In this document: piece after piece, positions 1-64,000 of the stretch
Layout of the letters: every line of letters begins with the position of its first letter
How positions within the stretch are numbered: position 1 is the stretch's first letter
NCBI GenBank assembly: GCA_964408285.1
Contig: CAYOYV010000001.1
Span: forward strand, 192,001-256,000
DNA: 64,000 bases
Origin: an uncultured Nitrososphaerota archaeon
Lineage (GTDB): Archaea; Thermoproteota; EX4484-205; JAAOZO01
Direction: 5' to 3'
Position numbers and translations under genes: made by a program
The notes under the pieces: generated by a model
Seen by the model: only the letters and a program-made list of their open reading frames with translations
Database searches by the model: none
Told to the model about the DNA's origin: nothing

Positions 1-1
1 C

Positions 2-490
2 AAATCCAATGCTTTCAATCGCAGCTTTCATGGACCTCCTTGTGATCTCGCCGCTCATCTTGATCAGTCCTATTTCCTCACTGTCCTTGACTTCCCTCAG
101 ATGCTCGATGAACCTGTTCCCCGGCTTCACTAGGGCTGGTGTTCGATTCCTGATCGCTGTCACTATTCCCTCTGTCCCAGTATCTATCTCCAAGTAGCGT
201 ACGTTGTCCCGAAGTAGCCTGCCTATCAGAAGCTCCAGCAGGCTGCTGCTCCTCTGGGCCATTACGACAGCGAGATCCTCTGATGAGGACTCATAGAGAT
301 CTAGGGGGCCGCCGAACAATTCCATTTGACCATCTCCGTCTACTAGAAGAACAGCGAAGCCCATGGGCTTCATGCCCGTCAAGTAAAGAATATTCAGAGG
401 ATTCTCTATCAGAACCCTATCTATCGCCGTCTTTGACAGTAGCTTCGCCAGTTTCCGAAGCCTCTCCTTCCTGATCTCTGTTCTCGCCAT
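2..490 (-). CDS. Xaa-Pro aminopeptidase (M24 family), N-terminal part; runs off the window edge
   Basis: Manual translation from ATG at 490: MARTEIRKERLRKLAKLLSKTAIDRVLIENPLNILYLTG...HLREVKDSEEIGLIKMSGEIT. This has the typical creatinase-N NIxYLTG motif and the LRxVKDxEEI linker. Absent from the ORF track because the stop lies outside the window. Confidence 0.85.
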   Translation of the reverse strand, partial: MARTEIRKERLRKLAKLLSKTAIDRVLIENPLNILYLTGMKPMGFAVLLVDGDGQMELFGGPLDLYESSSEDLAVVMAQRSSSLLELLIGRLLRDNVRYLEIDTGTEGIVTAIRNRTPALVKPGNRFIEHLREVKDSEEIGLIKMSGEITRRSMKAAIESIGF

Positions 491-1019
491 CTGCTTGTTT
501 CGGCATCTTTGATTGAAGGATCCTTTTAATAGATTTGGCATCATCGACGCCGAGGAGCTTGTTGAACCTGTCGCTCGTGTTCAATACGGATGTCCTGCCG
601 ACCTTCTCGGAAGTGATGTATCCCACACGGACAAGCTCCCTCACATACTTGTAGGCATGCTTGCCCCTTATCTGTATGACCCTGGACTGCGTTATTGGCT
701 GTTCCATTGCAACCAAAGAGAGAGTCTTCATTGACCCGACGGATATCGGAAGTTTCGAAGATACCTTTCTGGCAAATCTTGAATAGGGACCTCTGATTTG
801 CATCACGAAAGATTCGGAACCCACATTCAGTATCTCTAGGGAGCTTTCCCTTTCTGAATAGTCCTGCTGCAACCAGGAGAGTGCTGTTCTCACCGCGTCC
901 CTCCTACAGTCGAGTATCCTAGAGATTCTCTCTACAGACACAGGTTCACCAGAAGCAAAGAGTATGGCCTCGACCGATTTCCTTGTCGCTTCCGGATTTA
1001 GCTTGACATCACTATCCAT
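417..1019 (-). CDS. scpB: SMC-Scp complex subunit ScpB
   Basis: VEAILFASGEPVS and TLSLVAMEQPITQSRVIQIRG motifs; downstream of smc-scpA. Confidence 0.93.
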   Translation of the reverse strand: MDSDVKLNPEATRKSVEAILFASGEPVSVERISRILDCRRDAVRTALSWLQQDYSERESSLEILNVGSESFVMQIRGPYSRFARKVSSKLPISVGSMKTLSLVAMEQPITQSRVIQIRGKHAYKYVRELVRVGYITSEKVGRTSVLNTSDRFNKLLGVDDAKSIKRILQSKMPKQADGENRDQEGEASETGEATVKDGDR

Positions 1020-1651
1020 AGGTCATCTTCCTCGCGAACCAAAGCATATTCTAGCCTTGTGAGGAGGAACAGGAGAACTATGAATCTTCTTATGATCTCT
1101 ATCTGTTCCTGATGTCTGAGAAGCTCGACAACTTTCACGCGATGTTCAACGCTGAGCACGAGCCGCAGTTGCCTGTCTAGATCCTCTATCCTTTGGTCTA
1201 TCTCATCAAGAAAGGAGTCTGGTATTAGGAGAACAGGTGAAGTCTCATCTTCAGGTCGATTTTTCCTGCTCTCTTCAAGTATCCTCGTAAGAATCTCCAC
1301 CAAGCTGGAAAAGAGATCCTTGGATATTATGACAGGATGAGAGGTCCTGAGTGGAATGTCCAGAGGGATGATCTGAATGTCCTGGAATTCTCCCTCTTGG
1401 TTCTCAAGCTCCTGATCGGGAGGTTCCTCGAGCCTCAGAATCTCCTCAGTCTTTCTTCGGTATATTATGGCGGAGGACAGAAGAGCCACCCCTGAGTGCT
1501 CGAAATTCACTGATCCCTTGCTTCTTATTTCCGAAATCAACTGTCTCAGGGCAACTGCGACATTTATGTCCCAGACCTTTGCCCTATAGAGTCTTAGGGC
1601 ATCAAATAACATGGAGAAGATACTGATGATGTTATCTGCTGAGCGGCTCAA
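998..1651 (-). CDS. scpA: Kleisin ScpA
   Basis: VWDINV and SGVALLSSAIIYRRKTE N-terminal kleisin motif; C-terminal FIVLLFL winged helix; lies between smc and scpB. Confidence 0.85.
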   Translation of the reverse strand: MSRSADNIISIFSMLFDALRLYRAKVWDINVAVALRQLISEIRSKGSVNFEHSGVALLSSAIIYRRKTEEILRLEEPPDQELENQEGEFQDIQIIPLDIPLRTSHPVIISKDLFSSLVEILTRILEESRKNRPEDETSPVLLIPDSFLDEIDQRIEDLDRQLRLVLSVEHRVKVVELLRHQEQIEIIRRFIVLLFLLTRLEYALVREEDDLWIVMSS

Positions 1652-4600
1652 CTGGGGCTCTTCCTCTGAAGCTGCAGAGGCATCTCTACTAACCTCGATC
1701 TCCCGGACCTCATGTATGTGCCGATTATCTTATTGCCTCGGTTCGCTATCACGTCTTTGAGGGAGATGACAATTAACTGCGAACCAGAAGCTTTCATGGA
1801 CAGAAGCTTCCCATAATTCTGAATGTTGATCGGATCTAGGTGGGCGTCTATCTCGTCAAAGAAGTAGAACGGAGCTGGCTTCAATTCCTGCAAGGCAAAT
1901 ATGAAGCACAGAGCGACCACTGACTTCTCGCCCCCACTGCATCCATAGACCACCCTAGGGCCCTTGTTCGGGAATTGAACCATGACAGTGATCCCCCCTT
2001 GGAATGGTTCCTCCAGGTTCTCGATCTCAAGCCAGGCAGATCCGCCTGTTACCTTCCTGAAATACTCGCTGAAGCTTGCACTTACAGAGTTCAGGGCATT
2101 CAAAAAGCTCTCTTTCTTCTTTGTTTCGATTTCGCTAATTAGATCAAGAATGGCCTTCCTTTCCTCATCAAGCTTGTTCATCCTCTCTGAAACAAGCCTA
2201 TAATTGCCCGCTTGCTCAAGGTATTGTCTTCCCGCGAGCATGTTGACTTCTCCGACCTGCTTCAGCGCTGAATCGCATAGGTCGGCAAGTCTCGACATAC
2301 ATCTTCGTGATACAGGAGATGGCATGTCGAATTCAACCAATGGCCTTCCCAACTCGGCCATCTTGCTCTCAAGAATCGCCAACTCGCTTCTACCTATGTT
2401 CACTTTTATCTCGATCTCCCGGGCTTTCTGTTCAGAAGATCTTCGTACTTCGTCTGCTTCGTCAATTTGAGACTGCAGTCGCCTTATCTCTTCAGACAAT
2501 GAGTTTCTGTTTTCCTCTCGTTGGTCAGGTGGTCTCGATAGATCCTTCAACCTTTCTGCCTCGAACCCTCTGAGTTCGCGTTCCATCTCATCTCTCCCCG
2601 CTTTCAGACTTGAGACTGCCTTGAGGATGGATTCCAATTCACCAACCTTCTGGTGTATATGGTTCCTTTGATTTCCCCGTTCGAGGATTAGGGACTGAAG
2701 CTTTCGCTCTCCAATTTCCGTTGCTTGGCGCAGTGGCCCTTCTGATTTCTCTTGTTGCCTCAGGCTCTTCTTGACTTTATTGACCTTATTCTGCAGACAA
2801 TCGATCTTGGTCTTCTTCTTGACCAATCTAGCCTCAAGGCCGTCCATTCGAGCTTTGGCACAAGTCAAAATTCTTCTGACTAGTTTCAACCTTCTTTCGA
2901 TCGCTCTTATCCTTGCTCGAGAATTGGAGTACTTCTGCCGCACTTTCAGACGTTGATTCTGCATCAGCTTGAGCAGCTGGTGACTGTGATCAAGCTTGGC
3001 CCTAAATTCCGCGAGCAACACGGAGGTGGAGCTTCTGTTCCGCCTTATCCCGCGAATCGATTGCCTTATCTGTTCAGTGGCTTCTGCGAGACTGATGGCC
3101 CTAGTCTGGACTGTCTCTTGCCTGAAATTCTCTAGGCTGATGAAATCCTTCTCAAGGTCAGAAATAGCGATCTCCAGTTCCAAAAGCCTTTGATCCTCGT
3201 CGTTCTGGAGTTTCGCGGTTCTGTCATCACTTAGGACAACACCATCTCGGGTGACCACATTCCAACCCTTCTGCACCAGAGGAGGAGCTTGGCTGACGTC
3301 GTCGACGATAACAAAATCCTTGGTCTTCTCGGATATGAATTGAGCCATCTCCCGCGGAAAGGTCAAGGCTTCTGACAGCAGAAGACCTTCTGGTCTGGTT
3401 TCGCACGCACTCTTATCCAAATAGTCAGTCTCGCCAACGATCTTGATGCCTATCATTCCCAATCTTCTAAAGGCGACCGCAATGAGAATTGGATCCTCTT
3501 CCTTCGACACAACTATAGATTCGAGCCAATCCCCAAGCACTGCCCGAACAACGCGCTCGATCTCCGGGGGATAGGAGATGACCTCCTTCAGTCTTCCCTT
3601 GACATCGACTCCGGCCTCCCTCATGATTCTGCAAGCCTCTTCGGGTGCCTCAGAGGGCACTATAGACAAGGCGTCCATCCTACCCTTGAGTCTCTCCATC
3701 AAGCGCTCGATTTGTCCAAGCGATTCCTCCACCTGCCTGCTTCTACCTTCGATGTCGGAGATCTCTCCTAGATTACCCAGGAGTTGTGCTTCTATGGAAT
3801 TGAGCGAGTCAGTTTGTAGAAGCAACTGCTTCTCAAGTCTCGAAATCCGCTTCTTCCAAGCGGACAGCCTCGTCGCATTCAGAAGGATGATTCTCTGAAG
3901 GTTCTCACCTTCCGACGACAGAGATTCGGTCTCAGAAAGTATCTTTTGTCTTTCGGATTGGAGGCTTGACGCTAATCCGGACGCCTCTTCCATGTCTGAA
4001 AGCGCAATCTCTTTGGCCTTCTCGATCTTCTCTGCGTTCTCCAAGGCGTTCTCGAGCGATCTTGACAGGACGGCAAGTGATCTCTCCAATTTGTCCTTCG
4101 TTCGTCTTACCCTCTCCAAATGCATGGAGGCATTCTTGAGCATGCCACGCCTGCGGTGAATGGCCCTTGAGGCCGAGCTTCTATGCTCCCTGCAAATCTC
4201 AAGCTCAGCCGCCATACTTGCTATCCTATCTTCGGCCCTGCTAATCTTGAGAGCAACAGCTCCTATGTCGCCTCTCATTTGGGAAATCCGGGCAATGACC
4301 GCACTCGCATCCGGAATGCTTGCCCGCTGCATCTCCTGATTCAGCTTCATGAGCCCTTCCACGGCGTTCCTGTGATTGTCGAGCGTCGTCTGGTAGGTAG
4401 TTTGAGCCTGTGTGACCTCAGCCGCCGCTTCTGACAGCTTGTGCTCGAGATCCTCGATTTTTCGCCTCTTTTCGACTGTATCTTCGAGGACTAGGTGCCT
4501 CTTGGCCTCCTCAGATAGGCCTCTCAAGGCAGAATTCGATAATGCTCTGTTCATCTCCAGCTCGAGCTGCTCCAGCCTCGCCTTGACCTCTTCGAGTTTG

Positions 4601-5172
4601 CTATAGGCGACTCTCACGTTTATGTCGGCTTGCCTTAGCTCTTCCTCTGCCTGTTTCCTTTTCTCATCATAGCTTGATAGTCCGATCGCCTCCTCTATTA
4701 TAGTCCTGATCTCTACAGAGTCTTTGTCCGCGATCCTTGATATCTCTCCCTGCATGACGATGTTATAGCCCTTCGAGTAAAGGCCTGCCAGATTGAGTGT
4801 GTTAGTGACAACAAGCCGGGGCACTCTCTTCTTATTGAGATAGTAGACAGTTTCCCCCTTCTCTTCAATGTATCTAGTTATGCCTATTTCATCTTCTTCG
4901 ATTGGTATCTTCCTATCAGAATTATCTATCACGATCCTCACGTATGATCTCTGGGTTTTTCCCTGCCTGTCGTCTGATACAAGGCTTGACAGCCTATCGG
5001 CTCTGAGCGCCCTTGTTGACGTCTCCCCAAGAACGAATCTGACTGCATCCAGTATGTTGCTTTTGCCCGTTCCATTTGGCCCGGTTATGACATTCAGCCC
5101 CGAATCCAGATGGAGGACAGTTTTCTCCGAGAATGACTTGAAGCTCCTAAGCTCTATTCTCTTCAGGTGCAT
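1648..5172 (-). CDS. smc: Chromosome segregation protein SMC (canonical, with hinge)
   Basis: Walker A GPNGTGKSN, long coiled coils, hinge (VKGRLKEVI...VVTRDG), signature SGGEKS, Walker B FFDEIDAHLD. Confidence 0.96.
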   Translation of the reverse strand: MHLKRIELRSFKSFSEKTVLHLDSGLNVITGPNGTGKSNILDAVRFVLGETSTRALRADRLSSLVSDDRQGKTQRSYVRIVIDNSDRKIPIEEDEIGITRYIEEKGETVYYLNKKRVPRLVVTNTLNLAGLYSKGYNIVMQGEISRIADKDSVEIRTIIEEAIGLSSYDEKRKQAEEELRQADINVRVAYSKLEEVKARLEQLELEMNRALSNSALRGLSEEAKRHLVLEDTVEKRRKIEDLEHKLSEAAAEVTQAQTTYQTTLDNHRNAVEGLMKLNQEMQRASIPDASAVIARISQMRGDIGAVALKISRAEDRIASMAAELEICREHRSSASRAIHRRRGMLKNASMHLERVRRTKDKLERSLAVLSRSLENALENAEKIEKAKEIALSDMEEASGLASSLQSERQKILSETESLSSEGENLQRIILLNATRLSAWKKRISRLEKQLLLQTDSLNSIEAQLLGNLGEISDIEGRSRQVEESLGQIERLMERLKGRMDALSIVPSEAPEEACRIMREAGVDVKGRLKEVISYPPEIERVVRAVLGDWLESIVVSKEEDPILIAVAFRRLGMIGIKIVGETDYLDKSACETRPEGLLLSEALTFPREMAQFISEKTKDFVIVDDVSQAPPLVQKGWNVVTRDGVVLSDDRTAKLQNDEDQRLLELEIAISDLEKDFISLENFRQETVQTRAISLAEATEQIRQSIRGIRRNRSSTSVLLAEFRAKLDHSHQLLKLMQNQRLKVRQKYSNSRARIRAIERRLKLVRRILTCAKARMDGLEARLVKKKTKIDCLQNKVNKVKKSLRQQEKSEGPLRQATEIGERKLQSLILERGNQRNHIHQKVGELESILKAVSSLKAGRDEMERELRGFEAERLKDLSRPPDQREENRNSLSEEIRRLQSQIDEADEVRRSSEQKAREIEIKVNIGRSELAILESKMAELGRPLVEFDMPSPVSRRCMSRLADLCDSALKQVGEVNMLAGRQYLEQAGNYRLVSERMNKLDEERKAILDLISEIETKKKESFLNALNSVSASFSEYFRKVTGGSAWLEIENLEEPFQGGITVMVQFPNKGPRVVYGCSGGEKSVVALCFIFALQELKPAPFYFFDEIDAHLDPINIQNYGKLLSMKASGSQLIVISLKDVIANRGNKIIGTYMRSGRSRLVEMPLQLQRKSPS

Positions 5173-5500
5173 TGCCGAACACTTCTCAACTGCCCTCTGT
5201 CATCGACAGTCCTTTGAGCCGTTCTTTTCCAGCCGAAGTGATCCTGCGATCGCCTGCATGAGCGTCGTCTCCTGAGATGGAATCTCCGTTTCCTGACTCT
5301 TTCAGGAATGCTTTCAGAAGCTCTACCAAGGGAATACTTGGATTTGGGAGGGCTCTGGCGAAGCTGACGGAATCAGTCTCCTTGGGATAAGCAGGTCCGC
5401 AAGGGCTCCGCATGTCAACGTGAATGTCCATGGCCGCGGATAGCCTGAACATTTTTCATTATATCTTTGCTCTTCACTCACAATCAACGTTCCGATAAAG

Positions 5501-5509
5501 TTTTATTTA
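5501..5509 (+). promoter_or_regulatory. TATA box for the rps8e-srp19 operon
   Basis: TTTTATTTA preceded by purine-rich GATAAAG (BRE-like), about 23 nt before the ATG at 5532. Confidence 0.6.
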
Positions 5510-5531
5510 CTCATTCCCAAAGCGCGAAACA

Positions 5532-5927
5532 ATGACGATTTATCACTGGGATTTGCCCAAGAAGAAGAAAACAGGGGCTTCCAAGAAAGCATTCAGAGGG
5601 AAGCGGAGGCGTGAATCTGGCGATGTTCAGACCGAAACCCGCATATCAAGAACAGGAGATTTCGTGCAAAGGAAAAGAATCAAAGGAGGTAGCTTCAAGT
5701 TGAGCTTGCGTGAGTCAAAATCCGTGAACATCAATTTCCCAGACGGGCATACAACAAGGGGCGAAATACTGGAGCTTGTAGACAATCCTTCCAATGCACT
5801 ATTTGCTAGAAAAGGGATTATCACAAGAGGGGCCATTCTGCGAACATCACTTGGATTGGTAAGGGTCTCTTCGAAGATGGGCTCTGATGGAGTCCTTAAC
5901 GCCAAGATCATGGAGGAGAAGAAATAG
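5532..5927 (+). CDS. rps8e: 30S ribosomal protein S8e (eS8)
   Basis: KKKTG...RGKRRRESG, NPSNALFARKGIITRGAILRT, SDGVLNA motifs. Confidence 0.95.
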   Translation: MTIYHWDLPKKKKTGASKKAFRGKRRRESGDVQTETRISRTGDFVQRKRIKGGSFKLSLRESKSVNINFPDGHTTRGEILELVDNPSNALFARKGIITRGAILRTSLGLVRVSSKMGSDGVLNAKIMEEKK

Positions 5928-5933
5928 GAGGCA

Positions 5934-6227
5934 ATGAAGCGACTACAGAAGGATCCGTTCAGAATAATCTACCCTCAATATTTCGATCAGAAACGTTCTA
6001 GAACTCAAGGAAGGAGGATTCAGAAGGAACTTGCATCACGGCCGCCCAGTGAGAATGATCTCACTTCCATACTGAATGGGCTCAAGCTAAGATATCAGGT
6101 TCAGGACGGAGTGACATTCCCTCAGGAGCACACCAAGAGGTCATACAGAGTCGTGGTTTTCACTTCAACGAAGAAGTCCTCTCTCCTGAATGAAATCGCG
6201 AGAAGGCTGAGACAAAGCCACACATAA
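5934..6227 (+). CDS. srp19: Signal recognition particle 19 kDa protein
   Basis: IIYPQYFDQKRSRTQGRRI motif; C-terminal KSSLLNEIA. Confidence 0.92.
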   Translation: MKRLQKDPFRIIYPQYFDQKRSRTQGRRIQKELASRPPSENDLTSILNGLKLRYQVQDGVTFPQEHTKRSYRVVVFTSTKKSSLLNEIARRLRQSHT

Positions 6228-6267
6228 GCACGAACTAATGAATAAATACGGGCATCCTCTCTGAAGG

Positions 6268-6522
6268 GTGTTGACCTTAAAGGGCAGAAGCCTTAGGATA
6301 GGTGAGGTTGAGGCTTCTACTGCGCAAGGGCTTTATGTCGTTAGACTTGAATCCGTGCCCAAGACAGGACAAAGATTGTATGATTCAAGGGGAAAGGAAA
6401 TCGGAATAGTGAAGGATCTCATCGGAAATGTGAGGAAGCCCTACGCCGTTGTTTCGGTCAACGATCGCGCGAGACCATTGAAACAAGGCCAACCCATTTT
6501 CTCAGAGGGGAAACACAAATGA
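6268..6522 (+). CDS. gar1: H/ACA RNP subunit Gar1/Naf1
   Basis: LYDSRGKEIGIVKDLIGNVRKPYAVV motif; conserved position before tfb. Confidence 0.88.
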   Translation: MLTLKGRSLRIGEVEASTAQGLYVVRLESVPKTGQRLYDSRGKEIGIVKDLIGNVRKPYAVVSVNDRARPLKQGQPIFSEGKHK

Positions 6523-7421
6523 CCTCTCCAGCCAGATGTACCTACTGCAACTCCAGCGATATAGTTTTCGACTCTAGCACCGGTGAGTACATATGCTGCA
6601 ATTGTGGCTTGGTCCTGCAAAGAACCAACATCGATAGATCTCCGGAATGGAGGGCCTTCACAGAGGAGGAAAGAAGCGAAATGGAAAGGGTGGGTCCTCC
6701 GCCTACCCCCATCTATGACGTGGGAGGCCTATCCACGAAGATAGTACCTACAAAGGAAAGGGAAGGCGATTCGCAGGATCCAAGCAAGTACTTGCGGCTT
6801 GCCAAATGGCAGGACAGATCTGTACAGAGCTCGCCACTCTCACGTTCCCTCCCAAAGGTTCAATATCTCATAAACTCAGTCGGACTGAAGCTGAATTGCC
6901 CCCAGGTCGTCATCGAAAGGGGAATAGATGTCTACCGAATCGCTCATTCAAAAGGCCTGCTGAAGGGAAGGGCCTTGGAGGCAGAGATCGCAGCATCACT
7001 ATACATGGCCTGCAAGCTTCTTGATAACCCGAGGACCTTGCACGAGATTGCACAAGCATACGGCATAAGCAAGGTTTCGATTGCCAAAGCATATAGGGAG
7101 CTGAGCTGGTCCATGGGTTCGCCCAAAAGAACCGACGAGGCCGAGCTCATCCTAGTAAGGTTAGCGAACAAGCTAGGCATAAGTGGAAGGCTCCTCAATA
7201 TGTCCCTCGATCTCCTCAAATCAGCGCGAGAAAGAAAGCTGACATCGGGCAGATCGCCCAAGAGCCTAGCAGCTGCCTGCATCTATCTGGCCTCTGTCAT
7301 GACCAACAGCGAATTGACCCAGAAAGAGATCGCGAGCGCTGGAGACGTTACAGAGGTAACTCTGAGAAACAGGTACAAGGAGATGATAGAAGCCTTGGAC
7401 CTGGCAAATGAGAGGCGGTGA
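6519..7421 (+). CDS. tfb: Transcription initiation factor IIB
   Basis: Zn ribbon CxxC...CxxC, PEWRAF B-reader, two cyclin repeats, VTEVTLRNRYKE. Confidence 0.96.
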   Translation: MTSPARCTYCNSSDIVFDSSTGEYICCNCGLVLQRTNIDRSPEWRAFTEEERSEMERVGPPPTPIYDVGGLSTKIVPTKEREGDSQDPSKYLRLAKWQDRSVQSSPLSRSLPKVQYLINSVGLKLNCPQVVIERGIDVYRIAHSKGLLKGRALEAEIAASLYMACKLLDNPRTLHEIAQAYGISKVSIAKAYRELSWSMGSPKRTDEAELILVRLANKLGISGRLLNMSLDLLKSARERKLTSGRSPKSLAAACIYLASVMTNSELTQKEIASAGDVTEVTLRNRYKEMIEALDLANERR

Positions 7422-7461
7422 ACTCATCTTTAAAAACAAGTATCCCGCTTTTGTAATAACG

Positions 7462-7827
7462 ATGGCCTCCAGATTCGTAACAAAAAGAAGCACATTCGAG
7501 AGACGCGCACTTGACGCGGTCATGAAGGCGGGTAAGGATGGAATCCTGCAGACAGAATTGTGGAAGAGGATCGAGGTGAGCAGCAGGGAGGGTTCAAGGA
7601 TCTGTCTGCGTCTGGAGAAATGGGGCCTGATACGAAGGGAGCGATTCCTAAACGAGGGGCGATGGACATACAAGATATTCTCCACAAAGGCTCCTCTAAG
7701 ACTCGATTCGATATTAGGGGCGCCATGCATTACTTGTCCCTATTTCTATCAATGCGCTCCAGGGGGTGAAATATCGCCCGAGAAATGCGTTTGGCTGGAC
7801 GAATGGGTCCTTACGTCTGAGTCATAG
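7462..7827 (+). CDS. TFE-beta / RPC34-like winged helix with C-terminal Fe-S cysteine cluster
   Basis: GILQTELWK winged helix followed by PCITCPYFYQC...SPEKCVWLDEW; TTTAAAAA box about 25 nt upstream; adjacent to tfb. Confidence 0.82.
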   Translation: MASRFVTKRSTFERRALDAVMKAGKDGILQTELWKRIEVSSREGSRICLRLEKWGLIRRERFLNEGRWTYKIFSTKAPLRLDSILGAPCITCPYFYQCAPGGEISPEKCVWLDEWVLTSES

Positions 7828-7829
7828 AA

Positions 7830-8468
7830 ATGCCCAATCAGAAGAGACGTTGGCTTGAGGAAAGAAAAAGGGATTACTACCACAAGAAAGCGCTCGAGAT
7901 GGGCTATCGCAGCAGAGCAATATTCAAGCTAGCCCAGATAGATCAGAAGTTCGCGATTCTTAGGATCGGAGATTACGTGCTGGACCTAGGTTGCAGTCCA
8001 GGCGGCTGGTCACAATATGCCATCGAGAAAGTTGGAGCAAGCGGCGTGGTTTTCGGAGTAGACATAGAACCAATTATGCCCCTGCGGTCCAAGAATTTCA
8101 GATTTGTCAGATTGGACCTGATGGAAGAGGGATCAGTTCAGAAACTGAAGCAGGAGATCGGAACCCGAGTCGACTTGGTGATCTCCGACCTTGCTCCTGA
8201 TATGAGTGGCACCTATGGTGTCGACTCGTCAAGGCAATCGGCTCTCGCTCAGAGAGCTCTGGACGTCGGCATTGGTATGTTGAGATCCGGAGGAAATCTC
8301 GTCGTCAAGGTATTTGAGGGAAGCGAATCCGGTTCAATCGAGAGGAAGGCAAAAGAACTCTTCAATAAAGTCACAAGGATGAGACCACTAGCCTCAAGGA
8401 AACATAGTTCGGAATTCTATCTCATCTGTCTGGATTTCCGTCCTCGACGGGCCCTTGCTTGCCGATAA
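7830..8468 (+). CDS. rlmE: 23S rRNA 2'-O-methyltransferase RlmE/FtsJ
   Basis: YRSRAIFKL, DLGCSPGGWSQ, SDLAPDMSG, ASRKHSSEFY. Confidence 0.95.
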   Translation: MPNQKRRWLEERKRDYYHKKALEMGYRSRAIFKLAQIDQKFAILRIGDYVLDLGCSPGGWSQYAIEKVGASGVVFGVDIEPIMPLRSKNFRFVRLDLMEEGSVQKLKQEIGTRVDLVISDLAPDMSGTYGVDSSRQSALAQRALDVGIGMLRSGGNLVVKVFEGSESGSIERKAKELFNKVTRMRPLASRKHSSEFYLICLDFRPRRALACR

Positions 8469-9618
8469 GTCTACAGAACTCTTCAGGCTGTGCATCCAGC
8501 TTTATGGATTCGCTAGACAAATGAGTGAGACTCGCTCGTAGTCCTAGTCTTCTGGCAGTTTCAACCAAAATCCTAGGAGACGGCACATTTGCATCGAATG
8601 ATCGAGCGAAGAATGAAACGGGGCAATACCCAATGATGTCCGAGGCCTCTTCGCGAAGAGCAGCCAGAAGATTGTCGGATTCTATCGAGATCCCGCTGCC
8701 GTAGTCTTGCAGCGCTTGGAGGAAATCCCTGTCTACGTATTCCCCGATCCAGAGGGGCCCATAGACCTTGGCATCTTCATGATCGAATGATCTCACAGAT
8801 TGAGCAAGATCCGCTATTCCCGCCGTTTTCCATTCAAGAGCTGATCTTGAGAAGAGTAGATATCCCAGGGCCTTCAGAGCCCTGTGAGCTCTGGATCTGT
8901 CCCTAAGTACCGTGAAATAGCCTCTGAGATAGTGCTTCTCGCAATACACAAGCAAGGGCAAGATCCCGATCTGATGTCTAGCGGCAGTCATAGCAGAGGA
9001 GCCGATGAGCATTCTTATTCCCATCTCCTTCATGAAAGGGACTCTCTCCACGTAGCTCCCGTATCTCAGCAAAGCCTTCGATGGGCATGCCCCAAACAGA
9101 ACGGCCGTGTCTGTCGCGGTCATACCAATCACACCGTTATGGTGGATCGATAGCAAAGCCTGCTCCAAGAGATGAGCGGGGGATCCAAAAGGATCCAGAT
9201 CAAGATAGTCGAACCTATGACCCTTGGAACTGTGGGCTATGAGGAATGCCCTTGCGTCGAGTTGCGTTGACTGTGCCTTGTGCGAAAGCATGTTCAGTTC
9301 CAAATTCCTACGTGCCAACTCGCAAGCTTGCTCGCTGACGTCGTTCAGGTAAGCCCGCTCTATGCCATCGGTTTCCAAGAGGGCCCTGATAGATCTTACG
9401 CCCAATCCTCCCATGGCCTCACCCATGACGATTCTTCTATCGTTGATTCTGGCCAGCGTTCTTAGGACGGATATCATGATGTCTCTGTTTGTCTTCATCA
9501 GAGGGTTATAGAACACCTGCGCTTTAGATGGCACGTACTCTCTATCGCTTGTCCTATACTCCTCAAGAGGGCAGGCGAGGAATTTGGCCCTTCCTTCATT
9601 CAGGATCTGATACGACAT
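8422..9618 (-). CDS. trm1: tRNA (guanine-26-N2)-dimethyltransferase Trm1
   Basis: VFYNPLMKTNRD, GVRSIR, DLDPFGSP, TATDTAVL, GPLWIG. Confidence 0.93.
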   Translation of the reverse strand: MSYQILNEGRAKFLACPLEEYRTSDREYVPSKAQVFYNPLMKTNRDIMISVLRTLARINDRRIVMGEAMGGLGVRSIRALLETDGIERAYLNDVSEQACELARRNLELNMLSHKAQSTQLDARAFLIAHSSKGHRFDYLDLDPFGSPAHLLEQALLSIHHNGVIGMTATDTAVLFGACPSKALLRYGSYVERVPFMKEMGIRMLIGSSAMTAARHQIGILPLLVYCEKHYLRGYFTVLRDRSRAHRALKALGYLLFSRSALEWKTAGIADLAQSVRSFDHEDAKVYGPLWIGEYVDRDFLQALQDYGSGISIESDNLLAALREEASDIIGYCPVSFFARSFDANVPSPRILVETARRLGLRASLTHLSSESIKLDAQPEEFCRLIGKQGPVEDGNPDR

Positions 9619-9675
9619 TGGACTGTCTGATCTCCAGAGAAACTTATTTACCTAGTGCTCGCCGGAGCCAAATTC

Positions 9676-11049
9676 ATGTATGATGTTGTGATAGTGGGGG
9701 CGGGACCAGCAGGTGCCACAGCTGCACGATATGCTGCGAAATCCGGCCTTAAGGTCGCGCTTCTGGACAAAGAACCATCGGGCAGGATTGGTGACAAGGT
9801 TTGCGGTAATGCACTAGGAACTGGGGTGTTTGCCCAATTGGGCCTGAATCCGCCCAAGTCGGCCCATTACGGTGTGGTAAATGGCATTGAGATAATCTCT
9901 CCGGACAGACAGGTCACCTACAGACTGGAGGAAGAAGGCACTAGCGGAATAATGCTCGACAGGCTAGGATTCGGGCAGTATCTCCTGCAACTCTCCATCG
10001 ACGGAGGTGCAGAATTGCATGATGATTTCGCGGTCACTTCCGGAATAGTGGAGAATGGGGCAGTCGCTGGCGTGAAAGGAAAAACAATGTCAGACGGAAG
10101 GACTTCGGAATTTCGAGCAAAGGTGACGATCGATGCATCGGGCGCGGGGGCGATTCTCAGGAGAGGGCTGGGAGGCCTAGTGGACAATGAGCTGGCAGAT
10201 GACGAGACTATGGTGTGCTACAGGCGGATTGTCAAGAGCGACGCTCAATATCCAATGTTTTCTCGGATATATCTGAACCAGGTCCTTTGTCCAGGCGGAT
10301 ACTTCTGGCTCTTCCCAATGGGAGAGGGTCTCATCAACATGGGAGTGGGTGTGGCAAGGAACACTTTGGACCCGAGAGAGGCCTATCAAAGCTTTGCACG
10401 AACAATCCCGGGAATAGAGGACTCGAAGGTAATTCATGAAGGCGGTGCAATAGTGCCAACTAGAAGGCCGATGATTCCGTCTGTCTGGAATGCTATTCTC
10501 TTCATAGGCGATGCGGGATTTACGGTGGATCCGATAACTGGAGGGGGCATCGGTGCTTCAATGATATCGGGCAAGATAGCTGCCGAAGCAGTAGTGGCGT
10601 CATCGGAGGCAGACGGAAGCTCGATAGAATCTCTCTGGGATTTCTGCGTCAGATACAACGAGATTCAGGGAAGGACCTATGCAATCGAAGACATTGTCAG
10701 GATATTCCTCCAAGGTCTTCACAATGAGGAAGCTGATTTTGGCATGAAGCATAGGCTCATAACAGAAGATGACATAAAGGCCTTAATGAGTGGAAGACGG
10801 TTCGTGATAACCGTCCTTGATGAAGCCGCCAGAGTCGCACAGGGCATCGCGAAAGCAGAATTGCTCGTAAGATTGGCCAAGCTATCGATCATCCTTGACA
10901 AGGTGTCGAAGCATTATCTCAGCTTCCCCTCCTCTCCGAACCAGCTCTACGAATGGAAGCTCAAAGACAAGGAATTGCATGAGAGTGCACACGCGGAACT
11001 TGGATTGGACACTCTCAGGAAGGCCATGAAGCCATCGAAGGATAGCTGA
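9676..11049 (+). CDS. Digeranylgeranylglycerophospholipid (geranylgeranyl) reductase family flavoprotein
   Basis: DVVIVGAGPAG FAD motif, KVCG, PGGYFWLFP, IGDAGFTVDPITGGGI. Confidence 0.9.
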   Translation: MYDVVIVGAGPAGATAARYAAKSGLKVALLDKEPSGRIGDKVCGNALGTGVFAQLGLNPPKSAHYGVVNGIEIISPDRQVTYRLEEEGTSGIMLDRLGFGQYLLQLSIDGGAELHDDFAVTSGIVENGAVAGVKGKTMSDGRTSEFRAKVTIDASGAGAILRRGLGGLVDNELADDETMVCYRRIVKSDAQYPMFSRIYLNQVLCPGGYFWLFPMGEGLINMGVGVARNTLDPREAYQSFARTIPGIEDSKVIHEGGAIVPTRRPMIPSVWNAILFIGDAGFTVDPITGGGIGASMISGKIAAEAVVASSEADGSSIESLWDFCVRYNEIQGRTYAIEDIVRIFLQGLHNEEADFGMKHRLITEDDIKALMSGRRFVITVLDEAARVAQGIAKAELLVRLAKLSIILDKVSKHYLSFPSSPNQLYEWKLKDKELHESAHAELGLDTLRKAMKPSKDS

Positions 11050-12720
11050 AATCTGCAGATGCAGGTCGGATTTCCAAGCCGGATTTCCTGGCAAAGGCAG
11101 CTGAGATAAATGCGTAGAATGCGGGATTCGGAGCACCGGGCCAACTCTTGAATTCGGGATGATATTGCGCGGCAAAATAGAAGGGGTGTGTCCTAAGCTC
11201 CAGGATCTCAATCCTTCCATCATCGGAAAAGCCTGATGCGACATAATGGGATTTCTCAAGCATCGGAACATAAGTCCTATTCAATTCATACCTATGCCTG
11301 TGCCTTTCATAGATTTCAAGGCCCCTGTATATCCTATGTGCAAGAGTACCTTGTTTGATGGTTATCCTTGAGGAGCCCAACCTTTGGGTTCCGCCCATTT
11401 CAAGATTCTGATTCTGCTCTGTGGAAAGCCTGACGATCGGAACAGAGGTATGCGGGTCGATCTCTGTCGTATTCGCATCATCTAATCGAAGAACATCCCT
11501 CGCGAATTCGACCGCGGACAATTGAAATCCGAAACATATGCCAAGGAATGGGATTCCATTTTCCCGAGCTCGTTTCATAGCAATCATTTTGCCCACGGAT
11601 CCCCTGATTCCATACCCGCCTGGTACCAGCACGCCATGGCAGCCATCAAGCATCAAATCGGGATCTTTGGCTAATTCGAGTTCCTCCGATTCGACGAATT
11701 TGACCAACACCCTGACGCTCATTTTGCCGCCAGCATGCTTCAGAGCGTCCACAACGCTGATGTAGCTATCCTCGAGAGCCACATATTTCCCCACCAACGC
11801 AATCCTCACTTCATCTCTTGGATTGACTATGCCATCGATTGCCTCTTTCCAGGGTGTCCAGTTGGACTCGCCGCAGGGCAATGCGAGCTTTGCGCACAGG
11901 AGTGTGCCCAGACCTTGGGTCTCCAGATGCTTTGGCAGTTCGTATACGCATGAGAGATCAGTTGCGCAAAAAGCTGAGTCTCTTTGTATGGATGAGAAAA
12001 GAGCAACTTTGGACATCACTTCGTCATTCGGAAGGCCCTTTGATCTTACAAAGACCAAGTCCGGTTGGAGACCTATTCTCCTGAGCTCTTGGACGCTGTG
12101 CTGCAATGGCTTCGTCTTGTATTCCTTCGTGACCTCAAGAAAAGGGACGAGAGCAACATGGGCGATGAGAGTGTTTGAGCGCCCCTCTTCAAGTCGCATC
12201 TGTCTGATCGCCTCGAAGAATGGCATGCCTTCTATGTCACCTACTGTCCCGCCGATCTCGATAACTGACACATCGGTCTTTGAGGCCTGCCTTATCCTGC
12301 TTATGATCTCATCCGTAACGTGCGGTATGATTTGTACGCACTTCCCTAGATACTCTCCTCTTCTTTCCCTTCGGATTACCTCGAGATATACTTGCCCGGT
12401 TGTGATGTTGCTGCTTCTGCTCAAGGTCGTGAGCAAGAACCTTTCGTATCTTCCTATATCGAGGTCTGTTTCTCCTCCGTCTTCAGTTACAAAGACCTCT
12501 CCATGAACAAATGGATTCATGAGCCCACTGTCATAATTCAAGTATGGATCGATCTTCACGGCCGTTACGCGAAAGCCTCTAACCTGGAGAACCTTGCCTA
12601 TGGAGGCGGCGATCGATCCCTTCCCAAATGCTCCCCGGGCTAGGCCGAGTCTGAGCTAAGAACGCCACCAGTCACGAAAACATACTTAGTCCTCTTGGAC
12701 TTCTCCTGTCCCCCTTCCAT
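11015..12720 (-). CDS. pyrG: CTP synthase, spliced gene: complement(join(11015..12627,12651..12720)), 560 aa
   Basis: Exon 1 from ATG 12720 reads MEGGQEKSKRTKYVFVTGGVLSS. Exon 2 continues (V)GKGSIAASIGKVLQVRGFRVTAVKIDPY and includes HGEVFVTEDGGETDLD, KTKPLQHSV, GICFGFQ, ERHRHRYE and QYHPEF. Exon lengths 70+1613=1683 nt, i.e. 561 codons. Confidence 0.95.
12628..12650 (-). other. 23-nt bulge-helix-bulge (BHB) intron in the pyrG mRNA
   Basis: mRNA reads UUCUUA-GCUC-AG^A-CUCGG-CCUAGC-CCGGG-GAGC-AU^U-UGGGAA: 6-bp outer helix, perfect 4-bp central helix GCUC/GAGC, two 3-nt bulges, 5-bp intron stem. The intron contains an in-frame UAG; its removal restores L-S-S-V-G-K-G. Confidence 0.9.
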
Positions 12721-12744
12721 AGGTCATGCGTGCCATGCAAAGGC

Positions 12745-12751
12745 TAATAAA
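12745..12751 (-). promoter_or_regulatory. TATA box for pyrG exon 1
   Basis: TTTATTA on the minus strand about 25 nt upstream of ATG 12720, consistent with a near-leaderless transcript. Confidence 0.55.
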
Positions 12752-12778
12752 TGCTTGAACCTACCAGCGCGATTTGAG

Positions 12779-12943
12779 ATGTCAACGAAATCTGTAGAGA
12801 AGATTGCTGCAGGCGAGAATCTACTAGGGAAAATCTATGAGGAAGCTACAATCATAGAGAACATCATTCTCTCTCAGTCAGTTGGCACTGATCACACGGC
12901 ACTTGTGATGGACAAGAGCAAGCCTGCACCTAGATTGGGCTAA
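12779..12943 (+). CDS. Small hypothetical protein (54 aa)
   Basis: MSTKSVEKIAAGENLLGKIYEEATIIENIILS...; fills the gap between the divergent promoter region and the next gene; no family recognised. Confidence 0.35.
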   Translation: MSTKSVEKIAAGENLLGKIYEEATIIENIILSQSVGTDHTALVMDKSKPAPRLG

Positions 12944-12965
12944 CGAGAGCGGAGTATGAAACACG

Positions 12966-14255
12966 ATGAGATTGATAATTTTCGAGGATGATGCTACCCA
13001 TAACTTTGAGCCTTTGACGCTCACAAGGGGTTCATTCGATCTCAGGCTAGGCATTCTATCGTTCTGGGAGCGCACGAAAATTCTCACAAAGGCGCACACA
13101 GTCGATTTCCTTGCAAGGGACTACATTGCAAGCCATGTCTCACGCGAGAGGAAGGTGAAAGGCAATGAACCTGACGCAATAGACGACGAGGCTCTGTTTG
13201 TCAACGCATTGCTCGTACTTGATGCGGATCTGCAGAAAAAAGCTAAGACGATGAAGGCTGGGACGGCCCTCTTCAAGAAGGGAAGGCTCGCAATGGCCAA
13301 GTTCGGTGAGGCTCCGGCAAAGGAAGCAGCCAGGTTGCTCATGGGGGCACCCGGTCTTCAGTCCGTGGGATCCATCGAGTCAATGGCAATCGAGAGGCAG
13401 GAATGCGAGGGTGGTTTGCTGATTTCGAACTATTGGGAAATAGTGGAGAAGAATGCAGCCCAGATAGCCAGCGATTTCGATCTCATGCCCAAGAAGAACT
13501 CACAAGCAATCTCAGCCAAGACCCGGTTCGTGGGAAAGAAGCGAAACCTGTTCATAGCCAAAAGCTCGAGGGTGGATCCCTATCTCTACGTTGACGCAGA
13601 AACCGGGCCTGTATACATAGGCGAAGACTGCCAAATCAACGCTTGGTGCTTCATTCAGGGCCCAAGCTACATAGGCGCTGGGACCATAATACATCCCTCT
13701 TCTGTCATAAGGGAAGGTTCGAACATAGGACCTGTCTGCAGGGTAGGAGGGGAGGTAGAGGAGAGTGTGATGCAGGCCCATTCAAACAAACCACATGCCG
13801 GGTTTCTGGGCCACGCTTACGTCGGAGAGTGGGCAAATCTTGGGGCGATGTTCACAAACTCCGATCTGAAGAATACATACGGTTCGATCAAGGTGACAGT
13901 GCGAGGACGCAAATTAGACTCAGGGACGATTAAACTTGGAGGAATGATTGGGGATCATGCCAAGGGATCGATAGGATCCTTGTTGTACACCGGCAAGAAA
14001 GTGGGCGTCTGTTCTCAGATACACGGCGTCGTACAGGAGGATGTTCCGTCGTTCGTGCTCTATGCGAAAACCCTCGGAATTCCAGTTTGGGAACTAGGAC
14101 CGGATGAGTCGATCCAAGTTGCACGAAGGGTGATGTCAAGACGAAAGGTCGAGATGACAAAGGCTGACGAGGACCTGCTGAGGAAGGTATTCGAAGTCAC
14201 CAAGTCAGAGCGCGAAGCCATGAAACCGCAGAGAGGACCATTCTCCTTTGCATAG
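12966..14255 (+). CDS. GlmU-related putative sugar nucleotidyltransferase with left-handed beta-helix
   Basis: FEPLTLTRGSFDLRLG N-terminus; hexapeptide repeats; SNKPHAGFLGHAYVGEWANLGA, SDLKNTYG. Confidence 0.85.
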   Translation: MRLIIFEDDATHNFEPLTLTRGSFDLRLGILSFWERTKILTKAHTVDFLARDYIASHVSRERKVKGNEPDAIDDEALFVNALLVLDADLQKKAKTMKAGTALFKKGRLAMAKFGEAPAKEAARLLMGAPGLQSVGSIESMAIERQECEGGLLISNYWEIVEKNAAQIASDFDLMPKKNSQAISAKTRFVGKKRNLFIAKSSRVDPYLYVDAETGPVYIGEDCQINAWCFIQGPSYIGAGTIIHPSSVIREGSNIGPVCRVGGEVEESVMQAHSNKPHAGFLGHAYVGEWANLGAMFTNSDLKNTYGSIKVTVRGRKLDSGTIKLGGMIGDHAKGSIGSLLYTGKKVGVCSQIHGVVQEDVPSFVLYAKTLGIPVWELGPDESIQVARRVMSRRKVEMTKADEDLLRKVFEVTKSEREAMKPQRGPFSFA

Positions 14256-14317
14256 GGACTGCCCGATAACAGCTTCGACCCATCCTTTAATATAGCGATG
14301 ATCGCCCAGAGTTTCAG

Positions 14318-14776
14318 ATGTTCTCCTGGGAAGAGGAGCTTGACGATGTTCTCAGCGCGCTCAAGAAGACCAAAGGAAGGATAACGAATGTGAAGGAACT
14401 GGTTTTGACGGGAAAGATATCCAAGCAGACTCACGATTCCCTGATGCCTCAATTCCAGCGGGATGTGGTGGAGGTGGAGAAGAGAAAGAAGGACCTCCTC
14501 GGACGACTAACGAACCTCAACAGCGAACTCACAGAACAATACAGGGTCCTCCTCAGATTGAATTCAGACCTTGAGATGAAACTGGCTTATTCACTGGTGT
14601 CAGAGGATCATTACGTCAAGATGGCAACTGCCCTCAAGTATGGGTTGGAGGAAACAGTCAGAGAATTGGAGGGAGTCTCGATGGCGATTAAGCAGCTCTC
14701 AGAGGAAGCTGGTGGACCGACCCCTCATGTATTGGACAGAGCGATTCGGAGACTCGACGAGACTGGTCAGACCTGA
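14318..14776 (+). CDS. CdvA-like coiled-coil protein
   Basis: MFSWEEEL...ELVLTGKISKQTHDSL and LEMKLAYSLVSEDHY resemble the CdvA helical domain; TTTAATATA box upstream. Confidence 0.6.
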   Translation: MFSWEEELDDVLSALKKTKGRITNVKELVLTGKISKQTHDSLMPQFQRDVVEVEKRKKDLLGRLTNLNSELTEQYRVLLRLNSDLEMKLAYSLVSEDHYVKMATALKYGLEETVRELEGVSMAIKQLSEEAGGPTPHVLDRAIRRLDETGQT

Positions 14777-16101
14777 CCCAGGAGCCTCTCAATCAGATCC
14801 AAGTAAAACTCCGCCATCCTCTTGAGACTGTCAATGTCGATGTACTCATCTGGGGCATGCGTCCTTTGGTCGATATCTCTCATGTCAACAGACGGCGAAT
14901 AGACCTCGACTCCCACTGCCTGGGCTCCAAGAGCTCTAACATATCTGCTATCAGTTCCAGCCGGCAACATGTATCTGAAGGTGCCATCGGCCCCTGCGTG
15001 AGCTTTCAGGGCCTCAGTCAGTGCGAACTCGAATGTCGGATCTATCGTTGACGTACTTGAAGGAGAAAATGCTATTTCCTCAACCCTGCAGGAAGTGCCC
15101 GCATTCTCGAGCAGCCATTGCTTGATCTCTTCCTTGTCCACGCCAGGCAATACCCTGCAATCGATCGTAATCTCGGCGCTTGGCGGGGCGACATTGGGTC
15201 GGATCCCGGAGGACATCATGGTCGGGGTTGCAGTAACGGCTGCTTGTGCCCGAATTCTAGACCAACTGAACTCATCCACGGTCCTCAGTCTCTCCATGAG
15301 TTCTTCATAGTTCGAACCATCCTCGTTCAAGTTGCCAATCGCGTAGGCCTTAGCAGCAGCTCTAAGATGATCCAGCGCTGCCTCGTTGGAATGCCTGAGT
15401 TCCATAGCATGTGTAATCCTCTGTATTGCTGTTGCGGCCTTCACAACAGGATTATCCAGAATGTATGGAACGGACGCATGACCTCCAGTGCCTTGAAACA
15501 GTAATTTGGTCCAGTAGATCCCCTTCTCGCCTGTCTCATAGCCGATGTATCTTCCGCCCTTCCCGCTAACAACGAGGCCTCCGCCCTCTGTGACTGAATA
15601 ATCCGCTTTGACAAGCTGAGGGACATTCTGAACTAGGTAGCCTATCCCCTTTGCCCCACCGTTTTCCTCATCTGCGGTCTCGGCTAAAATCAGAGTACCA
15701 TCTATTCTCCGATTCTCTCTGGCGATCTTGAGGAAGGCAAAGACTTGAGCTGCAACCATGTTCTTCATGTCCGCGGCTCCCCTTCCGTAGATCCTTCCTT
15801 CCTGCTCGATTGCTCCGAACGGAGGCCTCGTCCAATTCTCCCTTGACCCGGGCGGCACAACGTCCAGATGCCCGAGGAAGAGCAAAGACCTGCCACCGCC
15901 CTTTCCAATCCTTGCCACTATATTGCCTCTTCCGAGCTGACTTTCTATCAGATCGGACCCAATGGAGTCTTTGCTGAGCAATTCCGCGATATATCTTGCC
16001 GCTGGGGTTTCATTCCCAGGAGGATTTGAAGTATCTATGGAGATAAGATGTTTGAATATGCCCTTCAGCTCGCCCAGTTCCTCGGAAGATAATGGATTCA
16101 C
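14767..16101 (-). CDS. M20 family metallopeptidase/deacylase (ArgE/DapE-like)
   Basis: GHLDVVP, GRGAADMK, ADEENGG, GGHAS, HAPDEYI. Confidence 0.92.
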   Translation of the reverse strand: MNPLSSEELGELKGIFKHLISIDTSNPPGNETPAARYIAELLSKDSIGSDLIESQLGRGNIVARIGKGGGRSLLFLGHLDVVPPGSRENWTRPPFGAIEQEGRIYGRGAADMKNMVAAQVFAFLKIARENRRIDGTLILAETADEENGGAKGIGYLVQNVPQLVKADYSVTEGGGLVVSGKGGRYIGYETGEKGIYWTKLLFQGTGGHASVPYILDNPVVKAATAIQRITHAMELRHSNEAALDHLRAAAKAYAIGNLNEDGSNYEELMERLRTVDEFSWSRIRAQAAVTATPTMMSSGIRPNVAPPSAEITIDCRVLPGVDKEEIKQWLLENAGTSCRVEEIAFSPSSTSTIDPTFEFALTEALKAHAGADGTFRYMLPAGTDSRYVRALGAQAVGVEVYSPSVDMRDIDQRTHAPDEYIDIDSLKRMAEFYLDLIERLLGQV

Positions 16102-16421
16102 TTCTGATTCACTGGAATCAGATCAATCTTGCTCTTCGAGATGACCATCTCGAGAAGATCATTTATCTGGGGTCTGCCCAATGTTTCATACTCAGACATC
16201 GTGAGTGAGATAACCATTTTTGTGTTCATGTACCTAGGGAAAATCCCCGCTTGCTGTAGCCCTGTCATTACTCCGACCGTGACATCGGAGACATATTCCG
16301 TATCAGTGACCGAAGAGGGTTTCTGTACAACTGCTGGCTCCAATGAGGCTATATCCATCCTGACTCCCTGTGCGCCCGTGATCTCAATCGACGTTATTGC
16401 CGTAACCTTAACCAATGTCAA
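16098..16421 (-). CDS. Arcadin-1-like small beta protein
   Basis: C-terminal KMVISLTMSEYETLGRPQINDLLEMVI resembles the arcadin-1 LTxEEYExLG...VGDxVEI pattern; size 107 aa matches. Confidence 0.55.
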   Translation of the reverse strand: MTLVKVTAITSIEITGAQGVRMDIASLEPAVVQKPSSVTDTEYVSDVTVGVMTGLQQAGIFPRYMNTKMVISLTMSEYETLGRPQINDLLEMVISKSKIDLIPVNQK

Positions 16422-16477
16422 GGCTATGATTAATCGTGAATACCCTTATTAATACTTATTGCCTTTTTTCGAAGCTG

Positions 16478-16783
16478 ATGCAACTCAAATCGCTTCTGAG
16501 TTCATTCGTCTCCCAGAATCGGCTCATTACAGCAATCAAATTGATTACTGGGGCGCTCCTGGATTCTGCAGTCAAGAGGTCCACCGAGCATATTCTTCCC
16601 TCTGGCCGAACACTCCTTCTGATTTTCTTTGTTGGAATATGTACTCTGCCTGAGAGCATTTCCCTCAAACTCAAGCGAATTCTCGGAGACATATTTGGCA
16701 AAGCACTTGAGACCGTTATTCCTGTTTCGCTATACAGGCTGGGTGAGGAAGAAGGAGTCACTATTGGGTTCGTAGTCTCGTGA
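16478..16783 (+). CDS. Hypothetical protein
   Basis: ATG about 24 nt after TTATTAATA; stop overlaps the next GTG (GTGA); no family recognised. Confidence 0.35.
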   Translation: MQLKSLLSSFVSQNRLITAIKLITGALLDSAVKRSTEHILPSGRTLLLIFFVGICTLPESISLKLKRILGDIFGKALETVIPVSLYRLGEEEGVTIGFVVS

Positions 16784-17658
16784 TCGCATTGGATGTAGAT
16801 TGCAGTCCAAAGGATTTGAGGAATATCGTGAGCGGCCTTCCTCAACTCGTGCCAATGTTCTTCGCGTGGAAGAATGATCCTGCTGCCATGAATATTGCCG
16901 AATGCTTAACCCAGCTCTCGGTAGAATGGCGGGCACATTGCTTCGATCCTGTCGAGATCAGAAGACTTGAATTTGAAAATGGTACGGCGTTTCTTGTCTT
17001 TCTGAGGGATTCGCCCCTTTATTGCGGCGAATTGATCGAAGGCCTTTGTCCGAAAGTGGCTGTTGTTCTATCGATGCACAGAAGCGAAGCGTCATTGGCT
17101 TCTCTAACAGTTCATCCGACTGGCAACATAGGAAAGGCAGATTATGGAGGTGATCCGAATTCCCTATCAGTCGCTCCAGCGATGAGGATGAAGTCTGCGC
17201 TACTGACTATGTTGCGAAGTGGCAGTCGAATAGCGGAGGAATTTCGAATATCATATGAGACTACGCATCATGGGCCAACTGTCAAATTACCGCTGATGTT
17301 TCTGGAGATAGGCAGTTCTCTCGATGAATGGACGAATAAGAGGGCGGGCGAATCGGTGGCAAGGGCCGCGATTCGCTCGGCGTTTCCTGATCCTAGCCAT
17401 TCGAGGATTGTGGTGGGCTTGGGTGGACCCCACTACGCACCATTTTTCACCCAGGCCGCGATCCGTAGGGACATTGCAGTCAGTCATATGGTGTCATATC
17501 ATCAATTGCCGAGTCTCAACATCGGGCTCCTAAACCTCCTCATCGCAAGAACCGAGGGGAAGGTCTATGGAGTTCTGCTCGACTGGAAAGGCCTGAGGAC
17601 GGAAAAAGCAAATGTCCTCTCACTTCTTGAGACTCTCGATCTGGCATTCGAGAAGTGA
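16780..17658 (+). CDS. dtdA: D-aminoacyl-tRNA deacylase (archaeal DtdA/GEK1); true start may be near 16849
   Basis: DPAAMNIA, LSMHRS, LTVHPTGN, YETTHHGPT, FLEIGSS, GLGGPHYAP. Confidence 0.9.
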   Translation: MIALDVDCSPKDLRNIVSGLPQLVPMFFAWKNDPAAMNIAECLTQLSVEWRAHCFDPVEIRRLEFENGTAFLVFLRDSPLYCGELIEGLCPKVAVVLSMHRSEASLASLTVHPTGNIGKADYGGDPNSLSVAPAMRMKSALLTMLRSGSRIAEEFRISYETTHHGPTVKLPLMFLEIGSSLDEWTNKRAGESVARAAIRSAFPDPSHSRIVVGLGGPHYAPFFTQAAIRRDIAVSHMVSYHQLPSLNIGLLNLLIARTEGKVYGVLLDWKGLRTEKANVLSLLETLDLAFEK

Positions 17659-17732
17659 AGTGCTCTGATTTCGTTCGGGTTCTTGGAAGTCTTATAACCA
17701 CCAGACCCTGACTCCCGGCAGATTCCAAAAAT

Positions 17733-20597
17733 ATGGAGGCAATTCCTCAGGAGGATCGCAAGATACTCGACTCATTCACACAGCAGGTGAGGGAGGCAAT
17801 AATGAGAAAGGGAATTGTCCCCTTCACCGAAATCCAGAGAAAGGGTATGCCGGCAGTTCTCTCGGGTTCGAATGTCCTAATGGTTTCTCCCACAGGGACG
17901 GGGAAAACTGAGGCTGCCATGTTACCAGTATTTCACTTCCTCAAGACTCGTGTCTATGAGCCGGGCACAGGCTTCAGGGTCCTCTACATAACGCCCCTGA
18001 GAGCGCTAAACAGAGATCTTCTTGACAGGCTCTCTTGGTGGTCAACGTTTCTGGATATTGGGTTGGGAGTGAGGCACGGAGATACTCTGAAGACTGAGAG
18101 AGAGCATCAAGCCCTTCATCCACCAGAAGTTCTCGTCACTACACCCGAGACATTCCAGATCCTGCTTGTCGGAAAGCGACTATCGTCCCATTTGAGACAA
18201 GTCAGGTGGGTGGTGATAGATGAGATTCACGAACTGGCGGAAGACAAGAGGGGGACCCAGCTGGTCGTGGGGCTTGAGAAGCTCCTTGAATTAGCTGGAT
18301 CACCGATTCAGGTCATGGGGCTTTCTGCGACAGTAGGAGACCCATATCTCTTGGGTCGATTCATGGTCGGAGAGGGCCGACGATTCGTGGTCGCTGAAGC
18401 AACTCCGGAGAAATCCCTCGAAATTGATCTTGCGATCCCAGAACCGGACAGAGATGACTTTAGGTTGTCTGAGGAAACGTTCGAGAATCCTTCTGTCCTA
18501 GCCAGACTTAGATTCATGGATAAGGAGATCCGTGAGCATGAGTCAACGTTACTTTTCACGAATACGAGGGCAACGGCAGAAACACTTTCAAACAAATTCG
18601 TGATCTACAAGAGGAAATTACCGCTTGCGATCCATCATGGATCTCTTGGCATAAGCACCAGACTGATCGCCGAAAGGGGACTCAAGGGCGGGACGTTCAA
18701 GGGCGTCGTTACTACGTCTAGCCTAGAGTTGGGGATAGATGTGGGGCTGGTTGATTTCGTTTTGCAGTATGGATCACCAAGGCAGGCAACGCACCTAGTG
18801 CAGAGGGTCGGCAGGAGCGGCCACGCTGTCAAGGGGGTGTCAAAGGGCGTCATTGTAGCCATAGACGAGGAGGACCTGATGGAGGCCATAGTCCTCCGCA
18901 ATAGGGCCCTGAGAAAGGATCTGGAGCGAATTGAGATCCCGATAGGTCCTCTTGATGTGATTGCCCATCAGGTCGCTGGTCTTGTAATGAGGAGGGGCAA
19001 CTGGCACTTGGAAGAAATAGTGGATCTCCTAAGAAGGTCCTTTCCCTATTCTGAACTCTCGATTGATCAGGCCTCCTCTGTGATGCAATTCATGCACTCG
19101 AGATATCCCTCACTTCTGTCCTACGATCAGAGGAGCGGAATAGTAAGGAGAGGAACCTCAAGTGCATCACTCTACAAGTTCTACTTCGATCACCTCTCGA
19201 CAATACCAGAAGTCAAGCAATACCTAGTATCAGATGCGAAAAACAAGGAGGTAGTGGGGATACTGGACGAGGAATTCGTTGCAGAAAAAGGACTTCCTGG
19301 AACAAAGTTCGTCATGGCAGCGAAAGTCTGGAGTATAGACAGTGTAGAGGCCGGCAAGGTCATCGTAAACCGAATGGAGGACCCCTCTGGAGCAGTACCC
19401 TTCTGGCAAGGAGAAGAGATACCGGTCAAATTCGAGGCAGCTCGGGAAGTGGGGAAGTTCAGGAGAGAGATATTGGAAGCCTTGCAGGAAGGCAAATCCC
19501 CTGATGAGATAGCCGACCTCATTGCGATTCGGGATTCCATCAGCAAATCAGTAGCACAGAAGGCGATAGAACCAGTGCTGGAATCGCAAAGAAGGGGCTA
19601 TCCCATTGCCACGGATCAAGGAGTGGTGATTGAGCTCTGGACGGATAAGCTGATCTTTCATGCCTGCAATGGGGATCAAGTCAACTCAGCTTTAGCAAAG
19701 ATACTGGGGACCCTTCTCTCGGATGCTGAGCATGTGATTGCCACCAGCAGGGATCCCTACAGAGTGATAGTGGACTATGAAATCGAACCTGAGAGAGCTT
19801 TGACTGAGATTCTTTCATTGAATGAGCAACGCATCGAGGAACTGCTAGTCTCAGGAATAGAATCAGTGGGTCTATTCAAGAGACGTCTTGTCCATGTCGG
19901 CAGAAGATTTGGAGTGATCAGCAAGGAGGCAGACCTAACTTCAGGCGATGTGGACAAGCTAGCACTTGAACTGAAGGGAACATGCGTATTCGAGGAGGCT
20001 AGGAAGGAACTGATGCAGAAGGACTACGATTCAACGAACCTGGCTAGGTTTATCGGAGAGCTGAAGAAAGGATTGCTAGATGCAAAATTCATTTCAGGAT
20101 CTGGGGAAGCTTCCCCCTTTGCCGCATATGCCCTGAGGAACGTCGAGAGGAAGGTAGATCTATTTCCTCCGGACAAAGCTGACAAGATTCTCCTTAAGTA
20201 CGCAATGGCGAGGCTGAAGAACCAGGTCCTCCATCTGATGTGCACGGAGAATCTCCACTACTTGGGACCCTTTAGGGTCTCAGACATCGAATTCCCACTA
20301 CGATGTAACTTGTGTGGATCAGGCTATGTCGGCGTGATCCCAGAAGAAGAATCTGCAAGAATGGCGAAGTTCAGACCCAGATCAAGAGCTGGCAAACTCG
20401 CATTGGATAACGCGAGAAAGAGTTCACTGCTTCTCTACAGGTACGGTGAACCGGCAGCACTAGCTCTTGCCAGTAGGCTGTTGAAACTTAGGGACATAGA
20501 GGTCTTGCTCTCAGCAAACAAGAATGAGGAAGATCTGACGAGGTCCATTGTAGAACTGGAGAGGTCAAGAGCGTTCAAGAGGACGGGATCTACCTAG
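17733..20597 (+). CDS. lhr: Lhr family SF2 helicase with C-terminal Zn finger
   Basis: SPTGTGKTEAA, YITPLRALNRD, IDEIHE, SSLELGIDVG, QRVGRSGH, CxxC. Confidence 0.93.
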   Translation: MEAIPQEDRKILDSFTQQVREAIMRKGIVPFTEIQRKGMPAVLSGSNVLMVSPTGTGKTEAAMLPVFHFLKTRVYEPGTGFRVLYITPLRALNRDLLDRLSWWSTFLDIGLGVRHGDTLKTEREHQALHPPEVLVTTPETFQILLVGKRLSSHLRQVRWVVIDEIHELAEDKRGTQLVVGLEKLLELAGSPIQVMGLSATVGDPYLLGRFMVGEGRRFVVAEATPEKSLEIDLAIPEPDRDDFRLSEETFENPSVLARLRFMDKEIREHESTLLFTNTRATAETLSNKFVIYKRKLPLAIHHGSLGISTRLIAERGLKGGTFKGVVTTSSLELGIDVGLVDFVLQYGSPRQATHLVQRVGRSGHAVKGVSKGVIVAIDEEDLMEAIVLRNRALRKDLERIEIPIGPLDVIAHQVAGLVMRRGNWHLEEIVDLLRRSFPYSELSIDQASSVMQFMHSRYPSLLSYDQRSGIVRRGTSSASLYKFYFDHLSTIPEVKQYLVSDAKNKEVVGILDEEFVAEKGLPGTKFVMAAKVWSIDSVEAGKVIVNRMEDPSGAVPFWQGEEIPVKFEAAREVGKFRREILEALQEGKSPDEIADLIAIRDSISKSVAQKAIEPVLESQRRGYPIATDQGVVIELWTDKLIFHACNGDQVNSALAKILGTLLSDAEHVIATSRDPYRVIVDYEIEPERALTEILSLNEQRIEELLVSGIESVGLFKRRLVHVGRRFGVISKEADLTSGDVDKLALELKGTCVFEEARKELMQKDYDSTNLARFIGELKKGLLDAKFISGSGEASPFAAYALRNVERKVDLFPPDKADKILLKYAMARLKNQVLHLMCTENLHYLGPFRVSDIEFPLRCNLCGSGYVGVIPEEESARMAKFRPRSRAGKLALDNARKSSLLLYRYGEPAALALASRLLKLRDIEVLLSANKNEEDLTRSIVELERSRAFKRTGST

Positions 20598-21142
20598 GCA
20601 CCGAATACATATCTGAGCATCTGCTTCAGATCCACTTCCGCATTCGTTCTCCATCCTATGATCATAAGATCGTCGTTTTCCTCCAGATATCCCCATCTTA
20701 TGTACTTAGAAATGAAGTTCCTGATCTTCCATTTTGGGAACTTCTGTGCCAGAGTCTCCTGGAGTTCCCTCCTATTGGCCTTTCCTCCCTTCGAGCTTAT
20801 TGTTGCCAAGCACATCGTCAGGCCTGCCAATTCGTCTATTGACCATCCCGAAGTCTTGACATCGGCGAGATGCAGCTGATCCGATATCGAAATAAGGAAT
20901 CTCGCGGATGAGAGTCTATCGTCGCTCTCGTCGAGGGCCAGTTCTGATCCATCATCTCCAATCGCTCTTATGCTCAAGCCGATGGGCTCGATCTGGGATT
21001 TCAGAAGCTTAACGATCTTGGGGTATCCAATACCGACTGACCTCTTGAGTTCCCATCCTTTGACCCCGGGAATCCTGTGGGACTTGAAGAATAGGAGCTG
21101 GGCCGTCCTCCTCAGCTTGTTTTCTAAAGTCTGCTGTTCCAA
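20594..21142 (-). CDS. KITE-like (Nse1/Nse3/ScpB-type) tandem winged-helix protein
   Basis: Two winged-helix-like halves ending YIRWGYL...IIGWRTNAEVD (compare Nse1/MAGE GPRxxxE); third gene of the short-SMC operon. Confidence 0.6.
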   Translation of the reverse strand: MEQQTLENKLRRTAQLLFFKSHRIPGVKGWELKRSVGIGYPKIVKLLKSQIEPIGLSIRAIGDDGSELALDESDDRLSSARFLISISDQLHLADVKTSGWSIDELAGLTMCLATISSKGGKANRRELQETLAQKFPKWKIRNFISKYIRWGYLEENDDLMIIGWRTNAEVDLKQMLRYVFGA

Positions 21143-21143
21143 C

Positions 21144-21893
21144 TCACTTCACGATCATCACGAGGCTCTCTTTTTCCTTCGCCGTTTCCTGTGCTTTCCT
21201 GTCTGCGGCCACCACCCAAATCTTCCTCTGAAGAGGATCCTTCACAATGGTTGCATAGCCATAGGATAGCATGAAGCTTATTAGAATGGCTTTTCGAAGT
21301 CTCTCTGAAAGATTCCCCTTTCCCACAAGTTCCTCATAAAGCACCTTGTCGTCTCTTTTTTTCAACTCATCGTGCAGATCCTCTATCTCCTTCGTCATCA
21401 GCACTTCGTAGCTCACGCCCATTGATTTCAGATCCTGCCCGCTGAGAATCTCCGAAGATCTCTGCTTCATCTCGTATTTCTTCAAGGCACTCCAGTATTC
21501 AAACGAATTCCTCATCATCTGGTGGTTTAATACATCCCTATATGTAACTGGGGTCCAAGCTCTCAGCAGGGCTTGTGCAAGCCTGTCTGGGCTCGCCCCA
21601 ATCAGTGCAAGGCGTATCAGAAAGGGATCGACGTAGAGTATTGAGGATTTGTCCCTCAACGACCTGCTCTGCGCGTATATCAGAAGAGCAAGCCTGTAAA
21701 GCGCTTCCGTGTCGAGTTCGATGTGGGCGAAGTCTGTGCTCTTGTCGATCAGTTCGCCAAGTCTGGTCAGCTTCTGGTTCACGTCTAGGTCAAGCGGATC
21801 TGCCCCGCTTTCCATCAGTCTACCTAGTTCAGCTATCAGTCTTGACAACTGCTCCTTCATCCTGTCGTTCTCTTCACGTGTTTTCGACAACAT
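21144..21893 (-). CDS. Kleisin-like (ScpA/Nse4-type) protein
   Basis: N-terminal DPLDLDV helical motif; C-terminal ILISFMLSYGYATI winged helix; overlaps the short SMC gene. Confidence 0.6.
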   Translation of the reverse strand: MLSKTREENDRMKEQLSRLIAELGRLMESGADPLDLDVNQKLTRLGELIDKSTDFAHIELDTEALYRLALLIYAQSRSLRDKSSILYVDPFLIRLALIGASPDRLAQALLRAWTPVTYRDVLNHQMMRNSFEYWSALKKYEMKQRSSEILSGQDLKSMGVSYEVLMTKEIEDLHDELKKRDDKVLYEELVGKGNLSERLRKAILISFMLSYGYATIVKDPLQRKIWVVAADRKAQETAKEKESLVMIVK

Positions 21894-23709
21894 TAATCAC
21901 CGACTCCCCGCTCACTTTCTGAACGACCACGCCTATAGCGCTTTTCACGATTTCTGGGACCTGCCCAGGTGTAATCACCAGATATGATATCTCCGGATTC
22001 TGGATGGCTTCATGCTCGAGCAGCTTGAAGAAGGTTTCCCTGTTCTTAGGATCCATGTGTACGTCAAACTCATCCAAGCCCCTTATTGGTGAAGGGATCA
22101 CGGACTGCAAAGACAAAAGGAAGGAAATGACGGCCGCGCTCCTTTCGCCACCGCTCTGGGTGAAGTAGTTGAGTTCTGTGAGAGGAGAGCCACCGAAGCT
22201 GACCTTGATGGATATTCCCGCCTGATCCACATCATCCTGATTGACAAACGAGACCTGCCCCTCAGAGTCTATACTCCTCATCTTGTCTCGGAAGGATGCG
22301 CTTAGCATTTCCGCCAAGAGCGAGACTTGCTTCTTCCAAACGGAGATCATTTCGTTCATTTCCCTAAGAGCTGCTTCCTTGTTACCCTTCACGACCTCAG
22401 TTTTCTTCTGTATCTCGTCATAGGTGTTCTTGTATCCATCATATATCTCCTCTGCATTCTCTACCACTGGGCCCACGCTTGCCAACTGGATCTGGCTTGC
22501 CTCCTTATCCATGGCTATTTCATCGGTAGGCCTCACTAAAAGTGGCTGGGGGCCGCTTTCTTTGGCCCTTGAAGAGGACTCTGTCACCTTCTTCTGCAGC
22601 TCTTCTGCTTTTGTCTCGAGGCGTCGTGCGAGTTTCTCGAGTAGCTCTTTCCCTTTTTCAAGTACTGCCTGTCTGGATCTCATCGATGCGTACTCCTCTA
22701 TGAGATCCGTCACGTCCCTGTCGACATCTGAAATTTGCATTCCGATTTCATCGCGTGCATTCTGCCCTGCCGCGCCAAGACCTACGTAGAGGTCCGCTAG
22801 TCTCCTTCTTTTTGATGAGAGGGTCTGTTTTGTCTTGCCTGCCATCTCAGACGCCTTCTGGATCCTGCCATCATGCTTCAGGATTCTATCCTGAATCGCC
22901 TGCTGCTTCTTCACGAGGGACTCGAGTGAAGCATTGAGTTGCAGGTATGATGACCAAGCAAGCTCTATCTCCAGCTCAGTCAATCGTATTCTCAAAGAAT
23001 CCCTTTTCTTCAGTTTCTCCACCTCATTTGCCCAAGTTTCCAGAGTCGCCTTTGCTTCGGAAAGCAGAGCTGACACTGCCTTCTCCTCACTCGCAACAAA
23101 CTGGAGCTTCTCCTTGGACTGCTGCATCCTTTCTCTGAAGTTGAAAAGACCAACGGCCTTCTCTATCATCTGCAGCAATTCCTGGGGCGATAGTTTCACT
23201 ATCTGCTCCACAACATATTGCTGCATTATGATCAGCATGTTGTCGGGGTCTATTCCGAAACGATTCAGAATGTCTACGAGCTCAAGTTTGGTCGCTGGCC
23301 TGAAGTTTATCTGATGCCAATATTCGCCATCCTTTCGCAGATATCTTGTTATGACAAGCTCATCCGATCTAACCTCTGGAATGGGCCTTTTTCCCTCAAA
23401 GGCTCTGTTGTCGAAGACGAGCGTGATCCTCGCAATATCCTCTCCCCATCTTATCAGATCGCTTAATTTCCTGCTTCTCTCAGTGTGGGCCTGCCCAAGG
23501 GCAACTGAGAGTGCCAGCAGAATGGAGGATTTCCCCGCTCCATTCGGGCCCAGAATGAGATTCAGGCCGGGAGAGACAGGAATCCTAGCATATTTATAGG
23601 TCATGAAATTCTCCAGGATTAGCTCCCTAAGAAGGAGCTTCACGCCCTCTTTTGGCCTGGCTACCAGTCTCTCCATGGTGCCACTTTTTTCAGGCCCGTG
23701 TGAGTTCAT
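21874..23709 (-). CDS. Short SMC-family ATPase (Smc5/6-like, coalescin ClsN/arcadin-4 type)
   Basis: LENFMTY, Walker A GPNGAGKSS, signature QSGGERS, Walker B GLDEFDVHMD; only about 600 aa, no recognisable canonical hinge. Confidence 0.85.
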   Translation of the reverse strand: MNSHGPEKSGTMERLVARPKEGVKLLLRELILENFMTYKYARIPVSPGLNLILGPNGAGKSSILLALSVALGQAHTERSRKLSDLIRWGEDIARITLVFDNRAFEGKRPIPEVRSDELVITRYLRKDGEYWHQINFRPATKLELVDILNRFGIDPDNMLIIMQQYVVEQIVKLSPQELLQMIEKAVGLFNFRERMQQSKEKLQFVASEEKAVSALLSEAKATLETWANEVEKLKKRDSLRIRLTELEIELAWSSYLQLNASLESLVKKQQAIQDRILKHDGRIQKASEMAGKTKQTLSSKRRRLADLYVGLGAAGQNARDEIGMQISDVDRDVTDLIEEYASMRSRQAVLEKGKELLEKLARRLETKAEELQKKVTESSSRAKESGPQPLLVRPTDEIAMDKEASQIQLASVGPVVENAEEIYDGYKNTYDEIQKKTEVVKGNKEAALREMNEMISVWKKQVSLLAEMLSASFRDKMRSIDSEGQVSFVNQDDVDQAGISIKVSFGGSPLTELNYFTQSGGERSAAVISFLLSLQSVIPSPIRGLDEFDVHMDPKNRETFFKLLEHEAIQNPEISYLVITPGQVPEIVKSAIGVVVQKVSGESVINVVENT

Positions 23710-23774
23710 TAAAAATGTATCGCGATATTTCGAGTCAACGGTTATTAAGGTTGCCTGTGAGCGGAAAAGAGGAA

Positions 23775-24452
23775 TTGGTGCTCGCGGGCAAAATCTTCAA
23801 ACTTATGGAGAGGATCTCCATTGAACAGATAGCAGAGAAACTGAATGGATATAAGACAGAGACCCCGCTTGAGGGTACCGATATTAATCTCATCACAGAG
23901 ATAAGAGACCTCAGATCGTCCAAAAGCGGTTTGGAGGGGCTTATTGCAAGAGATGTCCCCGTCAGACTCTACAAGAGAGGACAGGTAGATATCTCATTTA
24001 GAACGATAGAAACTCCTTTTGCCTTCTACCTGAGGGAATCTGATATCTGCTTACTTGTGGTCGAGAAGAAGAACGCCGCCAATGCCCTTGCGAACAAATT
24101 CTCGGAGTTACTCTTCCTTTCGATTGGAGGCATATTGAATTGTCAGATCGAGTCAAAAGTCTTGGAGTCATACCATAGAAGCAACCCTGATGGCACAAAA
24201 GTGATGTTTTTTGATGGCCTCGGCATACCTAACATAGACAAGCTCTCACTATACGGGCCTTCTCTGTCGCAGACAGCCCTCTATTCGACATATATCTCAA
24301 GCGGCAGCATTTGGTACGCGGTACTGACTTCAAGCAAGTATGGATATGTGGTTGGATTGACCAGGGATTCGGTTGTAGTAGTCTTCAACAGGATCAGCGT
24401 AGACGACCTCATCTTATTCATTGGGGACGAATTACTTCAGCTGATCCACTGA
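23775..24452 (+). CDS. Conserved-looking hypothetical protein, divergent from the short-SMC operon
   Basis: TTG start about 26 nt after TTATTAAG; alpha/beta globular composition (MVLAGKIFKL...IDKLSLYGPSL...VVGLTRD). Confidence 0.7.
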   Translation: MVLAGKIFKLMERISIEQIAEKLNGYKTETPLEGTDINLITEIRDLRSSKSGLEGLIARDVPVRLYKRGQVDISFRTIETPFAFYLRESDICLLVVEKKNAANALANKFSELLFLSIGGILNCQIESKVLESYHRSNPDGTKVMFFDGLGIPNIDKLSLYGPSLSQTALYSTYISSGSIWYAVLTSSKYGYVVGLTRDSVVVVFNRISVDDLILFIGDELLQLIH

Positions 24453-24461
24453 GTGACTCTC

Positions 24462-25076
24462 CTAAGTCTTGCTTGATCGGCTTACGCTAGATGAAAGAGC
24501 AGAAAATTGCTGATCATCGAGCCAACCCATTCTGAAGAGAATATCGGCGACTTCCGAGATACTGAGAATCGTTATGAGCTTCATGTTCTCAGACTTGAGC
24601 AAGTTGGACCCTCCTTGTTCCTTGTCAAGGAGAACCAAGTACGCGCTCAAGAGGCCACCCTCGGTCCTCACCTGATGTGCTATCTCCATTGCCTTGGATC
24701 CTGTGGCAATGACGTCGTCAACGACTAAGATCCTTTCTCCCGGGAATAGATTGCCGATCACGGGCAATTCCTGCTTGCCAATGTGGTCCTTTCTGCGGAG
24801 TACTATGAGGGGCATGTTTAGTCTTTGGGCCATTCCCGTAGCAAGGGGAAGACCAGTAAAATCTGCCCCTCCTATCCTGTCGAAAATCAGATTCGCATCT
24901 CTTCTGATCACGTCTTGCATCATGTCGCACGCAAGTCTCAACCAGGTCGGTTCGGACCATAGCTTGGTCAGGTCTAGATAATAGGGAATTGGTTTTCCCC
25001 TGCCATCCTTGAAAAGCCCAAACTGTAGAGCTCCAGTCTGTGCAATTGCCTTTGCTACAGCTTCCTTCTCATTCAT
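24462..25076 (-). CDS. pyrE: Orotate phosphoribosyltransferase-like protein
   Basis: GALQFGLF, PYYLDL, PRPP motif ILVVDDVIATGS; catalytic loop is divergent. Confidence 0.72.
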   Translation of the reverse strand: MNEKEAVAKAIAQTGALQFGLFKDGRGKPIPYYLDLTKLWSEPTWLRLACDMMQDVIRRDANLIFDRIGGADFTGLPLATGMAQRLNMPLIVLRRKDHIGKQELPVIGNLFPGERILVVDDVIATGSKAMEIAHQVRTEGGLLSAYLVLLDKEQGGSNLLKSENMKLITILSISEVADILFRMGWLDDQQFSALSSSVSRSSKT

Positions 25077-25812
25077 AGATGCCGATCTCCCCGGGCTCTA
25101 AGATCATGACCCTTGCTCCTTTCATCTTCGTCTTGATTGCTGTAGCGAACTTGCCCAGGTCTTTGCCATGCAATGGCACGGCTAACTTCGGATTCACCAT
25201 CTGGCCAATGTCAAAAGCGCTTTTCGTCGACAGACCAGCGTCCAGACCGGTTGCGATGAAGGCAATGTCGGGTCTTTCGGTCTCGCCTATTACTCTCATC
25301 TCCTCGAAGGGTAAGGAGTCGCTCGCGTGATACAATTTCATTCCGTTCTCGAAGACAACGACATAGGTCAGAGGAGACTTCGCCGAAGGGTGATTGCTCC
25401 TGAAAGCCTTTATAGTAAGCATCTCAACGCTGGCTTCATCACCAGGTTTCATCGCCTTCAGATTCTCCCTCGGAAGAAATCTCTTCAGAAACATCGAGGA
25501 TGCTTCATCTGCAACAACAATAGGAAGATCGAACAGATCCTGCAATCCGTATGATTTAGCCTCTTTCTTCTCGGCCCTCTCCCTTGCCATCTTGAAAACC
25601 GACGAAATCAGATTCTCATCGAGATGATGTGAGTGCTCATGCGTTATTAGTATTACATCTGGGATTAGGAGGTTCTCAGCATCAAAGCGGGTAGGATCTA
25701 TGAGGACTGAATACATCGGCGATCTTATCAGCACACCCGAGTAGGGGTCTGTTCTCAGTATGGCGATTTGGGATTTGCTAAGGCTCCTGTCGAGTATGCC
25801 GTTATTGCTCAA
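25069..25812 (-). CDS. MBL-fold metallo-hydrolase
   Basis: LIDP, ITHEHSHH, YHASDS, AVPLHG. Confidence 0.85.
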   Translation of the reverse strand: MSNNGILDRSLSKSQIAILRTDPYSGVLIRSPMYSVLIDPTRFDAENLLIPDVILITHEHSHHLDENLISSVFKMARERAEKKEAKSYGLQDLFDLPIVVADEASSMFLKRFLPRENLKAMKPGDEASVEMLTIKAFRSNHPSAKSPLTYVVVFENGMKLYHASDSLPFEEMRVIGETERPDIAFIATGLDAGLSTKSAFDIGQMVNPKLAVPLHGKDLGKFATAIKTKMKGARVMILEPGEIGIYE

Positions 25813-25881
25813 ATCAAAGATGACGGCTTCGAGGTCCCTCTTAAATCTTTAATAAACCAAATCCTGGCCGAACACAGACTA

Positions 25882-26979
25882 TTGGGGGAGATTTCGCTGC
25901 CGTATGGCAACACCGATGTATTCTTCACAGTGGAAGCTGATGAGCTGCTGCTGAATAGAAGCCACAGACGGCCAAGACCGACCGCATTTCTATCGGAGGA
26001 AATTCATGAATTGGTGGATTCAGGGAGAAAGGTTGAAATGGCAATAGATGTGAAATTCCTCCTAGACGATGACCTAATCAATTCGCTTTCGCGGATCATT
26101 CATCACTTCAAGGAAAAGGGGGTTACGGTCAGCGCGAAGCTCATAGGGTCAAAGGGACTTGTTCTCTCCCTAAGTGAGGGCATTCTGGGTCGCATTGGTT
26201 TGGAGGAATTACCCACTTGCCAACCTACAGACAACATAGATCTCATATTGGGATTCTTCACCTCGTTTACATTTCTTGATTCTCTAAGGTTGCTCTGCAA
26301 CCTAGGAGTCAAGGAGGGAAGTGGGTTCATCGAGGACTCGATTGCAAAATACATTGAGCATGACGATTCCGAGGCCCTCTCAATTTTCCTTGATTCGGCA
26401 TTTTCGAGCGGATATCAGCTGCCCCCAATAATCTCCATCAGGGATCAGGATGGGGAATACAGAACCAGCATTCTGAGAGACAAGAGATCATTTCAAGAAA
26501 ATCTATCTTCCTGGAGGGGAGAGTCCATGTTGGAACTACCGAAAGATACGAATTGCCTGTTTGCCTCTCTAGGTGGCCAACCAAATGATCTTGTCCCAAG
26601 CCTAGGAATACCATACATGATAGATGTTGCGAACAGGCTTGATCTCGATGCCATGGGTTTTGCCGCCATCTGGAAGCACTCTGCCGCGGACATTGAAATG
26701 CTCCTTTCGAGAATCTCGGGCAGTGAGGAAACAGAATCAGGGTTGGAAGCCAAAACGCCATGGCAGAAAGTCATGGCGAATATGATCAAGGCGAAGAAGC
26801 CTGGCAAGAAGGTAAGACTTCTCACGTCCTTGCATCCTCTGGTGGTTGACAAAGTACTTGGTTGGAAGGCTACCTCAAGCGCGAACGAAACAATAGTCTC
26901 TCTAAGGAGAGCCGTTGAAACAAGACTGAGGCTTTGCGCTGTCGGAGATATCACCAACAATCGCCCGTCGAGAGCCTAG
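25882..26979 (+). CDS. Highly divergent LarA/DUF2088-like protein
   Basis: N-terminal EISLPYGNTDVFFTV and SLGGQPND resemble lactate-racemase-domain proteins; TTTAATAAA box upstream. Confidence 0.45.
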   Translation: MGEISLPYGNTDVFFTVEADELLLNRSHRRPRPTAFLSEEIHELVDSGRKVEMAIDVKFLLDDDLINSLSRIIHHFKEKGVTVSAKLIGSKGLVLSLSEGILGRIGLEELPTCQPTDNIDLILGFFTSFTFLDSLRLLCNLGVKEGSGFIEDSIAKYIEHDDSEALSIFLDSAFSSGYQLPPIISIRDQDGEYRTSILRDKRSFQENLSSWRGESMLELPKDTNCLFASLGGQPNDLVPSLGIPYMIDVANRLDLDAMGFAAIWKHSAADIEMLLSRISGSEETESGLEAKTPWQKVMANMIKAKKPGKKVRLLTSLHPLVVDKVLGWKATSSANETIVSLRRAVETRLRLCAVGDITNNRPSRA

Positions 26980-28061
26980 ATTCTAGTGAACGACACTAGA
27001 AGAATCGCAAGAGCCCCGATGACCTTCAGTTTTGAATTGATGGAGAGGCCGCTCACGTCGTCCAATGATCCTGGGTGCTCCCTGAATTCCCACGTAATGA
27101 GGACTAGGAGGGCCATGAGCCAAAAACCAAAGAAGAAAAGCACCGCTGCCGAAATGGCAGTGAAGATCATATGCAGTTTGCCTCCCAGAACGGCTCTCGC
27201 GATATGGCCACCATCCAGTTGCCCTCCCGGAAACAGGTTTATGAACGTGACAAGGAATCCCAACCACATCGGTAATCCTAGGACTCCCAGAACAGGAGCA
27301 AATCCCTCCATCCTGGGCAACAGGAGAGTTGAGACGATCTGCACGAAAGGTTGCACCTCCACGAATTGACCTCCTATCTGAGCTTCCAGACCAGGAATGG
27401 CTTCCAGTGGGATCATAAGAGCAGATCTGACTGCGAAATAGGTGACTATCATCGTCCCGATGAAGCCGTAGAAAGGGCCTGAAAATCCAATATCGACCAA
27501 CTCATCCCGATTCCTCGGTATTGCATTCTGCAGGATAACGGCCCCGAAAGTCGGGATCATGCCGGGAATCCCCGGAATGAAATAGGGTCCCCTTGTCGGG
27601 ATTCCAAGTTTCATCGAAGCTATCCTATGGCCTAATTCGTGCAGTCCGAATAGAACCAGAAAGGCAAAAACGTAGATAACTAGATCTGTGACGAGGGATC
27701 CCTCGGCGCCACCTGCAAGCTCAAGCGTCCTAAGTATCGGGTACCTCAGCAAGAAATCGGCACCAACCGTGATGCTTGTGAGAATCAGGGAACCCAATAT
27801 CCATGGCAAGTCATTGCTCGTCTGGCTAGGAAATCCTCCTGGTATGATTGAAAGCCTGACCTTGCCGTCAATCATTCTCAGGAGAGGGAGATATCCCCTT
27901 TCCCTCAGACTGTCATACAGTCTGAGGAAGCTTGTCTTTGTGGCCTCGTTTCTCACCACGAAGCTAATTCCTTCTGGAGCTGGCAGGAATTCGATCACCT
28001 CAAATCCACTCTGCGTCACGAGATCGGCAAGGTCAGACCCTAACATTACCCGTTCTGCCAC
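26976..28061 (-). CDS. Site-2 protease (M50) membrane metalloprotease
   Basis: HELGH, PTFGAVI, NLFPGGQLDGGH, multiple TM segments. Confidence 0.92.
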   Translation of the reverse strand: MAERVMLGSDLADLVTQSGFEVIEFLPAPEGISFVVRNEATKTSFLRLYDSLRERGYLPLLRMIDGKVRLSIIPGGFPSQTSNDLPWILGSLILTSITVGADFLLRYPILRTLELAGGAEGSLVTDLVIYVFAFLVLFGLHELGHRIASMKLGIPTRGPYFIPGIPGMIPTFGAVILQNAIPRNRDELVDIGFSGPFYGFIGTMIVTYFAVRSALMIPLEAIPGLEAQIGGQFVEVQPFVQIVSTLLLPRMEGFAPVLGVLGLPMWLGFLVTFINLFPGGQLDGGHIARAVLGGKLHMIFTAISAAVLFFFGFWLMALLVLITWEFREHPGSLDDVSGLSINSKLKVIGALAILLVSFTRI

Positions 28062-28120
28062 CTCAATAGACTAATATCTCTATCCATATTCCAAAACCGC
28101 GGAGACTGAGTCACCGCGTA

Positions 28121-28606
28121 TTGATAGACGTTCTTATAAGGAAAGCCAGACCCGAAGACCTGATTCATGTTGTCGGAATAAACAGGAATGCACTTCCCGA
28201 GAATTACTCCCCTGAATTCTTCAGCTCGCTGTTGGAAGAACATGGGGAGTATTTCCTAGTCGCGGAGCGTGAAGGTCATCTGATCGGATACGTAATGTGT
28301 AGAATCGAGACTGGTTTCTCCTTCTCTCCAAGTCTCCAATCCCCACTTCATCCGAGGGGTCATATCGTAAGCCTTGCCGTAGATTCCGTTCACAGACGTA
28401 AAGGCATCGGAGAGGCTCTGATGCTCGCAACTTTGGCAGAGATGAGAAAGCATGGCTTAAAGGAGTCCTATCTGGAAGTTCGAGTTGACAACACTGCGGC
28501 AATAGCGGCGTATGAGAAGCTTGGCTACAAGAAATCCAAGAAGATTGATCTTTATTATGCAGATGGCACATCTGCATACGTTATGACGATTGACCTCCAG
28601 TCCTGA
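28121..28606 (+). CDS. N-alpha-acetyltransferase RimI/Ard1
   Basis: NRNALPENY, GYVMCRIE, GHIVSLAV, RRKGIG, YLEVRVDN, YYADG. Confidence 0.92.
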   Translation: MIDVLIRKARPEDLIHVVGINRNALPENYSPEFFSSLLEEHGEYFLVAEREGHLIGYVMCRIETGFSFSPSLQSPLHPRGHIVSLAVDSVHRRKGIGEALMLATLAEMRKHGLKESYLEVRVDNTAAIAAYEKLGYKKSKKIDLYYADGTSAYVMTIDLQS

Positions 28607-28717
28607 AGATGATTGATTGCTGGAGGCTGGCTTGGCTCAGTTCGACCAACGCGCGTCCAATGATCTGAATCTGCTCATACAGACCGACGCAATGCAAGAA
28701 TCGAGTAATAGCTCAAT

Positions 28718-28972
28718 CTACGCGCTTGGCAAGAGGTCGTCTATGGGTATGTCAAGGAAGGAATTGTCCGGGAGCGTCCTTCTCAGAGTCAACGGCAATG
28801 CCCTCGACTCCAGCTCATGTGTGGCTATCATAAGTGGATCCCATTTCTCGGTTTCGTCCACTGAAACGAGTGGAGGAGCACCGAGATTGAGTTGCAGAGC
28901 TCTCAAGCCTATTATCCTTGCCCTTTCGAATTTCGTCAGCCTCTTCGGAAAAATCCCGGTGCCAGTATCCAA
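28718..28972 (-). CDS. rpoK: RNA polymerase subunit Rpo6 (K/omega)
   Basis: [17 protein letters not shown]...GAP...LPLTLRR. Confidence 0.93.
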
Positions 28973-28989
28973 GAGGACTCTTGCCTTCC

Positions 28990-30588
28990 CTAGTATCCGC
29001 TCTCTTGGTTTTCTTTTCCCGGTGGAGCCTTGAATTTGGCAACGGCGGTTATTCTATCGATCCTAAGAAGTGCGATGGCAGTGTCTACGGCTCCCGAGAG
29101 CGTAGACCTCTTGAGCGACAATGGTTCCAATATCCCGGCTGAAGTGGCATCAACCATGTCCTTCTCCAACTCCCCAGTTCCTATGTTCGGATTTCCTGAG
29201 TTGTGGATTGCCCTGAGCTTGGTCAATGTTTCGTCCGGATCCTTTCCTGAATTCGAAGCCAAAGAAGCAGGAATGCTCTCCATTGACCTAAGAAAAGCCT
29301 CAATAGCAAGGGCTGGTTTTCCGGCCTGCTTGGAGGAGAGGCCCTTCAGCTGTCTGGCAATCTCCAGTTCGGTGGCCCCAGCTCCTGGCACGACTTTGCA
29401 GTCGGTGAATGCCATCCGGAGGGCGTTCAGAGCCTTTTTCGTCATCCTCTCAGCCTCCCCCACTATCTTATCGTTCGCGCCTCTGAAGATCAGATTGACT
29501 GCTTTCGTCTTCGCGCCTGTGTTCACGAAAACCCACTTCTCGTCTCCCACTCTCCTCTCTTCGACGAGCTTGGCGTTGCCGAGGACTGACTCGTCCAATT
29601 CATCAATGTTCGTTGTGATCTTGGCGCCAGTTGCCAGACTCAACTTGTCCATGTCCGACTTCTTTATTCTCCTCACCGCCTGTATGTTGTCCTTGGCCAA
29701 GAGGTACTGAACTAGGTCATCGATTCCCTTCTGACAGAGCACTACATTGGCACCTGAACTCTTGATCTTTTCTACCATCTCCTTGAGGGATTCCTGTTCT
29801 TGGTCCATGAATCGGGTCAGCATAGAGGGATCCTTGAATTTCATCTTCCCGTCGTATTCCGTCTTCCTCAATTCTAGACTCTGATCTATCAAGGCTATCT
29901 TGGGATTCTTCAGTAGTTTCGGCATGGCTGGATGCACGAGTTCTTTATCGAGAGCGATTCCCTCAAGCAATTTCGTTTCGAACATCACTTCGCCTCCCTT
30001 CTTGTCCAGCTTTATCCTATCTAGATCGAGCTTTGTGCCCTCTCTTGCCTTCGTCGCCGCCTCCACAGCGATCTCTGCTAGCACCTCTCTTTCCTTTCTA
30101 GACAGTGAACCGGTGATCGCTGTCTTTGCTATCAGAAAGAGAGTCTTCCGGTCAGTTGGTTTGAAGGATTTTGCACTCTTTTCGAGAACCTCGATTGCCT
30201 TCCTCAGGGATTCACCATAGCTTTGCTCTACAATGGATGCATGAATCCCCTGTCTCTGAAGAGCGATGCCTTGCTCGAGCAGCTCACTGGCCAGAATGAC
30301 CATGCTTGTCACACCATCCCCGACTTCCTTGTTCATGGCCTTGGCTAGCTCCACGAGTATCTTCGCAACCGGATGTTCAATGTCCACCTCCTCCAAGACA
30401 GTGGCCCCACTGCTTGTGACCGTGACGTCTCCGAAGGTGTCCATTATCAGCTTGAACTTCCCATGTGGGCCAAGAACCGGTCTTAAGGCCCCGCCCAAGA
30501 CCTGTGCTGCAACCAGAATGTGCTGTCTGACCTCATCTTCACCTCTCTCTGAAGAGCCCTCTTTGAGAACAATAATGGGAGTGCTCAT
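28990..30588 (-). CDS. Thermosome (group II chaperonin) subunit, divergent
   Basis: [43 protein letters not shown]; ATPase residues altered. Confidence 0.92.
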
Positions 30589-30680
30589 TTCTGATTATCC
30601 TCACACGATTTTCATACTTCACTTTTGCCGGATATTAACCTTTTGTTCAAATCTTGGGGGGAAAGGCATAGACTACTAGG

Positions 30681-30896
30681 CTATTGACTCTCTCCCATGA
30701 GATAGCTGACCTGAGCTAGTCTGTCCATGACTTCAACGAATTCACGCTCAATGTCGTGCTTTCTCTTCTCATATTCATCCGACGAGATTTCGGCATTGTT
30801 CTTCCTCTCTTGTAGAGCTTCGAATTCCTTCTCCAACCTCTTCTTCTCGGCGAGCAATCTATCCTTCTCCTGCTCGACTCCGGGGGGCCTCATCAT
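30681..30896 (-). CDS. Small coiled-coil protein with SHOCT-like motif
   Basis: EISSDEYEKRK motif, charged helical composition. Confidence 0.6.
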   Translation of the reverse strand: MMRPPGVEQEKDRLLAEKKRLEKEFEALQERKNNAEISSDEYEKRKHDIEREFVEVMDRLAQVSYLMGESQ

Positions 30897-30960
30897 GAGC
30901 TTGATTTCAACGCGCGCGAAATAGAGATAAAAATGTTGGCTCTGGATTATCAGCATCACA

Positions 30961-31323
30961 TTGGAGAATCAATTGAGGATCAAGCTCCATTTTCAGCCCG
31001 GTCCAGAGATGACGGGTACAATAATGAGGCATCTTTCTCCAAGAACATTCACGAGGTTTGTGAATTCGCTGCCCTTGCAGGGAGCAACCAAGAGGGAGGG
31101 GCCCATGATACTGGGTCTAGTGAACATAGATGCCCCTTTCGACAAAACAAAGGAAGACTTCCAAGCAGGCGAACTCGCATATGATCCGAGAAGCAGGGCT
31201 TTGTGTGTCTTCGCTGAAAATGGAGGAATGCTGAAGATGGTCCCCTTGGGGAAGATTGATGACCCTAGCCTATTGCGCTACGTCAGGGACGGCGCTTGGC
31301 TGCTGGTCGGTCGAATTCAATGA
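30961..31323 (+). CDS. Cyclophilin-like fold protein
   Basis: SPRTFTRFVNSLPL, GELAYDPRSRALCVF, VPLGKI. Confidence 0.75.
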   Translation: MENQLRIKLHFQPGPEMTGTIMRHLSPRTFTRFVNSLPLQGATKREGPMILGLVNIDAPFDKTKEDFQAGELAYDPRSRALCVFAENGGMLKMVPLGKIDDPSLLRYVRDGAWLLVGRIQ

Positions 31324-31617
31324 ATAGACGGGTTGACCGTTGAACGATGAGATTCTGGACAGAAGACCCTCCTTCTCAAATCTCCTAAGGGTTCTCTTTG
31401 CCTCTCCAGGACTCATCGAACCTAGCTCTACAACCGATTGGGGAGTGATCGCACCTAGGCCCCTTATTTTCCCGAAAAGCTCTGAGGGATTGGGTTCTAT
31501 CGCAGAGAAAGAGATTCTCTGTCTGCGCTCCTCCGGTCTCTTTCTCTCCTTTCTTTCGTCCTCCCTCTTCTGAGCCCTTTCTATCTGGGCGAGGCTGGGC
31601 TTTTTTCCTCCTCCCAT
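31270..31617 (-). CDS. rps25e: 30S ribosomal protein S25e (eS25)
   Basis: MGGGKKPSLAQIER, AITPQSV, AKRTLRRFEKEGLL, VY. Confidence 0.82.
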   Translation of the reverse strand: MGGGKKPSLAQIERAQKREDERKERKRPEERRQRISFSAIEPNPSELFGKIRGLGAITPQSVVELGSMSPGEAKRTLRRFEKEGLLSRISSFNGQPVYSLNSTDQQPSAVPDVAQ

Positions 31618-31665
31618 GTTCCGCCGGATGTTCACAATCGGATTTAAGTCTTTCCACCGCAAATC

Positions 31666-32313
31666 GTGCCAAACGAAAGAGATTTATCTGATTGGATTCA
31701 GCCTAAAGTCGAAACACGAGGACTTAGGAAATTGAGGCGGGACCCCCTGTCAGAAACTCGCATAACCGTAGGCGACATAATGAGCTCTCCAGTATATTCT
31801 CTTCCGAAGACCGAAACCGTGACGACGGCCGCAATGGAGATGGAGCTACGCGGAATCGGAAGCATTTTGGTAGCAAATTCATCCGGAAAGACGGTGGGGA
31901 TCATAACAGAGAGAGACATAATAACAAGAGTGATAGCAAAAGGAAAAGATCCCAGCAATTCGAAGTTGGAGGAAGTCATGTCCTCGCCGCTTGTCAAGAT
32001 AGATCACGACAAGAACGTAATGAAGGCATTGGATGCAATGAGATTGCACAAGCTGAGGAGGCTAGGTGTTGTCAAGGACGAGAAGCTCGTTGGCATAGTG
32101 ACGGAAAGGGACATAATCTCTGCTGTGCCTGCGATATTGGAGCAATACTACGAGAAGACCCATTCGATCATGCCCGCAGTAAACAACGTGGAGCGCTATG
32201 AAGGATACTGTGAGGAGTGTGGGCAATGGTCAGAGAGACTGCTTGACTATGAAGGCAGATTCATGTGTGACGAATGCGTGACGGATCTCGGAGGCCAGGT
32301 AGAAGGCACTTGA
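31666..32313 (+). CDS. Tandem CBS-domain protein with C-terminal Zn ribbon
   Basis: VGDIMSSPV, GIITERDI, GIVTERDI, GYCEECG...CDEC. Confidence 0.9.
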   Translation: MPNERDLSDWIQPKVETRGLRKLRRDPLSETRITVGDIMSSPVYSLPKTETVTTAAMEMELRGIGSILVANSSGKTVGIITERDIITRVIAKGKDPSNSKLEEVMSSPLVKIDHDKNVMKALDAMRLHKLRRLGVVKDEKLVGIVTERDIISAVPAILEQYYEKTHSIMPAVNNVERYEGYCEECGQWSERLLDYEGRFMCDECVTDLGGQVEGT

Positions 32314-32601
32314 GGAGAAGGGAGAAGTCCTCTCCTTTCCGAATCATCCTATCCGGAGAAAGAACCCACGCAAAGGTTGACCCAGGTCTTGGGATCCTTC
32401 TGAATATCGCCTCTGAGGCGACGCCCTGCGCGACGAAGACTACCCGATCATTGGAAGGGAAAACCAAATCGATGCTCGAAAATATGAAGACGGTTAGCAG
32501 GGGGCGGCACGTTTGCCCGCTGCCCATGTTTGGAGCCCGGCAACTGGGGCCACAGATGGTTCTACGCCCAGTACACAATAGTAGAGGGCCTTGATCACTG
32601 G

Positions 32602-33060
32602 ATGACCCATAGATTCCTAGTAGACGAGATGCTTGGCGACGTGATGAAATGGCTCAGGATACTTGGGTTTGAGGCCGTCTATAGGAAGGGTTACTCAGAC
32701 AGGACTCTCGTTGAGAAGGCAAATAGGGGATTCGTGCTGGTTACATCAGATCGGGAGCTTTTCAGGATGTCTTCGTCACGTGGCCTGAACTGCATTCTTC
32801 TCCAAGAACATTCAGTCAAGGACAAATTGGTGCATATATTCAGGGATTTGGATCTGAAACCTTCACTTAGGACCACCAGGTGTGCAATCTGTGGCGGGAG
32901 GCTGGAGATTCGTAGAAAAAGTATTCCCAAGAGAACTGATTCACGTAGAGTGTTCTGGACTTGCACGAAATGTGGAAAAATGTATTGGAGAGGTTCGCAC
33001 TGGAGAAACATAGGCAAGATGATTGCCAATGTACGAAGCGACCTCTCAGCAAAGCAATAA
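32602..33060 (+). CDS. Mut7-C/DUF82 PIN-fold RNase with Zn ribbon
   Basis: FLVDEMLG, WLRILG, LVTSDREL, TRCAICGG, CTKCGKMYWRGSHW. Confidence 0.9.
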   Translation: MTHRFLVDEMLGDVMKWLRILGFEAVYRKGYSDRTLVEKANRGFVLVTSDRELFRMSSSRGLNCILLQEHSVKDKLVHIFRDLDLKPSLRTTRCAICGGRLEIRRKSIPKRTDSRRVFWTCTKCGKMYWRGSHWRNIGKMIANVRSDLSAKQ

Positions 33061-33086
33061 AAGCTGTTCGGGATCATCATCTTCGG

Positions 33087-33404
33087 ATGGACGTGATTCC
33101 TTCTGACCTGGTCTATTTCGCGGCTATCTGGATTGTGAGTACGTTCGCACTGCATATCTCTGCGCGTTTGCTGGGAGCCAAGGGGGGATTGTTTTCGTCA
33201 TTCGTGGCTTCCTTCTTGGGTGCTGCGATCTACTCTTTCTTCAGAGGATCTCTGGTCTTCCAGATAGCGGCAATGATCCTATGGTTTCTGGTCCTGCGGT
33301 TCTCATTTCAAGTGGGCTGGTTCCGGGCGGCGGTCATTTCGGTTGTTGCTTCGTTCTTCGTTGCTGTAGTTTCTTTGATCCTGGGAGTGCCACTCATGGT
33401 ATGA
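33087..33404 (+). CDS. Small four-TM membrane protein
   Basis: Four hydrophobic stretches; VGWFRAAVI motif. Confidence 0.75.
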   Translation: MDVIPSDLVYFAAIWIVSTFALHISARLLGAKGGLFSSFVASFLGAAIYSFFRGSLVFQIAAMILWFLVLRFSFQVGWFRAAVISVVASFFVAVVSLILGVPLMV

Positions 33405-33411
33405 CGAATGA

Positions 33412-34230
33412 ATGGCCATGACCATTCGGATCATCGAGGCAGAAGCGAGTTCAGGACTGTCAAGCTCCAAGCTGTCGGAATACGTAGTGAATCCATATCT
33501 CGGCTGTGAACATGGCTGCAAGTATTGCTATGCTCAGAGGTATTTCCACTCACGGTCAATCCTTCAACAGGCCTGGGGGGAGGAGGTGATAGTGCGCAGA
33601 AATATCCATGACATGGTCCGCAGAGATACCAAAATCAAAAAGAAGGGGAGAGTCCTTCTCAGTTCCATGACAGACTGCTACCAGCCTTCAGAGGCAAAAC
33701 ATCAGCTCACTAGAAGGGTCCTCGAATGTCTCCTCGAAGAGGACTTCCCGCTTGCTGTGCTCACCAAATCGCCCTTGGTACTGAGGGATCTTGATCTATT
33801 GGCACGGTTCTCAGAAGCAGAGATCACCTTCAGCATAAGCAGCCTTGATCCGGATGTCTTTGGGGCATTTGAGCCGAAGGCACCAATGCCTGAGGCAAGA
33901 CTCGGAGCACTTCGCAGAATACTGAACTCAGGTCTCAAGGGGGGGCTTTTCGTAGCGCCACACCTGCCGGCCAAGGATTCGTTCAATACACAATATGCTC
34001 CTATCTTCAAGGCTGCTGGGGACCTTGGACTCAGCACTATTCTGATGGATACACTGAATCATGCAGGCCTTCTGAGAAAGGGAATAATGAGAACGTATGT
34101 CCGAGAATATCAGGCAGGCCTCGAGGCTTTCAGGCGAATGCTCGCGTCTCCATCTTTGTATAATGAGCAGCTCAAGAAGAAGGCAAAATCGCTTGGCCAA
34201 TCATTTGGCATACGAGTTGTGTTTGTGTAG
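33412..34230 (+). CDS. Radical SAM protein (spore photoproduct lyase-like family)
   Basis: NPYLGCEHGCKYCYA, SSMTDCYQ, LTKSPLVLRDLDL, FEP. Confidence 0.9.
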   Translation: MAMTIRIIEAEASSGLSSSKLSEYVVNPYLGCEHGCKYCYAQRYFHSRSILQQAWGEEVIVRRNIHDMVRRDTKIKKKGRVLLSSMTDCYQPSEAKHQLTRRVLECLLEEDFPLAVLTKSPLVLRDLDLLARFSEAEITFSISSLDPDVFGAFEPKAPMPEARLGALRRILNSGLKGGLFVAPHLPAKDSFNTQYAPIFKAAGDLGLSTILMDTLNHAGLLRKGIMRTYVREYQAGLEAFRRMLASPSLYNEQLKKKAKSLGQSFGIRVVFV

Positions 34231-34476
34231 CGTCAGTCCGCCCATCTATCCTCATTAGTATCAGATTTTTGAGGTGAACTTCATCCGCCATTCGGGTGAT
34301 TCGCCTCTCAAGATAAAAGCTTTGCATTGCGCGCGCGGATGTGCAGAAATGCCATGGTGGGCCTGGCATCAACACCCCTTCTGGTTTTCTATGTAAAATA
34401 TCATTGGCTTCACCTGATGACTGCCTTCGCGGCCTTTTCCGGACGCATACCCTTAAATAGGAAAAATGCGCGACGT

Positions 34477-37008
34477 ATGGCTCAAAAGGAAATGTCCTCG
34501 CCTGTCAGGCGCAGATTGTGTTTTGTGCTTATCTATCTTCTAGTGTTCCTGCTGGAACCAAGCACATTCCCAGTGGCAAAAGCGGATACTGAGTTCCAGT
34601 TAGTCACAAGAGCGGAATCTGCCGGCATAACTCAGACTAGTGATTCGTCGTCGGCGTCGCGTTCAGAGTTCGACTACGCGCCGACTCTTGTAGCGCAATT
34701 TTACCTCAACATTACTGCGCATACAAATGCTTCTGCGAACCTCTGGTTCGGGCGCGTGGAGTTGCAGCAAAGTGTCGCAAGGACACTCTATTTGGCAAGA
34801 AATGGTTCCGGCTTGCTGCGCGCCTATCTAAATAACACCCTGATAACCTCTGCATCGTTCAACATAAGCAAAATGACCTGGTACAAGGTTGTGATCTCAT
34901 ATGCCACGAACAATGATACTTTGATGGTGACTATACAGACCGAAGGGAGCGGAACGGTCCCTATCCAGGTCGTCAATCGGTTGCTCGATCCTCCTTTCAG
35001 GCGCGGGATTGCCTTCACGATAGGATGGTTGAGTCATGGCTTTTCCTCTCCAGGTTCTGTTCTTGTCAAGAATTTCAGACTCGATGTTTCACCAATGTTG
35101 AACATTTCCCTTCCTGTTTCAAATCCAGGTGATACTGTCAGCATCAAGGGGATTCAATTTGATCCGTATCAAAACATAAACGTGACGATCGCATCGCTCA
35201 TCAATCAGGCAGTCTATTCAAATCCCTCCGTTCCAACGGATGGTCAAGGCAAATTTGATATTTCCCTGCAATTGCCGCAGACCCTAAAGCCGGGTCTCTA
35301 CCATGTGTTTGCCAAGCAACCCTACGGGCCCAGGGTGAAATTCCACCTCGGCGTATGGGGGCTCGGAGTAGCTCAGGCAAACAGAACACTACCGATCAAT
35401 TTCACAGGTAGTGGATTCAGAATTGGTTCCATCGTCAGGGTGACTATGAGGAGGACCTACCCTGCATATTTCTTCAGCGAGATATATACGGTGAGCGGAA
35501 CCGAGGGGACTTTCGCTTCGACGAAGTTGACATTCCCGCCTAGTTTTCCATTGGGGGCCTATTCTGTCCTGCTTGAAGCATATGGCACTTTGGACTACTT
35601 CAACTACCCCTTCTCTGATGCCTATGAGATCAATATAGGAAAGGCTCCTCTTTTCGTCACAGTTGAGACGTCACAAGCCGTCTACCTAAGGACTCAGTTG
35701 GCGAGGATATACGCTAACGCTAGATACGCCAATGGAAGCAGAATTCCATCCGTATCGGCATTTACATTGAACGTGAAGCAAGGGGCGAACACGGTCATCG
35801 CTGGTCAGGTCATGACTTACGATCCAGGTCTCCAGAAATGGTCTTGGGGTTTCATTCTTGTCAAGGAGAATCCTATCGGTATCCACAATGCTGTCACCTA
35901 CGCAGTCGACCCATATGGAAATACTGGATCTGGAACCGGGAATTTCGAAGTGAAGCCCGCTCAATTGAAAGTCGATCTATATGATAATAAGACGACCTAT
36001 CAGAGAAGTGAAACGATTAGCATTAACGCAAACCTTGCGTATCCGGATGGCAGTCCTGCGACAACAGGAACTTATCTTGTTGTCGGATCCATTGGCACCG
36101 TCACCCATTCTTCCGGCCTAATCTATGAGACCAAATCTGGGCTTTGGAAGAGTTCGATCATGATTCTCCCCGGAGATCCTGTTGGAACTTGGAAGGTAAC
36201 CATGTCAGGATCAGATCCTCAAGGCAATCTACTCAACTACTCGTTCGGTGTGACAATACTAGCAGCAAACCTGAACATCACAATAATCCCAGATGTGAAT
36301 GCCACGTATCAGAGAACACAGAGTGTTTCGCTGCAGTTGGTCGCAAAATATCCTTCAGGTCAAGTCCTATCCGTGGGTACCTTGACGGCAAATGCGACAA
36401 GAGGTCAGGGGCTTCAGACCTACTCTTCTGTATTGCAATTCAACTCCCAATCTCAGCTGTGGAAGGGCGCATTGAAACTACCTGCCAATGCCCCAATTGA
36501 CATGTACCTATTGGTTGTGAAGGCAGTTGATCAGTTCGGGAATGCCGGAAATCAAACCAGACGGATATCCGTGGTCGCAGCAACACTGAAACTGAACATT
36601 AGCACCCCGAAGAAAGAATTCCAAATCGGATTCGAATCAGTGAAGCTGTCGGGGGCTGTGTTCTATCCTGACGGGACGGCCCTGATGTCGGGCAATGTGA
36701 GTGCCAAGATTACTGTGGGCGCCAGCTCGAAAGCGATTATTTTCACTCAGGAATCAGGAATCTGGACGGGCAGCCTCCAGACAGGATTCTTCGATCCCGG
36801 GGGAGATTATCTTTTCGTCATAACTGCATCTGACGTCTACGATAACTCCGGGTCAGTATCTCTGTCCCTAACGGGAAGCCAACTCTATGTTGCTCTTTCA
36901 CTAGTGGGCATAATATTGGCAATCGCAATCGCTGCCGCACTGATATGGAGATACAGGCAGATGAGGACTGGAGCACCATCGCCGGTCGAGGCAGAATATT
37001 ACCTCTAG
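34477..37008 (+). CDS. Large secreted, C-terminally anchored surface (glyco)protein with Ig-like repeats
   Basis: Signal peptide (RRR then hydrophobic then AKA), many N-x-S/T sequons, beta-rich composition, C-terminal TM helix followed by WRYR. Confidence 0.85.
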   Translation: MAQKEMSSPVRRRLCFVLIYLLVFLLEPSTFPVAKADTEFQLVTRAESAGITQTSDSSSASRSEFDYAPTLVAQFYLNITAHTNASANLWFGRVELQQSVARTLYLARNGSGLLRAYLNNTLITSASFNISKMTWYKVVISYATNNDTLMVTIQTEGSGTVPIQVVNRLLDPPFRRGIAFTIGWLSHGFSSPGSVLVKNFRLDVSPMLNISLPVSNPGDTVSIKGIQFDPYQNINVTIASLINQAVYSNPSVPTDGQGKFDISLQLPQTLKPGLYHVFAKQPYGPRVKFHLGVWGLGVAQANRTLPINFTGSGFRIGSIVRVTMRRTYPAYFFSEIYTVSGTEGTFASTKLTFPPSFPLGAYSVLLEAYGTLDYFNYPFSDAYEINIGKAPLFVTVETSQAVYLRTQLARIYANARYANGSRIPSVSAFTLNVKQGANTVIAGQVMTYDPGLQKWSWGFILVKENPIGIHNAVTYAVDPYGNTGSGTGNFEVKPAQLKVDLYDNKTTYQRSETISINANLAYPDGSPATTGTYLVVGSIGTVTHSSGLIYETKSGLWKSSIMILPGDPVGTWKVTMSGSDPQGNLLNYSFGVTILAANLNITIIPDVNATYQRTQSVSLQLVAKYPSGQVLSVGTLTANATRGQGLQTYSSVLQFNSQSQLWKGALKLPANAPIDMYLLVVKAVDQFGNAGNQTRRISVVAATLKLNISTPKKEFQIGFESVKLSGAVFYPDGTALMSGNVSAKITVGASSKAIIFTQESGIWTGSLQTGFFDPGGDYLFVITASDVYDNSGSVSLSLTGSQLYVALSLVGIILAIAIAAALIWRYRQMRTGAPSPVEAEYYL
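35640..36870 (+). repeat. Four ~100-aa protein-level Ig/MG-like repeats (approximate bounds)
   Basis: Repeat starts YLRTQ..YANGS, YQRSE..YPDGS, YQRTQ..YPSGQ, FQIGFE..YPDGT; each ends in D-x-x-G/D-N. Confidence 0.65.
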
Positions 37009-37080
37009 ATTTCTAGCAGAGTAGTTCACTCGACGTACTAGAAAGACATAATTGGCAATGCCGCCTGAGAACATCGATTC

Positions 37081-37464
37081 ATGCCTCCAAGGAGAAAAAG
37101 GATCAAATCGACAAGGAGTACAACTATAATGTTCAAAGGAGGGAGGATGCCGGCAAGCGAAGATGAGATGTTGCAGAGGATCTTCTGGAGAAGTCAGGAA
37201 TTGGCGTTGGAGGCAAAGATCTTCCTCAAATCAGTCATAAGGAGTGAGCCGATCGGAATTCCGGTGTCAGAATGGAGGAAATGGATTCAGAAAAGGCCGA
37301 TCTCCCTCGGGCAGTTCTACAACATGATAAAGGGTCTGACTGGATCTGGGCTAATAGAAAAGAGGGAAGGCGCATGGCATGTATCAACCGGATTTCTCAG
37401 GGAGCTGGAACAAATGGTCATGCTCTATTCAGCGATGACAGGCATCCAACACAGACTCAAGTGA
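37081..37464 (+). CDS. Hypothetical winged-helix protein
   Basis: GQFYNMIKGLTGSGLIEK helix-wing pattern. Confidence 0.7.
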   Translation: MPPRRKRIKSTRSTTIMFKGGRMPASEDEMLQRIFWRSQELALEAKIFLKSVIRSEPIGIPVSEWRKWIQKRPISLGQFYNMIKGLTGSGLIEKREGAWHVSTGFLRELEQMVMLYSAMTGIQHRLK

Positions 37465-37469
37465 TCTCA

Positions 37470-38849
37470 TCAGAAGTTCAGGAAATACAGGACAGCCTGT
37501 TGGATTACTACCGCAAGACCTGCCTTGATCCAACTTATCTCATGACTCTTCTTCAGTAGTATCAAGATGATGATGGACTGCCAGATCCGCGTCAAGATTG
37601 GCAATATTGTCCCCGAAGCTATTCTCACCTGCTCCGGGGTGTGTAGAAAATACATCTTGTTGAAGTAGATCATGAGGGACTGCGATTGGGCAAGAACCGC
37701 ATCGGCCTTCCATTCGGCCATGGCTCTATCGTTCTGAGCTGCTGATGGCACTGAGGCGTTCATTCGTGTTAGAAAGAGACTATCCTTAGTCAAAGCCGAT
37801 TCCACTATCCAATTCATATAGGTCTGGTTCTTCTGGGGCTCGGGAGGAAGACTGAAGTTGCATCTTAAGCCAACAGCCGTGGGCTCTATTGCCGTTATGT
37901 TCCCATTCGGCCAGCTCAAGCGGACCTGATCTTGAAGACTGCTCGAGGAAATTGAGAAATCTAGTCTAACGGGAATAGCAACGCCCTGCTTGACTTGAAG
38001 TCTTGTCCCATCCGGGAGAACGAGATAGGGCTTACCTGCTTCGAAGACATATCTGAATGTTGAGTTCAAGATTATCTCCTGTACTCCTTCCTGCAGATAG
38101 ATAGAACTCCCATCGGCGAAGTAGGTAATATGTCTACCTTCTGTGACCGATACCCTTCCATCAGAACTGAAGAGGAATGAACTCCCGTTGACTTGCGGGA
38201 TTAATAAGGAGAATCTCCAATTAACAGTCTTGCCAAGTCCTTCCGAGACCAGGGGCAGAGTTATGTTTGCGAGCATCTGTACTGAGGCAGGCTGAGTCAA
38301 TTCGACGGATCCATCTTTCCATTCTATATATGTCACATTTTGGTACACACGGTAGGGGACTACAATATCCGGGATGAAAAATGAGAGTCCAAGCCACAGC
38401 AGGCCGGTGATGATAAGGACTACAGTTGCATAGACCGTACCTGACATAATCGTTTTGACCTGGATTTCCCCAATCAGCAGTTTTGAGATCACGAGTAAGG
38501 CAATTATCGATACGGCCACTGTCAAGACAAAAGACGTGAGTGAGACCCCCCAGAAGTATCTCTCAAAATCCGTCTTGAAAGCTCCTACTGTGGTTGTGGG
38601 CAACCTCAAAGTGACATCTGAGGGCATGGCTATTTTCCCCATTATTATGAACGGTTGTAGGAACGAGAAGATCGCGTATGCAATGAACATGACGGGGATG
38701 ATCATATAGTCCGGGTCGTATGCGACATATGACATCGCCTTAAGCGGATTGACAACGGTGAGGTATATTCGACGCAACGTACGTACGGGATATAATATCT
38801 TGGACTCTTCTTCAAGTTCCTCTATCCCGGAGGGCGCCTCCCCTTCCAT
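37470..38849 (-). CDS. Yip1-like membrane protein with a large inserted extracellular domain
   Basis: Yip1-like VVNPLKAMSYV N-terminus and ISWIKAGLAV C-terminus, separated by ~250 aa of beta-rich sequence. Confidence 0.7.
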   Translation of the reverse strand: MEGEAPSGIEELEEESKILYPVRTLRRIYLTVVNPLKAMSYVAYDPDYMIIPVMFIAYAIFSFLQPFIIMGKIAMPSDVTLRLPTTTVGAFKTDFERYFWGVSLTSFVLTVAVSIIALLVISKLLIGEIQVKTIMSGTVYATVVLIITGLLWLGLSFFIPDIVVPYRVYQNVTYIEWKDGSVELTQPASVQMLANITLPLVSEGLGKTVNWRFSLLIPQVNGSSFLFSSDGRVSVTEGRHITYFADGSSIYLQEGVQEIILNSTFRYVFEAGKPYLVLPDGTRLQVKQGVAIPVRLDFSISSSSLQDQVRLSWPNGNITAIEPTAVGLRCNFSLPPEPQKNQTYMNWIVESALTKDSLFLTRMNASVPSAAQNDRAMAEWKADAVLAQSQSLMIYFNKMYFLHTPEQVRIASGTILPILTRIWQSIIILILLKKSHEISWIKAGLAVVIQQAVLYFLNF

Positions 38850-38856
38850 AGGGAGT

Positions 38857-39069
38857 TCACTTCTTGCGCCGTTTCCTGGGTTTTGTCAATTTCTCGACAA
38901 ACAGGTCATGGCCAACTATCTTTATCCTAACTCTCTCGCCCTCAGTGAATGGGAAAGTCGAGTCATTTATGAGTTTGCTAGGGAGATACAGAAAGTATGT
39001 TATGTATTCCTTCTTCTTCGGCGTCCTTCTTCTCAGGACATATAACTTACTCGTAGCTACCTGAACCAA
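38857..39069 (-). CDS. AbrB/MazE-like small DNA-binding protein
   Basis: YFLYLPSKLINDSTFPFTEGERVRIKI swapped-hairpin pattern; TTTATAAA upstream. Confidence 0.7.
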   Translation of the reverse strand: MVQVATSKLYVLRRRTPKKKEYITYFLYLPSKLINDSTFPFTEGERVRIKIVGHDLFVEKLTKPRKRRKK

Positions 39070-39180
39070 GGTCGTCTTCGTCTGAGATTACCCATTTATA
39101 AAACTTGCCAGAAAGCCGTCTTGGCGGGCAGATGACTCCGATCCGCAAAGATAACACTTTAATACGAGAATCTAAGTGGC

Positions 39181-39313
39181 GACCCGATGGTCGGTAGTTC
39201 GCCAAGCCGGATGGGCGGATTCCAACTGCCCCACATGCGATTGATGGTTTTCTCAAGGTCCGTTACCATGGGAGAAGCTGCGCGGGCCCGGCACGATTAG
39301 AGGCGTCGGGGGT
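39181..39313 (+). ncRNA. Putative structured RNA or tatD leader
   Basis: Starts just after TTTAATA (39158-39164); termini pair (CCCGAUG/CGUCGGG); nested stems GCCGG/CCGGC and GGGCGG/CUGCCC, plus an 11-bp hairpin at 39248-39276. Confidence 0.4.
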
Positions 39314-39317
39314 TCGG

Positions 39318-40088
39318 ATGTTGGGGCCCATTGATGTGCATTGTCATCTCCTTGACACTTGTTTCGAGGAAGACAGGGACAACGTCATAAAGAGGGCTAG
39401 AGAATCGGGGATCTTGGCTGTGATTGAGGGGACCCAAAATCTCTGGGAATGCAAAAAGGCGTTGGAGCTGGAATCATTGAACAGGGGATTCGTCTTCTTC
39501 ACCGCAGGAGTTCATCCCGCCTACGCAGACAAGGCCGAGTTGGCAAGGGTCATCCAGTTCATAGGAACCAATGAAGCGAACATCGCAGGCATTGGAGAGG
39601 TAGGCCTTGACTTCCGCATTCGCAGAGACGACGAAGGACGCAGTCCTATGCTTGATGTATTCAAGGCCTTCATAGACATCTCAGCTCAACTGAGCTTGCC
39701 CTTGATCGTGCATTCGAGAAGCGCGGGGCGTGCTGCCATAGATGTTCTTTTGGCAATGAAGGCGAAGAAGGTCGTAATGCATGCGTTCGATGGCAGAGGC
39801 TCTTTCGCAAGGCAAGGTGTAGACGCAGGCTTTTGCTTCAGCATTCCTCCCTCTGTTGTGCGTTCTCAGCAGAAAAGAAAGCTTGTTCGTGGCTTGCCCT
39901 TGGACTCTCTTCTTCTGGAAACAGATTCACCCGTTCTGGGCCCAACAGGCAAGGAAAGGAACGAGCCAAGGAATGTCTGGATTGGGGCAGAAGAGATCGC
40001 CAAAATAAAGGGGATAAGCCTCGCCAAGGTCATAGAAGCTACCACACGCAACGCAAATAGGATATTCAGCAGAATGGAGAGTCGGTGA
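39318..40088 (+). CDS. tatD: TatD family nuclease
   Basis: DVHCHL, GVHP, IGEVGLD, HSRSA, LLLETDSP. Confidence 0.93.
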   Translation: MLGPIDVHCHLLDTCFEEDRDNVIKRARESGILAVIEGTQNLWECKKALELESLNRGFVFFTAGVHPAYADKAELARVIQFIGTNEANIAGIGEVGLDFRIRRDDEGRSPMLDVFKAFIDISAQLSLPLIVHSRSAGRAAIDVLLAMKAKKVVMHAFDGRGSFARQGVDAGFCFSIPPSVVRSQQKRKLVRGLPLDSLLLETDSPVLGPTGKERNEPRNVWIGAEEIAKIKGISLAKVIEATTRNANRIFSRMESR

Positions 40089-40091
40089 CGG

Positions 40092-41066
40092 ATGCTAGGA
40101 ACTCACTTCTCCGATCTCAATTCCAGGGTGATCACCAAGGGCCTCTGTAGGTATTGTGGAGCCTGTGCCCTAATATGTCCAGTTGACGTAATAGCCATTG
40201 GAGAAGCGGGAGCATCCCTTGCTGGTGGGTGTGTGTCATGCGGGCTTTGTCTGAGAGTATGCCCTGTCCTTAGAATGCTTCCAGAGGTTCCCATCCAAGA
40301 AGGATTTCTGGCAAGGCCAGTCTCGAAGGTGCCCGGATCAAAGACATGCGGGGTTGTGACAGAGGTTTGCTGTGCTCTGCTTGAGGAAGATAAGGTGGAT
40401 GCTGTTCTAGTCAGCAGACTGCATCCCGGACTTCAAGAGAGGTCATATCTTGCAAGATCAACAAGGGAGATTCGGGAAGCCGCGGGCGCGAACTACTTCT
40501 CAAGAGGCCATCTCCATTTCATGAAGGAGGCCGTGAAGAAAGGTGAAATAGTCGCAGTAATAGGGACTGGTTGCTGTGTTGAAGGTGCAAGATTAATCAG
40601 TTCAATCTCCAACAGGCATTCGGCTCTGTTACCATACAAGCTTGGGTTATTCTGCAGTTCGCAATTGGACAGCGCAGTGATGCGGAAGGTTCTCCTGAAA
40701 AACGGCATTGATCCGCCCACTGTCAATTGCATAAACATAAGGGGCAGATCTATCTCAATTGGGAGTTCACTCGGCAGAGCAGACAACCTGACTCTGGCGG
40801 AGATATCGGCTGCAAAGAGACCCTCATGCTCCTATTGCTACGACCTAGATAATTGGGCAGCGGACATATCTTTTGGAGAAATGGGCGCACCTGAGGGGTA
40901 TGTCATCGTATTCGTCAGGACAAAATCAGGGAAAGAAATAGTCGAGCTATCAGAACAAAGGCTGGAATCTATCCCGATTCCCCCCGAAGTATTAGAAGAA
41001 GTCGGAAAGGTCAAGTCAAGCAAGCGTGCTAAAGCTAACAGCCTGAGACATAAGCATCTGGATTGA
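40092..41066 (+). CDS. Coenzyme F420 hydrogenase/dehydrogenase beta-subunit family (FrhB/FdhB) with 2x[4Fe-4S] ferredoxin domain
   Basis: CRYCGACALICP, CVSCGLCLRVCP, GVVT, GTGCC, LGLFC, CSYC, ADISFG. Confidence 0.85.
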   Translation: MLGTHFSDLNSRVITKGLCRYCGACALICPVDVIAIGEAGASLAGGCVSCGLCLRVCPVLRMLPEVPIQEGFLARPVSKVPGSKTCGVVTEVCCALLEEDKVDAVLVSRLHPGLQERSYLARSTREIREAAGANYFSRGHLHFMKEAVKKGEIVAVIGTGCCVEGARLISSISNRHSALLPYKLGLFCSSQLDSAVMRKVLLKNGIDPPTVNCINIRGRSISIGSSLGRADNLTLAEISAAKRPSCSYCYDLDNWAADISFGEMGAPEGYVIVFVRTKSGKEIVELSEQRLESIPIPPEVLEEVGKVKSSKRAKANSLRHKHLD

Positions 41067-41651
41067 TGGCATGAACATCGTAGCACCCAGATATGTTATT
41101 GACAGGGAGACTAGTGCGCTCACAACAACCTGAGACCAAGTGTGGGCGCCAAGTCTGACTCTTGCCCACATCAACGCCGGTATGAGGAGAACGCCCGGAA
41201 GCATGTAGAGGCCATTCTGCATGGACATGATGGTGAGGGGAACAGTTAGGCCGGAGACATGTATACTAATCTTCCATCTCCAGGTTATGAGTAGATAGAC
41301 GATTGTACCGAGAAACATCACAAATGAGAAAGATGCAAGCCACAGAAGCCCCAGATACCAGAAAAGGAGGGTGCCCAAGAGATATGAAACAAGGCCAAAG
41401 ATGAAAAGCTTCGGTCGCAGTTCCCTCCTCGAAACGAATATGTCAGACTTCTTCCTGACGAAAAGGATCAAGGCTCCAAGGTAGGGCAGTACTCCGCAAA
41501 TCAGGCCCGCCGCGATGCCTATCAAAGGATTTGGGGCTCCCCACTTCGCCACAGCTTCCTGAGTGGCTATTGCCAAACCGAAGAGCCCATCTACAATTGG
41601 ATTGGAGAGTAAGATCGATATGGCCTTTGCAATCTTCTCTCCCGTCTCCAT
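41016..41651 (-). CDS. PAP2-related membrane protein
   Basis: WKISIHV and WARVRLGAHT motifs; multiple TM helices. Confidence 0.8.
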   Translation of the reverse strand: METGEKIAKAISILLSNPIVDGLFGLAIATQEAVAKWGAPNPLIGIAAGLICGVLPYLGALILFVRKKSDIFVSRRELRPKLFIFGLVSYLLGTLLFWYLGLLWLASFSFVMFLGTIVYLLITWRWKISIHVSGLTVPLTIMSMQNGLYMLPGVLLIPALMWARVRLGAHTWSQVVVSALVSLSITYLGATMFMPSIQMLMSQAVSFSTLA

Positions 41652-41702
41652 GCTCTGAATAGTCTAATGATATTTATGTTTATAAAAGTTATTGCGTGCT
41701 TT

Positions 41703-42200
41703 TTATCTTTTGTAACCGATCTTCCTGAGGAATTCATGTCTTCTTTCCCTGTCCTGCTCAGTCTCGATTCCGATTGGTCTCGCCCCGTCTATTACTCCCA
41801 GCACTCCTCTTCCGGTGTCGTCCTCAGCGATCAAGAGACTCACTGGATTTCCGGTTGCGCAGAAAACGGTCGCGACTTCTTCTGTCATCTTGACCTTGTT
41901 GAGGATGCTTATCGGGAAGGCTTCTCGCATGAGAATGACGAACACATGTCCTGCTCCTATCCTGAATGCGAGTTCAGCAGCTAAGTTGGCCAGAGATTCA
42001 TCATTTCCATCATGTCTGACCAGACAAGGACCACTAGACTCGCAGAAGCCGAGTCCGAACTTGATGACAGTAGACGAAGTAGCCAGAGCTTCGTAGAGGT
42101 CCTCAACAGTTTTTATGAAGTGGGCCTGGCCAATTATCATTTGCGCCCCCTCGGGAGGCTTGGCTTCTATCCTTTGCAGCTTCACTTCAGACATCGCCAT
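41703..42200 (-). CDS. Adenosine-specific kinase-like / AMP-binding protein (DUF355)
   Basis: IIGQAHFIKTVEDLYE, GFCESSGPCLVR, FCATGNP, GRGVLGVIDG, IGYKR. Confidence 0.88.
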   Translation of the reverse strand: MAMSEVKLQRIEAKPPEGAQMIIGQAHFIKTVEDLYEALATSSTVIKFGLGFCESSGPCLVRHDGNDESLANLAAELAFRIGAGHVFVILMREAFPISILNKVKMTEEVATVFCATGNPVSLLIAEDDTGRGVLGVIDGARPIGIETEQDRERRHEFLRKIGYKR

Positions 42201-42247
42201 TGATCTGTCGAGGATCTAATATAAGATTTGGGAGGCCGAAATCCCTT

Positions 42248-43465
42248 TCAGGGGATCCTCCACTTTATGATTGGTTGGGCTGATTCAATCATGCTGATTT
42301 GCTTGATGGTCCTGTCCCTCAATTCCTGTGGACTCAATGGATGCCTAACCAACTCGCCGCCCTTGATTAGATCCTTCAGGAGTGGCTCATATCCGTCGGG
42401 AGCCGGGGATCGGTCCGGTTGCACGAGATCCTCTGATCTCTCCCAGCCTCTGTAGACCTGCTTCTTTCCGGAGACATCTCCTCTTTTCGCCCTAGCTATT
42501 CTTCGCCCCTCTCGGGTTATGATCTCTACTATCTTGCCACTGAAATCCACTGAGGGAGCGTCGCTGAGGTTTGTGCCAATCCCGTAACCATCCACCACAT
42601 CGTTGAGCCATCTTATCGATTCCTCATCAAGCCCCCCAGAAACGATGATCTTGATCTCCTTGTGTCCTCTCATGTTCAGTTCCCATCTGACCTCTTCAAC
42701 TATCTTTCTGAGATTGCCTCTTCTAGAACCCGGAGTGTCGATCCTTACCCCGTGAAGCTTCTCCCCAAGGGTATCTGCGGCCATAAGTGCTTCAATCTTT
42801 TCATCAAAAAGCGTATCAATTAGGGCTATCCTTGGGATTCTTCTGTCCATAACATGATCAAACGCTTTCCATGCTTCCCTCTGGTCACCCAAGATCAATA
42901 CCAAGGAATGCGGCATTGTCCCGACGGGTCTTTCACCAAGGAAGCGAGCTCCCAGAACATTCGACACGGCGTTCGCTCCTCCCACGAAAGAAGCCCATTC
43001 CACGGAAGGTGCAATCGAGGGGTGTACCCTCCTTGAGCCGAAACTCAGGATGGTCCTGTCGCCAGCGGCGAGGCGCAGCCTAGCAGCTCTTGTCGATATC
43101 CCTGACATCGAGCAGATGAAACCCAAGATGGGATTCTCCAGTTCAGCGAATTCGGTGTATTTCCCCTCCACTTGGATCACTGGCTCAGATACAGCACTAT
43201 CTTTGCTAGCGAGGAAAACGGTTCCTTCCTCCATTGCTCTCACATCGAGATTTCTGCCTTCTAGCAGCTTGGCCACTTCATATGTTCCAGTCACCACTCC
43301 CCAGTTGCCGTCAGGTATAGACCTAGCGAAAAACTCCATTACAACCCCTGAATCCGCGTTCAAGGCCTCCAGTATTTCTCTAGTGTATGTGAAATAGACA
43401 TCAGTTGTCAGTCCTTGCTTTACTTCCTTGTCAGTGGCGACCAAGAATCTGTTCGGATCAATCAT
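42248..43465 (-). CDS. pncB: Nicotinate phosphoribosyltransferase
   Basis: TTDVYF, SFGSRRVHP, GTMPHS, GVRIDTP, IVSGGL, AKRG. Confidence 0.9.
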   Translation of the reverse strand: MIDPNRFLVATDKEVKQGLTTDVYFTYTREILEALNADSGVVMEFFARSIPDGNWGVVTGTYEVAKLLEGRNLDVRAMEEGTVFLASKDSAVSEPVIQVEGKYTEFAELENPILGFICSMSGISTRAARLRLAAGDRTILSFGSRRVHPSIAPSVEWASFVGGANAVSNVLGARFLGERPVGTMPHSLVLILGDQREAWKAFDHVMDRRIPRIALIDTLFDEKIEALMAADTLGEKLHGVRIDTPGSRRGNLRKIVEEVRWELNMRGHKEIKIIVSGGLDEESIRWLNDVVDGYGIGTNLSDAPSVDFSGKIVEIITREGRRIARAKRGDVSGKKQVYRGWERSEDLVQPDRSPAPDGYEPLLKDLIKGGELVRHPLSPQELRDRTIKQISMIESAQPIIKWRIP

Positions 43466-43645
43466 GTCAGATCCATCGGGATTCAAGTTCTGCTCATTCA
43501 CTTCGGGATCTCTGACGGGAGAACAGAATAAAGACTTTTTGCAGGCACGCAAGGCCCCATCACATCAGCGGGCGGACGACACAGATGTCTTCTTGGCAAA
43601 GGATTTATCAATTTTGTTTGAGTGCACATTGAAGATGCCCGTGAG

Positions 43646-45598
43646 ATGGAGAATGATGCGCCCATTGAAGTGAGGAGCATACAAGGGAGATTTTTCCTAG
43701 GAGTGAATTACTGGCCAGCCTCAAGTGGCCCCTTTATGTGGGAAGAGTGGGAGTTGCAGAAGATAGAAGAGGATTTCCTGAGAATGAAGTCAATCGGCCT
43801 GAATTCAGCCAGGATATTCCTGTTCCTTCCACACTTCATGCGCACAGCTGACCGCGTGGATGAGGTCTGCCTCGAAAGACTGGATGAATTGGTGAAGACA
43901 GCCAAGCGGAATTCAATCTTCTTGTTTCCATCAATATTCGTTGGCCATATGTCTGGAGAGAACTGGGATTTCCCTTGGAGCAAAGGGCAAGATTTCTACA
44001 CAGATCCGGAAATGGTTTCAGCCGAAAAGCTGCTGTTAGGGACTCTGGCCGAAAGGTACAGGGAAGAGCAGCAAATAGTTGGATGGATCCTCTCGAACGA
44101 ACTGCCGTTATTTGCTGGCGATCCAGATCCCTCAATCGCAAGGTCGTGGACCGAATCGATGATCAGGGTGATGAGGGAAGGAGGAGATACCCATCCGATT
44201 GGAACGGGCGATGGTCTGTTCTCTCAGGGTTTCAGGGTCGAGTGGCTTGTGGATCTAGTGGACTGGGCCGGTCCCCACTTATATGCCCCATCCGGCCAAA
44301 TCATGGATCCCATCAAATGGTCATATGCGCATGAGGCAAGGATTGCACATTCGAAGCTTGGCAAGCCTGTACTGATGGAGGAATTCGGGAGTTCAAAGAC
44401 TCTCGTCTCAGAGGAAAACGAAGCAGCTTACTATAGAAATGTCATATATAGCTCTCTGATAGCTGGCTCCAAAGGATTCCTGGCTTGGTGTTTTTCCGAT
44501 TTCAAGTGCAAGGCCAAAAGGCCATACCTTCATCACTCTCTGGAACTGAAATTCGGCGTGTTTAGGGAGGATGGTTCTCCCCGGCCATCTGCCTGCGAGC
44601 TGAGAAGGCTGTCACGGATAGACACAAGGGTAGCTCTTAGGAGGTTCTCAGTGCCAGAAGGGGATACAGGGATCTTGATCCCTTCTCATCAGTACATCGA
44701 CCATCCTTTCGTTCACTGGAGGGTGGACAGAAATAAGTACAATTCGCTGTTGTTGGATGCCTTCACCATGGCTAGGTTGGCAGGCTTAGCTACTGAGATG
44801 ATCCGGGAGATCAATGGATTCAGCGAAGTGACTGAGGAAAATGCGATTGAGAGACTTCCGAATCTAGTTGGGAATCGTCTCTTGTTGGTGCCATGCCCGA
44901 AGATGCTGCTATCCGTGACCTGGGACAGACTTCTGGAGCATGCTCGCGCTGGGGGCGCCATTTATTTCTCCTATGCGAATGACAACTGGATCCCAGTGAT
45001 TAGAGAACTCGCTGGTGTCGACCATCAGCTGAAGTATGGTGAGGGCACCATACCCAAAGGGGGCAGAATCTCTATGACCTTCGTTCGGGATTTCCCGCCA
45101 TTTAGAAAGGGAGAGAAATTCGTTGTCCCCATTGCCGGACAAGGTACATCGATGCCACTCTGCCCCGTGAAGGCGAAGGAAGGACAAGCCTTAGCCGTCG
45201 ACGAGGAGGGTAATCCCATGTTCGTCATGAATCGCATTGGATCAGGGGTGGCATTCTTCCTGAGCTTCCCGTTTGAATGCTATCTTGTGAGCTTGGCTCA
45301 GAGCTATTGTCTCTACGAGTACGAAAGGCTCTACGCGGCCATGGCAGTACATGCCGGCCTGAGAAGCACTTTTCGATCAAGCAACAGGTTGATTGAGATT
45401 GGTACCCTACAATGCAAGGAGGAAGATGAGATCCTGCTGGTGGCGCTCAATCACTCATGGCAGCTCCAGAATGCGAGGATAATAGCTCCGGAAAAGGTCA
45501 GATCGTTTGTGGACGTCGAGACTGAGAAAGTGCATAAGGGCCCAGCCCCGGGATTATCCCTCGGACCGAAAGAGGCAAAGATTTTCTCCTTGACGTGA
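43646..45598 (+). CDS. Glycoside hydrolase, GH5/GH-A clan (beta-mannanase/galactosidase-like)
   Basis: GVNYWP, GHMSGENW, acid/base LSNE, nucleophile LMEEFG, WCFSD; C-terminal trimerisation-like domain. Confidence 0.85.
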   Translation: MENDAPIEVRSIQGRFFLGVNYWPASSGPFMWEEWELQKIEEDFLRMKSIGLNSARIFLFLPHFMRTADRVDEVCLERLDELVKTAKRNSIFLFPSIFVGHMSGENWDFPWSKGQDFYTDPEMVSAEKLLLGTLAERYREEQQIVGWILSNELPLFAGDPDPSIARSWTESMIRVMREGGDTHPIGTGDGLFSQGFRVEWLVDLVDWAGPHLYAPSGQIMDPIKWSYAHEARIAHSKLGKPVLMEEFGSSKTLVSEENEAAYYRNVIYSSLIAGSKGFLAWCFSDFKCKAKRPYLHHSLELKFGVFREDGSPRPSACELRRLSRIDTRVALRRFSVPEGDTGILIPSHQYIDHPFVHWRVDRNKYNSLLLDAFTMARLAGLATEMIREINGFSEVTEENAIERLPNLVGNRLLLVPCPKMLLSVTWDRLLEHARAGGAIYFSYANDNWIPVIRELAGVDHQLKYGEGTIPKGGRISMTFVRDFPPFRKGEKFVVPIAGQGTSMPLCPVKAKEGQALAVDEEGNPMFVMNRIGSGVAFFLSFPFECYLVSLAQSYCLYEYERLYAAMAVHAGLRSTFRSSNRLIEIGTLQCKEEDEILLVALNHSWQLQNARIIAPEKVRSFVDVETEKVHKGPAPGLSLGPKEAKIFSLT

Positions 45599-45705
45599 CA
45601 AGAGCGTGTTTTCTCCGCAGTGGTACAGACGCCAACTGACGGTTGAGTATGCACTGCGAAGCAATGTTGTCTTTAAATAAGACAGCAAGGAGCCATTCGA
45701 GCGCG

Positions 45706-46449
45706 ATGCTTCCGAGGGATGTTGCTGATCATCTCAGAAAGAGATTCCAGCGGGATTTGGAAGGTAACGTTAGGATCATCGTATTCGTGAAGGATCGGGA
45801 TTGCAGGTACTGCGGCGAAACTGCCCAGATAGGGCGGGACGTCGCTGAGCTAGATCCACGCATTTCGACCGAAGTATATGACGCAGGTCAATCCAGCGAA
45901 ATGAGGTCGAAATTCGGAATTGAGCTGGTACCAGCGACGATCATATTGGGTGACAGGGACTACAGGATAAGGCATTATGGGATTCCCTCTGGAGGTGAAT
46001 TCTCCACCTACGTAGAGGATATAATAAGCGTCTCAAGAAGGAGGCCAAAGCTAGATAGCAGGAGCTTGGAAATGCTGAGGTCAGTGGATCAGAAGGTTCA
46101 CATCCAGGTCTTTGTGACCCCAACTTGCCCCCATTGTCCGAGGATGGTCTTCATGGCACATCAGTTCGCGATTGCGAATGAGAACATCAATGCCGACATG
46201 ATTGAGGCTACAGAATTCCCAGAACTCGCAAGGAAATACAGAGTCTTGGGTGTGCCCAAAACAATCGTAAATGGAACGGTAACTGTGGTTGGGCAATTGC
46301 CAGAAGATGCCTTCGTCGAGTTCATTCTCTACTCCATTGGCAAGATCCAGAATTTGTCGCCAACCTTGGAAGGGGCCCTCAAGGCTTCAGACATGGGTTC
46401 TTCAATTCGAGACCGCTATAGGGACGATCCACTACAGACTGGAGCTTAG
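45706..46449 (+). CDS. Protein disulfide oxidoreductase (two thioredoxin folds)
   Basis: CRYC and CPHC motifs, YGIPSGGEF, GVPK. Confidence 0.92.
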   Translation: MLPRDVADHLRKRFQRDLEGNVRIIVFVKDRDCRYCGETAQIGRDVAELDPRISTEVYDAGQSSEMRSKFGIELVPATIILGDRDYRIRHYGIPSGGEFSTYVEDIISVSRRRPKLDSRSLEMLRSVDQKVHIQVFVTPTCPHCPRMVFMAHQFAIANENINADMIEATEFPELARKYRVLGVPKTIVNGTVTVVGQLPEDAFVEFILYSIGKIQNLSPTLEGALKASDMGSSIRDRYRDDPLQTGA

Positions 46450-46519
46450 GGCTTTCTTGCTTGCACACAATTGAAGACGAAAAAGAGATAATAAGGTCTT
46501 TCGTTTTTTTGCTTGGAAT

Positions 46520-48037
46520 ATGACAACTCTGTCCGCGAAAGTCATGCCAATACCCACTGACACCTTGACAGTCATCATACATTCAAGCATGGCAAAGAAC
46601 TTGGGTATAGGAAGAGGCGAGCGTGTTAAGATACAAGGGACCAAATCAGCCTCGATCGCTTTGGCAAATATCTCCTCAACGCTTGTGGCGATGGATCAGA
46701 TCGCAATCGACAGCACCTTGGCTCAGGAGATCGGAGTGACAGAAGGGCAGAACGTAACGGTCTCATATTCTCAACCTCCCATTTCGTCCCAGTCCATCCG
46801 AACTCTATTGGCCGGGAAATCATTGGATAAGGAGATGTACTATGCGATAATTGAGGATCTTGTCTCCAGACGATTGACCGATGTCGAGCTGACCAGCTTT
46901 GTGATCGCCCAGTTGTTCAGGAAACTTCCAATGGAGGAAATCGAATATCTAGCAAGGGCAATGGCCGATGCAGGCGACAAGATCGACTTTGAGAGAACAG
47001 TCTATGACAAGCACTCCATAGGAGGGGTGCCCGGAAACAAAGTCTCTCTGATAGTTGTGCCCATAATTGCAGCAGCAGGTCTACTAATACCGAAGACATC
47101 GAGTCGATCAGTAACGAGCCCCAGCGGGACGGCGGACACCATGGAGGTTCTTGCCCCAGTTGAGCTGGAGCCGGCAGAATTTAAGAAGGCTGCAATGAGG
47201 GCCGGTGGTGCACTGGTCTGGGGAGGTAAGCTTGGCATATCACCAGCAGATGATGTCCTGATAGGAAAGGTCGAGCATCCTCTTTCCATAGATCCTATCA
47301 GTCAGTTGCTCGCAAGCGTCATGTCGAAGAAATTGGCGGTAGGTGTTAACTATCTTGTGGTAGACCTCCCAGTAGGTAGAGGCACCAAATTGCCATCCGA
47401 GGAGGCAGCCTTGGAATTGGCGAATGACTTCATGGAGATAGGTAGAAGGCTCGGCATCGTGGTCACGTGCGGGATGACATATGGATCTCAGCCAGTCGGA
47501 CATTCTGTGGGGCCTGCCCTCGAGGCAAGGGAGGCTCTTGATGCTCTATCTGGAGGCGGTCCAGTTAGTCTGAGGGAGAAATCCACCGCCCTAGCGGGTC
47601 TTCTACTGGAATCCTCTGGCCAAGCACCTAGAGGAGGAGGAAAAGATCTTGCGACGAAAGTATTGGAGAGCGGCAAGGCTCTTCAGAAAATGAGGGAGAT
47701 AATCGAAGCGCAGGGAGGGAATCCTAGCATCAGACCAGAGGACATACCCATAGGAACCCAAGTTGCCCCGATATCTTCTCCGGCCGATGGATATATCGTG
47801 GAGGTGAATAATTCCTCAATAAACGCCATAGCAAAAGCAGCAGGCGCACCAGTTGACAAGGGCGCCGGAGTTCTTCTTCATGCAAAGGTTGGTTACAATA
47901 TCAAGAAGGGGTCATTAATAATGGAGATCTACGCCGAGCATTCAAGCAAGCTCGCAGACGCCATCAGTCTTTCTCAGAAGCTCAAGCCAATCACGGTCGA
48001 AGGCATGCTTCTGAGGCGTATGCCAGAGGTAGCTTGA
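46520..48037 (+). CDS. AMP phosphorylase
   Basis: N-terminal double-psi barrel extension; DKHSIGGVPGNK, PKTSSRSVTSPSGTADTME, GPALEARE, GAPVDKGAG. Confidence 0.93.
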   Translation: MTTLSAKVMPIPTDTLTVIIHSSMAKNLGIGRGERVKIQGTKSASIALANISSTLVAMDQIAIDSTLAQEIGVTEGQNVTVSYSQPPISSQSIRTLLAGKSLDKEMYYAIIEDLVSRRLTDVELTSFVIAQLFRKLPMEEIEYLARAMADAGDKIDFERTVYDKHSIGGVPGNKVSLIVVPIIAAAGLLIPKTSSRSVTSPSGTADTMEVLAPVELEPAEFKKAAMRAGGALVWGGKLGISPADDVLIGKVEHPLSIDPISQLLASVMSKKLAVGVNYLVVDLPVGRGTKLPSEEAALELANDFMEIGRRLGIVVTCGMTYGSQPVGHSVGPALEAREALDALSGGGPVSLREKSTALAGLLLESSGQAPRGGGKDLATKVLESGKALQKMREIIEAQGGNPSIRPEDIPIGTQVAPISSPADGYIVEVNNSSINAIAKAAGAPVDKGAGVLLHAKVGYNIKKGSLIMEIYAEHSSKLADAISLSQKLKPITVEGMLLRRMPEVA

Positions 48038-48040
48038 CCT

Positions 48041-48937
48041 TTGAAGCCTGCGTTGGAATGTGCCGATTGCTCGACAAGAGTGTTCGTAAGGGTTCTGGAG
48101 AATACAGACGTTGACGAGAAGTTACGGATGAAGGCTCTCGCAAGAGCAATGCAGGCTTTGGCAACTCGGATGGAAGAAGGCGTTGCACCAGTCCAATTTG
48201 CAAATGAGATGTTTTCGACAATTCGCAATGTCACCGGAGTTGATGACCCGTTTAGGAATCTGAAGCAGATGAGTAACAAGGCGGCTCTTTCAATACTCCC
48301 GAAGACATTGGGTCTGATGAAGAAAAGAAAAGGAATAAGCGCCCTCAGGTCGGCTTGCTTGATCTCTATTTCTGGAAACGTAATAGATGTATCCACGGGA
48401 AATCACTCGTTCTCACTGCGCAGCCTCTGGGATGAAATTAGGCGGACTCTGGAAAGGGGTTTGGATGTTGACGACACACATGCCTTCACGACCGATGTGA
48501 AAAGAGGGGTCAGTGTTTTCCTGGTAGGGGATAATGCAGGTGAGATAGTCCTCGACATACCTCTAATAAGACTCCTTAGGAATAGGGGAATCAGAGTGAA
48601 CTACATAGTTAGAGGAGGCCCAATTGCCAATGATGCGACGCTTGAAGACGCATACCAAGTAGGACTTGACAAGGAGGTTGACTACCTGGGCTCGACAGGT
48701 CAAAGGGCGTTTGGAATTAGGATCCGAGAACTGCGGCAAGACAACAGGTCGGCATTCAATGCATCGGATGTCATACTGGCGAAGGGACAGAGCAATTACG
48801 AATCACTGAATTGGACGCCCACGCACAAGCCCGTGTTCTTTCTCTTCAGAGTCAAATGCAAACCGATCGCAGATACGCTTGGGCTGGCCGTTGGTTCGAA
48901 TGTGTTCCTGAAAAAAGGAACGATACGTCGCAGCTAG
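48041..48937 (+). CDS. DUF89/ARMT1-like damage-control phosphatase
   Basis: CxxC N-terminus, GNVID, GDNAGEIVLD, NDAT, AKGQSNYE, RVKC. Confidence 0.9.
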   Translation: MKPALECADCSTRVFVRVLENTDVDEKLRMKALARAMQALATRMEEGVAPVQFANEMFSTIRNVTGVDDPFRNLKQMSNKAALSILPKTLGLMKKRKGISALRSACLISISGNVIDVSTGNHSFSLRSLWDEIRRTLERGLDVDDTHAFTTDVKRGVSVFLVGDNAGEIVLDIPLIRLLRNRGIRVNYIVRGGPIANDATLEDAYQVGLDKEVDYLGSTGQRAFGIRIRELRQDNRSAFNASDVILAKGQSNYESLNWTPTHKPVFFLFRVKCKPIADTLGLAVGSNVFLKKGTIRRS

Positions 48938-48938
48938 A

Positions 48939-50078
48939 TCAGGACTCGTGAATCAATCTCTGATAGATTTCGGCGAATCTTTTCGCAGTTGCAGATATAT
49001 CTATTGTATTCAATGCCCATGACGAAGCCTTCTTCGTCATATCTGATAGATCAGTGCTTAAGGCGTACTCAATTTTCTTCAGTAGATCGCCTTTCTTGCC
49101 ATAGTCGAACACTAATCCGTTGAACCCATCCTTGACCCAATCCCTGAGTCCTCCCCTGTTAGACGCAACAACGACTCTCTCCAGCGCCATTCCTTCTGCA
49201 AGTGAGAGTCCGAATGTATCGCCCCTTGAAGGCAAGACTACAACATCCGCCTGAGAAATCAATGAGGCCTTATGATTCTCTTTCACGTATCCCAATACCA
49301 TCACTCTTCGAGCCCATTTAGACCTTGATGCCTCCTTCCTGAGGGCTTTGAGCTCGGGTCCCAAGCCTGCGTATATTAGGTACACATTAGACCTGCTCAC
49401 GAGACCCTTAAATGAATCGAGCAGAAGGTAGACCCCCTTATCAACGGTAAGCCTTCCCAAGTAAAGGATTATCTTAGCATGATCAGGGATCTTCAACCGG
49501 CTTCTGAAGTCGATTCTTCCCTTTTCACTGACAAGCTGAGAGAGCCTGACCCCCGGAGGCACGATCTCGACAGGGGTTTTCAATCCCGATCTCACCAGGA
49601 ATTCCCTTTCGGATTCGGTCGGTGCGGTCACCAATTGGCATCTATTGTAGACTCCTACCCCGAATCTGTTGAACAAGTCAGATACGAAGTAGATATAGGG
49701 CGTGCTCCCCATTGCCCGAGCCATGTTCGTGAAATTTGAGTGGAAAGTACCTAGGACGGGTATGCTCATTTCCTTGCTAGCGAGGATCCCTCCGACTCCC
49801 GCCATGAATGGAGTGTGAATATGGACCAACTGAATCTCGTCTTCCCTAGCAAGTCTTGCATATTGGCGAATCCAGAAGTATGACACCCAGTAGTTGCTGT
49901 AGAAGGGAAACGGAAGGGATCTAATCCTTCTTACGTTGTTCTCCTTCCTGCCCGGAGTCGAAGTATAGACAAGTCCCCGGAAGCCTAGGCTGTCAAGCTG
50001 AGGTACGAAGTCCTGTATGAAAGTTGCCACTCCGTCGACGCACGGGCGATATGATTCGCTGAAATGTCCGACTTTCAT
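48939..50078 (-). CDS. Glycosyltransferase family 4
   Basis: SESYRPCVDGV, HIHTPF, YLGRL, DTFGLSLAEGMA. Confidence 0.92.
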   Translation of the reverse strand: MKVGHFSESYRPCVDGVATFIQDFVPQLDSLGFRGLVYTSTPGRKENNVRRIRSLPFPFYSNYWVSYFWIRQYARLAREDEIQLVHIHTPFMAGVGGILASKEMSIPVLGTFHSNFTNMARAMGSTPYIYFVSDLFNRFGVGVYNRCQLVTAPTESEREFLVRSGLKTPVEIVPPGVRLSQLVSEKGRIDFRSRLKIPDHAKIILYLGRLTVDKGVYLLLDSFKGLVSRSNVYLIYAGLGPELKALRKEASRSKWARRVMVLGYVKENHKASLISQADVVVLPSRGDTFGLSLAEGMALERVVVASNRGGLRDWVKDGFNGLVFDYGKKGDLLKKIEYALSTDLSDMTKKASSWALNTIDISATAKRFAEIYQRLIHES

Positions 50079-50378
50079 GCCTGGCTCCTCCTTGGTCCTT
50101 TGCATGACCACTCCGCAAGTCGAACGAAGGCAGGCGGGCAAATTAATGTTTTTCAGCTCAAAGCATGGGCAGGAATGGTTGTCTCAGGGGACGAAGCGAA
50201 CCGATCCCTTGCGTGTCATCACCAGACGCCGAGTTAATCCACACCGTCCTGGGGGGTCAAATGAATGCTAGATGAAGCCGACTTTCATCTGGAGAAAAAT
50301 AGTGCCAAGGTCCTAGACCAATGGGAAAATAAGCTTAATTATCCATCCCCTCCTGCATTCTTCGGTAGGAGAATCGCC

Positions 50379-50738
50379 ATGGAGCGTTTCATGTCCCCTG
50401 AGGAAAAGGTCATATTCGAAGACAAGGCGAACTACATAGGTGGCCATAGCAATTGGCATGGCCGCGCGAGGGGCTCATTGGTCTTGACCAACAAGAGAAT
50501 CTATTTCGAAGGTGTATTAGGCGGCATGCGCGAGAAAAGGCCAGAGCTTTTCTTCGAAGTGACACTGAATAAGATAATCGAAGTCAAAGTGGGGCAGCTG
50601 TCGGCCCTCAGCAAGCCGGTTCTTTCAATTGTCTATAAGACATACGAAGGAAAGCTAGAGCAACCCAGCTTCCAAGTGGAGACTCCTGATTCCTGGAGGT
50701 CAGCTCTTTCGAATGTCAAGGTCGGCGGGATCTTCTAG
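50379..50738 (+). CDS. PH/GRAM-like domain protein
   Basis: EKVIFEDKAN...GSLVLTNKRIYFE; C-terminal W-containing helix. Confidence 0.7.
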   Translation: MERFMSPEEKVIFEDKANYIGGHSNWHGRARGSLVLTNKRIYFEGVLGGMREKRPELFFEVTLNKIIEVKVGQLSALSKPVLSIVYKTYEGKLEQPSFQVETPDSWRSALSNVKVGGIF

Positions 50739-50741
50739 GTA

Positions 50742-50969
50742 CTAGATTGCCCATATGAGGGTGGAGGTCTTGTCGACACCAGGAATCTTCCTGGTCTGGG
50801 TCACTACCTTGTCCAAATCAGCCATGGTTTCACATGCCACCTTAAAGACGACATCGTATGATCCATACGTTATTGCTATCTCCGCGACTCCTGGCATTTT
50901 CTTGATCTGATCGGCCACCTCATGCTCTCTACCCACTTCGGTCACCAACAGTACGTAGGCGACAACCAT
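50742..50969 (-). CDS. Lrp/AsnC ligand-binding (RAM) domain protein
   Basis: AYVLL, TYGSYDVV, IPGVDKTSTL. Confidence 0.9.
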   Translation of the reverse strand: MVVAYVLLVTEVGREHEVADQIKKMPGVAEIAITYGSYDVVFKVACETMADLDKVVTQTRKIPGVDKTSTLIWAI

Positions 50970-51125
50970 GGTTCGGTGGGCTGGGGAATTGCATTTAAAC
51001 TATTGTCGGAGGAGCGCTCCATGGCAGAACCCGGTCCCTTGAGATCACGGAGCAATTATTATCACTCCCCAGGACTTGATATGACGAGGTTAAGCTTAAA
51101 TAAGCGAGGAGCTTCGGGGGAAGAA

Positions 51126-51335
51126 ATGATTGCCGCTCTGTCCAATCAGACAGATTTGACTTCGAATATCTTCTGGATAATGTACATCATGGCGCTGGTG
51201 ATAAGCGTTGCAGGAGTGTTGATATTCAGCAAGTTGAGACACGACAGAGCTGTAGAGAGATTCAGGCGCAATGTGGCTATGGCTAGAAGGGACGCTTCAT
51301 CCGTTTGGCCTTCACGAGAGTACGAGGAAGAGTGA
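51126..51335 (+). CDS. Small single-pass membrane protein
   Basis: One TM helix followed by a basic stretch; CTTAAATA box upstream. Confidence 0.55.
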   Translation: MIAALSNQTDLTSNIFWIMYIMALVISVAGVLIFSKLRHDRAVERFRRNVAMARRDASSVWPSREYEEE

Positions 51336-51448
51336 AGATCTTCTCCATCACTCGATCATGGTTTGGCGATCACGATACGGTCTTGCAGGAATTCAGGCCC
51401 GAAGCTTCGAACGCCTAGCTGTAGCACCATGGGAGGATCCATTGGACA

Positions 51449-52108
51449 ATGGTTGATATCCTCGATTTCTCAAATCCGCAATCGGTTCTTCTTAGGGAGA
51501 CAATTCACAGGCTAGGGGGATCGCCCATCTCAAGCATCGTAGCCGACAGGTTGGGATCATTCGCCGAAATCCAATCGATGGGATTCAGCGACTGGTTCCC
51601 TGAATTATGTTTCTGCATATTGGTAGCGAATTCACCGGCGAGAAAGATTCTGAGGGCAATCGAGTCAATAGAACCAGAATGCCTCCTCAGATCGTCCGAG
51701 GAGGACTTGAGAAGGAGATTGAAGATGTCAGGTGTTAGATTCCACAACAGGGCTTCATTCATAGTTGAGGCAAGGAAGTTCACAGACCTAAAGGATAGAG
51801 TTCTTCGCTATAGAAAATCCACGGATGCCAGGGAATGGTTGGCGGGCAACATAAGAGGTCTTGGATACAAGGAAGCAAGTCATTTTCTACGGAATGTTGG
51901 CTTTCTAGACCTGGCAATTCTGGACAGGCACGTTGTCCATGTTCTAATATCTACGATCTCTGTTCCTGGCGCAGGGATGCCAAAATCAAGGAACCAATAT
52001 CTTGAGATGGAGGAGCTCTATCTGAGATTCTCGGGATTCGTGGGTCTCAGGCCCGGCGAATTGGATCTCTACCTATGGTATCTGAGCACCGGCGATATAG
52101 TGAAATGA
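51449..52108 (+). CDS. ogg: 8-oxoguanine DNA glycosylase/AP lyase
   Basis: ELCFCIL, GLGYKEASHFLRNVG, AILDRH, LDLYLWY. Confidence 0.93.
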   Translation: MVDILDFSNPQSVLLRETIHRLGGSPISSIVADRLGSFAEIQSMGFSDWFPELCFCILVANSPARKILRAIESIEPECLLRSSEEDLRRRLKMSGVRFHNRASFIVEARKFTDLKDRVLRYRKSTDAREWLAGNIRGLGYKEASHFLRNVGFLDLAILDRHVVHVLISTISVPGAGMPKSRNQYLEMEELYLRFSGFVGLRPGELDLYLWYLSTGDIVK

Positions 52109-52109
52109 C

Positions 52110-52592
52110 TCAGCTGCCCACTGCAGTCAGAATGACTTCCCTTTCCCTCGGTCCATTCATCTCGATGAAGAACACTCCTTGCCAACTTCCGACGAGAAGT
52201 GTTCCTTCCTCTATAGGCAGTGTTACGCTATTGCCTAGAATCGCTGAACTCAGATAGGCCGAGAGAACCTGCGTGTCTCCTTTGTACTCCTGCAGAAGAC
52301 CGGCCATTCTGTCTCCTTTCGTGTATTCACTGAATATATTGCCTATGGTCTGAGTAACACCTTCTCTCCTATTCGAAAGTACAAGCGCGCTAGTGGTATG
52401 TCTATTGTAGCATGATATCAGCCCATTCCTAATGCCTGACGCCTTCAGGAATTCCCTTACATGATCCGAGACATCTATCACCTCTTTCTGCTTTTCGGTG
52501 TTTATCAGCAGCCTTTTCCTGAACACCCTGAGGCCGGGAGCTGAAGTAATCGTGAAATCGTATGATCCCTTTGTCTCACCCTCGCTTCCCAT
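52110..52592 (-). CDS. YjbQ/UPF0047 family protein
   Basis: HTTSAL, GSWQGVFFIEMNGPRER. Confidence 0.85.
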   Translation of the reverse strand: MGSEGETKGSYDFTITSAPGLRVFRKRLLINTEKQKEVIDVSDHVREFLKASGIRNGLISCYNRHTTSALVLSNRREGVTQTIGNIFSEYTKGDRMAGLLQEYKGDTQVLSAYLSSAILGNSVTLPIEEGTLLVGSWQGVFFIEMNGPREREVILTAVGS

Positions 52593-52686
52593 TGTCCATC
52601 CTCAATGGTTGAAAGGCAACAAAGCATTTAAAAGGTTTGGGAATCGACGACCTTGGAAGCCATTCGGTTTTGGCGGTGAATCTCCG

Positions 52687-55600
52687 ATGAGAGCATTCTA
52701 TGAAGGCGCTTGCCCTAACTGCAGCGGAACAATCTCCGCAGAGAGATTGGTCAAGGGGTATGCATGCGAGAGATGTCTGCCGAGCTTGCCATCAGGCTTG
52801 GAGGACCCTCGAAATTATGCGATGCCTCTGAGCCATGAGTATGAGGCGATTCTGGTTGTCAAGAAAAAGCTAAGCGAGTTCCGGAATCGAGTCAGGTCGC
52901 TTACATCCCACGATCCTACTCCCATTCAAGAATGGGCAGCCTGCATGATATTTCGAAATCAGAGCATTGCTATCTCAATGCCGGATGGCATGGGTAAGAC
53001 CACACTGGCTGCGTCGGTGTGCGCCATCGAAATTGGCACTGGAAAGAAATGCCTCTACATCACACATTCCGCTTCCGAGGCTGATAGGGTAGAGGGAATT
53101 ATCAAGACATTGGTGGCCCATTCGATTGCTGCGGATCTGAGAGCGCGAGAGCCAGAGATGCCCGTCAAATTAGTCGTTGCTTGTTCAGAAGAAGTGATTT
53201 CCGCAGGACCGGATTCAAGTAGACTTGAGGCCGGACTGGTGATCTTCGACAACATAGCGCAAGACGAAACTAGGCGAATTGGCGCATTGCTGCAACTTGA
53301 TACGACTACATCGCTCTTCCTCTCGGAGGTGCCTGGGAAGTGGAATCGGATGTCGAAGATGTTTCCGAATGTCGACCATGTTCTCTCAAGGAAGATCCAA
53401 GGCCTTTCTGCCTATAACGTCTATGAGATAGAAAGCCCTAAGCTATCCTCAGCCCAACTGGCCAATCTCTGTTCAACGATAAGCGGTCAAAGGATTGCGA
53501 TTGTCGATGGGACGCCAGCGTCCTCATTGTCACTGCCATCGAATTCAGCGGCCTACGAATCAGGGCTCGCTCTGGAATGTGATGCCAAATCAGGAGTCAG
53601 ACAACAAAGCCGTCTTGGGGCTCTTAGGGGAATTGATATCCTCATCTTCAACGATCTGCCGGAGACACGCATTGAACTGAAAGAGGATTCGCTGACGCAG
53701 GAAAATCTCGCTTCCTTGGAAAGTATCCTACGATGGCTTAACGGAATCGAGGGAGAGATATTATCATCCTTTCTCAAGAAGCCCAACAAGAGAAAGACCC
53801 TCAAATGGCTTACTGAGGAGCTAAAATCCGCCAGCGGAGGGAAACGCAAGTGGGCTAGTGGCGTGTGTCATTTTGAACTCGTCACGGATGGAATAGGGAT
53901 CAGAAGCATTGATGTGGCAAGCTATGCCAAATGGTTGTCGCTTTCGGTGCAGGTGAGAGAAAGTATGGTGAAATGGCCAACGGTTCTCCTGATATCCGAG
54001 AGGGACAAACTCAGGGCTCTAGAGGCCATCTTGAGAGAGATCCACGATCCTCACATCACTAGCGGAGCATTGGAGTCTTTGGCTGAGCACGCGAGGCAAG
54101 GGGTCATCGGCAGTTCTCTTAACCCTCATGTCGAGGTCGATCTGTTGATCGTGGAATCACCCACAAAGGCTAGGACTGTAGCACAGATCTTCGGTAGAAT
54201 AGGAGCAAGCAAGAAAGGAGAATTGCCAACCTATTGGACGCAAATCGGTCGTATATTACTGCGGTGCGTGGCAACTGGCGGTCATATCTATGACCTGGTC
54301 CTAGAAGGTGGATTCCATGGCGTGAGAACGGATGGGAATCGATTCGCTCCTGCCTATGGCTTCATTGAGAAATGCCCCAAATGCGGGAAACAAGTCGTGT
54401 CAGTTATGGTCTGCGGTCGTTGCGGATCCCAAGAGCTTAGGAGCAAGGAAGGTCTCATGAGGGGGATCCGGAGCCTCTCGGCCTCTGCCAAGTCCGTTTT
54501 TGTGGCGACCGATCCTGACGCCGAGGGTGAGAAGATAGCCATAGATATCTCTGCTTATGTTTCTCCGTTCGCAAACGACGTAAAGCGAGTCACATTCCAT
54601 GAATTAACGAAAAGGGCCATCGTGGAATCCCTGCAGTCCCCAAGGGAGATCTCCATGCCACTCGTCGAAGCTCAAATGGTAAGACGGATAGAGGACAGGT
54701 GGATTGGGTTTGAATTAAGCAAGAGACTCTGGGAGAATTTCTCAAGCAGACATCTCTCCGCTGGTAGGGCGCAGACCCCGGTGCTCGGATGGGTAGTAGA
54801 CAGGGTAAGGGAAAGCAAGGAAAAAAAGATCTACCTCATCGCACAGTTAGATTCAGGAATTGCAGCATGGGTCGATGTAACCGGGAGAGACGATATCAAA
54901 GAATTGAAGAAGATGATGCGGTCAGCCGTGGCGGAGATTGAGGTAATTCGGGAAGAAACTAGGGAGATCAAGCCCTTTCCACCGTACACGACAGACTCTC
55001 TCTTAAGGGACTCTTTCTCTTTCCTGCATATAAACCCCAATTATGCTATGAGACTCGCTCAGGATTTGTTCGAAATGGGCCTCATTACCTATCACAGGAC
55101 GGACTCAACAAGGACTTCTTCCTATGGCATAGAGGTTGCCAAAACCTACCTAGACCAGAAATTCCCAGGGCAGTTCAGGCCGAGAACATGGCAGAAAGAA
55201 GGAGCACATGAAGCGATAAGGGCGACTAGATCATTGGATCTTGGCTCATTGTTGAATAAGTTCCGTTCTGGGGAATTGAAACTGAGCAAGCAATTTACAG
55301 GGTATCATCAGAGGCTGTATGAGATGATCTTCAGGAGATTCATTTCTTCACAGATGAGAGCCGCTACCGTAGTCTATCAGCATTTCAGGATTACGCTTAA
55401 TGATTTTGTTATAGAAAAAGAGCGGAGGGTAGAGGTCAAGGAGCCTGGTTTCACGATGATGGTTCCACTCAAAATCGAACAGAGAATCAATCCAGGACAT
55501 GAACCAGTCAAGTCAGTATCCAAGAGAACGATGCCGAAGGTTTGGCTTTTCACGGTGGGCGATATTGTTACAGCAATGAAACAGAAAGAAATAGGAAGGC

Positions 55601-55857
55601 CAAGTACATACGCGAAGATAATAGACACAATACTCACGCGCAGATATGCTTTTGAAGTAAATGGGAGGATAATATCCACCAAGCTGGGCAACGACGTGAG
55701 CGATTACTTGAGATCGAGATATGGCAAGTATATTTCCGAGGAAGCAACCCGCAAACTTGAGAGAACCATGAAGAGAATTGAGGACGGTCAAGAGGAATGT
55801 CAGGAGGTTCTGTCGGAGCTATACAGGGAGGTAATCTCCTTGCCCCCAGCCAAGTAG
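52687..55857 (+). CDS. Reverse gyrase-like type IA topoisomerase with degenerate helicase domain
   Basis: N-terminal Zn finger CPNC..CERC; intact topo IA motifs VESPTKART, ATDPDAEGEKIA, SAGRAQTP, ITYHRTDS, IGRPSTY; decayed SF2 motifs. Confidence 0.88.
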   Translation: MRAFYEGACPNCSGTISAERLVKGYACERCLPSLPSGLEDPRNYAMPLSHEYEAILVVKKKLSEFRNRVRSLTSHDPTPIQEWAACMIFRNQSIAISMPDGMGKTTLAASVCAIEIGTGKKCLYITHSASEADRVEGIIKTLVAHSIAADLRAREPEMPVKLVVACSEEVISAGPDSSRLEAGLVIFDNIAQDETRRIGALLQLDTTTSLFLSEVPGKWNRMSKMFPNVDHVLSRKIQGLSAYNVYEIESPKLSSAQLANLCSTISGQRIAIVDGTPASSLSLPSNSAAYESGLALECDAKSGVRQQSRLGALRGIDILIFNDLPETRIELKEDSLTQENLASLESILRWLNGIEGEILSSFLKKPNKRKTLKWLTEELKSASGGKRKWASGVCHFELVTDGIGIRSIDVASYAKWLSLSVQVRESMVKWPTVLLISERDKLRALEAILREIHDPHITSGALESLAEHARQGVIGSSLNPHVEVDLLIVESPTKARTVAQIFGRIGASKKGELPTYWTQIGRILLRCVATGGHIYDLVLEGGFHGVRTDGNRFAPAYGFIEKCPKCGKQVVSVMVCGRCGSQELRSKEGLMRGIRSLSASAKSVFVATDPDAEGEKIAIDISAYVSPFANDVKRVTFHELTKRAIVESLQSPREISMPLVEAQMVRRIEDRWIGFELSKRLWENFSSRHLSAGRAQTPVLGWVVDRVRESKEKKIYLIAQLDSGIAAWVDVTGRDDIKELKKMMRSAVAEIEVIREETREIKPFPPYTTDSLLRDSFSFLHINPNYAMRLAQDLFEMGLITYHRTDSTRTSSYGIEVAKTYLDQKFPGQFRPRTWQKEGAHEAIRATRSLDLGSLLNKFRSGELKLSKQFTGYHQRLYEMIFRRFISSQMRAATVVYQHFRITLNDFVIEKERRVEVKEPGFTMMVPLKIEQRINPGHEPVKSVSKRTMPKVWLFTVGDIVTAMKQKEIGRPSTYAKIIDTILTRRYAFEVNGRIISTKLGNDVSDYLRSRYGKYISEEATRKLERTMKRIEDGQEECQEVLSELYREVISLPPAK

Positions 55858-55868
55858 GAGCCAGCCTA

Positions 55869-56159
55869 TCATAACGCCATCCCGAATGCCTTCAGGAAGG
55901 ATCTCGCCTTGTCATATTGCTCTAGGAATTCCAGACCTTTTTCCGTCAGCGTATAGAATCTCCGATCATCGTCACTTTCCTCCTGTATTAGTCCCTGCTG
56001 CAGTAGCTGGCTGAGCCTTGTTTCCAATCTATCCGTTGGGAGATTTGCTTTCTGCATGATTCGGGTCTTCCCTACGCGTTCTTCTTCTCTCACTGCCTCC
56101 AAGATGTCGGCCAATATTGACACACTCGAACGATATCTCTTCGAGGTCCTAAGGGTCAT
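55869..56159 (-). CDS. Winged-helix transcriptional regulator (HTH_45-like)
   Basis: RSSVSILADIL, KTRIMQKANL, YTLTEKGLEFL. Confidence 0.88.
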   Translation of the reverse strand: MTLRTSKRYRSSVSILADILEAVREEERVGKTRIMQKANLPTDRLETRLSQLLQQGLIQEESDDDRRFYTLTEKGLEFLEQYDKARSFLKAFGMAL

Positions 56160-56773
56160 TTTCGGCCTACCCTTCCTAGCATGAAGAGAAGGAGGAAATA
56201 CCCGATTAGCCTAAACGACGTCTCGACCACAAGAAGTTGGGGAGCGGCTGAGCTGAGGAGATTCGAGAGATGCGATGCCGTCAGGAACACGAATGATCCT
56301 GCAACCAGCAATTGGCTCGTTTCCCGGTCTTTCGAATAGCGGTATAGCACTATCAATATCATTGACAGCAGAATCAACACATTGAGGAGATTGAAGGACA
56401 GAGTGATGGCCGTGAAGAGCAATTGAGCTGTGATGTCAGAAGGCTCCTCGCCTTGGCCAAGAATCGTGGATGCTTGACGCCATAGGAGAAGAGAGTAAGC
56501 GAGAGCTGAAGCTGAAGCCAGCAAGGCGTCCCCAAGCAGGCTGTAAGGCCTGACCGGAATCACTTTGGCGGCTCCCAAGACTGAGGTCAGTATGAGCGAA
56601 TTTCTGGTGAGGCTGGACGCCCCCAGAATTGAAAATGAGAGTGAGAATGTCAACAGGGCCGGCTCGGTCGTGTGTTTGTAGGCCCTATAGGCTCGATATG
56701 CCACATAGAACGCAATAAATCCTGAGACTGTCTCAAGGATAACGTCAAAGAGTAGACTCTGAGAAGGTGTCAT
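56156..56773 (-). CDS. Six-TM membrane protein
   Basis: Six hydrophobic segments; stop overlaps the start of the wHTH gene. Confidence 0.78.
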   Translation of the reverse strand: MTPSQSLLFDVILETVSGFIAFYVAYRAYRAYKHTTEPALLTFSLSFSILGASSLTRNSLILTSVLGAAKVIPVRPYSLLGDALLASASALAYSLLLWRQASTILGQGEEPSDITAQLLFTAITLSFNLLNVLILLSMILIVLYRYSKDRETSQLLVAGSFVFLTASHLSNLLSSAAPQLLVVETSFRLIGYFLLLFMLGRVGRK

Positions 56774-56863
56774 CTAAGACAAGAGCCCACAGCATGAGAA
56801 GAAATATATTTCGCAGAACGTCATCTGACATTCAGTGAACACTGCAAATCAGAAGCGGGCAAG

Positions 56864-56873
56864 TTCATATATA
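56864..56873 (+). promoter_or_regulatory. TATA box for tRNA-Cys
   Basis: TTCATATATA about 23 nt upstream of the tRNA 5' end. Confidence 0.55.
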
Positions 56874-56895
56874 GGCTATGGCTTCAAGACAATGG

Positions 56896-56976
56896 GCCAG
56901 GGTGGCCGATTGGAAGGCGGCGGGCTGCAGCGAAGCGGCGACCCACTTCACGGGGGTTCGAATCCCTCCCCTGGCT
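56896..56976 (+). tRNA. tRNA-Cys(GCA) with 10-nt intron at 37/38 (56931-56940)
   Basis: Acceptor GCCAGGG/CCCTGGC, discriminator U73, T-arm GGGGG-TTCGAAT-CCCTC, anticodon GCA at 56927-56929; CCA not encoded. Confidence 0.9.
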
Positions 56977-56979
56977 TCA

Positions 56980-57005
56980 CCCTCAGATCTCTTTATCTCT
57001 GAGGG
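56980..57005 (+). terminator. Hairpin immediately downstream of tRNA-Cys
   Basis: CCCTCAGA/TCTGAGGG 8-bp inverted repeat with a pyrimidine-rich loop. Confidence 0.4.
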
Positions 57006-57054
57006 GTCTGGCACAAGACTTATTAGTAATCCGTTATACAACCCTCTTATAAAA

Positions 57055-57393
57055 ATGGTCATTAAGTGCGAGAAATTCGTGAAGGATGCCCTGCCCGCTA
57101 CAAGGTCAATGCTTGCGAGAAAGATGTTGTATGAGAAAGGAATGACTCAGATGCAAGTCGCAAGCGTGTTGGGCGTATCGCAGGCTTCCATAAGCCAGTA
57201 CCTGAGTGCAAAAAGGGGCAACGCATTCCTCAAGCAGCTATCATCTGATCCTCTGATAAAAGCATCGATCGAGGAATTATTGACCAACTTGCTTGATAGC
57301 AAGCGTTCGACAGACCAGAAACAGGAAGCGTTCTGCGAATTCTGTGAAGTAGTCAATAAGAGACTGCGGAAGGGCTCAAGAAAAAGGAGCTGA
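57055..57393 (+). CDS. HTH transcriptional regulator with Cys motif
   Basis: CE..LPATR, GMTQMQVASVLGVSQASISQYLSAKRG, CEFC. Confidence 0.85.
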   Translation: MVIKCEKFVKDALPATRSMLARKMLYEKGMTQMQVASVLGVSQASISQYLSAKRGNAFLKQLSSDPLIKASIEELLTNLLDSKRSTDQKQEAFCEFCEVVNKRLRKGSRKRS

Positions 57394-57475
57394 ATGGCAC
57401 AGCATTCGACTGGAATCGAAATCCAATCAAGAGATCGCGCAAGCCATTAAAACACTCGTGAAACGTATACGGTTC

Positions 57476-58900
57476 ATGGACAAGTTCCTGGTGATGGACG
57501 TTGGAACGACAACGATCAAGGTCGGCGTATTCTTGGAAGATTCAACTCTGCTTCGGCAAGTCAGCGACCAGAACACACCAATTTCGGGGAGTCCGGGAGA
57601 ATCGACAGTGGACTTCAACGAATCATGGTCTTCAGTCCTGAGACTCTGCAAGCTCGTACTGAGCGGATCTTCCCCTGATGAAATCAAAGCCGTCTCCTAC
57701 ACGGGAAACAGAGTTGCAGTCTCCTTTCTCGGGAGGAACGATCAGATACTCTGTCCGGCGATGACGTGGATGGACTCCCGGACATCGTCATCATTCGAAG
57801 AAAGGATTGAGGAGTTTGACAAAAGGATCTTACTCCAGAAGATACTGTGGCTCAGAGACAATAACAAGGATCTGTTCAATCAAACGAAGAAAGTGCTTAG
57901 CCTCGATGCCTTTCTAAGCAAGAGACTTACTGGAAGGGAATTGATCGGGACTCACACCGCAGTCTATGCACTGTACGATTGGCGAAGGCGGATTTGGGAC
58001 AAGAGATTGGGTGAGCTCCAAGTTCCAGATTCCATCCTGCCCGAAGTCGCCGAGCCCGGTGAGACGATAGGTCCCATCTCAGCCGATGTGGCCTCGGAAC
58101 TGAACCTGCATGATCGCACTCCTGTTATAATGGGCGTAGGAGACAATCAGGCATCAACCTTGGCCGTTGGGGCTTTGGCCAGAGGAGATACCAAGATAGG
58201 GCTTAGCACTGGGGCGTATGTTGACGTAGTACTCGACGAGCTGCCGTATGATTTCTATAACAGGGGAACTAGGACCTTCTGCCACCCCTACTTCGATGGA
58301 AAGGTTCTGTTCGAGGGCGTAGTGCCAGGAACAGGGATGGCATATAGGTGGTTCGGTGAGAACTTCGTCCCGTCTTTCAATCAAGCCAGTGCAAAAGGCG
58401 AAGATCCGTTCATCGAGGCCGAGAGGATGGCCCGGAATTCACCTAGGGGGAGTGAAGGAGTCCTCATGATGCCATTGTTCATGTTCAAGAGAGGCATCTT
58501 CTGGGGTCTGTCCTACAGCAACAATCCCTCCCATTTCCTTAGGTCCATCATAGAGGGAACAGGATTCGGCTTGAAGATGTTCTTTGATATGGCACTTGCC
58601 CTTGGGGCAAATCCAGAATTAATCAGGATGGATGGAAGTGGGGCCAAATCAGATCTATGGAGGGAAGTGGTTTGCGACATATTGGAGAAGCCAGCGCTTG
58701 CCATGCGAAACCCGGATGCTTCAGCTCTGATCGGAACGGCGATGATGATGCGCAATTCCCTCGGACTGTCAACTGACCTGAAGAATGTTAGAAGAGATTG
58801 GCTTGCGCGTCATGAACCAAAAATGGATGGGTTCTATCATGAGCCATACGAACGCTTTCTATCGAGATTCCTCGCAGAGGTCGCAGAGTCGAATATATAG
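57476..58900 (+). CDS. FGGY family carbohydrate kinase
   Basis: DVGTTTIK, WMDSR, KILWL, GVGDNQA, RSIIEG. Confidence 0.9.
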   Translation: MDKFLVMDVGTTTIKVGVFLEDSTLLRQVSDQNTPISGSPGESTVDFNESWSSVLRLCKLVLSGSSPDEIKAVSYTGNRVAVSFLGRNDQILCPAMTWMDSRTSSSFEERIEEFDKRILLQKILWLRDNNKDLFNQTKKVLSLDAFLSKRLTGRELIGTHTAVYALYDWRRRIWDKRLGELQVPDSILPEVAEPGETIGPISADVASELNLHDRTPVIMGVGDNQASTLAVGALARGDTKIGLSTGAYVDVVLDELPYDFYNRGTRTFCHPYFDGKVLFEGVVPGTGMAYRWFGENFVPSFNQASAKGEDPFIEAERMARNSPRGSEGVLMMPLFMFKRGIFWGLSYSNNPSHFLRSIIEGTGFGLKMFFDMALALGANPELIRMDGSGAKSDLWREVVCDILEKPALAMRNPDASALIGTAMMMRNSLGLSTDLKNVRRDWLARHEPKMDGFYHEPYERFLSRFLAEVAESNI

Positions 58901-59033
58901 TTCATGTTGCTGAACCTCTCGCCGATCAGGTGTTCTTTAGATCTCTCCTGTGAGTGGGCAGTCAAGCCAATGCATTCTTTCACAGTCCGGAAATCCTTAA
59001 AGGGGCATCTTTCCTCGACTGACCCTGAGATCC

Positions 59034-59720
59034 TTGAAACGTGGCGTTGAGCTGTTCCTTGTGATAGGCCTGGCGGTAGTGTTCAGCCTCTTTATATATC
59101 TGCGCTTCGATGATTTCTCTAGGTTTTTTCTTGAGGAGGATCCAGCCTATAGGGGCCTGGCAATTTTCTTCCTATGCCTCATAAGTACTTCATCCGTAAT
59201 CTTCCCGATACCATATACTGCAGCCATCCTTAGCCTTTCCGCAAAAATCCCTGGGATAAATCTACTGGAGATAGCTCTCTGGGGAGGTCTGGGATCTGGA
59301 CTTGGCGAGGTCTCTGGCTGGTTGCTCGGTTCTTACTTCAGACGAAGGATACGGGATTCCAGGTATAGCGAAAGGCTGGTCGTCCTGTCCAAGATAGCCA
59401 ACAGCAGGAAGAGCAGATGGCTTGTACCATTTCTGGTTTTTGTTTTTGCTTTCACATTCCTTCCAGACGATGTCATCTTCATAATACTTGGGGCGGCGAA
59501 CTATGGGTTGCTTGGGGCCCTAATTCCCAGCATTCTAGGAAAGGTACTCATGTTATACACAGTGGCGTTCTTCGGGTCCACTATCGGGCAAGCGACCTCA
59601 GCACTGCCTGACTGGGCCTCTGTCGTAATCTCTGTTGCCTTGTTCGCCCTATTCCTCGCAATTCTTGAGCTCGTTGATTGGAATGCCTTGTTTGATCGCT
59701 ATGCTAAGACCCTAGAATGA
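59034..59720 (+). CDS. DedA/VTT family membrane protein
   Basis: IFPIPY, GSGLGEVSGWLLG, AFTFLPDD, LGK. Confidence 0.85.
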   Translation: MKRGVELFLVIGLAVVFSLFIYLRFDDFSRFFLEEDPAYRGLAIFFLCLISTSSVIFPIPYTAAILSLSAKIPGINLLEIALWGGLGSGLGEVSGWLLGSYFRRRIRDSRYSERLVVLSKIANSRKSRWLVPFLVFVFAFTFLPDDVIFIILGAANYGLLGALIPSILGKVLMLYTVAFFGSTIGQATSALPDWASVVISVALFALFLAILELVDWNALFDRYAKTLE

Positions 59721-59823
59721 GTACTGCAAGAGAGCAGAGCACGAGCGAGACATGTTGTGACTGGGACTCCCGAACTTCGCCGGAGTCAGATTTTTAACCC
59801 CTTGGCCAACGACTAGAAGGAGT

Positions 59824-60702
59824 TTGAAGTTCTGTATCTTGACCCATAGACCTTGGAGCCATTTCGTAGAGACCGTCCGCGCGTCAATCCAACATATGGG
59901 ACATACTGTAAAGACAATAAGCTTCATGGATTTGTGCATCAGCATAAATGGGGGGGTAGATATCCTCAGCGAAAAGGAGAAAATAGCCGGCAGATTCGAT
60001 GTATGTCTCGCAAGACCCTTCTTCAGACCAACTCTCATGAATTTCCTTTTTTCGATCGAAGTTCTGAGATCTCTTGAGGACAATGGCCTTCCTGTCGTCA
60101 ACAGCTCGTCGGCATTTCTCATAGGAGCGAACAAGTTGACTCAATACGCACTTCTTAGCTCAAGAGGATTGCCGGTTCCGGGAACAGTTAGTTCACTGAA
60201 TCCCCATGCTCTCTCCGCTTACCTCGAAACGGGGAACAAGGCCATCGCAAAGCGGATATGTGGCTCAAGAGGACAGGGAGTCATCCAAGTGGGAAACAGA
60301 AGGCAACTGATGAACCAAAAGAAGGCCGTAATGATGATTCAGGATTATGTCAGGGGTAGTAACTTCGATGTCAGAGGATTCTTCGTTGGCCATAGGTCCA
60401 TTTCTTGGATGAAAAGAGTCTCCAATGAGATAGTGACGAACATCAGCAGAGGCGGATCCGCAGAGGAATATTGTCCTGATGAAAAAGCAGTGAGCCTAGC
60501 ATCGGCAGCTACTAGGGCCACCCAAGCTGCGATCGCCGGCGTTGACATTGCGTTTGACCCAAATGGCGATCCCTTCATACTCGAAGTCAATAGTCAACCT
60601 GATTTCATTGGGCTGGAAAAGGTCTCAAGGAGCGACATCAGTTCTTCGATAGTGGATCTTATGGTGAGGATTGGATCGGGTGAGCTGGATTGGATAAGGT
60701 AG
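59824..60702 (+). CDS. RimK/CofF family ATP-grasp glutamate ligase
   Basis: NK, GSRGQGV, IQDYV, DVR, TNISRGG, AGVDI, LEVNSQP. Confidence 0.88.
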   Translation: MKFCILTHRPWSHFVETVRASIQHMGHTVKTISFMDLCISINGGVDILSEKEKIAGRFDVCLARPFFRPTLMNFLFSIEVLRSLEDNGLPVVNSSSAFLIGANKLTQYALLSSRGLPVPGTVSSLNPHALSAYLETGNKAIAKRICGSRGQGVIQVGNRRQLMNQKKAVMMIQDYVRGSNFDVRGFFVGHRSISWMKRVSNEIVTNISRGGSAEEYCPDEKAVSLASAATRATQAAIAGVDIAFDPNGDPFILEVNSQPDFIGLEKVSRSDISSSIVDLMVRIGSGELDWIR

Positions 60703-61325
60703 CAGTCGGCCTATTTGCCCATGAGGAGATCTCCCCAGATGGGCCCTTTATCGAAGAATTACCCCTATCCGGAAAGAAGTCCATGGCTTGGCTTCTGGAT
60801 AGAATAAGTGGGATAGCCGACTGCGTCATTGTCGTATCTCGATCTCATGGAAGACTTGAATCCATGGAAAGGATTATGGCAGACGATGGCAGGTTTGAGT
60901 ACAAGCTCTTGATTGAGGACTCGAAAGCCATTACCAGCATGTCAATTGCGGCACTGTCGGGTTTAGCAGACGAGGATTCAATGCTGGTAATGCCCACCTT
61001 CTCCCCCCTCATACCTGTCGATGTCCTAAGTCTAGTGGTGGAGTTGCTGGATGGCAGACATGCAGTCTTCGTCAGAGACAGAACGGGCGGTCTGTATAAG
61101 TATCTCTTCTCCGTTAGAGTCGAAGAGGGCAGGAATGCGTTTGGCCATCTGAGAGCAAAAGAGGAAGACCTGTATGAAATCCCTCAGCAACTTAGGAGGA
61201 CAATGACGATATCTTGGACCGCTCTTTCGACAATGGACCCTCTTCACCTGACCTTCTTCAGAATCCGTTCTAGGCTAGATCTGCCTCTCGGAGAAAAAAT
61301 GCTATCGAGGGTGGGAGGCAGTTGA
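60690..61325 (+). CDS. Divergent MobA/CofC-like nucleotidyltransferase fold protein
   Basis: LSGKKSMAWLL...VIVV, SPLI, DPLHLTFFRI (compare MobA DPxLxSFFNIN); lacks LAGG. Confidence 0.5.
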   Translation: MDKVAVGLFAHEEISPDGPFIEELPLSGKKSMAWLLDRISGIADCVIVVSRSHGRLESMERIMADDGRFEYKLLIEDSKAITSMSIAALSGLADEDSMLVMPTFSPLIPVDVLSLVVELLDGRHAVFVRDRTGGLYKYLFSVRVEEGRNAFGHLRAKEEDLYEIPQQLRRTMTISWTALSTMDPLHLTFFRIRSRLDLPLGEKMLSRVGGS

Positions 61326-62086
61326 AAACGAAGCAGGGATCGATAATAATACTGGGAGTGGGATATCCCAAGATGGTCGCAGAAGGGACGAACCTTCCAG
61401 ATCTGGTCCGTGATATAGCATCAAAGTCAGGATTTGGCCTGAAGAACGGTGACATTGTCATATTGAGCCACACGGCCGTAGCCAAGTCGTTGGGTCTGAA
61501 GACCAGATTGGCAAAGCTTAGACCCTCTGCGTTCGCGATGAGCCTAGCCGAAAGGACAGGTCAGGAGCCGGGATTGATCGAACTTGTCTTGAGGGAATCA
61601 AAGGAGTTGGTGAGGGTGGAAGACCACCACATAATATGCAGAAGCAAGGCAGGCATAATCTCGGCTCATGCTGGAATTGACGTTTCGAACGTCGATGGGG
61701 GCAGATCTGCTGTCTCCGTTCCGGAGGATCCTGACGAGGTAGCCCGAAGGTTCAGAGCTTGCTTCAAGAAGCTAGGACTCGACGTGGCTGTCATCATAAC
61801 CGACACGTTAGGGAGGCCATTTAGGATGGGAGAGGTCAACTTCGCGATAGGGTCCGCTGGCATTGCCCCGCTTCTAGATCTTAGAGGGAAAAAGGATTTG
61901 GTTGGAAGGACGCTCAGAGTGAAGAGGATAGCAATAGCGGACGAATTGGCAGCAGCTTCAGAGCTGGTCACAGGGAGTTCGAGCGAGGGTGTGGTAGGTG
62001 CGATAATCAGAGGCTATCACTTCAAGCATTCTAGGAAAGGTGCAAGATCACTGCAGAGGCCCCCCTCGCGGGATCTCTTTGCCTAG
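61322..62086 (+). CDS. cofE: Coenzyme F420-0:gamma-glutamyl ligase
   Basis: GDIVIL, ELVLRES, AGIDVSN, IITDTLGRPFRMG, AIADELAAA. Confidence 0.92.
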   Translation: MKTKQGSIIILGVGYPKMVAEGTNLPDLVRDIASKSGFGLKNGDIVILSHTAVAKSLGLKTRLAKLRPSAFAMSLAERTGQEPGLIELVLRESKELVRVEDHHIICRSKAGIISAHAGIDVSNVDGGRSAVSVPEDPDEVARRFRACFKKLGLDVAVIITDTLGRPFRMGEVNFAIGSAGIAPLLDLRGKKDLVGRTLRVKRIAIADELAAASELVTGSSSEGVVGAIIRGYHFKHSRKGARSLQRPPSRDLFA

Positions 62087-62173
62087 TTCCTCTGACTTAG
62101 GCGCGCCTTGGTTCGTCTCTTCATGACTCGGAGCAATCTGCATCTGGGTGACGATGCTCTTGGATTGCTTGTC

Positions 62174-62476
62174 CTATCCGTGAAAGGAATACCTGCTTGA
62201 AAGCATGTGCCTGAGATCTGGTCTCTTCTCGAAATACGATTCCACATAGGGGCATGCAGGATAGATCTTCAGACCTTTCTGCCTACAATATTCTATCAGT
62301 GCTTCGACCAGTCTTGCAGCTATTCCTTTTCCTCTGTGCGTGCTCGGCGTGTAAGTGTGTATTGCCTCGACTTCTCCATCTCTCTTTCTGAAGCTAAGCA
62401 CTGCCCTATCGCCGTCTAGCGTTATTGACAGAGTACTCTCTGCTTCAGATTCCTCCAGGGAAACCCGATACTCCAT
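62174..62476 (-). CDS. GNAT acetyltransferase (YjdJ-like, CPY motif)
   Basis: HTYTP..RGKGIA, IYPACPYV. Confidence 0.88.
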   Translation of the reverse strand: MEYRVSLEESEAESTLSITLDGDRAVLSFRKRDGEVEAIHTYTPSTHRGKGIAARLVEALIEYCRQKGLKIYPACPYVESYFEKRPDLRHMLSSRYSFHG

Positions 62477-62580
62477 GGATTCGACCCAATGTAGTGCTGC
62501 AATAAATGCCTTGCCATCCGGCGATCGACTTACCATGGCTGTCTTGACTATCCTGACACGGGAATGTCCAGTCGATGCGA

Positions 62581-63243
62581 TCATACGGCCGAATGCCAAG
62601 AATAGCCAATCTGATCGAATTCCCCCATCTCGATCTGATCCACGGCTCTTCCGAATTTGTCCATTCCAACAGCCAAGCAATCGTTGGAGACGAATTCGAC
62701 ATCGGGGATTAGCGTCACTACCAAAGGGAATCCGATCACATTCTCGCCTATGCCCCTGAAAGCCTTTTTCATGGCAGCTCGGCCAAAACGATTCACTTTC
62801 TCGGCATGAACCAAGCAAACGGACCGAAGAGCACCTTTTCTTCTCCATTTCTTGCATTCGGCAAATATTGCCCTATGGTACCGTATGCCGATGACATCGA
62901 ATTGAGCCCTGCCGAGATGAGTGGTCACCAGGACGCGTCTCTTCGCATCGAAGTCCCTGATCTGCAATACTGAACAGACGAAGTCCTCAAACTCGGCGGG
63001 CCTCAAGTGCTGAGTTGCCCTTGACGCAGAGGCGCCTAATCTGACAGCAAACTGGGAAAGCAAGGCCCTGGCTCCCCTTCTGAGTGTGAATCCCTTTTGA
63101 TGTCTCTGTGCAAGCCCATGGGAGGCGATCGTGGTCAAGACCGGTGTCAGGACTGAACCCTCAGCACTCTCAACAGAGAACCAATCCCTATTAGTTCTCA
63201 GAGCCTCGAGCAGGACCTCCAGAATCCTTGGATCACTATTCAT
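62581..63243 (-). CDS. Mrr-like PD-(D/E)xK restriction endonuclease-fold protein
   Basis: EFEDFV, QFDVIG, AECKKW; N-terminal winged-helix-like part. Confidence 0.78.
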   Translation of the reverse strand: MNSDPRILEVLLEALRTNRDWFSVESAEGSVLTPVLTTIASHGLAQRHQKGFTLRRGARALLSQFAVRLGASASRATQHLRPAEFEDFVCSVLQIRDFDAKRRVLVTTHLGRAQFDVIGIRYHRAIFAECKKWRRKGALRSVCLVHAEKVNRFGRAAMKKAFRGIGENVIGFPLVVTLIPDVEFVSNDCLAVGMDKFGRAVDQIEMGEFDQIGYSWHSAV

Positions 63244-63297
63244 TCAGAATAGAATATGACAATGCTTTAAAATGGTTGTCTGCCATGGCTAGGTGCC

Positions 63298-63816
63298 TTG
63301 GTACTCAGGCAAGGGGCAATGGGATGTCTCGTTCTCCTAGTCGTGCTTCTGGTGTGGTTGACGCCCACTGCTCTTGCGGAGGAGGAGGTCAAACTCACGA
63401 TAGTCGCTGAAGGCCTGCCACAAGACGTTAACGCGAAAGTATACATCAATCAGACCGCGATCCCTTTTCCCCTTAATGGCTCGTCTAGAGAGATGCCGAT
63501 TGTACTGAGTTTCAGGAAAGGGACGAGGGTTGAGATCGACACAGAGGATCGCGTTCAGGGGTCATGGGGCACCATCTACGTCAGGAAGGGAGTGTTCATC
63601 CAGGGAACATCCAATGCCGCAAATAAGATAACACTGGACTCGGATATCACAGTTGTAGGGAGATATGAATGGTCCCATTTCCTTCTGCAGCCAATGCTTT
63701 GGCCTTTCTACGCAATCACGATGGCGATAGTACTTCTTCTGCTGGTGAGAAGAAGGTATGGCGGACAAGGCAAGGCCACAGAGAACGAGTCCGAAACTCC
63801 TTCTGAACGCCAATAG
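63298..63816 (+). CDS. Secreted/membrane-anchored hypothetical protein
   Basis: Signal peptide (ALA-EEE), beta domain, C-terminal TM helix followed by RRR. Confidence 0.75.
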   Translation: MVLRQGAMGCLVLLVVLLVWLTPTALAEEEVKLTIVAEGLPQDVNAKVYINQTAIPFPLNGSSREMPIVLSFRKGTRVEIDTEDRVQGSWGTIYVRKGVFIQGTSNAANKITLDSDITVVGRYEWSHFLLQPMLWPFYAITMAIVLLLLVRRRYGGQGKATENESETPSERQ

Positions 63817-63903
63817 TGGGATTCGGTTCAAGTGCCTCCAGTGTCGACTTCACAGAGACGTTCCTCTTCAGACGGGGTCCGCTAATCAGTAGATGCGACA
63901 GAT

Positions 63904-63999
63904 TCAGCATGCACTCATAGATAGTTGAAACAATAAGGAGATCTGGGCCATCACGAGCTTCCATTCTTGATATAGCCTTGGGACAAAATCGTAAGTCTT
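63904..63999 (-). CDS. Possible C-terminus of a gene entering from the right edge
   Basis: Open minus frame KTYDFVPRLYQEWKLVMAQISLLFQLSMSAC, then stop. Confidence 0.3.
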   Translation of the reverse strand, partial: KTYDFVPRLYQEWKLVMAQISLLFQLSMSAC

Positions 64000-64000
64000 A

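Follow-up and report, generated by a model that had tools for sequence, protein, structure and literature searches.

A probable bulge-helix-bulge intron interrupts the only pyrG gene of an uncultured Nitrososphaerota archaeon

We found that the CTP synthase gene (pyrG) of an uncultured archaeon is interrupted, within the codons for its nucleotide-binding motif, by a 23-nt insert which folds together with its flanks as a canonical bulge-helix-bulge (BHB) motif. The gene lies on the minus strand of the 64,000-nt stretch of DNA analysed here (the window). The insert is very probably a genuine intron of the only pyrG in the genome, removed from the mRNA by the tRNA-type splicing enzymes EndA and RtcB. 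Since an insert with an in-frame stop and a frameshift sits in the only pyrG and has the shape that EndA cuts, the mRNA would almost certainly need splicing to yield a working enzyme.

The frame that opens at ATG 12720, the first start downstream of an in-frame stop, runs for 23 codons up to ...KYVFVTGGVLSS, which is the conserved start of CTP synthases, and then meets the TAG of the insert (Table 1). This exon 1 codes for the conserved strand at the N-terminus, together with the first half of the nucleotide-binding motif GGV-x-SS-x-GKG. Past the insert, the pyrG frame is offset by the 23 nt and is read as GKGS... from 12625 down. The mechanical list of open reading frames calls pyrG at 11015..12559 (minus strand; 514 aa, GTG start, MKIDPY...), which is 46 residues too short. 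Exon 2 alone scores 651.5 bits against NCBIfam TIGR00337 (cut-off 462.75) and 680.1 bits against NF003792, and its GATase domain is also matched. From its first residue, exon 2 aligns with the Pfam CTP_synth_N profile from position 14 of 265 and with the NCBIfam PyrG profile from position 17 of 526; exon 1 thus supplies the part that these two matches lack at their start. A TATA-like element stands upstream of the exon-1 ATG, and a near-identical TTTATTTAGCCTTTGCA is found upstream of the exon-1 ATG in a related metagenome locus (L036). By analogy with the established geometry of archaeal promoters, this suggests a promoter and a leaderless or short-leader transcript starting at exon 1.

Table 1. 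Positions of the pyrG features in the window and of the inserts in other genes of the same genome (prefix C, contig of the genome)
Feature	Position	Strand	Size	Description	Basis
pyrG exon 1	12651..12720	-		ATG, 22 codons and the first base of a Val codon	translation
Predicted BHB intron of pyrG	12628..12650	-	23 nt	not a multiple of 3; TAG in frame at 12642-12640
pyrG exon 2	11015..12627	-		last two bases of the Val codon, 536 codons and stop
TATA-like TTTATTA	12745..12751	-		about 27 nt upstream of the exon-1 ATG	read from sequence
Complete hBHBh' motif	12621..12662	-			MFE and centroid fold of 12615-12670 (-)
Outer helix	12662-12657 / 12626-12621	-	6 bp		MFE fold
Central helix	12656-12653 / 12633-12630	-	4 bp		MFE fold
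Bulges	12652-12650 and 12629-12627	-	3 nt each	on opposite strands	MFE fold
Inner stem	12649-12645 / 12638-12634	-	5 bp		MFE fold
Loop	12644-12639	-	6 nt		MFE fold
Predicted cuts	12651/12650 and 12628/12627	-		after the 2nd base of each bulge
aIF5B insert 1	C6:68725..68746		22 nt	splits the P-loop
aIF5B insert 2	C6:68631..68649		19 nt	after ...EAGGI
dnaG insert	C15:5526..5546		21 nt	in-frame TAA; exon 2 from profile position 16/419
cbf5 insert	C6:39016..39030		15 nt	in-frame TGA; inside the catalytic motif GTLD/P

Removal of the insert joins G to TT as a Val codon and gives a PyrG of 560 aa, with no gap at the junction when compared with intact homologues (L007 and L038). The contiguous GGV-x-S-x-x-GKG motif exists only after this removal; the genomic reading splits it. 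The same cut rule, applied to the 22-nt inserts of four related loci (L005, L006, L034 and L036), restores the frame in each, and PyrG is 555-564 aa in all five sequences. In the process that we propose, transcription from the promoter just upstream of ATG 12720 would give a precursor pyrG mRNA containing the intron, and the exon-intron junctions would fold as a canonical helix-bulge-helix-bulge-helix. EndA would cut after the second base of both bulges, and RtcB would ligate the two exons and probably also close the intron into a circle, so that the mature mRNA would encode a full-length CTP synthase with a contiguous GGVLSS-V-GKG. On an unspliced mRNA, translation would end at the in-frame UAG after 27 codons, while a start at the internal GTG would give a PyrG without the nucleotide-binding N-terminus.

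Each bulge lies 3' of its central-helix strand, and the bulges of pre-tRNA introns are placed likewise. The flanking helices, with 6 and 5 bp, exceed the minimum of 2 bp for an hBHBh' motif. The fold energy of 12615-12670 is ordinary (-15.3 kcal/mol, z = +0.8; 156 of 200 shuffles are equal or better). We scanned both strands of the 1.82-Mb genome (3,642,428 strand positions) for motifs with an insert of 9-60 nt, outer and inner helices of no fewer than 6 and 5 bp, respectively, up to 3 G-U pairs and a central helix made up of Watson-Crick pairs alone. Eight motifs of equal or better quality were found, and the one in pyrG is alone in having a length of 23; the chance of such fold quality at a given site is of the order of 1e-6. 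Rfam has no match at the pyrG insert and two chance-level matches elsewhere in 12300-13000. In a blastn-short search of its own genome, the BHB region matches itself and chance stretches of 10-14 nt, which gives no indication that the intron is mobile or was copied. A preliminary description of this DNA had claimed the insert with its TAG and frameshift, the missed N-terminus, a textbook BHB and a 560-aa product with a restored nucleotide-binding motif. All of these are present in the sequence, the MFE fold being exactly the structure that had been drawn and the junction aligning without gaps.

There is one pyrG match in the genome, which is a metagenome-assembled genome of 46 contigs and 93.7% completeness. 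The genome encodes two EndA paralogues, which are 194 and 217 aa long and both contain the pair of Pfam endonuclease domains; they lie in the regions of C4:48740-48997 and C8:13446-13700. A single RtcB (560.7 bits) is encoded at C15:34836-36143. One EndA paralogue resembles the C-terminal half of the fused archaeal form, which is the catalytic one, and its counterpart resembles the N-terminal half, with a weak match to a beta-subunit model as well. Two EndA paralogues are the mark of a heterotetrameric enzyme. Because the genome has two, its EndA is probably an (alpha-beta)2 heterotetramer, a type that is reported to cut non-canonical introns (PMC5829648). With these enzymes, the pyrG transcript would be cleaved and ligated, and CTP synthesis would depend on both steps. 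The preliminary description had likewise proposed a need for tRNA-type splicing, which is favoured by the single pyrG copy, by the two EndA paralogues and RtcB, and by the inserts with conserved BHB and the synonymous exon-1 changes in relatives.

The class of this archaeon is represented by 26 species genomes, of which 21 have a pyrG match. An alignment with an intact query begins at residues 1-3 in 18 of the 21, and at residue 12-13 in the remaining three, namely the window genome and two genomes of a sister genus (G002 and G004). We read the DNA of 30 pyrG loci; both sister-genus genomes carry a 22-nt insert at the same codon, and the remaining 27 loci are contiguous. A metagenome scan yielded 41 loci, and the insert is present in four of the 12 that were read. 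Two of these are similar to the sister genus (L034 and L035), and two represent a third variant (L036 and L037, on contigs 1.47 and 1.38 Mb long). The 22-nt counterpart occupies the same codon in L005, L006 and L034 to L037. A 12-nt junction string, searched across the collected loci, occurs only in the insert-bearing loci and the window. The PyrG proteins of the other intron-bearing sequences are 65.6-67.8% identical to that of the window, and every frame is intact. In a quick maximum-likelihood tree of 30 PyrG sequences, the five rows with the intron group together in a single clade (SH-aLRT 99), and their sister is an intron-less metagenome sequence. The simplest account would be a single gain of the pyrG intron, in the common ancestor of a small clade within the class.

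It is conceivable, though we consider it unlikely, that the intron is real and that its removal is in addition regulated, tuning CTP synthase through the capacity of EndA and RtcB or through GTP, as the preliminary description had surmised, or through cleavage without ligation as a route of decay. The in-frame stop would silence the unspliced mRNA, and the other interrupted genes of the genome (see below) belong to core functions, namely translation initiation, primase/exosome and rRNA pseudouridylation. In addition, a Haloferax study describes lowered expression of the intron-bearing HVO_1309 on knock-down of EndA (PMC7714728). However, the GTP argument is one of analogy, and sister lineages manage without the pyrG intron (27 of the 30 loci read); a neutral, tolerated insertion fits as well.

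The intron-bearing sequences retain the marks of a functional gene. Of the 12 conserved exon-1 codons, 8 differ among the five distinct sequences, in each case at the third position and synonymously. Two Ser codons make up the 5' strand of the central helix; they are invariant in these sequences and vary freely in intron-less relatives. The synonymous changes argue against the assumption that a 23-nt insertion inactivated pyrG, the BHB-like fold being coincidental and CTP being obtained by salvage or from an unassembled second copy. The TAG and the frameshift do break the unspliced reading, and the incompleteness of the genome leaves room for a second pyrG in the missing part. The preliminary description had also named an intact second pyrG as a possible objection, but no such copy was found in the 93.7%-complete genome. 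Furthermore, the same site is interrupted at a PyrG identity of about 66-68% and yet the frames of exon 1 and exon 2 are all intact, the bulge rule restores the frame each time whether the insert has 22 or 23 nt, and a fold of this quality at a given site has the very low chance expectation noted above. We thus regard a dead gene as highly improbable.

The genuine-intron reading is also consistent with the way in which the fold is conserved. Over the five distinct sequences, the central (4 pairs) and inner (5 pairs) helices are 100% paired and the outer helix 76.7%, and pairing falls to 44-65% when the partner columns are slid. One pair has changed on both sides (G-C to U-A) and two pairs on one side. 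As a covariation control, the columns were shuffled 500 times, and 48 of the shuffles scored at least as high as the observed alignment; with only three independent intron variants, the covariation statistic is weak for pyrG by itself. The outer helix is shortened to 3-4 bp or interrupted in relatives, with an A.G mismatch beside the closing pair in L036 and three pairs left in L005 and L034. The in-frame UAG in the loop is kept by all variants, and it may simply be inherited. An alignment of pyrG from relatives had been suggested in the preliminary description; it places the insert at the same codon with the BHB kept and one compensatory pair.

What is conserved, namely the BHB helices and the 3-nt bulges, is what EndA reads, and this speaks against the proposal that the insert is bypassed during translation, by programmed frameshifting or by ribosome hopping over the hairpin. 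A stable hairpin and a stop just after the last exon-1 codons resemble recoding signals, for which gene 60 of phage T4 is a known example, and the frame of the downstream part is already open over the 10 codons that precede the 3' junction. However, the 23-nt and 22-nt inserts require opposite directions of shift, frameshifting would leave about 7 extra residues within the invariant GGV-x-SS-x-GKG, and no matching take-off and landing codons are evident on reading the sequence. The other interrupted genes of the lineage have the BHB alone in common with pyrG. Translational bypass is, in our estimation, very hard to maintain. That the 23 nt are an assembly or sequencing artefact absent from the DNA of the organism, a concern with this metagenome-assembled genome that the preliminary description had also raised, can practically be dismissed: the insert is spanned without a single difference by a Logan contig of run X8, it is also present in contigs of X4 and X1 (both of which may be the source sample), no insert-less joint was seen in the Logan contigs examined, and variant inserts occupy the same codon in two other species genomes and in four metagenome contigs of other projects. 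Among the sequencing runs listed for this DNA, X1-X9 are runs of DNA and none is of RNA.

A spliced intron in pyrG would not be the only one in this genome. A genome-wide scan, which combined a BHB, fusion of open reading frames and a dicodon score and was not exhaustive, as it overlooks short middle exons and relaxed motifs, recovered pyrG and three other interrupted genes: aIF5B with two inserts, dnaG and cbf5 (Table 1). These four genes have the BHB in common, not sequence. The preliminary description had guessed that the lineage harbours more such introns, and the BHB inserts of these genes bear it out. In aIF5B, the 30-aa middle exon corresponds to positions 19-44 of the NCBIfam profile and the next exon continues from position 45. 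Among the class loci read, the first aIF5B site is filled in the family of the window only. The second site is filled in 7 of 12, with inserts of 17-22 nt and the same BHB core, and an eighth locus has the same frame break. For 19 of the 23 dnaG loci of the class, removal at a BHB would restore the conserved motif; the other four were not matched by the pattern used. The dnaG inserts are 18-32 nt long in the class, and 41 nt at one further locus; their inner helices are unrelated in sequence across the class, a clear pattern of conserved structure without conserved sequence. The dnaG gene is contiguous in three of the five outgroup loci read. As an indicator of the dnaG intron, the length of the open frame gave no clean separation of classes. 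Of 24 cbf5 loci of the class, 23 have a BHB insert of 13-16 nt between D and P of the GTLDP motif. A break in the Cbf5 match at profile positions 66-71 also recurs in many other families among 81 sampled genomes of the phylum, and the insert site, at about position 70 of the NCBIfam profile, is probably the classical crenarchaeal cbf5 intron site.

Generic BHB scans of the genome are noisy, with 19,948 hits under loose and 190,180 under looser settings, and the filters of ORF fusion and dicodon score left sets of 79 and 52 candidates. Most filtered candidates turned out, by Pfam, to be adjacent or normal genes (L104, L106, L108, L109, L110, L112, L114, L116, L226 and L227). An initially promising ABC exporter candidate (C3:34275..34297, 23 nt) was rejected, since all the orthologues read encode the membrane and ATPase parts in distinct ORFs that overlap, with conserved coding sequence where the intron had been supposed.

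We think it somewhat probable that the class runs a set of EndA/RtcB-spliced mini-introns of 13-41 nt in core genes, and that the gain of introns in mRNAs is ongoing rather than a one-off event. From their distribution in the sequences compared, the introns appear to differ in age: the cbf5 site is common to other classes of the phylum, the dnaG intron is class-wide, and those of aIF5B and pyrG are confined to sub-lineages. In that reading, the differing ages would therefore indicate ongoing gain in mRNAs. If this is true, the lineage would be a natural model for the invasion of coding genes by protein-spliced introns, and many 'frameshifted' genes in archaeal metagenome-assembled genomes would be mis-annotated. 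In the present genomes, pyrG is called short, and aIF5B, dnaG and cbf5 look broken.

An intron in the cbf5 pre-mRNA of Crenarchaeota was reportedly described by Watanabe in 2002. The pyrG intron would be a further case of a known but very rare kind, with cbf5 and a Haloferax 5' UTR as the cases so far in the literature searched. According to two reports, no archaeal mRNAs other than those of cbf5 and HVO_1309 are known to undergo processing by EndA (PMC7714728, 2020; PMC10485636, 2023), and the latter, a review, expects that more such mRNAs are probably still to be found (PMC10485636). The preliminary description had known of no described pyrG intron, and our search for BHB introns in pyrG or CTP synthase genes, which did not extend to most subscription journals, returned none. 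A broader search with the same coverage returned only cbf5 and HVO_1309 as described cases.

In the study by Yokobori (2009), the crenarchaeal cbf5 introns have mostly unconventional or relaxed BHB motifs and are cut between the second and third bulge residues by a hetero-oligomeric EndA (PMC2738675). Like the cbf5 intron, for which gain and loss are described, the pyrG intron lies within a protein-coding frame and has a lineage-specific distribution. In contrast to the mostly relaxed cbf5 motifs of that study, the pyrG motif is a strict hBHBh'. Whereas Cbf5 is an RNA-modification enzyme, PyrG is a metabolic enzyme, and its host is an uncultured sediment lineage, not a member of the Sulfolobales or Desulfurococcales. 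HVO_1309 of Haloferax volcanii (Schwarz et al. 2020, PMC7714728; PMC10485636) also has a BHB in its mRNA, which is processed by EndA. Removal there appears to be needed for good expression (PMC7714728). Unlike that of pyrG, the HVO_1309 intron is part of the 5' UTR and leaves the reading frame whole, and the Haloferax enzyme is of the homodimeric type.

It would matter if an essential metabolic gene present in one copy had a canonical BHB intron, and more so beside the introns of aIF5B and dnaG: the phenomenon would be broader, in that protein-coding genes of some archaea can accumulate BHB introns. The test system is defined in sequence, with substrates of about 60 nt, two EndA subunits and RtcB, all of which could be produced recombinantly.

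In the unconventional splicing of HAC1/XBP1 mRNA in eukaryotes, a short structured intron is excised by a protein endonuclease, a ligase of the RtcB type seals the exons and the reading frame changes with the removal. The splicing proposed for pyrG would work alike, which does not imply membership of the same family. There, the endonuclease is IRE1 and not EndA, the intron is marked by twin stem-loops and not by a BHB, and splicing is regulated by stress. The tRNA introns of archaea are closer, with the same motif and the same presumed enzymes. Unlike the exons of tRNAs, those of pyrG are coding sequence, and the helices are therefore built partly from codons. The pyrG intron has no sequence similarity to anything else in the genome. 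The intron calls of aragorn proved unreliable here, giving 21 tRNAs with odd intron positions. The tRNA genes of the genome contain short BHB inserts of 9-22 nt, which fall into the same size class as the pyrG insert.

A 15-nt BHB mini-intron in the cbf5 gene of the source genome (G000) sits within the catalytic GTLD/P motif, which is broken between D and P, and carries an in-frame TGA. We compared the cbf5 loci L189-L213 and L237-L242 and found a 13-16-nt version of this insert in 23 of 24 loci from the class of the source organism. Across a sample of the phylum, many other families likewise have their Cbf5 match interrupted at this profile position (66-71). Therefore, the insert site is probably the classical crenarchaeal one, and this intron site may be older than published.

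In the dnaG gene of G000, a BHB insert of 21 nt that contains an in-frame TAA separates ..EGVVD from KHDVIGA... We compared the dnaG loci L101 and L146-L169. Excision at a BHB would restore the motif in 19 of the 23 class loci, and the other four lay beyond the reach of the search pattern. The insert lengths range from 18 to 32 nt across the class, together with one 41-nt case, and the inner helices show no sequence relationship between class loci. Among the outgroup dnaG loci checked, three of five are contiguous. Two BHB inserts are found in the gene encoding aIF5B (IF-2), for which the loci L102 and L120-L145 were compared. The 22-nt insert interrupts the P-loop (..VLGH / VDHGKT..) and, among the class loci read, an insert at this first site is confined to the family of the window. 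The 19-nt insert is placed directly after ..EAGGI, and at its junction NCBIfam profile positions 19-44 are matched before the insert and those from 45 after it. This second site is occupied in seven of the 12 class loci read, by inserts of 17-22 nt.

Coordinates of the inserts, genes and BHB motifs (C, contig of G000; L, locus)
Feature	Length (nt)	Location	Strand	Remark
cbf5 BHB mini-intron	15	C6:39016..39030 = L100:1697-1711	+	
dnaG BHB insert	21	C15:5526..5546	-	outside window
aIF5B BHB insert 1	22	C6:68725..68746	-	outside window
aIF5B BHB insert 2	19	C6:68631..68649	-	outside window
tRNA	81	window 56895-56978	+	anticodon not nameable by aragorn
ABC exporter gene		C3:33270..35083		locus L103
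BHB motif of pyrG-like quality		C2:61137..61156	-	
BHB motif of pyrG-like quality		C3:90501..90525	-	
BHB motif of pyrG-like quality		C3:101326..101366	-	
BHB motif of pyrG-like quality		C5:11406..11433	+	
BHB motif of pyrG-like quality		C7:55863..55893	+	
BHB motif of pyrG-like quality		C11:35525..35579	-	

Only 18 tRNA matches were obtained with the Rfam model in the whole G000 genome. Eleven of the 16 full-length matches measure 81-125 nt, and BHB inserts 9-22 nt long are seen in several. In this genome, tRNA genes are probably heavily interrupted and under-detected. The remaining G000 motifs that equal the pyrG one in top quality are 20-55 nt long, and their outer and inner helices comprise 6-7 bp and 5-7 bp, respectively; they may fall within RNA genes that escaped detection or within additional interrupted genes.

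A seemingly good BHB of 23 nt at the ORF junction of an ABC exporter gene was rejected as a false positive, since all of the orthologues read (L214-L225) have separate overlapping ORFs. In these class orthologues and in G000, the exporter consists of two ORFs overlapping in different frames, the membrane part followed by the ATPase part; its paralogues are fused (606-608 aa).

In a quick maximum-likelihood tree of 30 PyrG sequences, the pyrG of two genera of the class, g2 and g6 (L022-L033), falls outside the clade that holds the pyrG of the window, genus g3 and family f3, and lies in another one, close to sequences from bacteria (planctomycete) and others. This placement suggests that one class holds two pyrG lineages, which possibly arose via gene replacement.
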